Part shown: positions 1-64,000 of the stretch, one piece after another
Position numbering within the stretch: position 1 is the first letter of the stretch
How the letters are laid out: the number at the start of each line of letters is the position of its first letter
Assembly: GCA_013239625.1 (NCBI GenBank)
Contig: MU053216.1
Coordinates: 1,118,001-1,182,000 of the forward strand
Length of the DNA stretch: 64,000 nucleotides
Source of the DNA: Lama guanicoe
Lineage: Eukaryota
Direction of reading: 5' to 3'
Notes under the pieces: generated by a model
What the model saw: only the letters and a program-made list of their open reading frames with translations
Databases searched by the model: none
Told to the model about the DNA's origin: nothing
Program-made: the position numbers and the translations under genes

Positions 1-1149
1 CACACGCTGGGTGCTTTTGCTGTTGAGCTGAGTCCACCGTCTTGCTCCAGAGCCAGGCCTCACCCTAGCCCTTCCTCGGGGCCCAGCGCATCCTGGGCAA
101 GACTTTGCCTTCCTAAAGGCGGGTTTCTCTCCTGGCCTTTGTCCTCATCGCCTGCTGGAGGGGTGCCCCAGGGATGCACGCAGAGTCCCTGCCCATCTCT
201 CTGGGCTCTTGGGAGTACTTCCCAGGGGATCCGCATCAGGAAGGCAGAATTCCCCGCCTGCCCTGGCTCCGTCACCCTGGGGCAGTCAGTCTGGAAAGGC
301 ATCTTCCCAGGATCTGAATGAATGAACTCTGTGGTGACCCCTGCAGAGCCCTGGACACTGGCTGCCCTCAGGGAACCAGGGTAGCAACGGACAGACTGTG
401 GACCTGACTTCCGGTGCGACCTCAGGCCCCCCGAGGTGTGGGTGCCTGTAGCAGGACAGAGAGGCTCCCGGCCACCAGTGGGGTCATGGAAAACAGAGGG
501 GCTGGGGGCAACGAAGGCCACACCCCAAGCCCTTCACAAGAGCCCTGATTGGAAGACGGGTGCACGTGACCAGGGCCCCCACCCTGAGGCTGGATAGAGG
601 GGGTCCTGTGCCCAGTCCTACCACCCCTGCTCTGCTCAGATGGGCGGGCGAGGGGGAGAGCAGGCAGTGGGAAGAGAGGGAGCCGAAGGGTGGGTGTGAG
701 GCTTGAGGGGCAGGGCTCGGCATGTGCTGGGGCTCCTGGCGCCCCAGAACTCGCTGGGAGCGGCCCTGCTGGCCTCCCCGGGTGGGGTGGGCGGGGCGGG
801 TGGGGCAGCGGCCCCGGAGCGAGAGCTAGCATAGCCGGCCGCCCCGGCCCCAAGCTGCCGTCAGCACTAGATTTGCTTGGGCCCTGCCCCTCTGCCAACC
901 CCAAATTCCAGTTCTGTCCTCCCGATGACGCTGGCAAAACCAAGACCTGCCTTTCCATCCACCTTCCCCCTGGCCAGCAGTGCTGTGTTGCAAACCCGTG
1001 GGTAATAGGACTTGGCTCCAGGCCCAGCCCCAGCCTCAGGATCTGGGGGCACGGCTCCTCGTAGGACCAAAGCCGGAGCACAGACTCCGGGCCCTGCTAG
1101 GAGGCAGCGGGGAAGCAAGGACAGGGGCCACTGTGGGGCCACTGCTGAG

Positions 1150-1300
1150 CCACCGAACCTCTCTGTGCTCCCTCATTTGTAACACGAGGTTAGTCACCTA
1201 CCACTGACCTCACAGGCTTCTTGTGGCCAGAAATACATATAAAATGCTTATCAGATGTCTAGCACAGAGCTCGGTACACTGGAGGAGCTTAATAATAAAC
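1150..1300. mobile_element. MIR fragment
   Basis: aacctctctgtgctccctcatttgtaa...acctcacagg...tagcacagagctcggtacac. Confidence 0.65.
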
Positions 1301-3384
1301 AGAACTTGCTTCCTCCAGCAGCACCTTCTAGCCTCCTGTCCACCTGCCTCTCCAGACCCTCCCCTTCACCCCGTCAGCCAGGACCCGGCTCCCAGCTGTT
1401 GCTTCTCCTCTTCAGCCTCCGAGCCCCCAAGCTTTCCCCTCCCCTGGTCCTTCCCTCCCAGGCCGGCTCCGCATCAACACACACCAGCACCACATGCATA
1501 CTCGTGGCTCCATCATCATTGACCCTGGAAACCTCAAAACAGCACGGGGGGGGCATCTCAGAGACCGTCTGGTCAACCCCTTGGTTCATCAGAAGAGGCA
1601 CCTGAGAGCAGAGAGGCGCTGTCCTCACTGTGGGGCCTCGGTCTCCTCTCCCTTTGCAGGAGGGGCCGGGTGACCAGCCTGAGGTTTAAGGGGAAGCCCC
1701 GAGGCGGGAGGGGAGTCTGCGAGCAGTTCCTGTGCTGGGAGAATCTCAGAAGGCCGTGGGACTGAGAGCTGGCAGCTCAGGGTGCCAGCCTGGGGGCCGA
1801 GTGGCCGTGGGCTCCATCCGTCTCAGTCACCTGCCCAGGCCGGGCCCCAGCCTGGCGCAGCCTCCCAGCCTCTGTGGTGATTCGATGAGTCACCCACCCG
1901 TGCCCGCAGACGAGGCAGCCGCACCCAGGGCCGCTGGCACCTGGATGGACGGCGTTTCTGCTCTGAGCTGCTGGGCCGGCAGCCTGCCAGGCCGCAGAGG
2001 GGCGCTGGTGGGAATCCCAGACACTCAGGCCTGGGGCCGGGCTGAGAGCCTCTGTCTGTATCGCCCCTCACTGAGGCTGGGGCCGCCCGCAGACCACCCA
2101 CCCAGGTGCCCTCTTGTCAGGAGCCCCTGGGGACAAGTGGCAGCCAGGCACCTAGGTATCTGTGCTCAGTGGGGCCTGGGCTTCAGGCTGCTCCCACGGG
2201 CCAGGCCTGAGCCACACGGTCACTTGCGGCCCCTCTGCCTGGCAGGGCCACCTCTCCCCCTCCTCCCACTCACCCCATCACAGCGCTGCCCTCCCACAGG
2301 TCCCAGTGTCCTGAGCTGGACGTAACCCTGCCCTCCACTGTTCTCTTGTGCCCCTGGCACACCGTGCGTCCCACCCCTGCGCACCAAAAGCTCTCTGCAT
2401 CGCCAGCCAGCCTAGCACAGTGCCTGGGCTCGGCGGTGACTCGCTGAACGTCCGCCCCGTCCGTCCTCCACCTGCGTGCTCTGTTACACCGGCGTCCTGT
2501 GGCCAGAGGCCTTCCAGGAGGTGTGGCCATCCCAGAGGCCTTGATGTCAGGTCATGTTGGGGTTGGGGCTGGACCTGGGCCCTAGGAGAGGAATTAGGGG
2601 GTTCCCTGACACCTTGACCCTCGAGCCATCTCTGGCCTTAGCAGTGGCGGGAGCGGAGAGGGGCCTCTCACCCCTTCCCGAAGGGGCCGCTCCACTCACT
2701 GTGCATCTGTCAGCGCTGACCCTCAGCAGGCTCTGAGACCCCCTCCTGCCACAAGGAGACCTGGGCGTCTTCTGTCACAGAGGATTCTGCCCCCAACCTC
2801 ATCTTGGCCAAGCCAGGATCTCCGGGATTGGACTGAGGGGACGGGTCTGCTCAGGACGCCCTGGGTGACGTCTGAGCTCCGCTTCAGCCGGATCTGCCTG
2901 CCTCCTGTCCTCAGCTTGGAACTCGGGCTGGGGTGGGGGCATGTGACCGCAGGGGCAGACTGCGGGCACCTTTCAGGGCTCAGGGAACCCCGGAGACCAC
3001 GGAACTGGGGCGGCAAGTGCGCAGTGCAGGACAGAGTCTTGCTCTTGGTCCTGCCAAGGGAAAGCTCCGCTGACACCCCAGAGCCGTGAGCACGTTCTGC
3101 ATTTCTTGCCGGCGTGGAAGGTTCTGCGGCTACTTTCACCTCTTTGCACGTAGGTTCTAGTTCTTTAGTCGACAGTGTTTCCTGGCCTTGATCTCTTGGG
3201 ATCTGCCCATCAGTTACTCGAGAGGAGCGTGCACCCCCTGTCACCCCCATTGTGAGGACGAGGCTCAGAGGGTTGTGTGACTTAGCGGCAGAGCTGAGAC
3301 TTAGGGGGTCTTCCCACAACCCACACCCCATCCCACCCCACAGACTGCAGGATGTTTCTGGGGTGGACAGAGCTGCCAAGTACA

Positions 3385-3812
3385 CGGTCATCGGGGGACC
3401 CCGTGGCACCCCCCAAAAGATGTGTCCACGTCCTGACCCATGAAATCTGTGAAGGGGATCTTGTTTGGGTGAAGAGCCCTTGCAGATGTAATTAAGTAAA
3501 GGATCTTGAGACGAGATCATCCCGGACTTGGGGGGGGGGCCTGCGGCCCACGGCAGGTGTCCTGCCCAGAACAGGCAGGGGAGGCTTGAGACAGAGGGTC
3601 AGGCTGGAGTGATGCTCCCATAGACAAGGAACCCCTGGACCCCCGGCGGCTGGAAGCATGAAGCGGGTTCCCCACAGAGCCTCCAGGAGGAACCCACCCT
3701 GTCTACACCTTAATTGTGAATTTCTGGCCTCCAGACTGGGAGACAGCACGTTCCCGTTGTTAAGACACCAAGTCCGAGGAGATCTGTGTGGCCACCCTTG
3801 GAAACAGAGACA
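3385..3812 (+). mobile_element. MLT1 (ERVL-MaLR) solo LTR
   Basis: ttgcagatgtaattaagtaaaggatcttgagacgagatcatcc...ttctggcctccagactgggaga...gttaagacaccaagt...ggaaacagagaca. Confidence 0.82.
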
Positions 3813-4794
3813 CTAACCCCGAGGTGCTCTGGGCCACCGGCCTGAGCGGGCAGCCTCTCAGCAGCCCCCGGGCGCCCAGCTGGGTGTGGTGTGAGACCCA
3901 GGACTGGCCCCGGGCTGGGGAGGGAGGCGCCAGGCTGACACTGCCCCTCGGCAGTGGTACCACCAAGGGCCAGCTGCTCCAGCCCAGCCCTGGACTGCCC
4001 CCCCACCCCGCCACCCAACTCTTTGGTTTCACTCCACACCCGGAAAAGAATGCGCTCCTCAGGCTCTGGGAAAGCAGCCACGGAGAGGGAGATGGCGGCG
4101 GCATCCTCGCCCCCCACCCGGGACTCCAGGGGTTTGCGAAGCCAGTTACGCCTCCGCCGGGAGGTCAGCCCTCGGCCAGGCGCCCATTGTCCCCGCTTAA
4201 CGGGATGTCTTCAGGCAGCCAACGCGGTGCAGCCACGATTGCCCCAACGAGAGGACACAATGGGGCTCTGTCTCTGGGGCCTTTCATTCCGAAGGCTCGG
4301 ACAGCCTTACCCACCTTGGGAGACCCGATACCTCTTTTTAGGTGGGTAACTGGGGTACTGGCAGGAAGCGGGCCGGAGCAGGGCTCCGGTCAAGTTCATT
4401 GAGCAGTCTGAGCTGCCTGGACAGGAACTTCGTTCTGGAAGGCCATCTGGACACCCTTTTTAGGATGAGGCTTCCACAGGAGGATTCGGGTATTTTCAGA
4501 AATACCCTCAGGGTTGGCTGGAACTTCTCAGAAGTGGTCGGAACAGGGCTCAGCTCCCTGCTTGGCTTAATGAGCAGTGGGAGATGGGGAGGGCACAGAG
4601 GACGGGCTGTGAGGGTTTTGAGGGGGAAGGGCAGTGTCCTGGGGCCCTGGGCCCTCCCTCTGCCTGGAATGAAGCAGAGGCCCGGGCCTGGCTCGGCCTC
4701 CAACTTGCTGTGTGACTTTGGACGCGTCACTGCCCTCTCTGGGTTTCAGGTTCCTCACTTGTAAAACGAGGGAGTGGGAGGAGATGCTGTAAGT

Positions 4795-4940
4795 CAGTGC
4801 TTCTCAAACCTGAGCCTGCACCGAATCACCCGGGAATCTCGTTAAGACACAGGTTCTGATTCAGCAGGCCCGGGGCTGGCCTGAGCCTCTGCATTTCCAA
4901 CAAGCAGCTTGGGGAGGCTTCCGACCGCCCTCCTGGTGCC
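4795..4940. mobile_element. MER5A-like hAT-Charlie element, next to a MIR fragment at 4690-4775
   Basis: cagtgcttctcaaacctgagcctgcaccgaatcacc...ttctgattcagcagg...ctgcatttccaacaagc. Confidence 0.75.
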
Positions 4941-7900
4941 GGATCTCAGGGCAGGTCGCCTGACCGTGAGCCCAAGGTGCCATCGTCCCTTGGTCGCCCC
5001 CTCCCCCCAGGTGCTGTTTGAAGGACAAAGAGGCTCGTGTGGTAAGAGCACTTTGTAGGCTGCAGAGTCTGAACAAGGATGTGTTTCAGGGAGATCCACA
5101 GCAGGCGATTAAGACCTGACGTTTGGAGACAGAGCGCTTGGTTCAGGACCGAGCTCCAGCGCCTCTCCCCAGCCGAGGACCTCTCGGCCTCTGGCAAACG
5201 CTTCAGCTCTCTGAGCCTGCGGAGCGGGGAGGGGCGGGCAGCACCCAGCTCTGGGCTCGCTAGGGGGTGAAATGAACCAGATCCCGGAGGGCTGCGCTCT
5301 CACAGAGGGGCTGCCGACGCCCGCCCTCCTGATCATTGTCCCATCTATGGGTGGAAACGGTCAGGGAGGTGGCTGCGCCCACCCTCGCCTGTCCTTTTCC
5401 CGTTCATCCCCAAGTCTGACCTGTGGGCAGCCGGTCCCTGGGGTCCCCCAAGGTCCCACCCAGGCTCCTCCACTTTCTGACTGTCCTGGAGGCGGGACCC
5501 CAGCTCCTGTCTCAATTCCTGAGGGCGCTGACGGCACCCGGAGCTGCTGGGGACCCTGTGAGTTGGGCCTCAGCCCCCAGCAGGGCCGTGTCGGGGGGGC
5601 TTGCATTTCACTCCCCTTGGGGACCTGCCTGCCGCCTGGAGGTGACTGGGATCTGGCAGGAGTGGCGTCAGTGTCCACGGAGGCGTGGTTTGTGGGGTTT
5701 GTGGGTGGAAGCAGGCGGCCGAGGCAGGCTCAGCGCTCCCCCGCCGGCAGGGGCTTGTCCTCCCCCCACCCCCTCAAGGCCCGCTGCACAGCCCTGGTGG
5801 GGTGGCCACTGTGACAGCAGCGGGCAGCCCTCTGGGGACGCTGCGGAGGAAGACCCCCTCCCAGCCCGTGCAGTGAAGTCTGCTTCTGTCTAAACAGAGC
5901 AATTACCCTAATTGCGCTTGTGCTGATCCTCCTGTCAGCCTCGGCTGGACAATAGGGCGGGCATTACTCACCCCGCCGGCCACGAGGCAGCCTGCTGCGG
6001 CCAGCCGGAGCCAGACGCCCGCCCGCGCCCCGGGCCGGGGCTCGGACGCGACTGGGATGCCCCTTGGTTTCAGCTATGAAGTCTGAGGCTCGCAGGCGTG
6101 TGATGTGTACTGTCTACTTAAATGGGCAACGGCAACAAAGTGAATTCCCTTGCTGTCCGTGCCCAGTGCTGGGAGCCCACGGCCCCCTCTCTGATTCGAT
6201 GCTGGTGGGGAACCCATGGTAGAGAACAAACCACACTTGCCCGTTTAAGGCAAGTGAGGTGCTGATTTGTCGCAGGCTCGAATGTGTTCATCCAGAGTCG
6301 CTGGGGGAGTGACCGATTAAACCTCGTCGGAACTCCCCGTCAGAGCTGCCCTGCCCCCCTCGGGGGAGCCCGGGGGCACCTCCCTGCTGCTGGGGGGGTG
6401 CTGCATGCCGCCCGAGCCCTCGTCTCCCCTGCTGGCCAGGCCCCAGCCCGTCGCAGCCCTCACTGGCCCCAGAGATGCCCTGAGTCCTGGTCGGGACAAA
6501 GACTCTGTCCCCACCTGGGTGTGCCAGCCTCCGCCTTCTGGCCACCGCACCCGCCCTGCCCTGTGGGTGACTCCCTGGCGTGCTGCTGTCAGCACTTGCG
6601 TCCTGCAGCTTCCTGGTGTGGGGGGTGTGGGGTGGGGGCAGGACCTCGAGACGCCCCTTGGCAAGGCCCTAGGGGCTGCAGGCAGGAGGCAGGACCACCA
6701 GTCTGGACCCTAATCTGCCTCCAGGCCTGTCCTGGGCATGGCCCCTGGGGACCACCGGGCTTTCTGAGTGACGTGCACTTTGTAGGTCTACATATTAGAA
6801 ATCAGGAGGGGACTCCTGCACGGGGACCCCCGCCAGGCCCCCCGGATGTTGCTGCCCCTAACTCACACGTCTTCCCTCCCCTGTCTAGAACCCGATGGCA
6901 GGGGCAGGGGGCGAGGGAAGGACCCTCCAGCCCCTCCCGGGTCCCGGGGCGTCTTCCTCCTCCTCCTGTCTGGTGGAAGGCTCTCTCCATCAGCCCCTTT
7001 CTTCATTCTTCCCTGGGCGGGAAGCCTCTTGGATTAGTCTGATCACAGAAGAGCCACAGGGCAAGGAAGGAGAAGAGTCTGGATTATACTGGGAGAGAGT
7101 TGAAAGCCAGCCACTGCATTACCAGAGAACTCACAGCCACCCGGCTGAGAGGACGAGCTGAAACTTGAAGCCGGAAGGACTGGTTTGCGCCCCAGCCCCA
7201 CTCCTGCTCCCCAGCTCTGCTTTCTCCAGGCAGGAAGAGCTCCTGTGAAGACAGGGGTGTAGGGCCGGTTGAAGAGCGGGCATGGTGTGGGATGGCTTGG
7301 AGAGCCCCCACGTGCCAGGACAGGAGCGCTGGCTCTGGCAAGGGAGCCACAAAAGCGGATCAGGACCTCTAGTGTTTCCCCCCTCCCCTCCCCTCCCCAG
7401 TCCCAGGGTGTGGCAGCAGCGGGCATCTTGGGGTCTGTTCACAGGTGTGAGTCTGTCCAAGCAGAGTACCACTGTAAGTGGGACTGGGTGCTCTGGGGGT
7501 TGGGGACCCACCTGTCAACCGTGCTGACGGGTAAGCAGAGACTGGGGTGCAGAGAGAGAGTGTGATGCAGGGCCGGAGAGGAGAGGGGCGAGGAGGGGTG
7601 AAGGAGGGGAGGGGAGGGGAGGAGGGACCACCAGCCCCCATTCTGGCCCCTCTGGAGCCCCCTGGCACCTTCCTGTTTGGGACCCGAGACAGCGAGTGTG
7701 CGGTTCTGAGCAGAGGAGGGACTGGTCGGTCAGGAATAAATTAGTGCCGTCAGGACCCCCGCAGTCAAGAGCTTCCAGCCCCTCTGGCTCCCAGCACCGC
7801 AGTCAGTCATGGCCTCCCTGCCAGCCGCTGAGCCCCTGCTCCCAGACCTCCCTGCGGACGCTTCCCTGGGGATGAAACCCTGCGGACAGTGAATCATCCG

Positions 7901-8304
7901 GGACACAGACATGGGAGGCTCATGGCACAGGGGCGTCTGACAGTGACAGGAAGAGGACCCAGGTGACCCGCCGGACCCTCCTCATACCCAGAGCCTCTCA
8001 CTCCAAGGGAACAGCCCTGCCGGTGGGGTCAGCGAGGCAGATGTGGATCAGTGTCAGTCCCCCCGCCCTGCCGGCCCAGGAGGCCCAGCGGGAAGAGCGC
8101 ACGGCCTCAGGAAGACGGGTCACCTCCAGACACTTGCCCGGCCCAGCCTCCTGCCACCCATCAGGCCGCTTTGCCCTGGCCAGCGGTTCTCCAGCGAGGC
8201 AGCAGAGGAGACTTCCGAAAGGATGCCCAAGTCTGGGGCAAGACCAAGGAATCTGAATCTTTAGCGAGAGCTCCAGGTCCAGCTGAATTTCAGGGCACGT
8301 TTAA

Positions 8305-8830
8305 AAATCGTGATAAAAAAGATGCAGAACATAAAATTGACCATTTTGGCAATTTTTAAGAGCACAGTTCAATAGCATTAAGTGCATCACATGGTTGTCA
8401 CCACCGTCTGTCCCCAGAACGGTTTCATCATCTCAAACAGAAACTCTGCACCCATTAAAAACTACCCCCCCCCACTAGTCTGCCAGGTCTCGTCGTGTAA
8501 GTGCAGTCACACACCGTCTGTCCTTTGTCACAAGCTTGTTTCCCAGAGCATCGTGGCTTCCAGGTGCGTCCCTGGGCGGCCGGTGTCAGGACGTCCCTCC
8601 TCTTCCAGGCTGAAGGATGCTCCGCTGTGCGGTAGACCTCACTGTGCCTGCCCACTCATCCGTGCACAGACACTGGGCCGCTCCCGCCCTTCGGTCACTG
8701 TAAGTAGCGCTGCTGGGGACACGGGTGTGTAAAGATCTGTTCAAGTCCCGACTTCCATCTCTGTGGGAGTTAGACCCAGGCCCTCCCTCACGTCCACCGC
8801 TGCCATCTCTCCATTTTGCTTCCATTACCG
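8305..8830 (-). mobile_element. L1MB-like 3'-end fragment
   Basis: aaattgaccattt...acagttcaatagcattaagtgcat...ccagaacggtttcatcatctcaaacagaaactctgcacccattaa. Confidence 0.75.
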
Positions 8831-10410
8831 AGAAAATCTTCTTGGCTTCTGTCTTCCAAGTCCCCTCCTGTCTCCCTGGCCTCTTCTCAACCTACCGACC
8901 CCTCCTGGACTTGGGAGGCAGCGTCGGGGAGGGGCTAGGCTTCGGGGGGGCGGGGGCTTGTGTCCCTGTCTGGGGACTTCCCCAGCCCATGTCCTGGGAC
9001 GAGCTGCTTAAGGTCTCCAAACTTGGACGTTCTCATCTGTGAAAGGACACTAAGGAAAACCAGCTCGTAGGATGGTCTCGAGGACGAGGTGGGAAGAAGA
9101 GCGTGCCGGCGTGGCACGGAGCAGGGAGCTCACAACCAGCGGCGGTGGTGGAGTCTCTCAAGAAAGCGTCCCCAGCGGGGTGGATGTGGGGTGGAACCTC
9201 CTCAGATAAGCTCTGCCCCCGAGAGGAGATGGGAAAGCAAACCCTCCCGCCGACCGGAAGCACGCACACCTTTGGCTCCTGTGAGATCCGCCGCCAGGCG
9301 AGTCCTTGGGGTCCAGCAAGCTACGCTTCCGAGCAACCTCAACTTCTCTTACGTAATCCAAACACCTTTCCTCTTGCTGTGTCCTTCGCAAGCTCCCGGG
9401 AGGGCTGTGGGGAACCCTCTGTGACTGTAGGATGGTCTCTCAGGCCTGGAGACAGCTTACAGCCCCAGCCTGTGACCCCTGGCGGAGCCCGCGGCCCAGT
9501 GGGTGGCGCGTCCGGGGAAGCGGAGGGGGTCGCCGCAGGCGCGAGGGCAAGATTTACATGCATGAGGCAATCCGGGAACAATACAGGACAAAGGTGACTC
9601 ACGGCTTTGTGTCCTGGTTAATGGAGGGTGTGGACAGTGGAGTTCCAGTGAGCAAGATGGAAAAGAAATAGCATGGCAGCCCTGCACGTGTGCCGCGGGG
9701 GAGGGCGCGGGGAGAGGAGGGAGAGGGGCCCAGTCCGCAGGGAAGCCTGGCCTGAGAGCAGCCGCCAGGCCTCCCCAGCTCGTCTTAGAGGCTGTGTGAA
9801 CGCCGGCTGCAAGGACTGAATGGTGAAACCGAGTGAGATGAGGAGAGGCCGCGGGGTCAGGAAAGCAGACTGGGAGCTGGAGACAGTTTCTCACCTGGCA
9901 AACGGTCTAGAAGCGAGACCGCGTCAGGGCGAAAACAGAAGGCTCTCAGGAGAGGTCTGAAACCATCAGGACTGATGCAGAGAAAAGGGGGAACAGCAAA
10001 GACCGGCCAACGCAATGTCCCCAGAGGAGAGAGCTGCACACGTGGAGCAGGAGCGGGGTTGGGAGGCTGTACAGGAAAGGCTCCCCTTAAACAAAGGAGG
10101 GGCTGAACGGGCCGATGGAAAGGACACCCACCAGGAAGAATCCCGGAAAAAAACAGAGAATGCTCAGCACAGAGCCACAGCCTTACAAAGGTGCCGAACT
10201 TCCAAGCATGAAGAAGTTTTCAGGTGTCCAGGCAGGAAAAAAAAAATACACAAGTCATTGCACGAAGGCAAACTCAGGTAGCCTCAGATTTCCCACATGC
10301 AGCCGCGGAAGTGACATCCACATCGCACGCGGGGAAGCAAGCGTGACCCGCAGACACTGCACCATGTACAGCTAAAAGCAGGAGGAAGTCCTCAGGTGTG
10401 AGAGCCTGGC

Positions 10411-11049
10411 TTTTTTTTTTTTGATTCTTATTTTTAATTGAAGTGGAGTCAACTTACGTTGTTAGTTTCAAGTGTACAGCCAAGCGATTCAGTTATACAT
10501 GCACATACATTTATACATATTCTTTTCCATTGTAGGTTATTAGAAGAAATTGAATACAGTTCCCTGTGCTCTGCAGTAGGTCCTTGTTGTTCATCTTTTT
10601 ATATATTGTTGTGTGTATCTGCTAATCCCAAACTCCTAAAGTGTGCCTCCCCCCTTTTCCCCTTTGGTAACTATATGTTTGTTTTCTATGTCTGTGAGTC
10701 TAATTCGGTTTTGCAAATAAGTCCATTTGTATCATTTTTAAAGATTCCACATATAAGTGATATCATATAATATTTGTCTTTCTCTGTCTGACCTGCTTCG
10801 CTTAGTATGACAGTCTCCAGGTCCATCCATGTTGCTGCAGATGGCATTTCTCCATCCTTTTTTATGGCTGAGTAGTATTCCATTGTGTAAATATAATACA
10901 TCTTCTTCACCCAGACATCTGTGAATGGACACTTAGGTTGCTTCCGTGTCTTGGCTGTTTTAGATAGTGCTACACTGAACACTGGGGTACAGGTGTCTTT
11001 TTGAATTAGAGTCCCCTTTGGATATATGACCAGGAGTGGGATTGCTGGA
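10411..11049 (-). mobile_element. 5'-truncated LINE-1 (ORF2 C-terminus, 3'UTR, poly(A)) with target-site duplication
   Basis: ORF 10686..10982 KQPKCP...YTMEYYSAIKK...WMDLE is the L1 ORF2 end; T12 at 10411; TGTGAGAGCCTG repeated at 10397 and 11050. Confidence 0.92.
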
Positions 11050-13229
11050 TGTGAGAGCCTGTCCTGAAAACACTATTTGATAAGACAAGGCAGGAAATGG
11101 TGAGTGAGCTGAATTGGAGACTCAAGAATAGAGAACCCAGAGAAGTAGGGCTGTGTCCATTTACAGAGAGCCGTTGCAGAGCAGAGAGCCAGCACTTAAG
11201 GCTCCAAAAAGAGGGAGACTGAGTAAGAACATGAATCAGGATGCGGGAGAAGAGGGGGACGACGTGTGGGGGACTAGCACACTCAGCTTTCAGAGCTGGA
11301 GTCAGCACACCGTCTGCAATGGAAGCGTAACTCAAAAAAATTTTGCGACGACAGTCTTTTAAAACCAATCCGAAAAATAATTTATTTCCTTATCTATAGA
11401 GGATCTTATGGGTACAAATATCTCTTGTGGTTAAGAAACACTTATCCAAGGTCAAATAATGCTTTCAGTCTTCTTTTCCGTCGTTTCTGTGATGTGTAAC
11501 TGCAAAGAAACAAACTTCTCATACTTTAAAAGCACATAACCTGAGATGCCGTTCTTACACCATCATCTTTCTGTCACCTGCCTACCATTCTGTGTGTGTC
11601 ACGCTCAGACGTACGCCAGGGCTGTTGGGCAGGAAGCAGTCATGCGGGGTATCTCTGGGGCGTGGGATCCGGGGTGATTTATTCTTTCTTCTTTGTGGAT
11701 TTCTGTGCTGTTTGGATTTTTATGATAAGCATGTACCATGTTGATTAAAAATAGTTGGCAACATTGAAGGAAGGTGGAAGTGAGTGTAGCCAAAATCGGT
11801 CCTGGAGCAAAGGGGCTCCCGGGGTGGCTGTGGCCCCTCCCGGGCTCGCCTGCCTCTGACAGCGGGATGGGGGGGATGCCAGGAGAAGGCTTCCTGCAGA
11901 GGTGGGCTGAGTTGGGCCTGGAGAACTGGCAGGTCTGGAGAACATCTGCTTTGCCAGGCATTCCATGGATTTAACCTTCCTGGGTCTATGGGGTAGGTTG
12001 AGTCACCCTATTTTATGGATAAGGAAACTGAGGCCAGAGAGCACGCAGAGCACTAACCTTGGCCACCCAGCAGAGGGTCGACATGAACCTGGTGCAGCCA
12101 GGAAGCCGACTCTGGCGCTCGGACATCGGGGCCTGGGTAGGGCTGGGCAGGGCTGAGCAGGACTCTGAGGGCGTGGGTCCCAGCCGAGGGAGGAAGGCTC
12201 TGAGGGCATCCTGCGACTGTGTGTGAGCCTAGCAGCCATGCCCTCAACTAGAGTGAGGGAGGATGGGCCGGGAGGGAGCCGTGGCTGGGCTGGCCACACC
12301 ATGCAGACACCAGAGGACTGGGCAGGTCCCCCGGGGAGACCCCTGGGCCCTGAGAGGAGGGGCCAGGAAGACTGAGCCACAGTGCAGGACTGGGCACTGC
12401 ATGACCATGCCCATCGCACCTGCGGGGCTTGGACACCCAGCGCTCCACCGGGTCACACGCACAGAGCCCGTCACTGGCTCCTTGGCCTCCCCCACATCAT
12501 TAATTACAAAGCACGTGGCCATGAAATGGTCCTGGGCTTCCTCATCCTCCCCAGAGCCCGGAGCCTTGGGACCCGCAGCCCGGGGGCTCTGTCTTGGACC
12601 ACCTGCCTGGCCATCTCTGGGCCTGCCAGCCCAGCTGAAATTGCTCATTGCCTGGACAGTGGAACCGCCCAGCCCTGGCCCGAGTCCAGCCCCCACGTCC
12701 AGCCTCGCTACCACCACTGGGCCGCCTTGGTGAGGACCTCCAGCATCCTTGTCACGAGGGCCCAGTCTCGGACAGGGACTCAGGGTGCCTTCCGAGAACT
12801 TTGGTCCTGCCCTATCCCAGGTCGACCTCCAGAGCTCACTCCTCCCCTCCCCTTGGATGGAATCCCAAACCCCACTCCCAGCTCCAGGACCCTGGAACCT
12901 CCCCGTGGACAGGCTAGAGGGTAGGAGCACAGGCTTTGAAGTCCTATAAATGTTTTTGAATCATAACGTACCAGGGCTGGCAGGAGCCCCAGGTCCTCAG
13001 CTGTAAGATGGAGGTAACATTGCCGCCCGCCGTGAGGGTTAGACGAGCCTTCCCGCGGCCCCCGACCCCCGGGGCCCGTCTCCTGGTCTCCTCCCCACCC
13101 CGGCTGCAGGGCTCCAGCTGGTGGCCTCGGGCGCCTGGTACACGTACTGGGGCCGCCGACAAGCCCAGAGGGCAGCCGCGCAGCTGGGCGAGACCCGGCG
13201 CCGGGCACCCGGAGACGCCCAGCGACCAC

Positions 13230-13510
13230 GGCCTAGTGAGAACTGCACGTGCGATTTAATCTGGTGGCAACTGCTCTGAAACAAGTCAAAAAAACCAGGT
13301 GAAAGAAGCTTAATGCCAGTTTTCTGTGACACGAGATGGCCAAAATATTGCTGTTGCAACAGGTAATGAACGCAACGACTGCGACGTTCTGACGCTCTTT
13401 GTCTCCCATGAGGTGTTCGATGGCCGTGCTCTACAGGCAGCTGTGGTGCTAGCACAGGTTTTCAAGATACAGACACAGAGTATTTGGTGAGGAGGCTGGG
13501 GTGTGGACCA
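13230..13510. mobile_element. MER33/MER3-like DNA transposon fragment
   Basis: caggtgaaa...ccaaaatattgctgttgcaacaggtaatgaa resembles the recalled consensus. Confidence 0.5.
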
Positions 13511-16500
13511 AGGAAACAATGAAACACGCATTCATTCCTTCATTCCATAGGGGAGAGGAGGGCGGTCCTCCCCTCCGGCCTGGCGGGGTCCGTGGGGGGG
13601 CCCACTGGGGGCCCACCCTCTCCTGCCTTTGGCCTTAGCCTGTTCAGAAACCCCCCACCCCGCTCCTGGGCCCACTGCCGGCTCCCAGGGCAGCTCCAGG
13701 CTGAGGTGAGGCATCTGTCCAGCCCTGGGTCCCCTTCTGGCCAGCTCTGCTCTCAGTGGAGGGACAGAAAGGGATGGAGAAAAGGCCCCCTGGCCCCTTG
13801 GCCCTGGGGCCTTTAGGGGTACGACCTGGCCCCAAATCTTCCCCCCAGAACTTCACTCCACACACATTAGTGACAGGCCCGGAGGGACGTGAGTCCCAGA
13901 CCTGCCCTCCCCACTCAGCTCCCACCTCAGCGGGACACAGACGTCCTGGTGCCAGAGCCCTGGCACCCCCTGGAGGCCTGAGAGCTCCTCACCTCCGCCC
14001 TGTCTTCCCCAGTGGGTTTCCTGGCCCAGGTATCCAGCCCTCTGCCTCCCACCTGCCCCTCTGCTTGTCCGTGGCCGCCCTCTGGCCAGCCTGACACGAG
14101 AGGTCTGACAGAGGCTAGTTCCCCCACCCTCAACCCCTCCGTCCTGAGGACGGGACACACAGTCACGCCCCTGCTTCCAGCCAGGACGCCCCCTCCTCCT
14201 TGCACGTCTGAGGAGTGACTGTCAGGGGGTGGGACTCTCCCACCCTGGAAACTCCTCCCCCGACCTGGCCCCCGAGGACGGCTGTGCGTCCTGGCAGAGC
14301 CCCCGGCCCGTCTGTAAAGCGGACAGGGACACCCTGGGTCGGTCGTGAGAAATACAGGAGGTTGCGGGGTAAGAACCTGGACCCACAGGAAGTGCCCACG
14401 TGGTGGCTGCTCACCGTCTCCCCCTTTCTCTGCCAGAAGATCGCCCTGTGAGGGGGAGCCCGCCACCAGCCCCCTTCACAGAAAGGGCTGTCTCCGGCGA
14501 CCTGACCCACACGCCTCCCTCCGGAGCAGGCCCAGCTCCAGGGCCTTCAACGTGTCTGTCTCAGAGCCCTAGCCCCCCCCTGCCCCTGCCCCTTGAGCCA
14601 GGGGGGGAGGGCTGATCCTGGCGGGCGGGGCCCCTCGTGCCCACCCTGTCTGCGCGCTCCGACTTCCGTCTGCTTTAGGTATCAGGGTTTCAAATACCGT
14701 TATTTGAAAAAAAATTGATGCCCCCAAAATCTGAAGCCCCTTCTTAACAACCTCTCATCTGGTGGAGTGGGAGACAGGCCTCGGCCCCACAGATGGGACA
14801 CAGGGCCTGGCACTGCGGCCCAAGCTCTGGGCCCCAGGCCTGGCCAGGCGGCTGCGGACACCGGGGTCAGAGCCCCACCGCCACTCCCGAGGTCAGTGTA
14901 CAAACTCAGGCCTCTGCTGTCAACACCCCAGAGGGGCAGGGACCCCGTCCCACCTGGCACCTTCCTGGAGAGAGCTCGGAGCCACAGCAAGTGCGTTCAG
15001 CCTGGACCCTGTGAGAACGGTGATGTCGCCAGGCCAGGGGGCTCTGGACACAACCAGGGCACCGGGGGTCCCGCCACCAGGGAGGGCGTGCGGCTCCCCA
15101 CATGGTCAGTCGAGAAAGGCTCTGCGTGCACAAACTGGCGCCTGGAGCCGGTGCTGAGGGCTGGGCCCGGCCGCGGCTTCCTGCCCAGGGACTAGGGGGC
15201 GCTGCGTCTTGGTCTGCTCACATTTATCAGAACTCCCCAGAACGTCTGACTGAGGTGTCACAGCCAGCGGGGAGACAAACTCAGGCAGGGAGAGGGTGGG
15301 CCGGGCAGCAGGCAGGCCGTGCTTCCTCACCAAGGCAGCCCGGGAAGATGAGGCGGCACGGGGAGCTGGGTGTGGCTCCTGTCCGAGCAGGGGCCCTGGG
15401 AGTGACCAGATGGTCTCTGTCCAGAAGCCAGGGCCAGGCCCGCCCCCTGTGTGTGCACATTTTCACCAGAATCCACACTGCAGAGCCGCACCAGGACCTG
15501 AGCTCCGGCCCGAGAACCGTCCTGAGCTGTAGGAGGGTTTGTCCACCTGCAGCTTTAATTCCCTGCAGCCCACCAACTGGGCCCCCTCCTCCAGAGGCCA
15601 GGGCCCAGCCCACTGCCCGCTGGGGAGTTGGGGGCAGCCACAGGCCCTGCAGAGAAGGTGCACCCGGATGGCAGGGTGTGGGCTGCCAGCGGCTTGGGAA
15701 GGCAGGCTGGGAGCCACGTCTCACTGCTCAGGAAGCCAGGGGCAAGCACAGACAGCTCCACTGACGCAGGCAGGGGGCGGCAGGTGCTCCAGCCAGGGGA
15801 GCGGCAGGCTCTCACCAGGGCTGCCACGCTGGCCCCCGCCCAGTGAGCCGCCCCAGGCCCGGGGCTGGGGAAGTCCTCCAGCCAGCGTTTCATGTACCCA
15901 GTGCACTTTTCCAGGGAGTCCAGAGCCCACACCCTGGGCCTGGCCTCCTGGTGGGGCAGGGGCAGGCCTCCCTGGCTCTGGAATAGGAGGGCTCCTGGGT
16001 AGCAGCTCGCTGGGTGAGGCCAGGCCTGGGGGTGGGGCATGAGCTGCAGCCCCCAGGAAACAGCACAGCCACACCTCTCTTACCTGGAACAGGTGAGAGT
16101 GCCCATCCCACCTCCCTCATCTCTCAACTGCCGTGATGGGGCCTGAGTGGTCTCTGCCCTCTGGTGACACAAGCAAGCCCATCTGTCCCCACCCCCATGG
16201 GGAGGCTACCATTGTCCCACCAGACAAGGAACAGAGGGGCCCAGGAAGGCCCCCTGCCCCAGGGGCTGACGGGGAGCTTGGCCTGCGATGATGCCACCAA
16301 ATACCAACAGGGACCAACTCCCTGGTCATTAAAAAAGTAAAAAAAACCTCTCAGGAAGGAGTTTGAAAACAGTAAGCTCAGCAGAACAGGGAACTTTCCC
16401 TCCCCAGTGAGCTCAGAACCTGAAGGAGGGACTCGCCTGGCTCCCAGGGCCGTCCTGGCGCAGGCCGGGCCCGCTGCTACCCCCACTGCAGCCCTGCCTC

Positions 16501-19039
16501 CGCCAGGTCCGCCTGGTGCAAGCACTCACCCGCCTCTGCTCCAGCTCGGGGACCAGGAGGGAGAGTGCAGCAGAGGTGGGACAGCACAGTGAGGGGGCGC
16601 CCAGGGCTGCCCGGGCTCCCCGAGCCCACTGCCCTGTGGACAGGAGGACTGCTGAGCCCACGGTGGGGGAGGGGTGGGCTTCCGCCCAGCAGACATTCAT
16701 GCACACCCCAGCTGGGAGGGGGAGGTGAGGGGTAGAGGGACAGGGCTGGGGTCCGCACGAAGAGGAGAGCCCCCAGAGGGCTGTCAGTGCTGCGCTGCAG
16801 GGCTGCACACTGGCTACAGGTCTGGGGCTGTGCTGGGCAGGGAGAGGACGCAGTCCAGCGGTGGCTGGAGCTGGCGGGCTGCAAATGGACAGATGGGAAG
16901 GTCTCTGCATGGGGAGGAGCCCTCCCCACAGCCTGCGATGTGCTGAGAAGGGGTACCTGTCCCCCTGCCCTCTGGGTCGCCCCACCGAGGCTCGTGCCCA
17001 GCCTGCGCCCACATCTCAGGCACCTCACCGGCAACACCAAGTCCCGGAAGGGTTAGGGTTAGCCGCGCCTGGTCCTCCTGCTGCCCTCTTGCCAGCCCCT
17101 GAGGCCGAGGTGGGCTTGGCTGGAGGGAAGGGACCCCACCTCCCTGGGCTGTCTTGTCTGAGATTCTGGGTGGGCACCGCCTCGGTTTCCTCTGCCACAA
17201 TTCCCTGGCCATGGCCACACCCTGTCCTGGATGGTTCAGCCTGCAGTCCTGAGGACGCCCCACTCCGGCCATGCCCCTGGCTCCACTCCTGGACCCTCAG
17301 GGAGACCCCGGCCTCGGGCCCAGGGAGACGAGGGGGCTCCATGTGTGGGGCTGTCCTCAGTGTCGGGGGGGAAGGGGACGGACGGTGCTGAGGAGAAAGG
17401 CAGGCCCAGGCAGCAGCACCAGAGGCAAGGGGGTGTCCGGCCATGCCGCTGTGGTCCTGCCCACTGCCCCCACCACAGGCCATGCAGGACACTCAGACCT
17501 CCGAGGGGCCTGCGTCCTGACCCCAACTCTGAAGCCCCCCAGGGCCCGAGCCCCGACCTCCAGAGGACCCCAGGCTGAGGGTCTACCCAGGCTGAGGACA
17601 CAGAGGGCCGGAGGGGAGTGGGCGAGACATCCCCCAACCCCGGTCTGGGGTCAGGCTGCAAGGTCCAGCATGAAGTTCCCCCAGAGAGCTCTGGGGGAGG
17701 GGAGAGGGAGAGAGAACCTGCTGGGGCCCACCCGGCCCTGCCTCTGCTCCATCCCCCTCCCCCGCCCCCATGCAGCCCCCATCACACCCGCATTTCTGGC
17801 CCACCTGCAAGGCCCATTGCACCATCTGGCGGTTATGTCTGGGATGGCAGGCAGCTGGACTCCAGACTCAGGAGGGAGCTCCCCCTGCCCTGCCCACGCC
17901 TTCCACCCTAGTGCACTCTGGGGTCAGGCGGGTCCTGGCCCTCACACCACTGGACCCCGCTGCCCGGCTCTCCCCACCCGCTCCAGCCTCCCCTCAGTGG
18001 TTTTGGAGAGCTGGGCATCCTGGCCTCCCTCTGGGTATGGGAGGAGAGCTGGGTGGGGGAAGGTTCTGCGACCGCCTCCACAGTGCCAATGAAGGGCAGC
18101 AAGGAGGACAGCAGACTGCCCGTCAGAAGAGGAGGGGGTGACACCTCTGGAGTGCTGAAGCTAGAATTCTAGACCCAATGAAAGCACTGTTCAGACGTGG
18201 GCTGCGGGACACATGGCAGGCTTAGCTGAATCTCCTGCCGCACGCATGAAAATCATGGTCACGTCTGGACAGTTGCAGCCGCAGCTCAAGAACGGCCAAC
18301 CTATGCCCTTACTTTTACTAAAGCTTATTTTTGTAAACAAAACAAAACAAACAAAAAACAAAGGGAAAGGAAGGTTCTCGGTGGAGTTCTCGAGACGTCC
18401 TCGTACGCCTTGAAAGAAAGAGTTTACACTGTAGGTTCCTCTTCTGACTTGGACATGCAACAGCACCTGCTACGCTACGTAGCTGCTTTGAGTCCTAGCA
18501 CATCCAAAAGCAGCCTGCTTGCCCTAACTTTGATTAGTCATGACACTACATGTGTGCAGGTCATACTTGGAATCAGTAAATACCAAATGTTAGGATGCGC
18601 TCCACGGAGTTTTATCCACGTACTGGGAGCAAGAGACCAACCACGCGCCCGCCCCCACCCCAGGGGGAGTAATGCTTGAGGATGGACAGACATTTAACTC
18701 ATGCCGTCAGTTATTCATGTTCCCCAAATGTAGCATCCTAACATCATCAGGTTTTCTGATTGCACCAATCGTTTGACGGGAGGAGCGGTCAGTGATGTGC
18801 CTTCTCTCTCATCACTAAAGTGAGAAGGGGATGGGGCGCTCTGGGGTGAAGAGGTGTCTTCCTGGACCACACGTGGAGTCTCTCCTTCGTTGATGCCGCT
18901 TGGGCTCCGTGCAGGTCTGAAGCGACCCTGCAGGGCTGTGGACGGGTTTAATTTCTGGTAATTTTCGTGGCATTGGAAGCCCTCTAGTGGCCAAACACTA
19001 GACCTGCAAAAATCTGCTTTGCTCGAGGGCTTAGGGCTG

Positions 19040-19240
19040 AGGTGTACTCAGGACTGTAACCTACATGGAAACGTATCAAAAAATAAGATAGATGGACTAG
19101 AGGTGCACAGACAGACACACGTGGGAGGCAGCCAACGGCGTTTATTGTAGAATCCAGCTGATGGGCATCTGGGTCGGGGCATAACTCCTTCAACTTTTCT
19201 GTGAATATTTGTGTAACATAATGTTGAATAAAAAAACTTT
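19040..19240 (+). mobile_element. Ancient L1M 3'-end fragment
   Basis: ttattgtagaatccagctgatggg...ttcaacttttctgtg...aatgttgaataaaaaaa resembles L1MC/ME 3' ends. Confidence 0.55.
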
Positions 19241-19249
19241 TTGCTAGAT

Positions 19250-21020
19250 GCTGAAGGAAAAGAAAGTGAAGGAGAAACAAAGACTTTTTCAGACAAACAG
19301 TAGCTTAGAGATGCAATGCCAAGAGACCTGCACAGTGTTAAAAGAAATTCCTCAGGCAGAAGAACAAAACACCAGATGGAGATTTTTATCCACAGAAAGG
19401 AACAAAGAGCACTAAAAATAGAAAAATAGAAACAGACTTCTTCCCTCACTTAAAATATCCATAAAAGATAATTCAGTTTAGAGCAGAAATAACAATGTAT
19501 CCAGGGTTTATAATTGAAGCAGAAGTAAAGGGTTTGGCAGGAGCAGCACTGAGGATGGGGGGAGAACCGTCTGCTGGGGGGTTCTCGTGCCCTCCGGGAG
19601 GGCGTGCAGCATTGGAAGGTAAATGGTGATAAATGTTACACCCGGACAAATGCAGAATGTAGCTGGCTGCGTCAGCTCCCCTCTCAGCAACCCAGGGAAC
19701 AAACAAGAATCAGCAAGGACAGAGGAGGCTTGAAGGACACCCTTACCAACGTGACCTTATTGATGTTTGCATAACACTCCACACGACAAACGCAGACACA
19801 TGCTTTTCAAGTGCACAGAGAACATTTAAGATAGACCCGATTTTGAGCCAGGAAACAAGTTTCATTAGATTTAAAAGAGTTCATGTCATAAAAACGTGTT
19901 CTCTAACCACCATAGAATTAATTAAACTAGAAATCAGTAAGGGCTAGCTGGGAAGCCCCACCTCCAACACTGAACAGCACGCTTCCAAGTAAACCATGGG
20001 TAACAGAAGGAATCATAAAATAGATTAGCAAATACCTCGAAGTGAATACAAATAAAAACCACATATGCAAGTTTGTGGAATATAGCTAAAAGAATGTTTA
20101 AAGGAGAATTCCCAGTATCACATGCTCATGTGTTATAAGGGAATAAAGGTCTAAAACGAGTAATCTAAGATTTGACCTTAACAAACTAGGAGGAAAAAGG
20201 AGCAAATTAAACCCAGAGTAAGCGGAAGGAAACAGCAAACGTGACAGCAGAGATGAACGAAATTGAAAGCAGAAGATAGAGAAAAAAAGTCAATGAAACC
20301 AAAAGCTGGTTCTTTGGAAAGATCAATAAGGTTGATAAATCTATAGCCAAATTGATTAAAAATAAAAGAGAGAAGATGCAAATGACCAGCATCAGGAATG
20401 AAAGGAGGGGAGGGTGCAGCTCAGCGGCAGAGTGCGCGCTTAGTGTGCAGGAGGCCCTGGGTTCCAACCTCAGCACCTCTTCCAAAAATGAGTAAATAAA
20501 TAAACCTAGTTGCCTCCCTCTCCCCCCGCAAAAAAAAGAATGAAAGAGAGGTTCTCACTAGAGATCTGACAGATGGTAAAAGGATAGCAAAGGAATATGA
20601 TAAACAACTTTATGCCAATAAATTCAACAGCCTGGATGAAATGGACAAATTCTTTAAAAGTCACAAATTATCAAAGCTCTTTCAAGAAGAAGCGGATAGT
20701 CTAAATAGTTCCACGTATCTATTAAAGAAAACAGAAGAGGAGGAGGGGATGCAGAGCCCAAAGTGGACCTGCATTCACGCGGTCCATTGGTTTTCCACAA
20801 AGTTTCAAGGTAATTCAGTGGAGCAAAGGGAGGTGTCTTTTTTTAAATGGTGCTAGACCAGTGGGATAATCAAAAAAGGAAAGAAGGAAGAAAGCCTGAT
20901 AATTACTTCACATCATATAGAAACTAACTCAGAATGGGTAGACTTGAATGTAAAGACGAAAACCATAAACTTCCAGAGGAAACAGGAGACAACATCTGGG
21001 ACCTGGGGCTAGGCAACTAC
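19250..21020 (+). mobile_element. Old degraded LINE-1 (ORF1 end and ORF2 fragments)
   Basis: A-rich strand; motifs aaactagaaatcagtaa, caatgaaaccaaaagctggttctttggaaagatcaataag, gatgaaatggacaaattc, aaatggtgctag. Confidence 0.88.
20405..20537 (+). mobile_element. tRNA-derived SINE, camelid Vic-1-like, nested in the L1
   Basis: A box (gcagctcagcggcagag), B box (gggttccaacc), aataaataaacc...A tail; TSD GAATGAAAG at 20396 and 20538. Confidence 0.85.
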
Positions 21021-22616
21021 TATTGGTTTACAAATGAGGAACCAGGCATAACCAGGTTAAAGATCACACAGCTAGTTAGTAGCAGAACTAGTCTTCAAAC
21101 CCTGAATTTATTCTCTTCCTGTTCTTGACTGGTGAGGGCTTAGGGGGCTCTGTATGAAAATGAACATAAACCCTGCGGCTGTTTCCTGTCCAGTCCCAGG
21201 AGTGTGCTGGCCCCTCCCGGGGACACAGGACATGCCTGGGAAGTTAGCCAGTGCCCTGATGTCCTGGGCTGCGCTGTCCAAACTAAACCCCTCCCTGTCC
21301 TGGAGCCTAGTCTGCCCTCTCCCGTCTCCATGCCTGTGCAGGGGTCTTCTCCCCACCTGACAGCCCTTCCCCGCCCCTGCCTGCCCACTCCCTCTTATCC
21401 TTCCAAGATGTCACCGCTTCCAGGAAGCCTTCCTTGGTGTAGCCGTAGCATCCTCCTCACCCCAGCTCCTCCGGGCGTTCCAACTTTCTCCCCTAGAGCA
21501 TGTGTCACTTTCTACCTTGGATTAGGCTTCCGGGGTGCAAGTCTTCCCCCTTCCAAAAGGTAGGCACCTTGAGAGTACCTCCCTGCACGGTTCCTGCTCC
21601 AGGCCTGTCAGACATGTGGATGTGTCTCCAGAAGCCACCAAGAGTCAGGCTTTGTTCTTGGGCCTCCTAGGAAGCCAGGTCCCCCCTCCCCAACCCCAGG
21701 GGTTGCAGAAGGGGCTCTTCTCTCGTCCTTGCCGGATGAGCCCTGCCCAGGTCCAGGGGAGCAGGGCACTGGCCGCCCACCCTGCGGAGCCCCCTTCTCC
21801 CTCCTCCCGACACTGCCTTTCCAACCTCTCCAGCTCTGGAAGCTCTGCCTGAGCACTTGTTCCCACTTCCCAGCAAGTGCAGACATCTGTCCTCCAGCCC
21901 CTCATACTTGTGCCCCACCACCACCCTGCAGGCAGGGGGAGGGGAAGCTGGATCCCGGCAGAGGGAGTGAGAACAGACTTGCTCCAGCTCAGTGGGGGCA
22001 GGGAGTAGGGGGGCTCCAGGCCTCAAAGCTGACACACTGGGGAGCTGCGCTCCGCCTTCCCCCTTCCCCCTTCTCTGTGGCCCTGGGGACCGAAGTATCT
22101 CCTAGGAGCCTGGGAGGCTCAGGGGCCAGGCCGTGAGGAGGAATTCGGACCAGAGCTTCTGGCAGTGGTGGTGGGCCCCACAGAGGTCCTTTACTGGAAA
22201 GGGAGGCATCCCGAACCGTCTGTGACACAGGGCCCGCCCGTGACACGGGGCAGCGGGGCTGTGGAGGGCGAGGGGGCCCACAGAGCCCTGAGTAAGGGCC
22301 GAATCCCCACACACCTGCTGGGCCCACAGCGCCAGCCCCACCAAGGGAAGCCTCCGGCTGGGCCCCACGGAATTCCTGCCAGACACAGGTGTGCTGGGGG
22401 CGCCGGGCGAGGACTCAGGACTGCAGATCCCCTCAGCTTCCCCACCCAGGGAACTGACTGCGCAGGCCTGGGCTGCAGAGGAAGAGCCCACTTCCACCCA
22501 GCTCTCCGCCGAGACGGAACCGACCCACCCTCCCAGCGGGAGCTGGTGCAAAGGCCCTTTCCTCCAGCGACTAACCCCAGATTGACACGCGATGATTTGC
22601 TGGAAGCGGCCAATGC

Positions 22617-22622
22617 TTTAAT
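22617..22622 (-). terminator. IGFN1: Polyadenylation signal ATTAAA of IGFN1
   Basis: First AATAAA/ATTAAA-type hexamer I can see, ~420 nt after the stop codon. Confidence 0.7.
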
Positions 22623-23042
22623 GAGGAGAAGCGCGGAGAGCAGCCTTCCCACCCAGGCCCCGCCCTCACCCCACCCCCGCTGTGGTCACGCTGGCCCAGT
22701 CCTCCCCACCCTCCCTTCGGGGCCCAGCCTGGGGAGACCAGGACTCGGCCTCCTTCCTGCAGACACACCCCGGCCCACTGGAGCCCCCAAGCGGGAGGTT
22801 CGCTGCCGTTCGGCTCAGTGACTTAGCCCAGGGCTGGGACACTGAGTGTCCCCTCCTTCTTTCTCTTCCCCAAAACTCCGTGCCCTCCTGGCGTGGCTTC
22901 CCCAGGAGCCCCTGACTCCGGTCTCCCTGGGGCTCTGGGAACTCCAGCGTCCTCCATCCTTTCAGCGTGGTGTCAGGAGTGATGTTTCAGAGATCTTCAG
23001 GGGCTGCAGGGCTGAGCGAGGCCATCGCAGGGGGAGGCGGGG

Positions 23043-23056
23043 CTAGGGGTTAGATT
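23043..23056 (-). CDS. IGFN1: IGFN1 exon 24 coding part (ESNP*)
   Basis: Strong acceptor ctctgtatctttgcag|AA TCT AAC CCC TAG, in phase 1. Confidence 0.85.
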
Positions 23057-23727
23057 CTGCAAAGATACAGAGCAAAGGTCAATGTGACACTGCAGGGGTC
23101 AGGTGGGCTGGGGGTAGGGTGGGGGTGGCTTGACCATCCAGGGTGTTCAGATCCATCCACGGCCACCACGTGCTCTCCACCTCCAGACAAGGTTCTTCCC
23201 TGTCCCCTCAGGCAACCCAGACCATCCCTAACACCAGGTTTGCTCATGGGCTGGGCACTTTGGATGCCCCAGAGAGACAAGATGTTCCTTCCAGGGCTGA
23301 AAGGGCCATTTCTGCACCAAGGTCAATTCTGAATCTTTTAAAATGTTTAGGACTTTTCCTTAAGTGTAAGTTGTTATTGGGGGGAAATGTTACCTTATTA
23401 ACATATGCAATTTGCTTTCCTGAAAAGGGGACCACCAGTGAGAGAACCAAGGTGGCTGTGGGGCACTAGGTGTCTGTCTCTGGGCGTAGTTACGAGCTTT
23501 AATGCAGAAAAGCCTCTTGTCTCCCACTTGAACTGGGCGGCAAGGCCGCACCGGGAAGCTTAGCTGGGGGACACGGAGCCCTTGAGCCAAGAGCTGCTCA
23601 CCAGTGATCTGTCACTGGGCTGTACAGACGGGCAAGCCAAGGCCCCTCTGGGACAGAGGTTACATAACAGAGTCCGCGGAGAGCCAGGCGGAGGTCCCTG
23701 CTGTTCCGATCCCAGCCCATCACTCTA

Positions 23728-24312
<585 letters not shown>

Positions 24313-24483
24313 TTAAAATACATTTTGAATTTTTTTTCCTGTACTACAAGCTAACACATATTCACTGTGGACACATTCGGAACAGACAGGAAATCAGGAG
24401 GAGGAATCGAAGCCAAGCACAATCTAACCGCCCACCGACAACCACGGCTAACATTTCGGGGTGGAACCTTGCAGACATTTCTA

Positions 24484-25311
<828 letters not shown>

Positions 25312-25617
25312 TCATTCACTTTGGCTCCTAAGTTCGATGCCCCAGGACAAGGACAGAGTGGGGGCTTTTGGAAGACCAGGTGGTGGTCCTCATTTCTGAG
25401 TTCGAGAAACCCCTCCGGGGCGGGGGCTGGGAGACACCACCTGCACCCCGGGTGAGGACCACAGACCGTTCTCCCCACTGCTGTCTCAAGCGATGTGGTG
25501 GTGGTGACCATCTGCACTCACTGACCCCAAGTGAGGAACAAGTGGAGTCCGAGGAGGGCGTGGGGCAGAGCAGTGATCCCCTGGACTCTCCCTGGGCCCT
25601 CCTCCTTCCTCCCTTCA

Positions 25618-26127
<510 letters not shown>

Positions 26128-26724
26128 TTAAGGGCCCCGCATGTCACATACAGACGTCTGGATTCCCCCTCTGAGCCATGAGCTGCTGTTGTAAGGTTGG
26201 AACAGGAAGTCAGAGTCAGATCTAGATTCACATGGCGAGGGTTGGGGGCTGAGGACCTGATGGGAGTGGGGACAACTCATGGGGCGGGAGTGGGGACCAG
26301 CCCGGTGCCCAGGCTCAAGTAGGGATGGCCTGGGGCCCCTGCAGTAGTCCAGGCAGGAGAGTGTGGCGGCCTGACCCTGACCAGGGTTGGGGGCCAGTCC
26401 AGCTGCCTGATGTCTGTGCCACCAACTCCCATGAGACCCTCAGCACTGGGCACACTAGTCCCATGGGGATGGTGACGGTGACTTACCCACAGGATTGTCT
26501 GAGGACTCAAGAAGTTACCAATATATGGGGAACACAGAGAACAGGGCCCGAGACAGAGCAAATGCTCGGTGTGTCTTAAATATTTTTGTCATAATGACCA
26601 TCGGCATGTTTATGGTCTAATATTTAAGGACATGTAATTTAGGGGTAGATCTGGGTGTGCTTCTGGCTCTGCCACCTATGAGCTTCCTGGACAGATGTTG
26701 ATGATGCTGGTGGTGGAGATTCTA

Positions 26725-26965
26725 ACAACAGCAGTAATAGTAACGATGGTGGGTAAGACGCATGGCCACTTGCCATCTGCCCAGCACTGTTTATGTGCTT
26801 TCAAGTTTTAATTCCGTGAATCCTCAGAACAAGCCTTTGAGATAAGTTACTATTATTACCCCCATTTGATAGACGAGGATGTCGGAACACAGAGAGGTTA
26901 AGATACTTGTCCAAAGACACACAGCTTGTGAGTGTGACATCAGAGTTTGAATCCAGGCCACCTGT
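26725..26965. mobile_element. MIR SINE
   Basis: Core: attattacccccatttgatagacgagga...acagagaggttaagatacttgtccaaagacacacagct...tttgaatccagg. Confidence 0.88.
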
Positions 26966-27352
26966 GCGTCTCACCACACGCTGGGCTGCTCTACTACACG
27001 TACAGAGACCGGTGGCGCTGCCTGAGGACTCTCCTGAGCCAGACACAGGCCAGGTGTGCGCACAACATGCACCCTGAAGTCCAAGGGCATTGCCCCAGCC
27101 CCTGGGGGCCAAGGTTTAGAGGTGCAGTACTGGAGGCTACCACCAGAGGGAGTCACAGATGCCAGCAGAATGGCTGCCCAGCGGCCAGGGGAGGGCTGCC
27201 CCTGCCCGGAGGACTCCCTCCTCCCTTCCTCACCTGCCTGATTTCCAGTACAAGCCCAGGTCACTGACTCGGGGCCAGAGGGAACCAACCGGGAAGAAAG
27301 GAGAACCACACAGCTGAGTCGGCCCCCACTCCAGCCCACTAGGTGTGCTCAC

Positions 27353-27441
27353 CTCAAAGTAGACAGGCACGCGAACAGTGTCCCCAGCTCTGACCGTCAT
27401 CGAGTCCTTCATGGTGGCGTCCATGAGGAACTTGGGACAGA
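27353..27441 (-). CDS. IGFN1: IGFN1 exon 20 (VCPKFLMDATMKDSMTVRAGDTVRVPVYFE)
   Basis: ttcag|TC acceptor, GAG|GTGAG donor; 89 bp, phase 1-0. Confidence 0.94.
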
Positions 27442-28009
27442 CTGAAACACGCAGGACGGCTCATCACCTCCTGGTGCAGGTGAGCCCCAGCCCCCGGTCA
27501 CCAACCAGGCAGGGCTGGAGGGGGCGCCCAGCCAGCCTGGTGATGATGGACGGGGGCCCTGTGGGAACTGGAGAGGGGGCTGGAGGGGACCGCGGGGAGC
27601 TGAGCGCAGGAGTGGGAGGGGTCCAAGAAGGAGCAGGTCAGGGAGAGCCTCGCGTCAGGCCGGAGCAGAGGAGGACGGTGCGAAACCAGGCCAACTCTTG
27701 CACTTGGTGGGTGAGGCAACTACCCATGGGACCCCTGGAGTCAGGGGCAGAGCCAGAACCAGGCTCCAGGCTCTGGACAGCAGAGCAGGGAGAGCTTCAC
27801 TGCAGGTATGTCTCCCCCGCGTGACGCAGGGACAACTGGGGTCTGTTAGGATGGCCCAGTGTCAGCTTGGCCAAACACAGGGTAGCTGTTCCAGCAATGA
27901 GGGCCCCAGAGCAAGGGCAGCCCCCCTCCCAGTGACAGGGCTGTGGCGCCTTCTGCTCTGGCCTGAGCGCGCGGGCTGAGGGCGGCCTGCTCAGGCCGTG
28001 CTTGCGAAG

Positions 28010-28215
28010 CAGCACAGCCCTGGAGCCTGGGCTCTGGGCTCAGCCACCTGGCTCAAACCCTGCTCTGCCACGTACCAGTGGTGAGCCCCAGGGCAAAGGA
28101 CCTCCGACCTCAGTTTCCTTGTCTGTAAACTGGGGACAGTATTGACCTTGCATGATTGTCATGAGTTATAATGAAAATGCATCTCCCCTGAAAAGGGCCT
28201 GCCTTGCCCACTGCC
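28010..28215. mobile_element. MIR fragment
   Basis: ctctgccacgtaccag...cctcagtttccttgtctgtaaactgggga. Confidence 0.65.
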
Positions 28216-28241
28216 CAGATCCTACCCCCGACACTTCACTA

Positions 28242-28682
<441 letters not shown>

Positions 28683-29962
28683 CTAGAGACCCTCTGGACA
28701 CTCGCTGGTTTCTGTGGGCGGCTGGGGATTCCTTTTACTCAGGGACTGGTCTTGCTCTGGGCTTCCCTGATGCCCCTGCCTGGACCCAGATCCTTCCTCC
28801 GTCCCCAGGATCTTCTGCAGTCTACACCCCCATCCCAGCTCACCTCCTCCAGGAAGCCTTCCCTACCTCCTTCCACTCATTTGCCAGCCTGCCAGCCCCC
28901 TTCCCCAACAGCCCTTCTGTAATTCCTGAAATCTGGGATTTTAGTTGATGAGTCGGTAAGTCCTTAGGTTCCAAGATCCTTGAAGACTAGAATTCTGTAT
29001 CTTTTTGTCCTGAGCTGTAAGCTCCTAGCCTAGACTGCCTTGTGGGCACTCAGTCCATACTTTGTGCTCTTTACCTTAGAATGGCAACGATTGCTGTGCA
29101 ACCCCCCCCCCCCCCGCCGAGGGCTCAGGACAGAGGGCTGATGTGTGTAAATGGCTCTGTACACTGCACAGGGTCCAGGGCTCTGGGCTCCAAACCTGGG
29201 GATCCACCTGCCCGGCCCCCAGCCCCCCCGGCTCTCTCCAGGGCCCACGGCCTCTTCCCCAGGGCCTGGCTGACACGGGAGGTTCAGGAACGGGCTGCAT
29301 CCCCGTCCCTGAGTGACTGGCTGGTCACTCAGGCAGAGAGGAGGGGTGCACGGAGCCCCATTTGCCTTGGAGGGAGGCTTTGATGGGTGTGTTTGTGGAA
29401 AGGTATTCTCTGCTCACGTTTGGGAAATTTGGATCAAACAAAATTGGGGAGGCTTCTTTACTGTAGGACCTGTCAGGGCCGCGTTGACCGCGGACCTCCT
29501 CTGCTGTCCCTGCTGCCCTCGCCACACCTGCGGTGCCTCTGGGTGCCTGGTGTTCCCCAGACAGTGGGCAGGGCGGTGCTGCTCTAAACCAGAAGTTCCT
29601 GAAGGATTCACCTGGGTCTTGGCACGATGCCAGCCCCTGGCAGGTGACGAGCGGTCACTCCGTGGACACAGAATGGGTGGTGAGGCTCTCCCATGACACC
29701 CCTCCCCGTGGGGTGACGACCCCTCACTGGGGTGAGTGGATGCTCCCAGGACTGGGACCGAGTGAGCGGAGTCATCTAGGGAGGGGCACTTGGAATTCCC
29801 ACTGTGGGGCCCCCGGCCTGTCTGATCTCAGTGTAGGGGCTGAAACCTCCCCGGGCCCCTAAGCTAGCTGCAGGGCCCTTCCACATTTACCTCGCAGCCC
29901 TCCCGACGCTTCCTCAGGGACTGGTCCTGGCCGGGGGCCTCCCGTCCCCTCCCACTGGCTTA

Positions 29963-30235
<273 letters not shown>

Positions 30236-30822
30236 TCAGGGCTGGGATCCCTGTCTGGCTCTGCCGCGGACTTGCTGGGATGTCTCGGGCAAGCGCCTTA
30301 ATCCCTCTGGCTCTCTCTGCCCTAGAGCTGTTGGAAGAGCGCCCCCAGTCCCCTTCCCTCTTTGCGGAGATGTGAGGCCATGAGAGGCCCCGCCCGGCGC
30401 CCACCCAGCCTGCCCAGTGCCCGAGCCCCTTCTTTCTCCTGCAACCTGGGCTTGGGCTTTTCTGAGTTTGTTCTGGTCTCAGAAGGTGGTTCCTTGGGAT
30501 CTACGTAGTGGGGCAGGGACACCCCCCTCCCCTAGTGTATGGACAAGGAAGCTCAGATTAGGCAGAAGAGGGAGCTGCCCGGGGTGGAGGAGAGGGTCCA
30601 GGGGTTCCCTGGCTTCCATCCTGGGACTGTGTTAAACCAGGGTCTCCCACCCCCGCTGTCACTGACATTCTTGTGCGGGGAGAGGCAGGGGTTGCCCCCC
30701 CCCCGTGTTGGGGGATGGGCCACTGCATCCTGGCTCCTTCACATGAGAGGCCACCCCCATCTTTCTGGTCTTCGGTCAGCCCAGAATTGCTGCACGCTGC
30801 TGAATGCCCCCGGGGCGAATCA

Positions 30823-31176
<354 letters not shown>

Positions 31177-31573
31177 CTACACACGGTCCCTTCCTGGGCA
31201 GTGTCAGGGGCCTGAGCCGGCCTGCAGTTTGGGGGCAGGAGTGACAGAAACAGGGAAGCACGTGGCCAGGGGTCTAGCTCCCACACTGAGGTCCCTCAGC
31301 CCGGTCCCCTAGGAGACACTCCAGCTGGGGTCATCTGCTGGAGGATGATGCCAGGCCCGCCCAGGGTCCTGAGAGAGTGGCTCTGCTGGTCCGCTGCTGC
31401 CCCACAGAGCCACAGCCGGGAGGAGGCCCCACGCGTCGGGCCGGCTGCTCCAGCCGCCGGGGCCCGGCGGGGCTGGGGTAAGGCGTCTCACGGTGCCCTC
31501 CGATGGGTGGCCTCGAGTCGCGCAGCCTCTCGGCAGACCAGCCTGGCCTCCGGGCACCGTGGGGGGCCCCTCA

Positions 31574-32173
<600 letters not shown>

Positions 32174-32288
32174 TCAGGGCTGGGTCCCACCGCCCACCCC
32201 GGCGACCACCCCAGGGCCTGGTGTGTTAGCTGCAGGGAAATTTCCCCGTGGCGGGAGCCTGGCCCTTCATCTAAACTGCCTCTTCCTA

Positions 32289-33114
<826 letters not shown>

Positions 33115-33204
33115 TTACGGACACAGAGGAGCTGGTCATCCCACCCCTGTCCAGCTGCTCCTGCCACCAGCCTGGGCCTTTACTGATGCAACTGAGGGAA
33201 TGGA

Positions 33205-33400
33205 CTGACCGCTCATCATGTGTCAGGCTGGTGCCAACCACCACCCCCCTGGCCTGTGTTCAGTGCCTCATTAATGGTTCCAGTGACCTGATGAAGCAGG
33301 TACTCTGAGTTGACCCATTTCACAGATGGGGAAACCAGAGGCCATGTCAGTGGTTAATGGCCGAGCTGGGGTCAGCCAGGTCCAGCTGTGCTCTGAAGCA
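33205..33400. mobile_element. MIR fragment
   Basis: cccatttcacagatggggaaaccagaggc. Confidence 0.6.
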
Positions 33401-33813
33401 CTGTGACGTACACCCTCCTGAGATGACGACTAGAAGGGGGCTGCTCAGAGAAAGAAGAGCCTGTCCGGCTGGGCTGAGAATATAGCATTTGTACAGGACC
33501 TTGAAGGACAGGTAGACCTCAGTGGGGGCTGGGACAGGAAGGCAGTTTGGGTGGTAGAGGGTGGGCAAGGGGTGTGTTTAGGGAGGAGTGAGTGGGGTAC
33601 CCACCCATTTTAAAATCACTTTTATTTTAAGCACACCAAGTTGTTGGCTATTTAAGCTTCTCCCCGAGTAGGTGTGTTGGTACAACAAGGAATGAAAGCT
33701 CTTTGTTGCAAAGCCCCTCCCCTCTCCTTCCCTCCCCTCCCCCCCCCTCCCCTCCCCTCCTCTGCTTCACCCGTCCCAGCCCGCAGACTGGTCCGTGAAG
33801 CCGGGGGCAGTAC

Positions 33814-33938
33814 CTTGACACCATCCTTAAACCAGGCTCCAGGCCCCAGGTCACGGGTGAGGGTGCAGGAGAGCACGGCGTCCTCCCCCTGCTGCACCTC
33901 CGTGTCAGCCAGGCCCTGGGAGAAGTGGCCTGCGGGGC
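33814..33938 (-). CDS. IGFN1: IGFN1 exon 13, copy 2 (identical duplicate)
   Basis: Same 125 bp and same splice sites, offset by 213 bp. Confidence 0.85.
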
Positions 33939-34026
33939 CTGGGGAGACACAGGGGAGAGTCGGACTCCCCTCCTCTGCTTCTCCCCTCCCAGCCCGCAGA
34001 CTGGTCCGTGAAGCCGGGGGCAGTAC

Positions 34027-34151
34027 CTTGACACCATCCTTAAACCAGGCTCCAGGCCCCAGGTCACGGGTGAGGGTGCAGGAGAGCACGGCGTCCTCCC
34101 CCTGCTGCACCTCCGTGTCAGCCAGGCCCTGGGAGAAGTGGCCTGCGGGGC
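34027..34151 (-). CDS. IGFN1: IGFN1 exon 13, copy 1 (GPAGHFSQGLADTEVQQGEDAVLSCTLTRDLGPGAWFKDGVK)
   Basis: ccccag|GC acceptor, AAG|GTACTG donor; 125 bp, phase 1-0. Confidence 0.88.
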
Positions 34152-34634
34152 CTGGGGAGACACAGGGGAGAGTCGGGGCCAGGCACTCAGGGATCCCCCA
34201 CGGCCCAGCCTCCTAGGCCACGGCCTGTGCGGCACCCTGGGAGGCCACATGTCCTGCCACCTGGGCTCAGCCGGTGCCAGCAGGGCCAGACCGCCCATTT
34301 TTCTCTGCAGGGCCTAGGCTGGTGCTGGAGATCTGGGGTGCAACGTAAGTGATGGGCCTTGGAGTCACGCAGAGGGAAGTCTGGGTAACCCTCAGAGAGT
34401 TAGTTCAGCAACTCAGTGCTTTGGACATAGGGTATCAAGACAGACACCCAGGAGGGTGCTGAGCCCCGCAGCCGGGATCCCACCTGCACAGGAGGAAGAG
34501 GCTGCTTCCTAAATTGGGAAATGAGCACTGGCAATGGGAAGCACTGATGGGGGCAAACTCCTGGGGCTGGAGGCAGGTTAGGGACCGGCCCAGGCACCCC
34601 AGTGTCCAGAGAGTGTCCCTGGAACAACACCTAC

Positions 34635-37600
34635 CTCGAGCCTCCTCGGAGAAACCACCAGCGCCAGGCTTGTGTCTGGATCTGGGACTGCGGGCGGCAT
34701 CGCTTCTCTGGCCATGGGCGTCCAACCCGCCCTCTTGGCCGCCTCTCCTGCTGCCAGCATGGCTCGGGGGCTCCCCCGGGCACACCCCATCCTCTCCTCC
34801 AGGCAGCTGCTCCAGGCCTCTCGTTGCTGGTCCAACCTCGACCCTTGACCACGTCTGAGTCCTACTCCTGAATGGGCCGGGCCTCCTTTCTGGCCCGCCA
34901 GACTCCTCTGCACCACGGCCCTCATGCTCCTTTAGGGCACCTGGACCTTGGGCTCTGTCATCCTCAGCCTCCAGGGATGCCTGCCCCACTAGGGACCCCC
35001 TTCCTCCCCTCTGTCCTTTTTCCAGCTGCGAGCCAGGCCCCTGGATCCCCCCTGATCTGTCTGCAGAGTCTTTTCTGCCAAGGAGACCACCTAGGCCCTC
35101 CCTGGCTCCCTGGCGCCCCAGACCCCCAGGCTTCTGGGTGGGGTCATTCTCCCCCTCCGCAGAAGCCCCCCTTCTCGGGACACCTGCGTCCCCTGGGCCG
35201 CTAGCCCTGCCCCGTCCCAGACCAGAAGCTTTGCCATCCAGAAACCCTGGGCTTTGCCCACCCCAGCCCCCAGAACCCTCAGGCCCTTCATGGGACCCCC
35301 CAAAAGTGGCATCTTCCTCCTGCCGGGAGCTTGAAACCCTGGAGCCTGGGGGCCCACCCCTGGCACCCGTGCTTCCTTGGCCAGACCCCTGGTCTTCCCA
35401 GCCTGGGCCCCAAGAGTCGCTGATCCCACGCCCATCAGCAGACCCTAGCATTGATTCGCCCATTTTCCTGGGCATCTGGCCGCTGTCTAGACTGTGGCCT
35501 GCACCTGCTGAGCCCCCCACCCCTGCCCCAATCCTCCTGCCTCCCAGGGGTGTGGTCCCAGGACCCTGAGGTCCCAACCCACCCTGGCCAGTTGCTGGAT
35601 CCCCGTCTGCTGTCCCTGGCCCTGCTTCCCAGAAGTCAGGATCACGCTGTGATTCCAGAGCAGCGGTCCCTGCCCAGGTCTTGCCCTGCACTGCCCCCGG
35701 ACCATCAGGAAACCCAGAAGCTCCCACACCCCTTGCACGGCCTGCAGCCCTGCCCTTCTCACTGGGAGCCTCTCTGTACCCAGGGGACTCTCGGAGTCCA
35801 GAGCCCTTCTGCCGCCCTCTGATGCCTGACTGTCCCTCAGAGCCAATAGCCCCCAGCGCCTCAGGGCTGCCCAAGGAGCCAGAGGCCCCCAAGCCACTTA
35901 CAGAGCCCTTCCCATCCAAAAGAGCCTGCGGTCCTTCGTGAGTGCCCTGCATCCCCAGGCCCCTGGGGCCGTCCCCCTGTGCTGTGCCATCTGCGGTGCC
36001 CACTGTTCCAGCCTTCCTGGAGCCCAGCCCAGCACCTGCCCCTCCCATGAGCCCCGTCCCGCTGCCCCTCTCTGGACCATCCTTGGGGCCTGTGCCACCA
36101 TAAGACCCCTCTGATGCTGACCAGTATCCTGGCTGGTGCCCCCTGGCTTCTTGACCTCTGGGTCCACCCTCATGTCCCATTCCAGCCAGTGAGTCTGTTA
36201 CTCCAAACCTCCCTGAACCATCTCTGCAGCCCATCTCACCCCCTGGGCCTTTCCCACCAGATCCTCTCGAGTCTCCCCTATAATCTCCTTTACTCCCTGA
36301 CCCTATTCCTCTAAGACCCCCTGATCCATCCCTGTAACCTGCCTCACCCCCTGCCCCTACGTCCCCAGAACCCCCTAAACCATCCCTGTAACCAGCCTCA
36401 CCCCTTGACCCCATTCCTCTAAGACCCCCTGAACTACCCTTATACCCTGCCTCACCCCCTAACCCTACTTCCCCAGAACCCCCTACACCATCCCTGTAAC
36501 CAGCCTCACCCCTTGACCCCATTCCTCTAAGACCCCCTGAACTACCCTTATACCCTGCCTCACCCCCTAACCCTACTTCCCCAGAACCCCCTACACCATC
36601 CCTGTAACCAGCCTCACCCCTTGACCCCATTCCTCTAAGACCCCCTGAACTACCCTTATACCCTGCCTCACCCCCTAACCCTACTTCCCCAGAACCCCCT
36701 ACACCATCCCTGTAACCAGCCTCACCCCTTGACCCCATTCCTCTAAGACCCCCTGAACTACCCTTATACCCTGCCTCACCCCCTAACCCTACTTCCCCAG
36801 AACCCCCTACACCATCCCTGTAACCAGCCTCACCCCTTGACCCCATTCCTCTAAGACCCCCTGAACTACCCTTATACCCTGCCTCACCCCCTAACCCTAC
36901 TTCCCCAGAACCCCCTACACCATCCCTGTAACCAGCCTCACCCCTTGACCCCATTCCTCTAAGACCCCCTGAACTACCCTTATACCCTGCCTCACCCCCT
37001 AACCCTACTTCCCCAGAACCCCCTACACCATCCCTGTAACCAGCCTCACCCCTTGACCCCATTCCTCTAAGACCCCCTGAACTACCCTTATACCCTGCCT
37101 CACCCCCTAACCCTACTTCCCCAGAACCCCCTACACCATCCCTGTAACCAGCCTCACCCCTTGACCCCATTCCTCTAAGACCCCCTGAACTACCCTTATA
37201 CCCTGCCTCACCCCCTAACCCTACTTCCCCAGAACCCCCTACACCATCCCTGTAACCAGCCTCACCCCTTGACCCCATTCCTCTAAGACCCCCTGAACTA
37301 CCCTTATACCCTGCCTCACCCCCTAACCCTACTTCCCCAGAACCCCCTACACCATCCCTGTAACCAGCCTCACCCCTTGACCCCATTCCTCTAAGACCCC
37401 CTGAACTACCCTTATACCCTGCCTCACCCCCTAACCCTACTTCCCCAGAACCCCCTACACCATCCCTGTAACCAGCCTCACCCCTTGACCCCATTCCTCT
37501 AAGACCCCCTGAACTACCCTTATACCCTGCCTCACCCCCTAACCCTACTTCCCCAGAACCCCCTACACCATCCCTGTAACCAGCCTCACCCCTTGACCCC

Positions 37601-40600
37601 ATTCCTCTAAGACCCCCTGAACTACCCTTATACCCTGCCTCACCCCCTAACCCTACTTCCCCAGAACCCCCTACACCATCCCTGTAACCAGCCTCACCCC
37701 TTGACCCCATTCCTCTAAGACCCCCTGAACTACCCTTATACCCTGCCTCACCCCCTAACCCTACTTCCCCAGAACCCCCTACACCATCCCTGTAACCAGC
37801 CTCACCCCTTGACCCCATTCCTCTAAGACCCCCTGAACCATCCTTATACCCTGCCTCACCCCCTGACCCCCCCTCCCCGGAACCCCCTACACCATCCCTG
37901 TAACCAGCCTCACCCCCTGACCCCACCTCCCCAGAACCCCCTAAACCATCCCTGTAACCAGCCTCACCCCTTGACCCCATTCCTCTAAGACCCCCTGAAC
38001 TACCCTTATACCCTGCCTCACCCCCTCACCCCACCTCCCCAGAACCCCCTAAACCATCCCTGTAACCAGCCTCACCCCTTGACCCCATTCCTCTAAGACC
38101 CCCTGAACTACCCTTATACCCTGCCTCACCCCCTCACCCCACCTCCCCAGAACCCCCTAAACCATCCCTGTAACCAGCCTCACCCCTTGACCCCATTCCT
38201 CTAAGACCCCCTGAACTACCCTTATACCCTGCCTCACCCCCTCACCCCACCTCCCCAGAACCCCCTAAACCATCCCTGTAACCAGCCTCACCCCTTGACC
38301 CCATTCCTCTAAGACCCCCTGAACTACCCTTATACCCTGCCTCACCCCCTCACCCCACCTCCCCAGAACCCCCTAAACCATCCCTGTAACCAGCCTCACC
38401 CCTTGACCCCATTCCTCTAAGACCCCCTGAACTACCCTTATACCCTGCCTCACCCCCTCACCCCACCTCCCCAGAACCCCCTAAACCATCCCTGTAACCA
38501 GCCTCACCCCTTGACCCCATTCCTCTAAGACCCCCTGAACTACCCTTATACCCTGCCTCACCCCCTCACCCCACCTCCCCAGAACCCCCTAAACCATCCC
38601 TGTAACCAGCCTCACCCCTTGACCCCATTCCTCTAAGACCCCCTGAACTACCCTTATACCCTGCCTCACCCCCTCACCCCACCTCCCCAGAACCCCCTAA
38701 ACCATCCCTGTAACCAGCCTCACCCCTTGACCCCATTCCTCTAAGACCCCCTGAACTACCCTTATACCCTGCCTCACCCCCTCACCCCACCTCCCCAGAA
38801 CCCCCTAAACCATCCCTGTAACCAGCCTCAGCCCCTGCCCCCATCCCTCTGAGACCCCCCGAACCACTTCTAAAGCCTGCTTCACTGCTTGGCTCCCTCC
38901 CCTCAGGCCCAAGACCCCTTGACCTTCCTCCATAAGCTGTTTCACCTCCTATTTGCTGAGGTCCTGGAATTCCTGATCCATCCCCATAACCCAGCACTTT
39001 GCCTGACCCAGAAGCCCCCCAGCTCTCAGAAGGCATCCCAGCGTGAGAAGCCAGTGCCTTGGGGCGCCTGGCATCGTCCAGGTAGCCAGAGCCTGCTCTA
39101 GAGGCCCCGTCCCCATCACTCACTCTGCCTGCTGCGCTCAGGGGCCCTGAGCCCCCAGGGCCGTCTTTGTGGCCTCCTTCTCTGGAGGCTCCGAGGCCCC
39201 CGTGATCTGCATCCCGACTCCAAGGCCCTCCTCTTCTAGAGCCCCCTGGTTCAGCTCCTGCATGCCCATGGCCCTCCCCAGCAGTTCCCACAGTGACAGG
39301 GGACCCGAGGCCACCTCTACCCACAGAGCCTGCTGTCCCAGGACTCCCCAGACCACCATTGGGACGACGCCCTCGCACGGGGCCGGTGTCCCCCCCGCTT
39401 CCGGATACAGCCCTGGCCCCTGCACGCAGCCCAGCTTCACCCTCCGGCCCTCCGTCAGGGCCACCTGAGCCACTCTGGAGACTGGAAAGTCCCTCAGACC
39501 CGCTTCTGCCAGGACCGTAACCATCCTGGCTTCCAGGCCACATTCCTCCGAGCACCAGTGACCCATGCCTGTAACCAGCGCCCTTGTCAGATTCTGTCCC
39601 AGGCGCCCCAGAGGCCACTTGCCAACCAGCAGGACCAGATCCCACTCCTCCTGGCCCCCCTGAGCCATCACTAGCTGTCCAGGCTTGAGAATGCTGCGGG
39701 CTTCTAGAATCTTCCCCAGCCTCACCAGAGGCCCCTGCCGTCTCCCGGCCTGCCCTTCCCCTGAGCCCCTGTAGGCCCGTTTCCCAGCCCTTGGGACCCC
39801 CTGGACCCCCAGCACCTGCCTCCTGCAGTGAGCCCTCCCAGCCACTGCCTCCAGCTTCCCCCAGGCCAGTCCCACTTCCCCAGGCTGCCCTCGAGGCTCC
39901 TCTGCCCACTTTCCTGCTCAGACTACCCCTTCCCTCCATCTCATCCAGGCTGTCCCCCTGCAGAATCCTCTCCGTCCCTTCCCCTCCTGACCAAGACCCC
40001 AAGGGATCAGCCTGGGATCCCCGCAGGGCCTGCGTTCCCATCCCAGGTCCCAGCTGAGCGCCCCAGGGCCGCTCCAGGCCATGCCCGTCCAGTCGGCTCC
40101 CATGGTCCTGTCTGGGCTCCTTCCCTTCCCCGCTGCGCCCCCGTCCTCCCACCTGAGGATGCCCGGACCCTGCCTCCCAGCTTCCCGCCATGCCAGCATA
40201 TCTGTCCCCTTCTCTGTCTCTGCTAGCGTCTTGCTGCTGCCCTTCCGGGAGGCCCAGCCCTGATCCCAGGCCCTCCCTCTGCGGACGGGGAGCCCCTGGA
40301 AGGCTCCCGGCCCCACCTTTCTCTCTATGGAGCTGATCTTCCCCAAGAGGAGTGACTCTGCCCTCTTCTTCCAGGAAGCCCTCTCTTGCCTGCCCAGGGC
40401 CCCAGGCTGAGTCAGCTGCCTCCTCGACCTCCATCAGGGAGAAGCCGTGCCCACCCAGGCCACCTCTGTCTGGGCTGGCTGTGCGCCCGGATGCCAGCCT
40501 GGGCTCCTGGAGGGAGACCCCCATGGGGTCCTGCTCTCTGGGTCTCCCCTCCTCGCCTCGGACGCTCCTGGAATCTTCTGGGGTCTGGGCTCCCTGTGCC

Positions 40601-40649
40601 TGCAGCTGGCGGTCAGTGCTTGCGGCCAGAAGGCTTTTATCCTTCCCAG
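34635..40649 (-). CDS. IGFN1: IGFN1 giant exon 12 (Gly-rich disordered region), interrupted by 8 in-frame TGA codons
   Basis: aaag|CT GGG AAG GAT (AGKDK) start and CGA G|GTAGG end; 6015 bp, phase 1-1. ORFs 38782..40524 and 34435..37980 share one frame and are separated only by TGA-bearing repeat units. Confidence 0.88.
36300..38880 (-). repeat. Coding minisatellite: 108-bp unit (2 x 54-bp monomers; 36 aa MGSRGEAGYRDGVGGSGEVGLGGEAGYKGSSGGLRG), about 24 units
   Basis: 13 identical B units (ATGs from 37818 to 36414 at 108-bp spacing), a 162-bp transitional segment, and 8 A units carrying TGA. Confidence 0.97.
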
Positions 40650-41205
40650 CTTTGGTGAGAGGTCAGCGTCCCCAGAGAGAAACAAGAGAAAAGACCTGTT
40701 AAGTCAGGCCAAGACACCTCTGGCCTTGTGTGACCCTTGGTTTCCCCGGGAGAGAAGCAAGCTGACTGTCTCTGGAGGTGGCCAGACTGCTCCAGCTCCT
40801 TGGTGGGTGAAGCCCACCACCACCGCCCTTGTCCTGAACCTGCAGCTCACCCCACCCCCCACCAGGTGGTTGGTGAGGGCTTAAGGAGAAAACACAGAAA
40901 CCAAAAGTCATTTGCAACAAGCAATTGCATGGTGTTTAAAAATCACCTTGTCCCACTGCCTGGCTTACAAATGTCCTGGGGTCGCCTTGAACCGAGAACC
41001 CTAGGGGTGTAAGTGTTCTTTGGCCTGACCCGGGGTTTCCCATCCATCCTGGACCTGGGCACTGTCCCACGCCCCCCGGAGTAATCTGAGGCTCGGTGGC
41101 GTGGACACGCTGTGCAGGGGTGGGCTGGCCGTGAGGAGCCGGCACTGCAGTGGCACAGGATTAGATCCAAGGAGCCTTCCTCGCTCTCTGAGAGTGAAGG
41201 AGTCA

Positions 41206-41607
<402 letters not shown>

Positions 41608-42629
41608 TCAGCTGGGCGGCAGGACCCCGTGTGACCTGACACAGCGGGGCTGGGAGCTCAGAATCTCTGGCTCAGACCAGCTTAGCCACAGCTCCCTGTG
41701 TCACCTTGGACAGGTCACTCCTCACCCCAGGTATCAATTTCCCGCACATAAAATGAGGAGTTATAATTAGGTTATGAAGAATGAGCCTCTGGGCCTGGAA
41801 GCCTGTCGTTCTAAATCTGAACGTTCTATCTGGGGGCCAGGTAGGCACAGGAAGGAAGCCAGCGCTCTGAGCACAGGGCTTCACGCCTGTTGTCTGGTTA
41901 ATCCTCACCAGCACTCGGGGCAGGTGTGAGTGTTTCCCTTTCACAGGTAAGAAAATGGAGGCTTTCAAAGTTAAGCAGCTTGCCCCAGCCTTGCCCAGCT
42001 AAGAGGTGGTCCAGCCGGAATTCGCCCCTTGGGCTGGCTGGCCCCAAAGCCCCTGTTCCTTTCCCCACATCAAGCAGTTTCCAGGCGTTTCAAAGCACCG
42101 TCCCCGCAGCCAGGTCTGCTGGAGGTCTCCCCTCTCCCTCTTCCTCAGCCTTGACTGAGCCGAGTTCTTCATCTGCCTGTGGGAAGCGCTCCCCACCCGC
42201 CTCTCCTCCCTCCAAGGCCCTGGGGCTGGCAGGTGCTGGGGGCGGGGCTTGGAGCAGAAGGGGCAGGGCGGCAGGGGGGGATGGGGCCTGCACGGGCACC
42301 AGGGTGCCCGACCCAGTGGAGACTCTTGCTGGTGGGTTGTCCGAGAGCAGGCCCCATGCTGGCAAAGAGTGAGGCTCTAGAAGTTGTGGAATTAGTTGGA
42401 TTTGGCCTGAGAGTGAAGGGTTTTTGCAGGTGGTCTGTGACCCGGGTGCTCTCCGTCTGAGACAGACTCGGCGGAGCCCAGCCCACCATCAAGGAGCACA
42501 GACCTCGGACCGAGACTTGGAAAAGGAGTCATCACACTCTAGCCATCTGAGTAAGTGTTCCTCGCCCAACTGCAAGGGGGCCAGGCCACGTTCTCCCCCT
42601 ACCTCCATGGCACTGACACGAGCCCCTCA

Positions 42630-43070
<441 letters not shown>

Positions 43071-43304
43071 TTATGCAAGAGACACCGGAGACCGCTGAGC
43101 CGGCAGCCGGAGCGGAGCTGCTACCCAGCGGCCCCGAGAGGTTAGCGGGGGCAGGGAGGCGGCAGCAGTGGCCAGGGGGCCCGGCGCTTCCACTCATGAG
43201 GAGTAAGTGAACCACCCGCCACCTTCAAGGCGCCACGATCCCAGCAATCTGCACACACCCACTTTAGCTAAGCCGAGACAGACTGGCTTCTTGCTGAATA
43301 CGGA

Positions 43305-43926
43305 CAGATGGTCCCTGACTTGACAATGGTTTGGCTTGTTTTGCTTTGACTTTACGACGGTGCGAAAGCGATACACATTCAGTAGAAACCGTACTTGGAG
43401 TCTGGAATTTCAGTCTTTCCCAGGCTAGCGATAGTGGTGCTGGGCAGCCCCAGCCCCAGCCCCAGCCCCAGCCCCAGCCCCAGCCCCAGCCCCAGCCCCA
43501 GCCCCAGCCCCAGCCCCAGCCCCAGCCCCAGCCCCAGCCCCAGCCCCAGCCCCAGCCCCAGCCCCAGCCCCAGCCCCAGCCCCAGCCCCAGCCCCAGCCC
43601 CAGCCCCAGCCCCAGCCCCAGCCCCGGTCAGCCCCGCGCTCACGGGGCAAACCACCGATGCACGGAGAACCGCTCCGTAGCAGACAACCGCCTGGTTTCC
43701 ACTTTCGGTGTAGCAATTAACAGACTCCAGGAGACACTCAACTCTGTGATGAAGCAGGCTTTCTGTTGGGTGCCTTTGCCCAGCACAGGCTGGTGTGAGT
43801 GCTCCGGGCACGGCGACGGTCGCTAGGCTGAGCTATGGGGTTTGGTAGACTAGGTGTATTGAACGTAGTTTTGACTTACAAAGGGTTTCTCAGGATGTAC
43901 CCCCACCGTAGGTCGAGGAAGATCTG
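43305..43926. mobile_element. Tigger5/MER47-like TcMar DNA transposon, intron 9
   Basis: Imperfect terminal inverted repeats CAGATGGTCCCTGACTT...AGGTCGAGGAAGATCTG followed by TA; internal sequence resembles the recalled MER47/Tigger5 consensus. Confidence 0.8.
43445..43624. repeat. Perfect hexanucleotide microsatellite (CAGCCC)30, i.e. (GGGGCT)n on the IGFN1 sense strand
   Basis: 180 bp of uninterrupted repeat. Confidence 0.98.
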
Positions 43927-43934
43927 TATTAACG

Positions 43935-44200
43935 ATAGCTAACACTTAGCTGCCTGCTGTGTGCCCGGCACTGTTTGAGGGACCTGGGACACATCAGTGA
44001 ATAAAACAGAGTCCTGCCCTCTGGGAGCTACAGTTCTATGGGGAGACAGGGAAATAACAGACATCATGAATAAGTGCATAATACAACGTGTGTCAGACAG
44101 AGATGAAGCTGGGGGATAGAAAGGAAGGAGGCTGTGGGTCCAGAAGTGCCGGGATGGCACGGGGGCACAACAGCCCTGCACGAGTGTCTGGGAAGTGAGT
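43935..44200. mobile_element. L2 LINE fragment
   Basis: ctgtgtgcccggcactgtt...ctgggacacatcagtgaataaaacagagtcctgccctctgggagctacagttcta. Confidence 0.75.
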
Positions 44201-44799
44201 CAGCCACGTGGACGTCGGGGCAGAGCGGGGCAGCAGAGGGAGCAGCTAGAGCAAGGGAGTGGGGGTGGGGATGGGGGCGCAGTGTGGCAAGGCGGGGACT
44301 GAGGGGAGGAGCGAATCAGGCATTTCTCATTTTTCATCTCCATACTCCAGGAGATAGGACCTGTGCCATCCTCATGTCCCCTACCAGGGTGCCGAGGCAC
44401 AGGGAAGATGAGCATTTTGCTGAGGTCACACAGCCAGGAAGTGGTGCAACCTGGGTGAGTCTGACCACAGGACAGCGTTATACTTTGCTGCTGCCCTCCC
44501 CCACCCGGACCCCTTCCCGTCCCCAACCTGGCTGACATGCAATGACCCCTGGAGCCCATGCAGGGCTGTGTCTCGAGAGACAGCTCAGGTGGTAAGGGTG
44601 CACTTCTCAGAACCCTCTTTTGACTCCGTGCCCTGGCTGGAGAGCCTAGCTGCTCAGTGAGAGGTCGGAGGTCTCTGTGGACTGCCTTCACCAGGGTTTG
44701 ACCTGACCCCAAGCAGGAACTCGCGGGGAGGCAGGGCTCACCACCCGTGCTCTCTGCTGCCCCCACAGTTCCTCTCCCGGACCAGCAGCAGCCCTGTCA

Positions 44800-45063
<264 letters not shown>

Positions 45064-45497
45064 TCAAAGCAGGTGGGAGAGCCCGGACGAGGGGAGCCAG
45101 GCCCCTGGGTGGGAGGTTGGATGAACCACCTTCAAGCTGATAACATGGCTACTTTCAGGATAATGAAAACAAGCTGTTTTGTGTTTCCAGGGGAAAAGAA
45201 AATTAGACTTTTACTATGGTTAGATTAGACACAGGGAAGACCTCCCTACACAGTGTGTCAGAGGCTGGAGCTCCCTTCTCTGGAAGCCTTCAGAAATGAC
45301 AGGTACCCAAGGTCGGGTGATGGTGATGGACAACGCCGATGATGGTGGCAGCGGCCAGGAAGCCTTTCTTAGGCTAAGCGCGCCAAGTACACCCTCTCAT
45401 TCAACCTCTCGATTACCCTACCCAGCGGGTACCTGCAACATCCACCTCACAAGTAAGGAAACCATGGCCTGGAGGCCCTAACTTTTCCAAAGCCTCA

Positions 45498-45821
<324 letters not shown>

Positions 45822-46290
45822 CTAGGAGCTTCTCACCCGGGCCTGGTGCCCCCCAGGGGTCGTGGGGAGCTGCCCCTCTGCGTTGGAAGAAAGGGGCACA
45901 AAGACTGACCACTGCAGGGTCTGGAAGGACCCAGAGATGGGCGGGGTGGGCCTAACCACAAAGCCCCTGCTTTCCCAGGAGAGACTCCTGGATCTCAGGG
46001 CAAGGTGTCTTTGGGGGGAAGTTGTTCTGTTGCTCTAAAAATTTTTTTAAATTGCTGTTCTAGTGAAGTACTCCATTTTACAGATGAATAAGTCAGGACC
46101 TAGGGAGGGGAAATGATTAAGTTGAGGATACAGAGCTTATAAGTGGAGAGCTGGATCCCGAGCTCCAGCCCAGTTCCTCCCATCCACCACCAGAAGTCAG
46201 CTCCCCAGCACGTGTTGGGGGTGGAGGAGAGGGGAGCCCAGCGTACAGCAGGGGAGCCTCCCAACTCCCCACAGACAGGCCCAGACCCAC

Positions 46291-46336
46291 CTCTTTTTCA
46301 GCATCTTCCGGAAATCCATCAGCTCCTTCTTGAGGT
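46291..46336 (-). CDS. IGFN1: IGFN1 exon 7 (DLKKELMDFRKMLKKR)
   Basis: ttttctag|AC acceptor, AG|GTGGGT donor; 46 bp, phase 1-2; MyBP-C-like DFxxLLKKR motif. Confidence 0.93.
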
Positions 46337-46590
46337 CTAGAAAAGGAAGAGGAGTGAGGCCCCCGTCCCAGGGTGGGATTCCTTGGGGCTAACGCAGGGT
46401 GGGTTGAGGAGGGGCTGGAGGGAGGGCCCGAAGTCCGTGGCTGACGGCCGAGCTTTTGAAAGGGGAGCTCCTGTGGGCTGGTGGTGGCCCGTAAAGCACC
46501 TGTGAGGGCTTGGCCAGGTGGGGAGCACCCGGCAGGGAGCAGCCCATCCCCCCAACGACCACACAGAGATTTCTGACAGCCTCTACCTAC

Positions 46591-46635
46591 CCTCTTGGGG
46601 CTCCTTTTGCCTCTTCCGATTCTTCCGAAAGCCAA
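46591..46635 (-). CDS. IGFN1: IGFN1 exon 6 (VGFRKNRKRQKEPQE)
   Basis: cag|TT acceptor, G|GTAGGT donor; 45 bp, phase 1-1. Confidence 0.92.
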
Positions 46636-47039
46636 CTGGAGCATCAGGAGGAAAGGAGGGCGTGAATGTGGACAGCCAGGAAAAGAGGCAGAACACTTCG
46701 ATGGTCTCTGAGAGCCCGCTGAGTCCGGGCGCTGACCGCCCCACGCCCCTCTAAGGCCGGCGCGGCCCAGCAAGAGGGAGCGCAGGGCCAAGGGTCTGTC
46801 CACCATAAGCTCTGGTCCCCCAGAGTGTGCCCACAGAGGGGCTGACTTGATCACCATCTCATGTTGGGGTGGCACACTCCCATGTCTACAGGGCTGGGGG
46901 ATGCATGAATGGAGGGAGTGACCGCTGATGACCACAAGCTGACTGGCATCTGAAGGGGCAGCTGCCCTTCCCCCCACCTGAGAGCTCCCACTTCAGGGCA
47001 TAGGCCCGCCATCACCAGACATGTCCCCTGCAGAGGCTG

Positions 47040-47830
47040 GAAGGCTGCCCACTGGCCTTTTCTGGCTTCCCTGGCAACTGGGAGTGGCCCTGTGACACTG
47101 TTCTGGCCAATGAGGTGTGAAAGGAGTGTCTGTGGAAGTGTTTGCTTCCTTTCTTTTTTATTTTTAAAAATCATATTTTCACATTTTGTAAAAGAGCAGG
47201 AATAACTAAAATAAATGGATATTGTAAATCATGGTCTCATTTCAGAACCCTATTTTGCCACAGACGACCCGTTTGACTTTTGCGTTGGTTTCCTTCAGGA
47301 GACAAAATGCGTGTGCTTCTGTCTCCAGGAGGAAGTTCCCTAACGTAGGTTTCCTAAAACCTTGAAACTTTTGCTGAAGAACAAAGAAGGATTTGCTTTG
47401 TACAGAACAATATGAGTTTGACGCTCCTTCTGGGAAACGGCACCTGCTGGAGCTGCATCTATTTTTCCAGTTGCAAGTTTCTTTTTTTATTGAAGGATAA
47501 TTGATGTACAATTTTATATTAGCCTCTGCTTTCTTGATAAAAGGGCCAGGTATACCTGGGGGTGCTTCTCCACCTCTTCTGCTTGAATGTGGGTTCAGTT
47601 TGGGTCTGCTGCAGTTGCCCCGTGAAGACGAGGTTCAGAACCAACCACTAAATGCAGCAGAGCCGTGGGACGGAGAGCGTCTGGCTGTCCAGCGACAGCC
47701 CCGACCGTGGCTGGAACCCTGGGCGAACCCCAGGACCTGTTCCCACAGCTGGAAGGAGGTGGCTTGGCTTCTCCGGCTACTTGGAGGAGGGATCCTATTA
47801 CTTGTGGGCAAAAGTGTAACCAATTGAGAG
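47040..47830. mobile_element. Interrupted ancient ERVL LTR (LTR33/LTR16-like)
   Basis: ggagtggccctgtgacactgttctggccaatgaggtg... resumes at ctgctttcttgataaaaggg. Confidence 0.45.
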
Positions 47831-48290
47831 AGAAGAACTGCTTTCCAAGAGACGTTTACCTTCAATTACTTGCCGACAATTTAAAATTTTGGAAACACCG
47901 TGCAAACCAAAAAAACCCCAAAAACCGAAAACCAAAAACACAAAAGCACATCCGATTTGGCCTTTGTGTGCTCTGTTTGTCCCGTCTGATGCAGACCTGC
48001 ACAAAACAGCCTGTGTGTGGTGGCGACACTGGGGCCAAGAGAAGGAACCGAAGCCCCCTGAGTCAGCTGGCCGAGCGGGACTGGAAAGTTCCAGGCCCTG
48101 ACCTCGTTTCTCGGCGCGAAGAGAATATCCCTCAGAGCATCTGCAGGGGGCGCCCGCGAGCGGGAACCCGCTCAACCACGTGCAGCGGGAGCGTGGCGGA
48201 TGAAGCGCATGGCTCCGCAGCGGGCGCGGCACGACAGCTGTGGCCCTCCCCGCCCCCTGCCCCACCCGCCGCGTGGCCTGATTCCGCTCA

Positions 48291-48884
<594 letters not shown>

Positions 48885-49148
48885 TTAGTGCTCGTAAAAC
48901 CCCATAAAGGAGGTGCTGCCATTACCCCCACTGACAGATGCGCCCACAGGAGAACAGAGACGTGAGTGGCCTTCCAAGGCCGGGACGCTGGGCCTGGCGC
49001 TCCAACACAGGCACCCCGCTCCAGAGCTCGAGCGCAGTTCCACGTGTTCCATCAGCTCGCCCGCCCACAGCTGGCTCAGGCAGCCTGGAGTCCACTCAGC
49101 CCCAGCTGGGCTCTCTCTTACTCGCCCCTGGGGGCTGGAGACCTTCTA

Positions 49149-49502
<354 letters not shown>

Positions 49503-50035
49503 TCACCTGGCTTGCCTGCTCCAAGCCTGGGCTCGCAGAGGGAGCCGCACGCAGGTGGAGTGTCTGGGGGACGGGAGAGGGCTGGGGCGGGAGATGGGGA
49601 TAAGGGGCCTTACGGACTCTCCCAAGACGGGGAAGGTCGAGCCTTTTGTGGGTCCCACGTCCACTCTCTAGGGGGAACGGCGACCTCGGAAAGGCCTGGC
49701 TGTGATGCCCAAAGGGGCTGGTTCTGAGACGCAGGTTCCAGCCTCAAGGGAGAGTCTAAACTCTGTCCTTGGCCTGAATGCCTGGGGCTGCCCCCCTCAA
49801 GGACCCCCAGACGCCAGCTGGAAACATCTCAGAAGGGAAGGGCTTGGAGTAAAGACCCAAGGGCCCCCCACCCCTGTGGCAAGTGACACAGTTTCTCGTG
49901 ACTGTCAGGGGGACTTAGATTTACACACATAGGGGGCCAGTATTTTTCTCAGGGGAAATCCGTTGCAGGGACCTGTGTGGTGGAAGGAACACCAGCCTGC
50001 ACCCTCCCGCAGGTCCTGTTCCCAACCCTTCCCTA

Positions 50036-50827
<792 letters not shown>

Positions 50828-50863
50828 TCAGGGCTGGCAGGGAGAAGGGGGCCCCCCTCTCAC

Positions 50864-50870
50864 CTGCCAT
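50864..50870 (-). CDS. IGFN1: IGFN1 exon 2 coding part (ATG GCA G); the exon begins at 50913 or 50910
   Basis: Kozak context aggATGG; donor CAG|GTGAGA; tandem NAGNAG acceptor ttctgtcttctgttctcag/cag; phase 1 joins exon 3 to give MAGK. Confidence 0.88.
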
Positions 50871-53041
50871 CCTGCTGGCCCGTCTTTGGCTGCTGAGGGG
50901 GGTGACGGATCTGCTGAGAACAGAAGACAGAATTGCTGAGGAAGACCCCACCCCTCCCACGTGCTGGGGCCTCCGCCACTCTGGAGTGGGAGCCGGCTGG
51001 AGCTGCCGCCCTGGGAGCCGCCTCGCCCGGGCGAACGGTGCCTTGGCGTCCCAGAGTTCCCTGGCCCCGTGAAACCAACCTCCCGAGACCAGGGAGGGGT
51101 AGGACGCTGCCCACTTGGCACCTTTTCCGGGCGAAAGAAACTGTAGGGCTGAGCCACGAGCTGTGCTGGTGGCCTAGCCTCGTGGCGGGACCCCCGGCCC
51201 GGTGGTCACTCAGAGGGTGGGACACAGCCTCTCCCCGTGTCAGGAAAGCAAATCCCCAGCGTCAGGATTCTTCTGGCTGTTTAAGCACCTGGCCCCTTGA
51301 CTTCCCCTGGGACGCCTGGCTCCTCCCCCACCTCCGAGATTCCGTAGCAGGACCAGCAGCAGTCTGTCTACCCCGAACCCCCATCCAGTCTGGGACCCAG
51401 ATCACCAGGTCTGCAGGCAAGAATCCCCGACTTGCTGCTCTTAAGATCTTCTAAGCCCAGGCTGAAGGGATCTCTATAAATCCATCCGCCTGCCTCTGAA
51501 GCCAGTGAGTTATAACGTCAGGTGAACAAGCGGCCTTTTCTAACCACCACCACCATCTCCCCCCAGCTTCCTCTCACTGACATCCATTCATCATGGCCAG
51601 TGGGCATGCCACCAGGGGAGGGAGGTGGGGGCTTGGCTCTGGGCTAGGATGAGAGCCTTGAGGAGACCGGTGGGTTGAGTGGGGAGGGGATGTCTTGAAA
51701 GGACTGCCAGCAGGCCCACCCCGTGTGCGACTGGCCCGCGGCCAAGGGGTTCCACTCTGGGGACGCCACTTCCTGCCCAAGAGCCCTCAATATAGAATCA
51801 CATGACAAGGCACATTCCTCCCTCCAAGTGACGCTCTTCCATTTCACAACTGCCCACCCACTGGCCCTCTGGCCCCAGGGCGTCCCCTCTGCAGCCCGGC
51901 CACCGCCCCCCAGTGCGCTGGAATGCCACGGCGCGCCAGCCGCGGCGTTCTGGAGCGGTCACGGGCCACAGCCGCCGCTCAGCGGGGAGTCGCCGGGGAG
52001 GGCCAGGAGGGATGGAGGGGAACCCAGCTGGCTGCGGCTGGGGAGGGGCTCTGTCCCACCGCCACCCGGGGCAACCGCCCGCGCCTGCACACGGTCTGCA
52101 CCCTGGAGCGGTCCACACAGACGTCTTAGTCAGCATCTTCACCTCCACAGCTCCATCACCAATGCACCAGCTCTCCGTTACTTACTTGGCTGTTTGTCAC
52201 GCACGGAGAAGTGTAATCCTCTGCCCGCCTCTCCTTGCAGCCTCCTGCTCCAGGTCCCAGCTGAGAAGGGAGAGAGAAGAGCCACTGTGGGGACTTAGGG
52301 GCCCACGTGGAGCCACCTCACCCTCCCGCCCTACCTCCATCTCTTCGGGAATGAGCTAGATTGTGGACGAAGCCAAAGCCAAAGGGCGAGAGGCTGTCTG
52401 CTGGAGACTAGAGGGTGGTGGTCTCCACTGGCGGCGGGCATGGGTGGGGGCCGTGGGGAGGAGACAAATGCTCTCTGCACATTGGAGAGAATCCTAATTC
52501 TTCTCCTAATTCTTCTCTGCGCCAAGCAGCAACCCGTGTCCTCACTTCAGCCCAGTCCCGCAGGTGTCCCCTGGTCGCCCTCCAGGCCCCACAGCCCACC
52601 ACCCCTGCCCCACCTGCTGTGTCGTCCAGCGGACCTGCGGCCTGCGGCTCTGCCACCAGCAGGAGTTAGGGCAGGAAGAGACAAACAGGGGTTCTCTCAA
52701 TTCTTTGGACCGTGCTGTTCATCAAGACGTAGCGAGTCCCAGACCTCAGGTCCTTGTCCCGACAACTTGTCAGATTTTTAACCTGGCCATCATTTCCACC
52801 CAAGCGGTGCTGAGACAATCAGAGCCAGGACAGAACCACCCGATCGGACTCTCTGGGGCTCTCCTTCCAGTATCCCAGTGCCACTGGAGGGGATGTCCCT
52901 GCACCCGGGCGTGAGCAGCCACCCAGGGAGCGCCCCCGGCGGGTTTCACGCCCTCCGCCCACCCCCTCCTCAGTTTTCCAGCCTCTCCATCCCTGCCCTG
53001 CCCCCGCCGGGTGGGTAGCCAGGTGTACGGGGCCCACTCAC

Positions 53042-53358
53042 CTGGGTACACAGGCCGCCTTCCGCCTCCCGTGGCTCCTTCCTCCCGTGTCCAGCTGCTG
53101 CGCGCTGCCCGAGGCTCTGAATGGACTGCTGGGGACGGGAGGAGCTGGGAGCAGATGTAGGTCACAGCAGACTCGTCAGCCTCCCTCTGCCCCTCCCACT
53201 CAGCCCCTCCCTCCTCCTCCTCCAGCCAGGGCTCGGCGGGGCAGGGCCCCAGGGGGTTCATGCCCTTGCCTCCCGGGGGGTCAGGGACAGAAGGGTCCTG
53301 TGGCAGGATCTCACACAACTCCTTGCAGAGCTTTAAGATCTTAGCCAGACTGGCTTCG
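53042..53358 (-). other. IGFN1: Putative non-coding exon 1; 3' boundary either 53270 (GC donor) or 53042 (GT donor)
   Basis: TSS inferred ~30 nt downstream of the TATA box. Candidate donors are GAG|GCAAGG at 53270 and CAG|GTGAGT at 53042. Confidence 0.4.
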
Positions 53359-53382
53359 TTAAGCCCGCTCCCCACTGCCTCA

Positions 53383-53388
53383 TTTATA
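53383..53388 (-). promoter_or_regulatory. IGFN1: Candidate TATA box (TATAAA) of the IGFN1 promoter
   Basis: Minus strand reads ttcaTATAAAtgagg about 2.5 kb upstream of the ATG exon. CAGCTG/CACCTG E-boxes lie nearby (~53092, ~53685, ~53859). Confidence 0.55.
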
Positions 53389-55648
53389 TGAACCCTCTTA
53401 GTGGGGATGTTCTCATCATCCAAAGCCTTAATTTTTCAGCTAAGCCGATCCCTTGGGACCCTTGGCACCATAAGTCACTTGGACATGTAAAGCCGCTGCC
53501 CCCTTGGGAGTCACAATCCAAAGTGGCACCAGATAGACCCAAACTCGGGAAGCCAGTCACAGCCCGACAGACAAGAGGGAGTGATCCCAAAGGCTCTGCC
53601 ACTGGAGAGTGTGGGGCAGCGTGGGAGGCCGAGAGGCCTCCCAGGAGGAGGCGCGCTTTCTCCAGACAGAAGGGGTATCCCCGCCAGCTGGGCGGGGGGC
53701 TGAGGGGCAGGGCAGATGGCTGGGTGTTTGAGGACGAGTGCATGGAAGGTGGGAATCAGGGGTAGGGCAGCCGGTGACAGATTGTCTCCAGAGAAGCGGA
53801 GGGCAGGCTGGCCCAGAGGAGCTAAAGTGATAAGGCTGCCTGCTCTGCTTGGGAGAGCCACCTGCTCTCTCCTTGAGAACAGAGAACTGGTTTGTTGCCG
53901 CCAATAAGCAAGGCTCGATCAAGGATTCAGGCAGAGGAGAAGGGCAGTGGGGCCAAAGGTTCCTTCAAGCAGAGGAATTTACACATCCCTGTCAGTACAC
54001 TGTCAATTCCATCGGCATTATCTCTGCATGCGCTCCAGGAGGGCAGGAGTCTGACAGCTCACACTCGGTGTGTGTGCATGTGCCCCTGTGTGTTTCTAGC
54101 TCTGGGTGTCAGAATATGGTGTTTCATTTATTCGACAAATATGTGCTGAACACCCCCTCCGCGGGCCCGTGGGTCTAGCACCTGGGGATACACAGGGAAG
54201 CGCAGGCAGGCCCCCGGCCCCCACAGCTGACGGTCGGGGGAGCTGAAGTTGGGAGATCAGGAAAGAGCAGAGGGAGGAGAGCTTGGACAGGTGGGTGGCT
54301 TTGGAAACCACTGAAGAAATTTGATCTGTATCCTAAGCTGGAGGGGTGATGAGATCCAATTCTCATTTTTCAAAACCCACTCTGCAGCCTGGCAGGAAAG
54401 GGGTCAGAGGAGGGTGGAACTGAGGGGCAAGCGTCCAGCGCCCAGGAAGGTGGACCAGCCACCCTGAGGTGTTCTTCCTTCCGGGGGGCTGGGAGCCCTA
54501 CTGCAGGGGGCCTCTGGGACCCAATGCTGTGTCGTCCCGGGGGGTAAGGGAGGCTGTGAGCAGGGCCCAATACGGACCCTTAGCATCTCAGGTGCCTCTG
54601 CTGGCCCCTGGGTGGCTGGTAGACTCTCCCCTGAGGCCTCCAGTGGCCGCCAGACCTCATCAGGAGTGCCTGTCCACTCTGGCCTGTCCCATACATGGAG
54701 CCTTCTCACTGAGGTGAGGTGGAAGTTTCAGGACTCTGACGAGACGGCCGATGGTCTTCACTTACCCTCTGCTCTCGGTCCTCAATCCTTCATCCTCTGC
54801 GGAAGGAGCGCCCAGTAACACGTGGCTGTGCCTCGCAGGCATAGCCGCTGCGTGGAAGTGAGAATCTTCAGCCGCATGAAGGGTCCTGGGCCAGACACTG
54901 GCGCTGCTCCCTGTGGTTGGCAGTGGGTAAGAGCAGGGTGGGGGGGGGTCCCAACCCCCAGCCCCGCCCTTCTAGGAATTCCTTGGCTACCACTCAAGCC
55001 AGTGACAGGGGCTTCTGACCATTCTCCAGTGGTCTTTCCCAGGGCCCAGATTTTAGCCCGTGGAGAACCCATCTCTCCCTGTCATGAACCTCACTGCACT
55101 GCCTGAGAGACTTTTCCTTTGGGATGTCAAGGAGCAAGGCCCCGCCATCCTTGATGAGGGGGGATCCACAACCACAAGCTCTGGGCGGGGGCCTGTGGGT
55201 GTTACTCGTTCTCCTCTGTGCCTTGCAAGAAGGCTCAGTGACTCGGGAGAGAAAGGATCACGGTTTATTAACGCTCTCCTGCCCCGTCAGTGGAGCAGCC
55301 TCGCACAGCAGGTGCTGGGAGCTCAGGCCCATAAGGGGCCCTCTTGCTGCCCATGGCTTGGGTTTAGCGGGACGGTCTCTGAGGTCCTGGCCTTCTCGGC
55401 CCTTCTGGAGTCCTGCGACTTGCGGAGGGGGCTCCCGGGGCCGGGCCCGTGGACCTGGGAAGCCGGTGATTTCACATGACTCAGGAGAGCACTTGAGCTC
55501 ACTTGCAGGCCGCCCCTGCCCCTGCGCTGGCGTGAAGAGGTCCTTCTCCAGCGAGGCGAGCGTGGTGGGCGCTCTCTCTGCTCCTGCTGGGGTCCGGGCG
55601 GATGGGCTGGGAGCACGTGGTTCTGATGAAAGACATTCACATGCGTGT

Positions 55649-55652
<4 letters not shown>

Positions 55653-55678
<26 letters not shown>
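55653..55678. repeat. (AC)13 microsatellite
   Basis: Direct reading of the sequence. Confidence 0.95.
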
Positions 55679-55683
<5 letters not shown>

Positions 55684-56390
55684 CACCAACAGAGTGGACT
55701 ATCCTGAAAGGAGAGGGGCCACATGCAGCCCCGTGGAGACCACATCAGGATTCAGGGCCATTCGTGGGCCTGGGGTTGGACACAGGACTGCAGTCTGACC
55801 CTCCTTCCCAGGAAGGTGGGCTGTGAGCATGAGGTGGGGGTGGACACCCTTTCCTCGCCCCACTCTGGCTTCCCCGGGGGCTCCCGGGACCCAGCCACCC
55901 CCAACGCGCACACACAGCTGCCCGCTGGCTGGTGCCCCTCCCGCGCTCCAGTCCAGCCCGCCGGTCAGCCTCAGTTCACGCCTTTCCCACCCGCTGCGTG
56001 TAATGCATCCCCTGTGGCCTCACAGGAATGAGGGCCTCAGGGACCCCAGGGCAATTTCATGCTTATGAAGCCGGCTCTCAGCAGCAGAGAAACTCGAGTC
56101 AGGGCCCAATCCACTCCTGTGTGAGGGCCCTGCCCAGCTGGCCCCGCCGACCTGAGGGCCGCAGGAGGGAGCGGTGGGCAGAGCCCCTGCCCAGGGTCCC
56201 GGTGGGGATGGGTCTCAGAGGCCTCTGTCTCTGGGCACAGGTAGAGCCTCCCAGAGGGTCAGGGCTGGACAGAGCTTTGGGTGCATCCAACAGCTTCGGC
56301 TCAACAGCGCAGCCTCGACGGACCCCTGCAGAGCGCACGGCAGGCCGGACCTTGTTCTGAGCCTTTGGGTGTATTAGCTCTTAACCTGCA

Positions 56391-56676
56391 CTTTTTCTTT
56401 AAGTGAAACATAGTTGACGTGCGATAGGATGTCAGCCTGAGGTGAACGACATTTGCACACATTATGAAACATTCCCCACAAAGTCATCTGTCCCCAAAGT
56501 TGTCACTCACAATCCTGTTGACCGTCCTTCTTATGCTGCATTCTACATCCTGTGGCTTTTTACCTTCCAGCTGGAGACTGGTACCTCCTCACCCCTTCAA
56601 CTACTTTGCATCCCCTGGCCCCGCCACCCTCCCCTCTGGCCACCGCCCGTTTGCTCTCTGTGTCTCCTGTGGATCT
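56391..56676 (-). mobile_element. L1 3'-end fragment (L1MA-like)
   Basis: T-rich start, acatagttgac, cccctctggccaccgcccgtttgctctctgt. Confidence 0.65.
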
Positions 56677-59600
56677 AACCCGACTTCCTCCTGTTCAGAG
56701 GGGGGCATGGAGGAGGCCGGGAGAGGAGCAGGACCTGCCAAGGGCACCCGGCGAATCAGCCAGGTTCACCTCCACTGTGGGGAGACCGCCGACCACTAAG
56801 TCGTTCTGGAGAGCCGCTCTGTGGAGGCGTCGATCGGGCCGGGAGGAGGAGGAGAAACTGCTCGTGCCAACAAGACTGAGCCCACGCTGCCTGTGAGCCT
56901 GGTTCTCCCATAGCCGGCATCTTACCGAGACGCTGGCCTGCACGCCCGTGGCCACTGGGGTCCCTGCGTGGCCGTGGACGCCCACCGCCTGGGTCGCCTC
57001 ATTTGCCCACGGCCACATCGGAGGTGGAAGCAGTCTGCCCGCCTTGCAGAGAAGGACGCTGAGGCTGAGAGCTGTGAACGTGGGCCCCGCGTTCCGCAGC
57101 CGGGTGACCCAGGAGGTTGCAGGGCGGGCGGCCTGAGCCCGTGATGTCCGCCTCCCGGCCCAGACGTTCCGCATGGCAAGCAGTGGATGTGATCCGTTTC
57201 CCCGGCTTCCCGGCTGCATGCTTTTGCCCCCGGACCTCATCCTCGGAAGGCTTAGCGGCGCTTGTCGGAAGTTGAGAAGCGCCCAGCCGTTTGCAATTTC
57301 TGAGGCTTCTGGCATTTTTTAAAGGAAAAAATGAGCAAACAGGGCAAAATACGAGTAACACATTATAAATGTTCACATTGAACCTCTTAAGACTGTCAGT
57401 CCGTGGACACGGAGTGCCAGGCCCATAATTGCCCTGTTCCCACGTCCCTGTAGGGTGGACAAACAGCTGATTCTCGGTGCCCGGCCAGCAGCATGAATCA
57501 GGAACGAACACTATTTATGCCTAAAAGTAGACGATGAGTGTCCCTTTCTTTCACTCCCATCAGTGATTTCTCCAAGACCACAGGGACAACTCACCAGAGA
57601 TGACGTGGGGCGGGCGAGGGAACAGCCCCCACCCCGCAGGGGGCCCTGCCCCACCCCGTGTGCTGGTCCCCCCGTCAGCACAGCCGCCCCGCTCACGGGG
57701 TCCCTGGCAGCCCAGCCGAGTGCTGGGCGTCGCAGAAGGAGACTGCGGCGCTGTCATGGCATCCTCTCTGCGTGCCCGTCTCTCCCGGGGACGGGGCCTC
57801 TGTGCTGGCAGGATGGCGAGGGCGGCCTGGAGACCCCACCTGCACCCTCCTCCTCCGTCAGGTCACAGCTCTGTGCAAAGCTGGACGCCATCGGCTCGGG
57901 TGGAGAAGCTGAGTCTAGAAGGCGGTAGGGAGCTGAGGGTCTGGGGGGACCTGAGGCAGACAGGGTGGGGACCCGGGAATGAGGTCTAAAGCCACCTGGA
58001 AGCCCACGGGCAGCGAAGCTCAGACTCTGGTCTTACACGCTGAGCCCTGCGGGAACTCCAGCCGCACAGGGAGCCTGTTTGCACCAAATCGAAGCTTCTG
58101 GAGGCATCCAAGGCCTCTCCACCGACCAACATCCTCCCCCGTCCCGACTTCCTGGTTTGTCCTTCCCACTCAGACCCGCTGGTCTCTTGTCCCCAGTTCC
58201 TCCCCCTCCTGTCTGCAGGAAGACTCTCCTGCCTTCCCGTGAGCCCCGCACTGGGTGACAAGATGAACTTGACCCTGTGACCACATCGATTCACCTGGTG
58301 TCACCTCTCAGGATGGTCGGGGGCACATGCCCTCTCCCCCCAAGCCGGGGATCCCCCAGGGCCCAGCGTGCCCCTCCGTGTATGACAGCTCCCCAGACCC
58401 CACAGCCCCTGCGGCTGGCAGGTGGTCAGAGGATGGTCTCTACCCAGCCCCCTTCCTGCCCTACGAGAACACATCTCCTTTGAGCAAAAAGTTCTGCTGA
58501 AACACAGGTGCGCGTGCGCCCTCCAAGGAGCCTCTGGGCCACAACAGCCCCTCGCCAGCAGGCCCACCACCCGCCAGCTTCACCCCACACTGGAGTGACT
58601 TTGGTGGCTTGCCATGGAGTGGGTGAGGAGCCATGAGGGGTTTTTAGGCAATGAAGTAGTCGGTTTGTATTTTGGAAAGAGCTCCTGGGCGTTGTGTGCG
58701 GGCTCATTTCAGCGGAAAAATCCCTGAAGTCAGGGCCTGGCTCTCCCATGAAACCGGGGCTCCCCGGGGGAGGGGCTGTGTCTCCCACATCAGCCCGGGG
58801 CTCCCCACCCCTGTGCCTAAGCCCGGACACGCCCACAGGGAAAGCTGCAGGCTGTGGACTGGTTTACCCCAGTGGAAAGTGAAACGCAGAGCAGGGCATG
58901 GCTCAACCCCGGCCCCGTGCTGCCGGCCGGCTGGGACCAGGACCCGGGGCGTGAGGGGGCACGACGCATCCCCCTGCCTTGGACTGCAAGGGCAGCATGG
59001 CTCCCTCCTTGTGGTCAGCTGTCCTCCATCTGGCACCAGCTTCCCTGATTCCCAGCAGCCTGGCCACACTCAGCTGGTGGCAGAGATCAGGCTGAAACCC
59101 CATCCCTGCCCAGCGTCTTGGCCCTGGGGCGCCGTGCCAGAGCAGAACACCGTAGCAGGAGCCAGCCCGAGGGCCGGTGGGGAGCTGGGTCGGGGCTAGC
59201 CGGGTACTCAGGTCCTTGGGAGACCCAGGCGTGGAGGAAAGGCGGCTGTCAGTCCTCTGCTTAAGAAACCGCAAGGACAAGACCCTCCCAGGGGCCTGGA
59301 GAGGAGACTGTTCTGCCCTCGGGGTGGGAGGTGGGACCCCTCGCTGGGGGTGCAGCCTCCGCCTTACATGCGCCGTGGGGAAGGCATGGCCCCCATACTC
59401 AGAGAGCTCCAGTCTGAATGCGGAGACTTAATCTGCATGGCGGGTCAGCAGTCAGCCGTGTGTGTCACTGCTGTGGTCAGCGCTGACGCCAGCTCTCTGG
59501 GATAGACAGGGATGGAGACGAGCGGGTTCTGAGCACCCACCGTGGGCAGCTGAGCGGGGCCCTGGGCGCCACGACGTCGCCGTTTCCACGGCGGAGGCAG

Positions 59601-61663
59601 CGAGGCTCACTCACTCCCCGCGCGTCCAGGGCCTCCGCTTCCCCCTCTGATGGCCCAGCCAGCTGCGCTTTCTGCCCCGCATTGATCCCCCCCCTCCCGG
59701 CTTGTTTACTGGCTCCCTCCCCAGCTGAAATGCAAACCCCACGAGAGCGGTTCTGTCTTGTTTAGTGAGGGGAGCGCGGTGCTTGGCACTCTGGATGGAT
59801 GAATAACCACCCCCCGCCCCCAGAGGGTCTACAAGTAACCCTCCCCCGCCTCTAACTGGGGTGGGGACAGGTCCCCAACCCCTCGGCTTGCTTTCAGGAG
59901 GGCACGCTGGGGACCCCTCTGTAGGTGTGACGACAGGAAGGCAGGGGAAAGACGCCCGCCCATCAGGGTTCTGTGCGAGAAACCGGAGGGAGGAGATGGG
60001 TTCCAGACCAAGGGGCCCGCGAGCTTCCCAACAGAGCGGGTCCCAGGGAGCAACCCCCGTGACGGGGAGCAAGCGTTAGAGGCGAGACTGGTCACAGCCT
60101 CCAGGTGAGGGGCTAAAAGTTGAGGGGTGGGCTGTCCTAGCTGCACGTTCCCGCCGGAGCCATCCACACGCCCGCTTCGGGATGGAGAGGAGGGTTGGCT
60201 GACATCTGAAGACGCAAAGAGAGCAAGGTCAGCACCAACACCAGCTTCTCTGCTGATCAGCAGCTCAGCCCGCAACCCAGATCAGAGCTGCAAAGTGTTG
60301 AAACTCCCTCAGGTGATGAAATATTCTCAGCACAAATCCTGGAGCAACAGCAGGAAGTAACCGCGGGGTACAGGGGGACGCCTGTCACCGTGACGTGAGA
60401 GACTGAGTTGCGCTTTCCAAGTGGCTTGGTGAGGCCCGAGGGGCGCGCTCGTCCCCCCTCGGGTGGGGGAGCCAAGCCCAGGAGGTCTGAGTGCTGTTGG
60501 CAGATGTCTTTTCTTTAACCTCCTGCAAATGTTCTCACCGTAGTCCGTCCCCACGCAGTTGATTTCCCAAACATGGCTGCAAATAAACGCTTGATGTAGT
60601 TTGCAAAGATGGAGCCCGGCATTCTGGGAGGCGTGTGCTGCCCTCAGAGTCCAGCGGCGGTGGAGGGCCAGGCCGGCCTGAAGTCTTGGCCCGGACAGCA
60701 GCCAAGTGCCCAGCGTAGTGCCGGCTGCCACCTCGGCTCTTGCACGTGTGGGCATCTCTAAGCTCCCAGCAGTCCTGCGAGGGGGAGTGCTGTCCCCGTT
60801 TTGCAGAGGGGATCTGAAACACTGAGAGGTGAGGGGAGTCCTGAACGACTCCATGTCAGAGGTGGGGAGGGAGCCAGGAAGACATGCCTCTTCGCCCCTC
60901 AAAACAGGGGTTTCTCCATGTACAAGATGGAGACCCAGTCTGCTCGCCTTTGAGGCTGACGAACTGCCCCTATGGGACTTCCTCCTAGGAACCGGAAATG
61001 GCTGAAGGAAAAGAAAGAAAGGGAGGAAGAGAGAGGAAGAGAAACCCCTCAACCCCCAAGAAAAGACGAGAAAAGGGAGCCTGCAGAGGAGCACCCCTGG
61101 TGCCAGCCACGAGGGGTGGTGGCAGGGCCCCTTGTTCTGCTGGCTCAGTGCCACCTTCTGGAGCTACTCCTTCCAAACGCCCAGCCGGCACCAGCAAGTC
61201 ATCCCAGGACCCAGAGCTGCACAGCACCTCCCTGCCCTTTTTCTAAAATGCTCACACCTCCGGCAGTCCCCACAGTTAATTTCGGAAGGCACCCCAGGCT
61301 CCCCATCAACCACATCCCAGGGGACCACCTGCCAGCCCAGGTCGTCAGATACTTGCTCCCGGGAGATTGGCAGGAGCCGGCTGGATTTCATTAATGCCCA
61401 TGGCGGAAAAGGGCTTTGCTGCCTGGTGATGGATGTGGGCTCCTGGAGGGACTCCCCACAGGGCGCCGGCATGGTGGCTGCGCGGAGCCAGGAGCCTGCC
61501 GACCCAAGGCCCAGATTGTGTCCACCCTGGGGACAGCAGCCCTGGTACCCGTCTCCCTGCTGGAGAAAGCCCTCCGGGGGCCTCTTGCCCGTTTTCCCCT
61601 TGCACGAGCTTGATCTGACCCACAGCATTGGGGGATGGTGCCCTGGCCTCTTGGGTCCCCCCC

Positions 61664-61732
61664 TTTTTATTGTTAATGGAAGGACTGGGGGTTGAACCCA
61701 GGACCTCATGCCTGCTAAGCACACACTCTGCC
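61664..61732 (-). mobile_element. Partial Vic-1-like SINE
   Basis: Minus strand ggcagagtgtgtgcttagcaggcatgaggtcctgggttcaacccccagt..., same family as the copy at 20405. Confidence 0.75.
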
Positions 61733-64000
61733 TTCCAGGGATCTTTGTCTGGTGGGCTTTCCTCTGCTCTCCAAGGATGATTCCACTGACAATGCAGTGA
61801 AGGCTGGCTTCCCCCGAACCTGGCCCGGACCTACCCGTCCGCAGGGGGTTGGGAGCAGAAGGTGAGATCTCAGACCTCCTGGGGGCCACCCTCCACTTTA
61901 CTTACAAAATTATGGGGATGAGAAAAATTGCCCTTCCATGAATGCCGTCTCCTGGTTGACTTTTGGAGACTAGTTTAAAATGACCTTAGGCTAAAAGGAC
62001 CAAGCCCACAAGCTGAACAGAAAAAAAAATCCAGGAGAGTTCAGGATGGTGGGACAGACGGGAACTGCCAGCGCTGTTGTTTCGTGGTCTGTGCTGGTGG
62101 ACATCCACGATCTGGAACAGTGGGAGGGGGTCTGTCCGCGGACTTGCAATTATGCAGATAACCGTGGCTGTAACTTCCCGGGTGTGTGAGCAGAGTCTAG
62201 TCTCGAACTTTTGGAGCATCTGTTCCCTCACTGGGAAAGGGGGTGACACTGATCCCAGTGGAAGGGCAATGGACTCTCGAATCAGACAGGCTCAGGTTTA
62301 ATACCACTTTGACTACCTGGAGGCTGTGAGCCTGGAGTGACTGGACACAGGGGAGTGGAGGAAATTGTATCAGCGAGGCAGGGGCTCACCCATCACTGCG
62401 CCGCAGGCTGTGGGATGACCGGCATTTTTCGCCGACCAGGGTGGGGATGTGCGGTGGTGATCTGAGCAGAGGGCCGCAGGGTCTGGCGTGTTTTGGAAGG
62501 ACCACTCTGGCCACTGGGTTGCGAACAGACTGAAGGGAAACAAGAGTGGATGCGAGCGGCCCTGCAACAGTCCAGTAGAGGTGGGGCGGCCCGGGCTGCG
62601 GGGCGCGGAGACCGAGGCGGTGGTCAGCGTCTGGACGCGCCTGCAGGCAGACGGATGCAATTGAGGGCTTGTCACTGTTTGTCGTTACCTGTTGGGTGGT
62701 TATTTCAAGTGTTGATCTATTCCACTAGACTGGAAGCTCCAGGGGCAGAATTCACGTGTCTTATTCGTCAATGGGACCAGCTCAGCCACACCTGATGAAG
62801 GACGGTGAAACCTGGGCACCTTGCCCATGGCTGCACCGGTTGTGCCCCCGAGCCGGACCTCCTGCCCACCGGCTCCACTCCTCCCCGGCACTTCTACTCC
62901 AGGGCCAAAGGACTGAGGTGGGGGTCGGGGGGCTGCAGCCACGAACAAAGGGGCCCGGAGAAGCAGGATGGAGGCCAGGGGCAGGGATGTGGAAGAAGGA
63001 AGCCAGCATCCCGCAGAGTCCCAGGGTCGAGAGAGGGAGGGCTGACGGGAGGTGGGGTGGCTGAGGGAGGGGGGACAGACCCACGGCGGGAAACAGGCTT
63101 TTCCCAACAGGACAGTGTGGGTGCAGCCCACCTACGACACAGTTCGCTGCATGGTGGGGGCGGGCTTCACTTCAGACACAGGAGCTGGGGGCTTGCTCCT
63201 CCCTGGGCACCAAGGTTGAAGGCCTGTGTCTGAACACACACATGCCAACACACGCACATGCAAATGCGCACACACGTACACACGCATGTCGGTACCAGGC
63301 AGCTCGGCCTTCAGACAGTGCGCGCCTCCTGAAATGGGGTGCCTCTCCTGCCCCTGGGTCTGACCTGGAGAGGCCTGGTGTCCTGGCAGCACACCTCTGA
63401 GGACCTTGCCTAGTCCTTCCAACCCAAGGTCCCCCTGCTGCCTTTGAGCCCCGTCTCGAGGTCACTTAACTGCCCTGAATCGGGGTCACTTTGTCTCTGC
63501 CAAGCGCCATTCTTCAGAGCTGTGCAGGCCCTTCTCTGCCAGAACCCTCATCTGGTTAATTCCCCTGGCCTCGGTTCCAGCCCGCGCCCCGCCGCCATTC
63601 CAGCATCACACACGCGCCAGGCAGTGTGCCCCGTCCCCCTCTCTGCCACACACACCGTCACAGGCCCCGTGTGCTCCGCGAGGAGAGGCCGCCGCCTCCT
63701 TCCCCCTGGGCTTGTCCCCTCCGCAGCCATCCTGGGCTCGGTCCAGGAATCACTTGGCCTTGGTGTTTTGCCAGGAGAAGGGAGCCTGAAGGCAGAAACC
63801 CTGGCTGACTAAGCCTATCGCTCTGTGAGGGGCCGAGGGGGCCGACAATGGTGGGAGGGGGCTGGTCCAGGCCACCTTCCCTCCTGAGCGACCTACAGGC
63901 GGCTGCCCTTCACCCGCCCGAGCAGATTTAACACCTCTTAGCTCTGGCGTTTAATGAGCTGCCCAGCCTGTTAATTGCTTCGTCAGCTTTTCTGCCAGGG

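Follow-up and report, generated by a model that had tools for sequence, protein, structure and literature searches.

Tandem homologous exons that carry splice signals and exclude one another have been described as tandem duplicated exon substitution (PMC9741552; 10.1101/133215), and for exons 4a/4b of OGDH (PMC7969005). As these sources present them, the known exclusive pairs are mostly ancient, conserved and diverged, and their commonest enforcement is a frameshift followed by decay, given for 60% of 629 human clusters (10.1101/133215). Competing RNA structures born of exon duplication have been proposed (PMC6071210). According to PMC1557585, splicing of F7 takes the furthest upstream of its identical donors, and among the gamma-globin tandem donor duplications cited there the proximal copy was used in one study set, the globin results being in conflict. 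The hallmark of short-range template switching is given as an imperfect inverted repeat made perfect (PMC7954356), and Pol theta repair is described as typically leaving short, patchwork-like junctions close to G4 motifs (PMC12426944). False duplications in assemblies arise, in the account of PMC9516828, where copies differ by heterozygosity or read error, and when both copies sit on the same scaffold a gap usually lies between them. IGFN1, the gene considered here, encodes a muscle protein with 3 N-terminal and 8 C-terminal domains around a disordered segment (PMC5493368).

In the assembled sequence of a 64,000-nt stretch of Lama guanicoe DNA (the window), one IGFN1 exon is present twice in tandem, and at this level the duplication is confirmed. 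Direct repeats of 212 nt each (copy 1, 33752-33963; copy 2, 33965-34176; neither assigned to a strand) match at a period of 213 except at 33769/33982 and 33773/33986, with a single extra base at 33964 between them. The exact core of the repeat is 190 nt, as against 12-16 nt in 20 shuffles of 20000-36000, which excludes a chance repeat; with copy 2 removed, the longest exact repeat of that region was 15 nt. Outside two arrays, it is the sole exact repeat of such kind in the 64 kb. At 33769 and 33773, copy 1 probably carries the state of the one-copy allele, as judged from two unlisted differences in each of two sets of contigs considered below, and the junction patch (33964-33986, no strand assigned), made up of the extra base and the two substitutions of copy 2 at 33982 and 33986, would then be the only sequence foreign to that allele.

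The two exon copies on the minus strand are each 125 nt long, 100% identical, and flanked by AG and GT. The copy that is upstream in transcript order (34027-34151, minus strand) has the native acceptor and splice joints at both ends in RNA run X15, and the downstream copy (33814-33938, minus strand) has the native downstream intron and an acceptor context of only 25 nt. Between them lies an 88-nt GT-AG spacer (33939-34026, minus strand; 68% GC) that is in frame when retained. A single copy joined to exon 14 is in frame, splicing of both copies shifts the frame so that a stop is met at 130 nt of the next exon (141 nt), with many exons still to come before the last junction, and reading through the spacer gives a stop-free exon of 338 nt that adds 71 aa. 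A preliminary description of this DNA had claimed a recent 213-bp tandem repeat with two differing positions, identical 125-bp exon copies, a half-Ig domain within them and this same frame arithmetic, and all of these were borne out, the copies having the same tandem order and phase and the splice dinucleotides being present. Its statement that the splice sites are intact held for AG and GT at both copies and needs qualifying for the acceptor, of whose native sequence only 25 nt was duplicated. In the long IGFN1 form this exon is number 12 among the coding exons; its earlier label of exon 13 would fit human IGFN1 numbering.

By its coding sequence the gene is identified as IGFN1. The best annotated matches of the exons were camelid IGFN1 models, with 1 mismatch in 342 aa to each of two alpaca-cluster models (P0006 and P0135) and 7 in 342 aa to a Camelus-like model (P0134), which marks the animal as a South American camelid. 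The duplicated exon encodes the N-terminal half of an Ig domain (Pfam I-set positions 2-43 of 90), and the next exon (32971-33111, minus strand, 141 nt) encodes the C-terminal half of the same domain (I-set 41-86 of 90, a weak match). A PDB search returned generic Ig domains alone. The mouse 'Igfn1 exon 13' knockout was considered as a lesion of the same exon and rejected; as described in PMC5493368, it targets part of the second N-terminal domain. The preceding exon is a giant one of about 6 kb (34635-40649, minus strand) with a 108-bp repeat array and a donor used in X15.

Several other features of the gene were recorded. The 108-bp coding array (36298-38864, minus strand) has an in-frame TGA in 8 consecutive units, from 38784 to 38028, and the rest of the 6-kb exon is open in a single frame. 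Camel long isoforms have S or L at the TGA positions, and their array is open and irregular. The array of the window contains blocks of 7 and 13 letter-identical units. No long IGFN1 isoform closer than 95% was found, both alpaca-cluster models being the short form, and the TGA units reflect either a long isoform truncated in this animal or lineage or a homogenised consensus. In the short camelid models the interior of the giant exon (34753-40600, minus strand) is left out, a point near 40600 being joined to 34752 with an apparent GC donor instead of GT. A very GC-rich Fn3 exon (24781-25098, minus strand) is open in the window and garbled or skipped in several camelid database models; compared with XP_072804355.1, two adjacent residues differ in this exon and one in the last exon. 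A perfect (CAGCCC)30 run at 43445-43625, in an IGFN1 intron, forms a long G-quadruplex motif on the transcribed strand.

Presence of the duplication in relatives was assessed in DNA, RNA and proteins. Four of 24 runs were compared with the window, three of DNA and one of RNA. DNA run X3 did not cover this region; the other two DNA runs (X1 and X2, with different organism labels and from different studies) were informative, and in each a single contig ran from the CCCCT tract through the exon into 33965-34700, so that both carry the one-copy allele. No junction piece occurred in the X1 or X2 contigs, in a type of comparison from which rare variants get dropped; contigs to the left of the tract had been removed by a filter, and holes there are no proof. 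The contigs of each run had 2 unlisted differences, which we place at 33982 and 33986 because differences close to piece ends go unlisted. Among 14 DNA runs, the best share of sampled words was 0.94 (204 words), compared with 0.940-0.958 expected when the 53 junction words and the tract variant are missing and about 0.97 for a carrier missing only the tract words; this agrees with absence of the junction, as a consistency check and not as proof. In RNA run X15, one exon copy was spliced at exactly the predicted ends. Its intronic letters differ from the window at 13 of 400 positions, which makes X15 another, diverged camelid and silent on the duplicated allele.

Among proteins, one exon copy was found in 113 of 115 long proteins, all of them IGFN1 (the other 2 being obscurin-like 1), and in 46 of 46 long IGFN1 isoforms; none of these 159 full-length IGFN1 proteins contains the exon twice or carries the read-through peptide. 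Each of the 11 camelid protein models has one copy. Since a second genomic copy could hide behind gene models, the proteins exclude only an annotated read-through form. Doubled scores of P0001-P0003 were considered as a sign of two copies and rejected as an effect of the query, each having one copy. The peptide VLPPASRTSLR, for which the preliminary description had proposed a search, occurs in 0 of 220 proteins (174 + 46), and none of 17 intron read-through ORFs of other mammals recovered by protein search has the spacer peptide. A scan of JGI metagenomes for a 22-base motif adjoining the junction gave 0 matches and was uninformative. Literature searches turned up no report of this duplication, and IGFN1 has 0 occurrences in the main texts of PMC9741552, PMC9013439 and 10.1101/133215, the supplements of which could list it. 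The earlier proposal to look for the duplication in related species thus returned one copy in X1, X2 and 11/11 camelid models. Judged by the relatives examined, the duplication is not a feature of the lineage and is either a rare new mutation or an assembly error.

The letters at the junction bear on this choice. The left breakpoint lies in a (CCCCT)n-type tract (33714-33763, minus strand), the longest pure pyrimidine/purine run of the window, with a G-quadruplex motif on the transcribed strand. The tract holds several imperfect units, and 33743 is C in the window and T in X1 and X2, which is either an allelic difference or a consensus error. A 7-bp inverted repeat, formed by 33752-33758 and 33951-33957 (plus strand; also 34164-34170), brackets the duplicated segment. 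Only three bases are peculiar to the junction, and we infer that a fold-back template switch from one inverted-repeat end to the other, next to the G-rich tract, could account for them. The extra base at 33964 closes a 4-bp fold-back stem, equalled by 47 of 1498 null joins, and in a template-switch check a reverse-complement template within 100 nt could explain the two substitutions, no other of 12 purine-to-pyrimidine options forming so stable a DNA hairpin and the observed pair standing within 14 of 2700 possible pairs; an adjacent direct repeat unit matches as well. The junction base brings no gain in overall hairpin energy (T scores -13.0 vs -12.5), and the DNA junction hairpin was equalled in stability by 22 of 200 shuffles, these hairpin statistics being post hoc and the folding taking in no G-quadruplexes. 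The two substituted letters also rebuild the CTCCCCT unit of the neighbouring tract, so that a consensus error pulled to the tract would yield the same letters.

In the proposed order of events, replication would stall close to the G-rich/(CCCCT)n tract; once the exon had been copied through to 33963, the nascent strand would fold back on its purine-rich end, re-prime at 33752 via the 7-nt match, and copy the exon again. The outcome resembles the template-switching and Pol theta insertions described in PMC7954356 and PMC12426944 in having clustered changes by which an inverted repeat becomes perfect, and a 23-nt patchwork beside a G-quadruplex motif. It differs from the cases presented there, which are small clusters and insertions mostly below 25 bp, in that the patch accompanies a 190-bp exact tandem copy.

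Because no reads support the junction, an assembly error has to be weighed first among the alternatives, and we give it a considerable share of the probability, well short of an even chance. Overlapping reads, contigs or haplotypes would have been set end to end at a low-complexity, G-quadruplex-prone tract, yielding a false exon gain in which the second piece begins with errors or haplotype letters; a library chimera would give the same picture. Agreeing with this are the absence of the junction from every run examined and the coincidence of the breakpoint with the ends of independent short-read contigs of X1 and X2. Simple repeats are described as the main short-read assembly breaks and G4 motifs as a cause of errors (PMC7757076), and the identical array blocks with 8 stop-bearing units nearby may reflect a homogenised consensus. 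The locus is like the false exon gains documented in PMC9516828 in its adjacent near-identical exon copies, their absence from other data and the hard-to-sequence DNA around them, and unlike the typical case given there in having no gap between the copies (unless one was filled). The two differences between the copies had been taken to argue against an assembly echo. That argument fails, since false exon gains with differing copies are on record in the same source, and the two differences cannot exclude an echo. Against an artefact stand the base accuracy elsewhere in the window, which is high (the aligned IGFN1 coding stretches show no frameshift relative to XP_072804355.1, and the 6-kb giant exon is in one frame), the fit of a fold-back template to the junction letters, and the uniqueness of this exact repeat in the 64 kb outside two arrays. 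Should the duplication be an artefact, it would caution against taking a duplication as proven because its copies differ at two positions, and annotation of the locus should take one copy.

The window holds 0 N, and its freedom from gaps, its high base accuracy and junction letters that fit a fold-back together make a real, rare allele likelier than an artefact. We therefore regard a real allele as probable, and one that is both real and rare as rather probable. The explanation that we favour, with somewhat better than even confidence, is a real, very young, rare and probably private duplication of a single exon in one South American camelid, of fold-back origin and usually spliced with one copy.

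How such an allele would be spliced depends on its two acceptors, which by their sequence are not equivalent, only the upstream copy retaining the full native intron. The native branch-point candidate CTGAG (A at -36) falls outside the duplicated segment, and the spacer carries 8 AGs upstream of the downstream-copy acceptor. RNA folding of the last 52 nt of the spacer predicted -31.2 kcal/mol, with 1 of 200 shuffles as stable, compared with -12.3 kcal/mol at the native acceptor, where 180 of 200 shuffles were as stable. The predicted junction hairpin covers the polypyrimidine tract of the downstream copy, both substituted bases pairing with the tract directly, and of the 17 acceptors compared, this tract has the lowest predicted unpaired probability (0.10). 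Close to it come two used IGFN1 acceptors (0.11 and 0.17), and when spans of 300 nt are allowed the predicted pairing flips onto the upstream acceptor, so that silencing of the second acceptor is a prediction of the fold. The predicted burial of the tract and the missing best branch-point motif make normal, one-copy splicing the likeliest course: the downstream acceptor, lacking the native branch-point motif and with its tract paired in the junction hairpin, would usually be skipped, giving normal protein. Given a real allele, a main product with one copy and normal protein has, on this model, about an even chance; inclusion of both copies with decay, which would make a null allele, is doubtful, and a main product that reads through the spacer and gains 71 aa is unlikely.

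With the second acceptor silent, two identical donors would compete. The arrangement is like the F7 intron 7 minisatellite described in human in PMC1557585, in that identical 5' splice sites lie in series behind one acceptor, and unlike it in that the F7 repeats are 37 bp long and contain no acceptor, whereas 213 nt, including a whole exon, separate the IGFN1 donors. Joining the native acceptor to the second donor would give the read-through exon, whose product would gain half an Ig domain without its partner half, plus a linker of 30 aa, at the end of the disordered region and before an intact Ig domain, and might be tolerated. As the main new product of a real allele, this form is open in frame, would escape decay, and finds a parallel in the proximal gamma-globin donor use cited in PMC1557585; the F7 preference for the upstream donor in that source and the absence of the peptide from 220 proteins weigh against it, and taken as an explanation of the locus as a whole we consider it improbable. 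Of the read-through isoform suggested by the preliminary description, the open frame has thus stood, as a possible choice between two identical donors, and the protein search gave it no match.

The duplication looks like what a mutually exclusive pair of homologous exons would start from, but does not belong to that class. It shares with the systems of PMC9741552, 10.1101/133215 and PMC7969005, as described there, a tandem arrangement of homologous exons with splice signals, a muscle Ig/Fn3 gene and a frame shift on joint inclusion. In contrast to those mostly ancient and diverged pairs, the IGFN1 copies are identical, which makes them indistinguishable in spliced reads, and absent from the relatives tested; the pair is also without a distant branch point or a steric arrangement of the OGDH type (PMC7969005). 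Predicted competing pairings between the arms change with the span allowed. They recall the model of PMC6071210, in which complementary intronic arms duplicated with an exon give alternative pairings. As set out there, one intronic stem arm is copied and competes for a docking site, whereas in IGFN1 the duplication took in both arms, the polypyrimidine tract of the acceptor itself serves as one of them, and only across the new junction does the strongest predicted local pairing form; literature searches found no competing structures with the acceptor tract as one arm. The earlier reading of a nascent mutually exclusive pair, taken as common or fixed and functional in the lineage, is mostly unsupported and very improbable: although double inclusion frameshifts as in most human clusters (10.1101/133215) and competing pairings like those predicted here have been proposed as the seed of such pairs (PMC6071210), one copy is present in X1, X2 and the camelid models, the identical copies encode identical protein and hence no distinct isoform or functional pair, the second acceptor is not equivalent, both introns are GT-AG with no U2/U12 mismatch, and by motif scan the proximal branch candidate lies 67 nt from the donor (beyond the 50-nt steric limit) and the sole yUnAy, at +18, has 8 AGs between it and the acceptor.

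A real, rare, newly arisen duplication would be an intragenic variant in a muscle gene of one camelid, doing no harm where a single copy is spliced and making a null allele where both are. It would offer a natural test, at zero divergence, of how the spliceosome treats a freshly duplicated exon, and also of whether the cause of a mutation silences the copy that it makes. We tentatively raise, as a possibility of modest weight, that a real duplication was silent from its birth, the same purine/pyrimidine inverted repeat (the acceptor tract on one side of the exon and G/A-rich intron on the other) having driven the template switch and now folding over the new acceptor. If so, a single sequence feature would both give rise to a duplicated exon and hold it neutral, competing structures would exist from the outset, and the locus would show, in its first generation, how mutually exclusive exons can begin.

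Follow-up and report, generated by a model that had tools for sequence, protein, structure and literature searches.

Coding minisatellites can hide a mutation of a single unit, as with the frameshift in the MUC1 VNTR. The locus described here resembles MUC1 in that a disabling change appears within near-identical coding units that are poorly resolved by short reads and assemblers; here, however, it is a nonsense codon that appears eight times and that reads do not confirm, and the exon that holds it is alternatively spliced. Poison exons, which are conserved and regulated and take part in alternative splicing coupled to nonsense-mediated decay (NMD), offer a second parallel: in both cases an alternatively used coding segment would bring in a premature stop upon inclusion, but the stop at this locus is absent from the other animals examined. 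The third parallel is technical. Tandem repeats may be homogenised or mis-sized in draft assemblies, and the blocks of identical units found here (7 and 12), which lack the variants seen in reads, resemble the products of this known kind of error, as does the array in an older Camelus gene model (P0003); for the present locus we infer such a cause.

The gene concerned is IGFN1, which encodes a Z-disc-associated muscle protein with Ig and FN3 domains that interacts with KY. In the mouse, the disordered segment of the protein is described as being alternatively spliced out in the variant IGFN1_v1 (PMC5493368). Compared with IGFN1 and IGFN1_v1, only the assembly studied here has a disordered exon with eight stops, followed by a next exon that is doubled. 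A further comparison is offered by the Camelus IGFN1 models, which share with the window an 18/36-aa repeat, GEAGY(R/K)...GEVG-x-GG, in the same exon; their units are heterogeneous, with S, L, or A at x, whereas the window (by which we mean the whole 64-kb stretch of DNA that was analysed) presents two blocks of perfect uniformity, of which one contains stops. A literature search, judged by titles, found no paper on camelid IGFN1.

The IGFN1 locus and its giant exon

The locus in the window can be identified from similarity and domain order as the IGFN1 gene of a South American camelid (Table 1). When Pfam was used to scan 135 of the 183 minus-strand open reading frames (ORFs) with a length of 88 aa or more (the subset lying from 8001 to 57514), the domains followed one another in the order Ig, Ig, THB, Ig, giant exon, Ig, Ig, FN3, FN3, FN3, Ig, FN3, Ig. 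This agrees with the arrangement by which an IGFN1 ortholog is recognised (Ig-Ig-(THB)-Ig, disordered segment, Ig-Ig-FN3-FN3-FN3-Ig-FN3-Ig); the ORFs of the giant exon had no Pfam match. Of 8000 candidates scored against a translation of the giant exon read through its stops (P0001, with an X for each TGA), 112 proteins matched at E<=0.001; those ranked highest bear the name IGFN1 in their sources, and the closest was Camelus IGFN1 (P0002), with an identity of 85% across 97% of the query. For the last Ig exon, identity to camelid IGFN1 models lies at 99-100%, and these models include Vicugna pacos XP_031531740 (P0240) and XP_072804355 (P0125). Because the window comes close to complete identity with P0125 and P0240 without attaining it, and is less similar to Camelus, its sequence places it in a South American camelid. 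The naming of the gene as IGFN1 in the initial annotation is thus borne out by both the Pfam architecture and the closest matches.

Table 1. Features of the IGFN1 locus, in window coordinates.
Feature	Position	Strand	Basis
IGFN1 coding part	23833..50413	-	Pfam on ORFs; tblastn of P0002, P0125, P0240
I-set Ig domains	~49.3 and 48.4 kb	-	Pfam
THB domain	45.6 kb	-	Pfam
Ig domain	41.4 kb	-	Pfam
Giant-exon acceptor AG	40651-40650	-	
Giant exon (6015 bp), encoding the disordered linker that joins the N-terminal set of domains to the C-terminal set	34635..40649	-	Frame and splice sites
Giant-exon donor GT	34634-33	-	
Segment skipped in v1-type protein models (5847 nt), containing the whole repeat	34753..40599	-	P0125 and P0240 alignments
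Coding minisatellite, 108-bp (36-aa) unit	36298..38864	-	Tandem Repeats Finder (TRF), unit table
Eight TGA units, units 2-8 letter-identical	38026..38784	-	Unit table
Eight TGA codons	38784-38782, 38676-38674, 38568-38566, 38460-38458, 38352-38350, 38244-38242, 38136-38134, 38028-38026	-	
TCA (Ser) of the transitional unit, shifted 54 bp	37918..37920	-	Unit table
13 TTA (Leu) units, 12 identical (TTA from 37758-37756 to 36462-36460)	36460..37758	-	Unit table
Tandem duplication (213 bp) with the next coding exon twice	33752..34176	-	TRF, 2.0 copies at 99%
Copies of the duplicated exon, 125 bp each	34151-34027 and 33938-33814	-	
Ig domains	33.9 and 32.5 kb	-	Pfam
fn3 domains	31.8, 31.0/30.1 and 28.4 kb	-	Pfam
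Ig domain	25.8 kb	-	Pfam
fn3 domain	24.9 kb	-	Pfam
Ig domain	24.0 kb	-	Pfam

The minus-strand frame of the giant exon is open from 40662 to 34438, and its sole stops are the eight TGA codons, all of which lie in the context GAG GTG GGG TGA GGG GGT GAG. A reading of the block in another frame was considered and rejected, the other two minus-strand frames having 207 and 107 stops (43500..32000). Translation as far as the first TGA would end the product at about 1019 aa, made up of 397 residues encoded upstream and 622 in the giant exon. The sequence reads as the initial annotation had described it: eight in-frame TGA codons (each listed by its lowest base) at 108-bp spacing and in this context, a TCA at 37918, TTA in 13 downstream units, an exon of 6015 bp (40649..34635) with no other stop in frame, and truncation at about 1019 aa. 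Long open models of the giant exon exist in many mammals.

The annotation had also supposed that some isoforms avoid the block, and this accords with the splicing described for IGFN1_v1 (PMC5493368) and with Lamini protein models that skip the segment. For two of these v1-type models, P0125 and P0240, the alignment covers 40650-40600 and 34752-34633, so that ...STDRQLQ (40600) is joined to SRRGGQ... (34752); the resulting junction, RQLQ/SRRGG, recurs in models from tiger, pig, gorilla, and mouse. The modelled junction has non-canonical termini (GC..GC) in the window, and no canonical GT-AG or GC-AG intron giving this junction could be derived there. If the giant-exon isoform had been lost throughout the lineage, as a fixed or common change that left the exon acting as a poison exon, the assembly itself would be explained and the Lamini models in the searched collection, which are v1-type only, would fit, yet for many other species, too, the only models are of ~1250 aa. 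A protein search for shorter models over residues 450-1000 returned five unrelated or weak matches among 7999 scored candidates and no truncated Lamini model.

The statement that every other exon is intact stood only in part. The coding exons other than the giant exon align by tblastn to camelid IGFN1 models without stops or frameshifts, but 0.5 kb downstream of the giant exon a tandem duplication of 213 bp has doubled the next exon. The two copies of the repeat differ by 2 mismatches in 213, and both copies of the exon match the same Camelus residues.

Composition of the repeat array

The array consists of about 23 units with a period that is a multiple of three, arranged head to tail in a frame that is open but for the TGA codons, and is in this sense a coding minisatellite. 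It begins with a unit bearing three differences at its 5' edge, followed by seven identical TGA units, a transitional section, 12 identical TTA units with one variant, and a terminal GCA unit. Since seven of the eight TGA units are letter-identical, the eight stops go back to a single unit type in eight copies and do not represent eight events, and their spacing of 108 bp is the repeat period, so that chance is not at issue. By pattern count, 21 of the 23 K/R-type contexts in the window read KGSS and 22 of 23 read MGSR, with no MGSG unit at all. With its two blocks of identical units, the array looks artificially uniform.

Camelus gives a different picture. A pattern count over five models (P0002, P0114, P0115, P0118, and P0003) found S in 11-27 units, L in 0-20, A in 1, and a stop never; L at the residue equivalent to the TGA codon occurs 7-20 times in four of the models and not once in P0003. 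Recent Camelus arrays are heterogeneous, with KGGS, KDGS, KGVS, and others, and MGSG is commoner in them than MGSR, while the older model P0003 has 27 uniform S-type 18-aa units. The difference between the uniform P0003 and the mixed later models indicates that different assemblies render the same array differently.

The TGA unit looks derived from the TCA type, as the initial annotation had proposed in suggesting a single Ser>stop change: GAG GTG and DGL are common to the TGA units, the TCA unit at 37920, and read contigs of other animals (see below), and a single C>G substitution separates the two kinds of unit. It is possible, if rather doubtful, that this records a private or rare real allele, in which one TCA>TGA change arose in a Ser-type unit and was then amplified by unequal exchange or slippage. 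In that event the mRNA of the long isoform would stop after ~1019 aa and be a likely NMD target, while the v1-type and C-terminal isoforms would be untouched. Loss of the long form could be tolerated, given that the segment is described as spliced out in IGFN1_v1 (PMC5493368) and is skipped in the Lamini models, and an array free of indels between clean flanking exons is also what a real allele would show; on the other hand, the long open models of the giant exon in many mammals suggest that an open frame is maintained by selection.

G makes up 51.5% of the coding strand in the array, where 25 merged G-quadruplex (G4) motif stretches occupy 1365 of 2651 nt. Every TGA forms a loop in a G4 motif, GGGG-TGA-GGGGG. 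Single-base mismatch errors are described as raised at G4 motifs on the Illumina, HiFi, and ONT platforms (PMC10519405). A purely context-driven miscall is nevertheless disfavoured, as the transitional unit reads TCA despite an identical context over 11 bases on either side. Base-level quality appears to be good, given an array devoid of indels and clean sequence in the other exons.

The C>G change also creates a third GGTGAG in each unit, and a donor GG/GTGAGG could be joined in the same phase to an acceptor TTACAG/G, judging by motifs and phases in the sequence. That the stops are real but bypassed, whether by such internal splicing or by recoding of TGA, is nonetheless extremely improbable: the other two GGTGAG motifs of each unit evidently go unused in the long isoform, and the candidate acceptors lack a pyrimidine tract. 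Recoding, to selenocysteine or otherwise, was rejected, as Rfam, SECIS families included, gave no match at gathering thresholds in all 64 kb.

The TGA site in other camelids

The block at 38026-38890, sampled as 17 words, was searched against public sequencing runs. Among the 24 runs listed, 20 (from 9 studies) carry at least part of the block, none of these being an RNA run; 8 carry no less than half of the words, and the top word share among the 20 is 0.59 (10/17). The TGA base is covered by 31 of the 168 distinct 31-mers of the query. A share of no more than 10/17 would have a probability of ~0.005 if an animal had the array of the window together with the flank SNP of organism B, and of ~0.3 if the words with TGA were absent. 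Metagenome contigs were also scanned for exact matches to the codon context, the variable base being set to N, and none matched.

Logan contigs of four runs were aligned to 38690-39090, which comprises the first TGA unit and 226 bp of unique flank. The runs are X1 (coded organism A), X3 and X5 (organism B, two studies), and X12 (organism D), none of which is known to come from the assembled animal. Such contigs show presence, not absence, and a filter drops some records; the results given here are those of the records listed, with 28 more aligned. All four runs contain the unique flank, differing from the window at 0-2 of 290 nt, and thus have the locus. Contig depth is not equal to copy number, and with this in mind the codon of the first TGA unit whose middle base is 38783 reads TCA or GCA over the entire depth in X1 (27 of 27; 2 contigs) and X12 (59.2 of 59.2; 5 contigs), and TCA over a depth of 149.5 of 297.3 in X3 (3 contigs) and 164.2 of 240.3 in X5 (5 contigs). 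Where GCA (Ala) is read, in X1 and X12, the contig enters from the downstream unique side and represents the terminal unit. None of the listed contigs of the four runs has TGA away from a contig end; such contigs read TCA or GCA. Records 18 (X3) and 26 (X5), which span 38821-38771, are particularly direct, in that they carry the exact upstream context of the window (38821..38784; ...GGT TCT GGG GAG GTG GGG) and run unbranched into TCA.

The rest of the depth at 38783 in X3 and X5 lies in four contigs of 59-60 nt (records 15, 17, 23, and 24) that end at 38787, 4 letters past the site. Together they make up both arms of a bubble at 38757, where KGSS and KGGS diverge, and each has exactly one unlisted mismatch. 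In X3 the depths of the arms sum to 211, which matches the mismatch-free record 13 (225.8) downstream in the flow. Because the arms feed mismatch-free records (13 or 22), the unlisted mismatch should fall within 38771-38787, where the TGA codon site is the only one to differ between units of the window or in Camelus. It is simplest to suppose that the four records read TTA (Leu), as do the 13 downstream units of the window. Contigs upstream of these four records, and any with a GAA GTA ... TTA or DGV context, are absent, which is not counted as evidence because the filter drops records.

When k=31 unitigs were simulated from the window, a 61-nt unitig (38753-38813, with TGA central) and a 56-nt unitig (38727-38782) were expected, and neither was among the contigs aligned from the four runs. 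The reads do echo the first unit of the window, Ser followed by GEAGYRDGV, KDGS, and the terminal unit, but the two amplified blocks are not echoed. In X12, for example, a loose end reads Ser and then GGEAGYRDGV, as in the transitional unit.

The array evidently varies between animals as a VNTR would, with unit variants (KGSS, KGGS, KDGS; MGSR or MGSG) and summed contig depth differing among X1, X3, X5, and X12. The MGSG variant (38727 T>C) accounts for a depth of 325.3 of 748.6 in X3 and 157.2 of 400.9 in X5, and KGGS and KDGS are found there too. This variation makes a private expansion plausible. However, KGSS, which forms the 3' half of the TGA unit and occurs 21 times in the window, does not appear in X1 or X12 and is a minor type in X3 and X5, where records 15 and 23 carry it at roughly the depth seen for single-copy flank, and a real allele has further to contend with the lack of TGA away from a contig end in all four runs and with the low word share of all 20.

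The TGA block is specific to this assembly. A stop common to the lineage is very unlikely, as TCA stands in the same context in all four runs, from three coded organisms, the word share nowhere exceeds 0.59 among 20 runs, and Camelus is intact. The initial annotation had concluded that the block amounts to isoform-specific loss or a coding exon turned poison exon, and had called for TGA units to be sought in other camelid assemblies and individuals. None was found in the five Camelus models or, away from contig ends, in the four runs; with TCA in the contigs of other animals and no run holding all the words of the block, the stop was not seen beyond one assembly and the proposed loss is not supported. 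The annotation had itself named TCA or TTA in reads as a refuting outcome, and this is the result given by contigs of the four other runs.

Origin and meaning of the TGA block

We favour, as the probable though far from certain explanation, an artefact of repeat assembly or consensus calling, which we infer from a comparison made up of other animals' reads. An artefact is made likelier by the TCA codons in other runs, the missing expected contigs, the low word shares, the stop-free Camelus models, and the uniformity of the array, and it is made plausible by the G4-loop context and by the presence of a second anomaly, the 213-bp duplication, close by. A single unit sequence, its G4 loop containing an incorrect or uncommon base, would have been spread through a homogenised block during assembly or polishing; the animal would truly carry Ser or Leu codons at these positions, and its long IGFN1 isoform would be untruncated.

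Several observations count against an artefact. The array extends over 2.4 kb in frame and without an indel, and the remaining exons are clean. Taken together, the TGA units make up a coherent haplotype, as would a real unit that had been mutated and then amplified, and blocks of identical units do occur in real minisatellites. The runs compared, moreover, are Logan contigs of other animals, none of which matches the TGA block fully.

If the stops were real and common, this would be a mammalian lineage with loss of the giant isoform only, informative as to the disordered linker of this muscle protein. Were the allele real but private, it would constitute a natural knockout of the giant-exon isoform alone, and its carriers could reveal the role of the disordered linker in muscle. 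With an assembly artefact as the preferred reading, in-frame stops within near-identical coding repeats call for confirmation at the level of reads before the loss of a gene or isoform is claimed. The biology that remains is modest: the coding minisatellite of the IGFN1 linker differs in unit make-up between closely related camelids.

Variation in the coding minisatellite

The 108-bp coding minisatellite in the giant exon of IGFN1 varies among animals, as seen over 38690-38830 in Logan contigs from four public runs (X1, X3, X5 and X12, representing three coded organisms, with X3 and X5 from the same one). The KGSS, KGGS, KDGS and MGSG unit variants are not the same across these runs, and the summed contig depth of the SGGLRGMGS part relative to the flank, which does not equate to copy number, is about 3x in X1 and X12, about 16x in X5, and about 27x in X3. 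Protein models from Camelus also differ: the older model P0003 has 27 uniform S-type units of 18 aa, while the later models P0002, P0114 and P0115 have mixed S/L units (serine or leucine at the position that is TGA in eight units of the guanaco window). The same array is thus rendered very differently by different assemblies.

Models lacking the giant exon

Among the matches listed in this length class, the IGFN1 model of most mammals is about 1250 aa long, that is, without the giant exon; the lack of a long Lamini model therefore does not in itself imply a broken exon. The RQLQ|SRRGG junction of v1-type models, which skip most of this exon, is kept in tiger, pig, gorilla and mouse models. The matching intron in the window has GC..GC termini, with no GT within 60 nt of its 5' side, and no canonical alternative intron yielding the same protein was found in the window. 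Another IGFN1 intron carries a perfect hexamer repeat.

Duplication of the next exon

Immediately after the giant exon comes a coding exon of 125 bp, which occurs twice in the window, within a tandem duplication.

Coordinates of IGFN1 features in the window
Feature	Position	Strand	Detail
v1-type junction	40599 / 34753	minus	RQLQ|SRRGG
213-bp tandem duplication	33752-34176	minus	copies differ at 2/213 positions
125-bp exon, two copies	34151-34027; 33938-33814	minus	within the 213-bp duplication
Intronic hexamer	43445-43625		(CAGCCC)x30, 100% matches

Splice sites are identical in both exon copies in the window sequence, and the exon is single in camelid IGFN1 protein models. The duplication may be genuine, or it may have arisen during assembly. 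Inclusion of both copies would add 125 nt, shifting the frame in all isoforms with the C-terminal domains.
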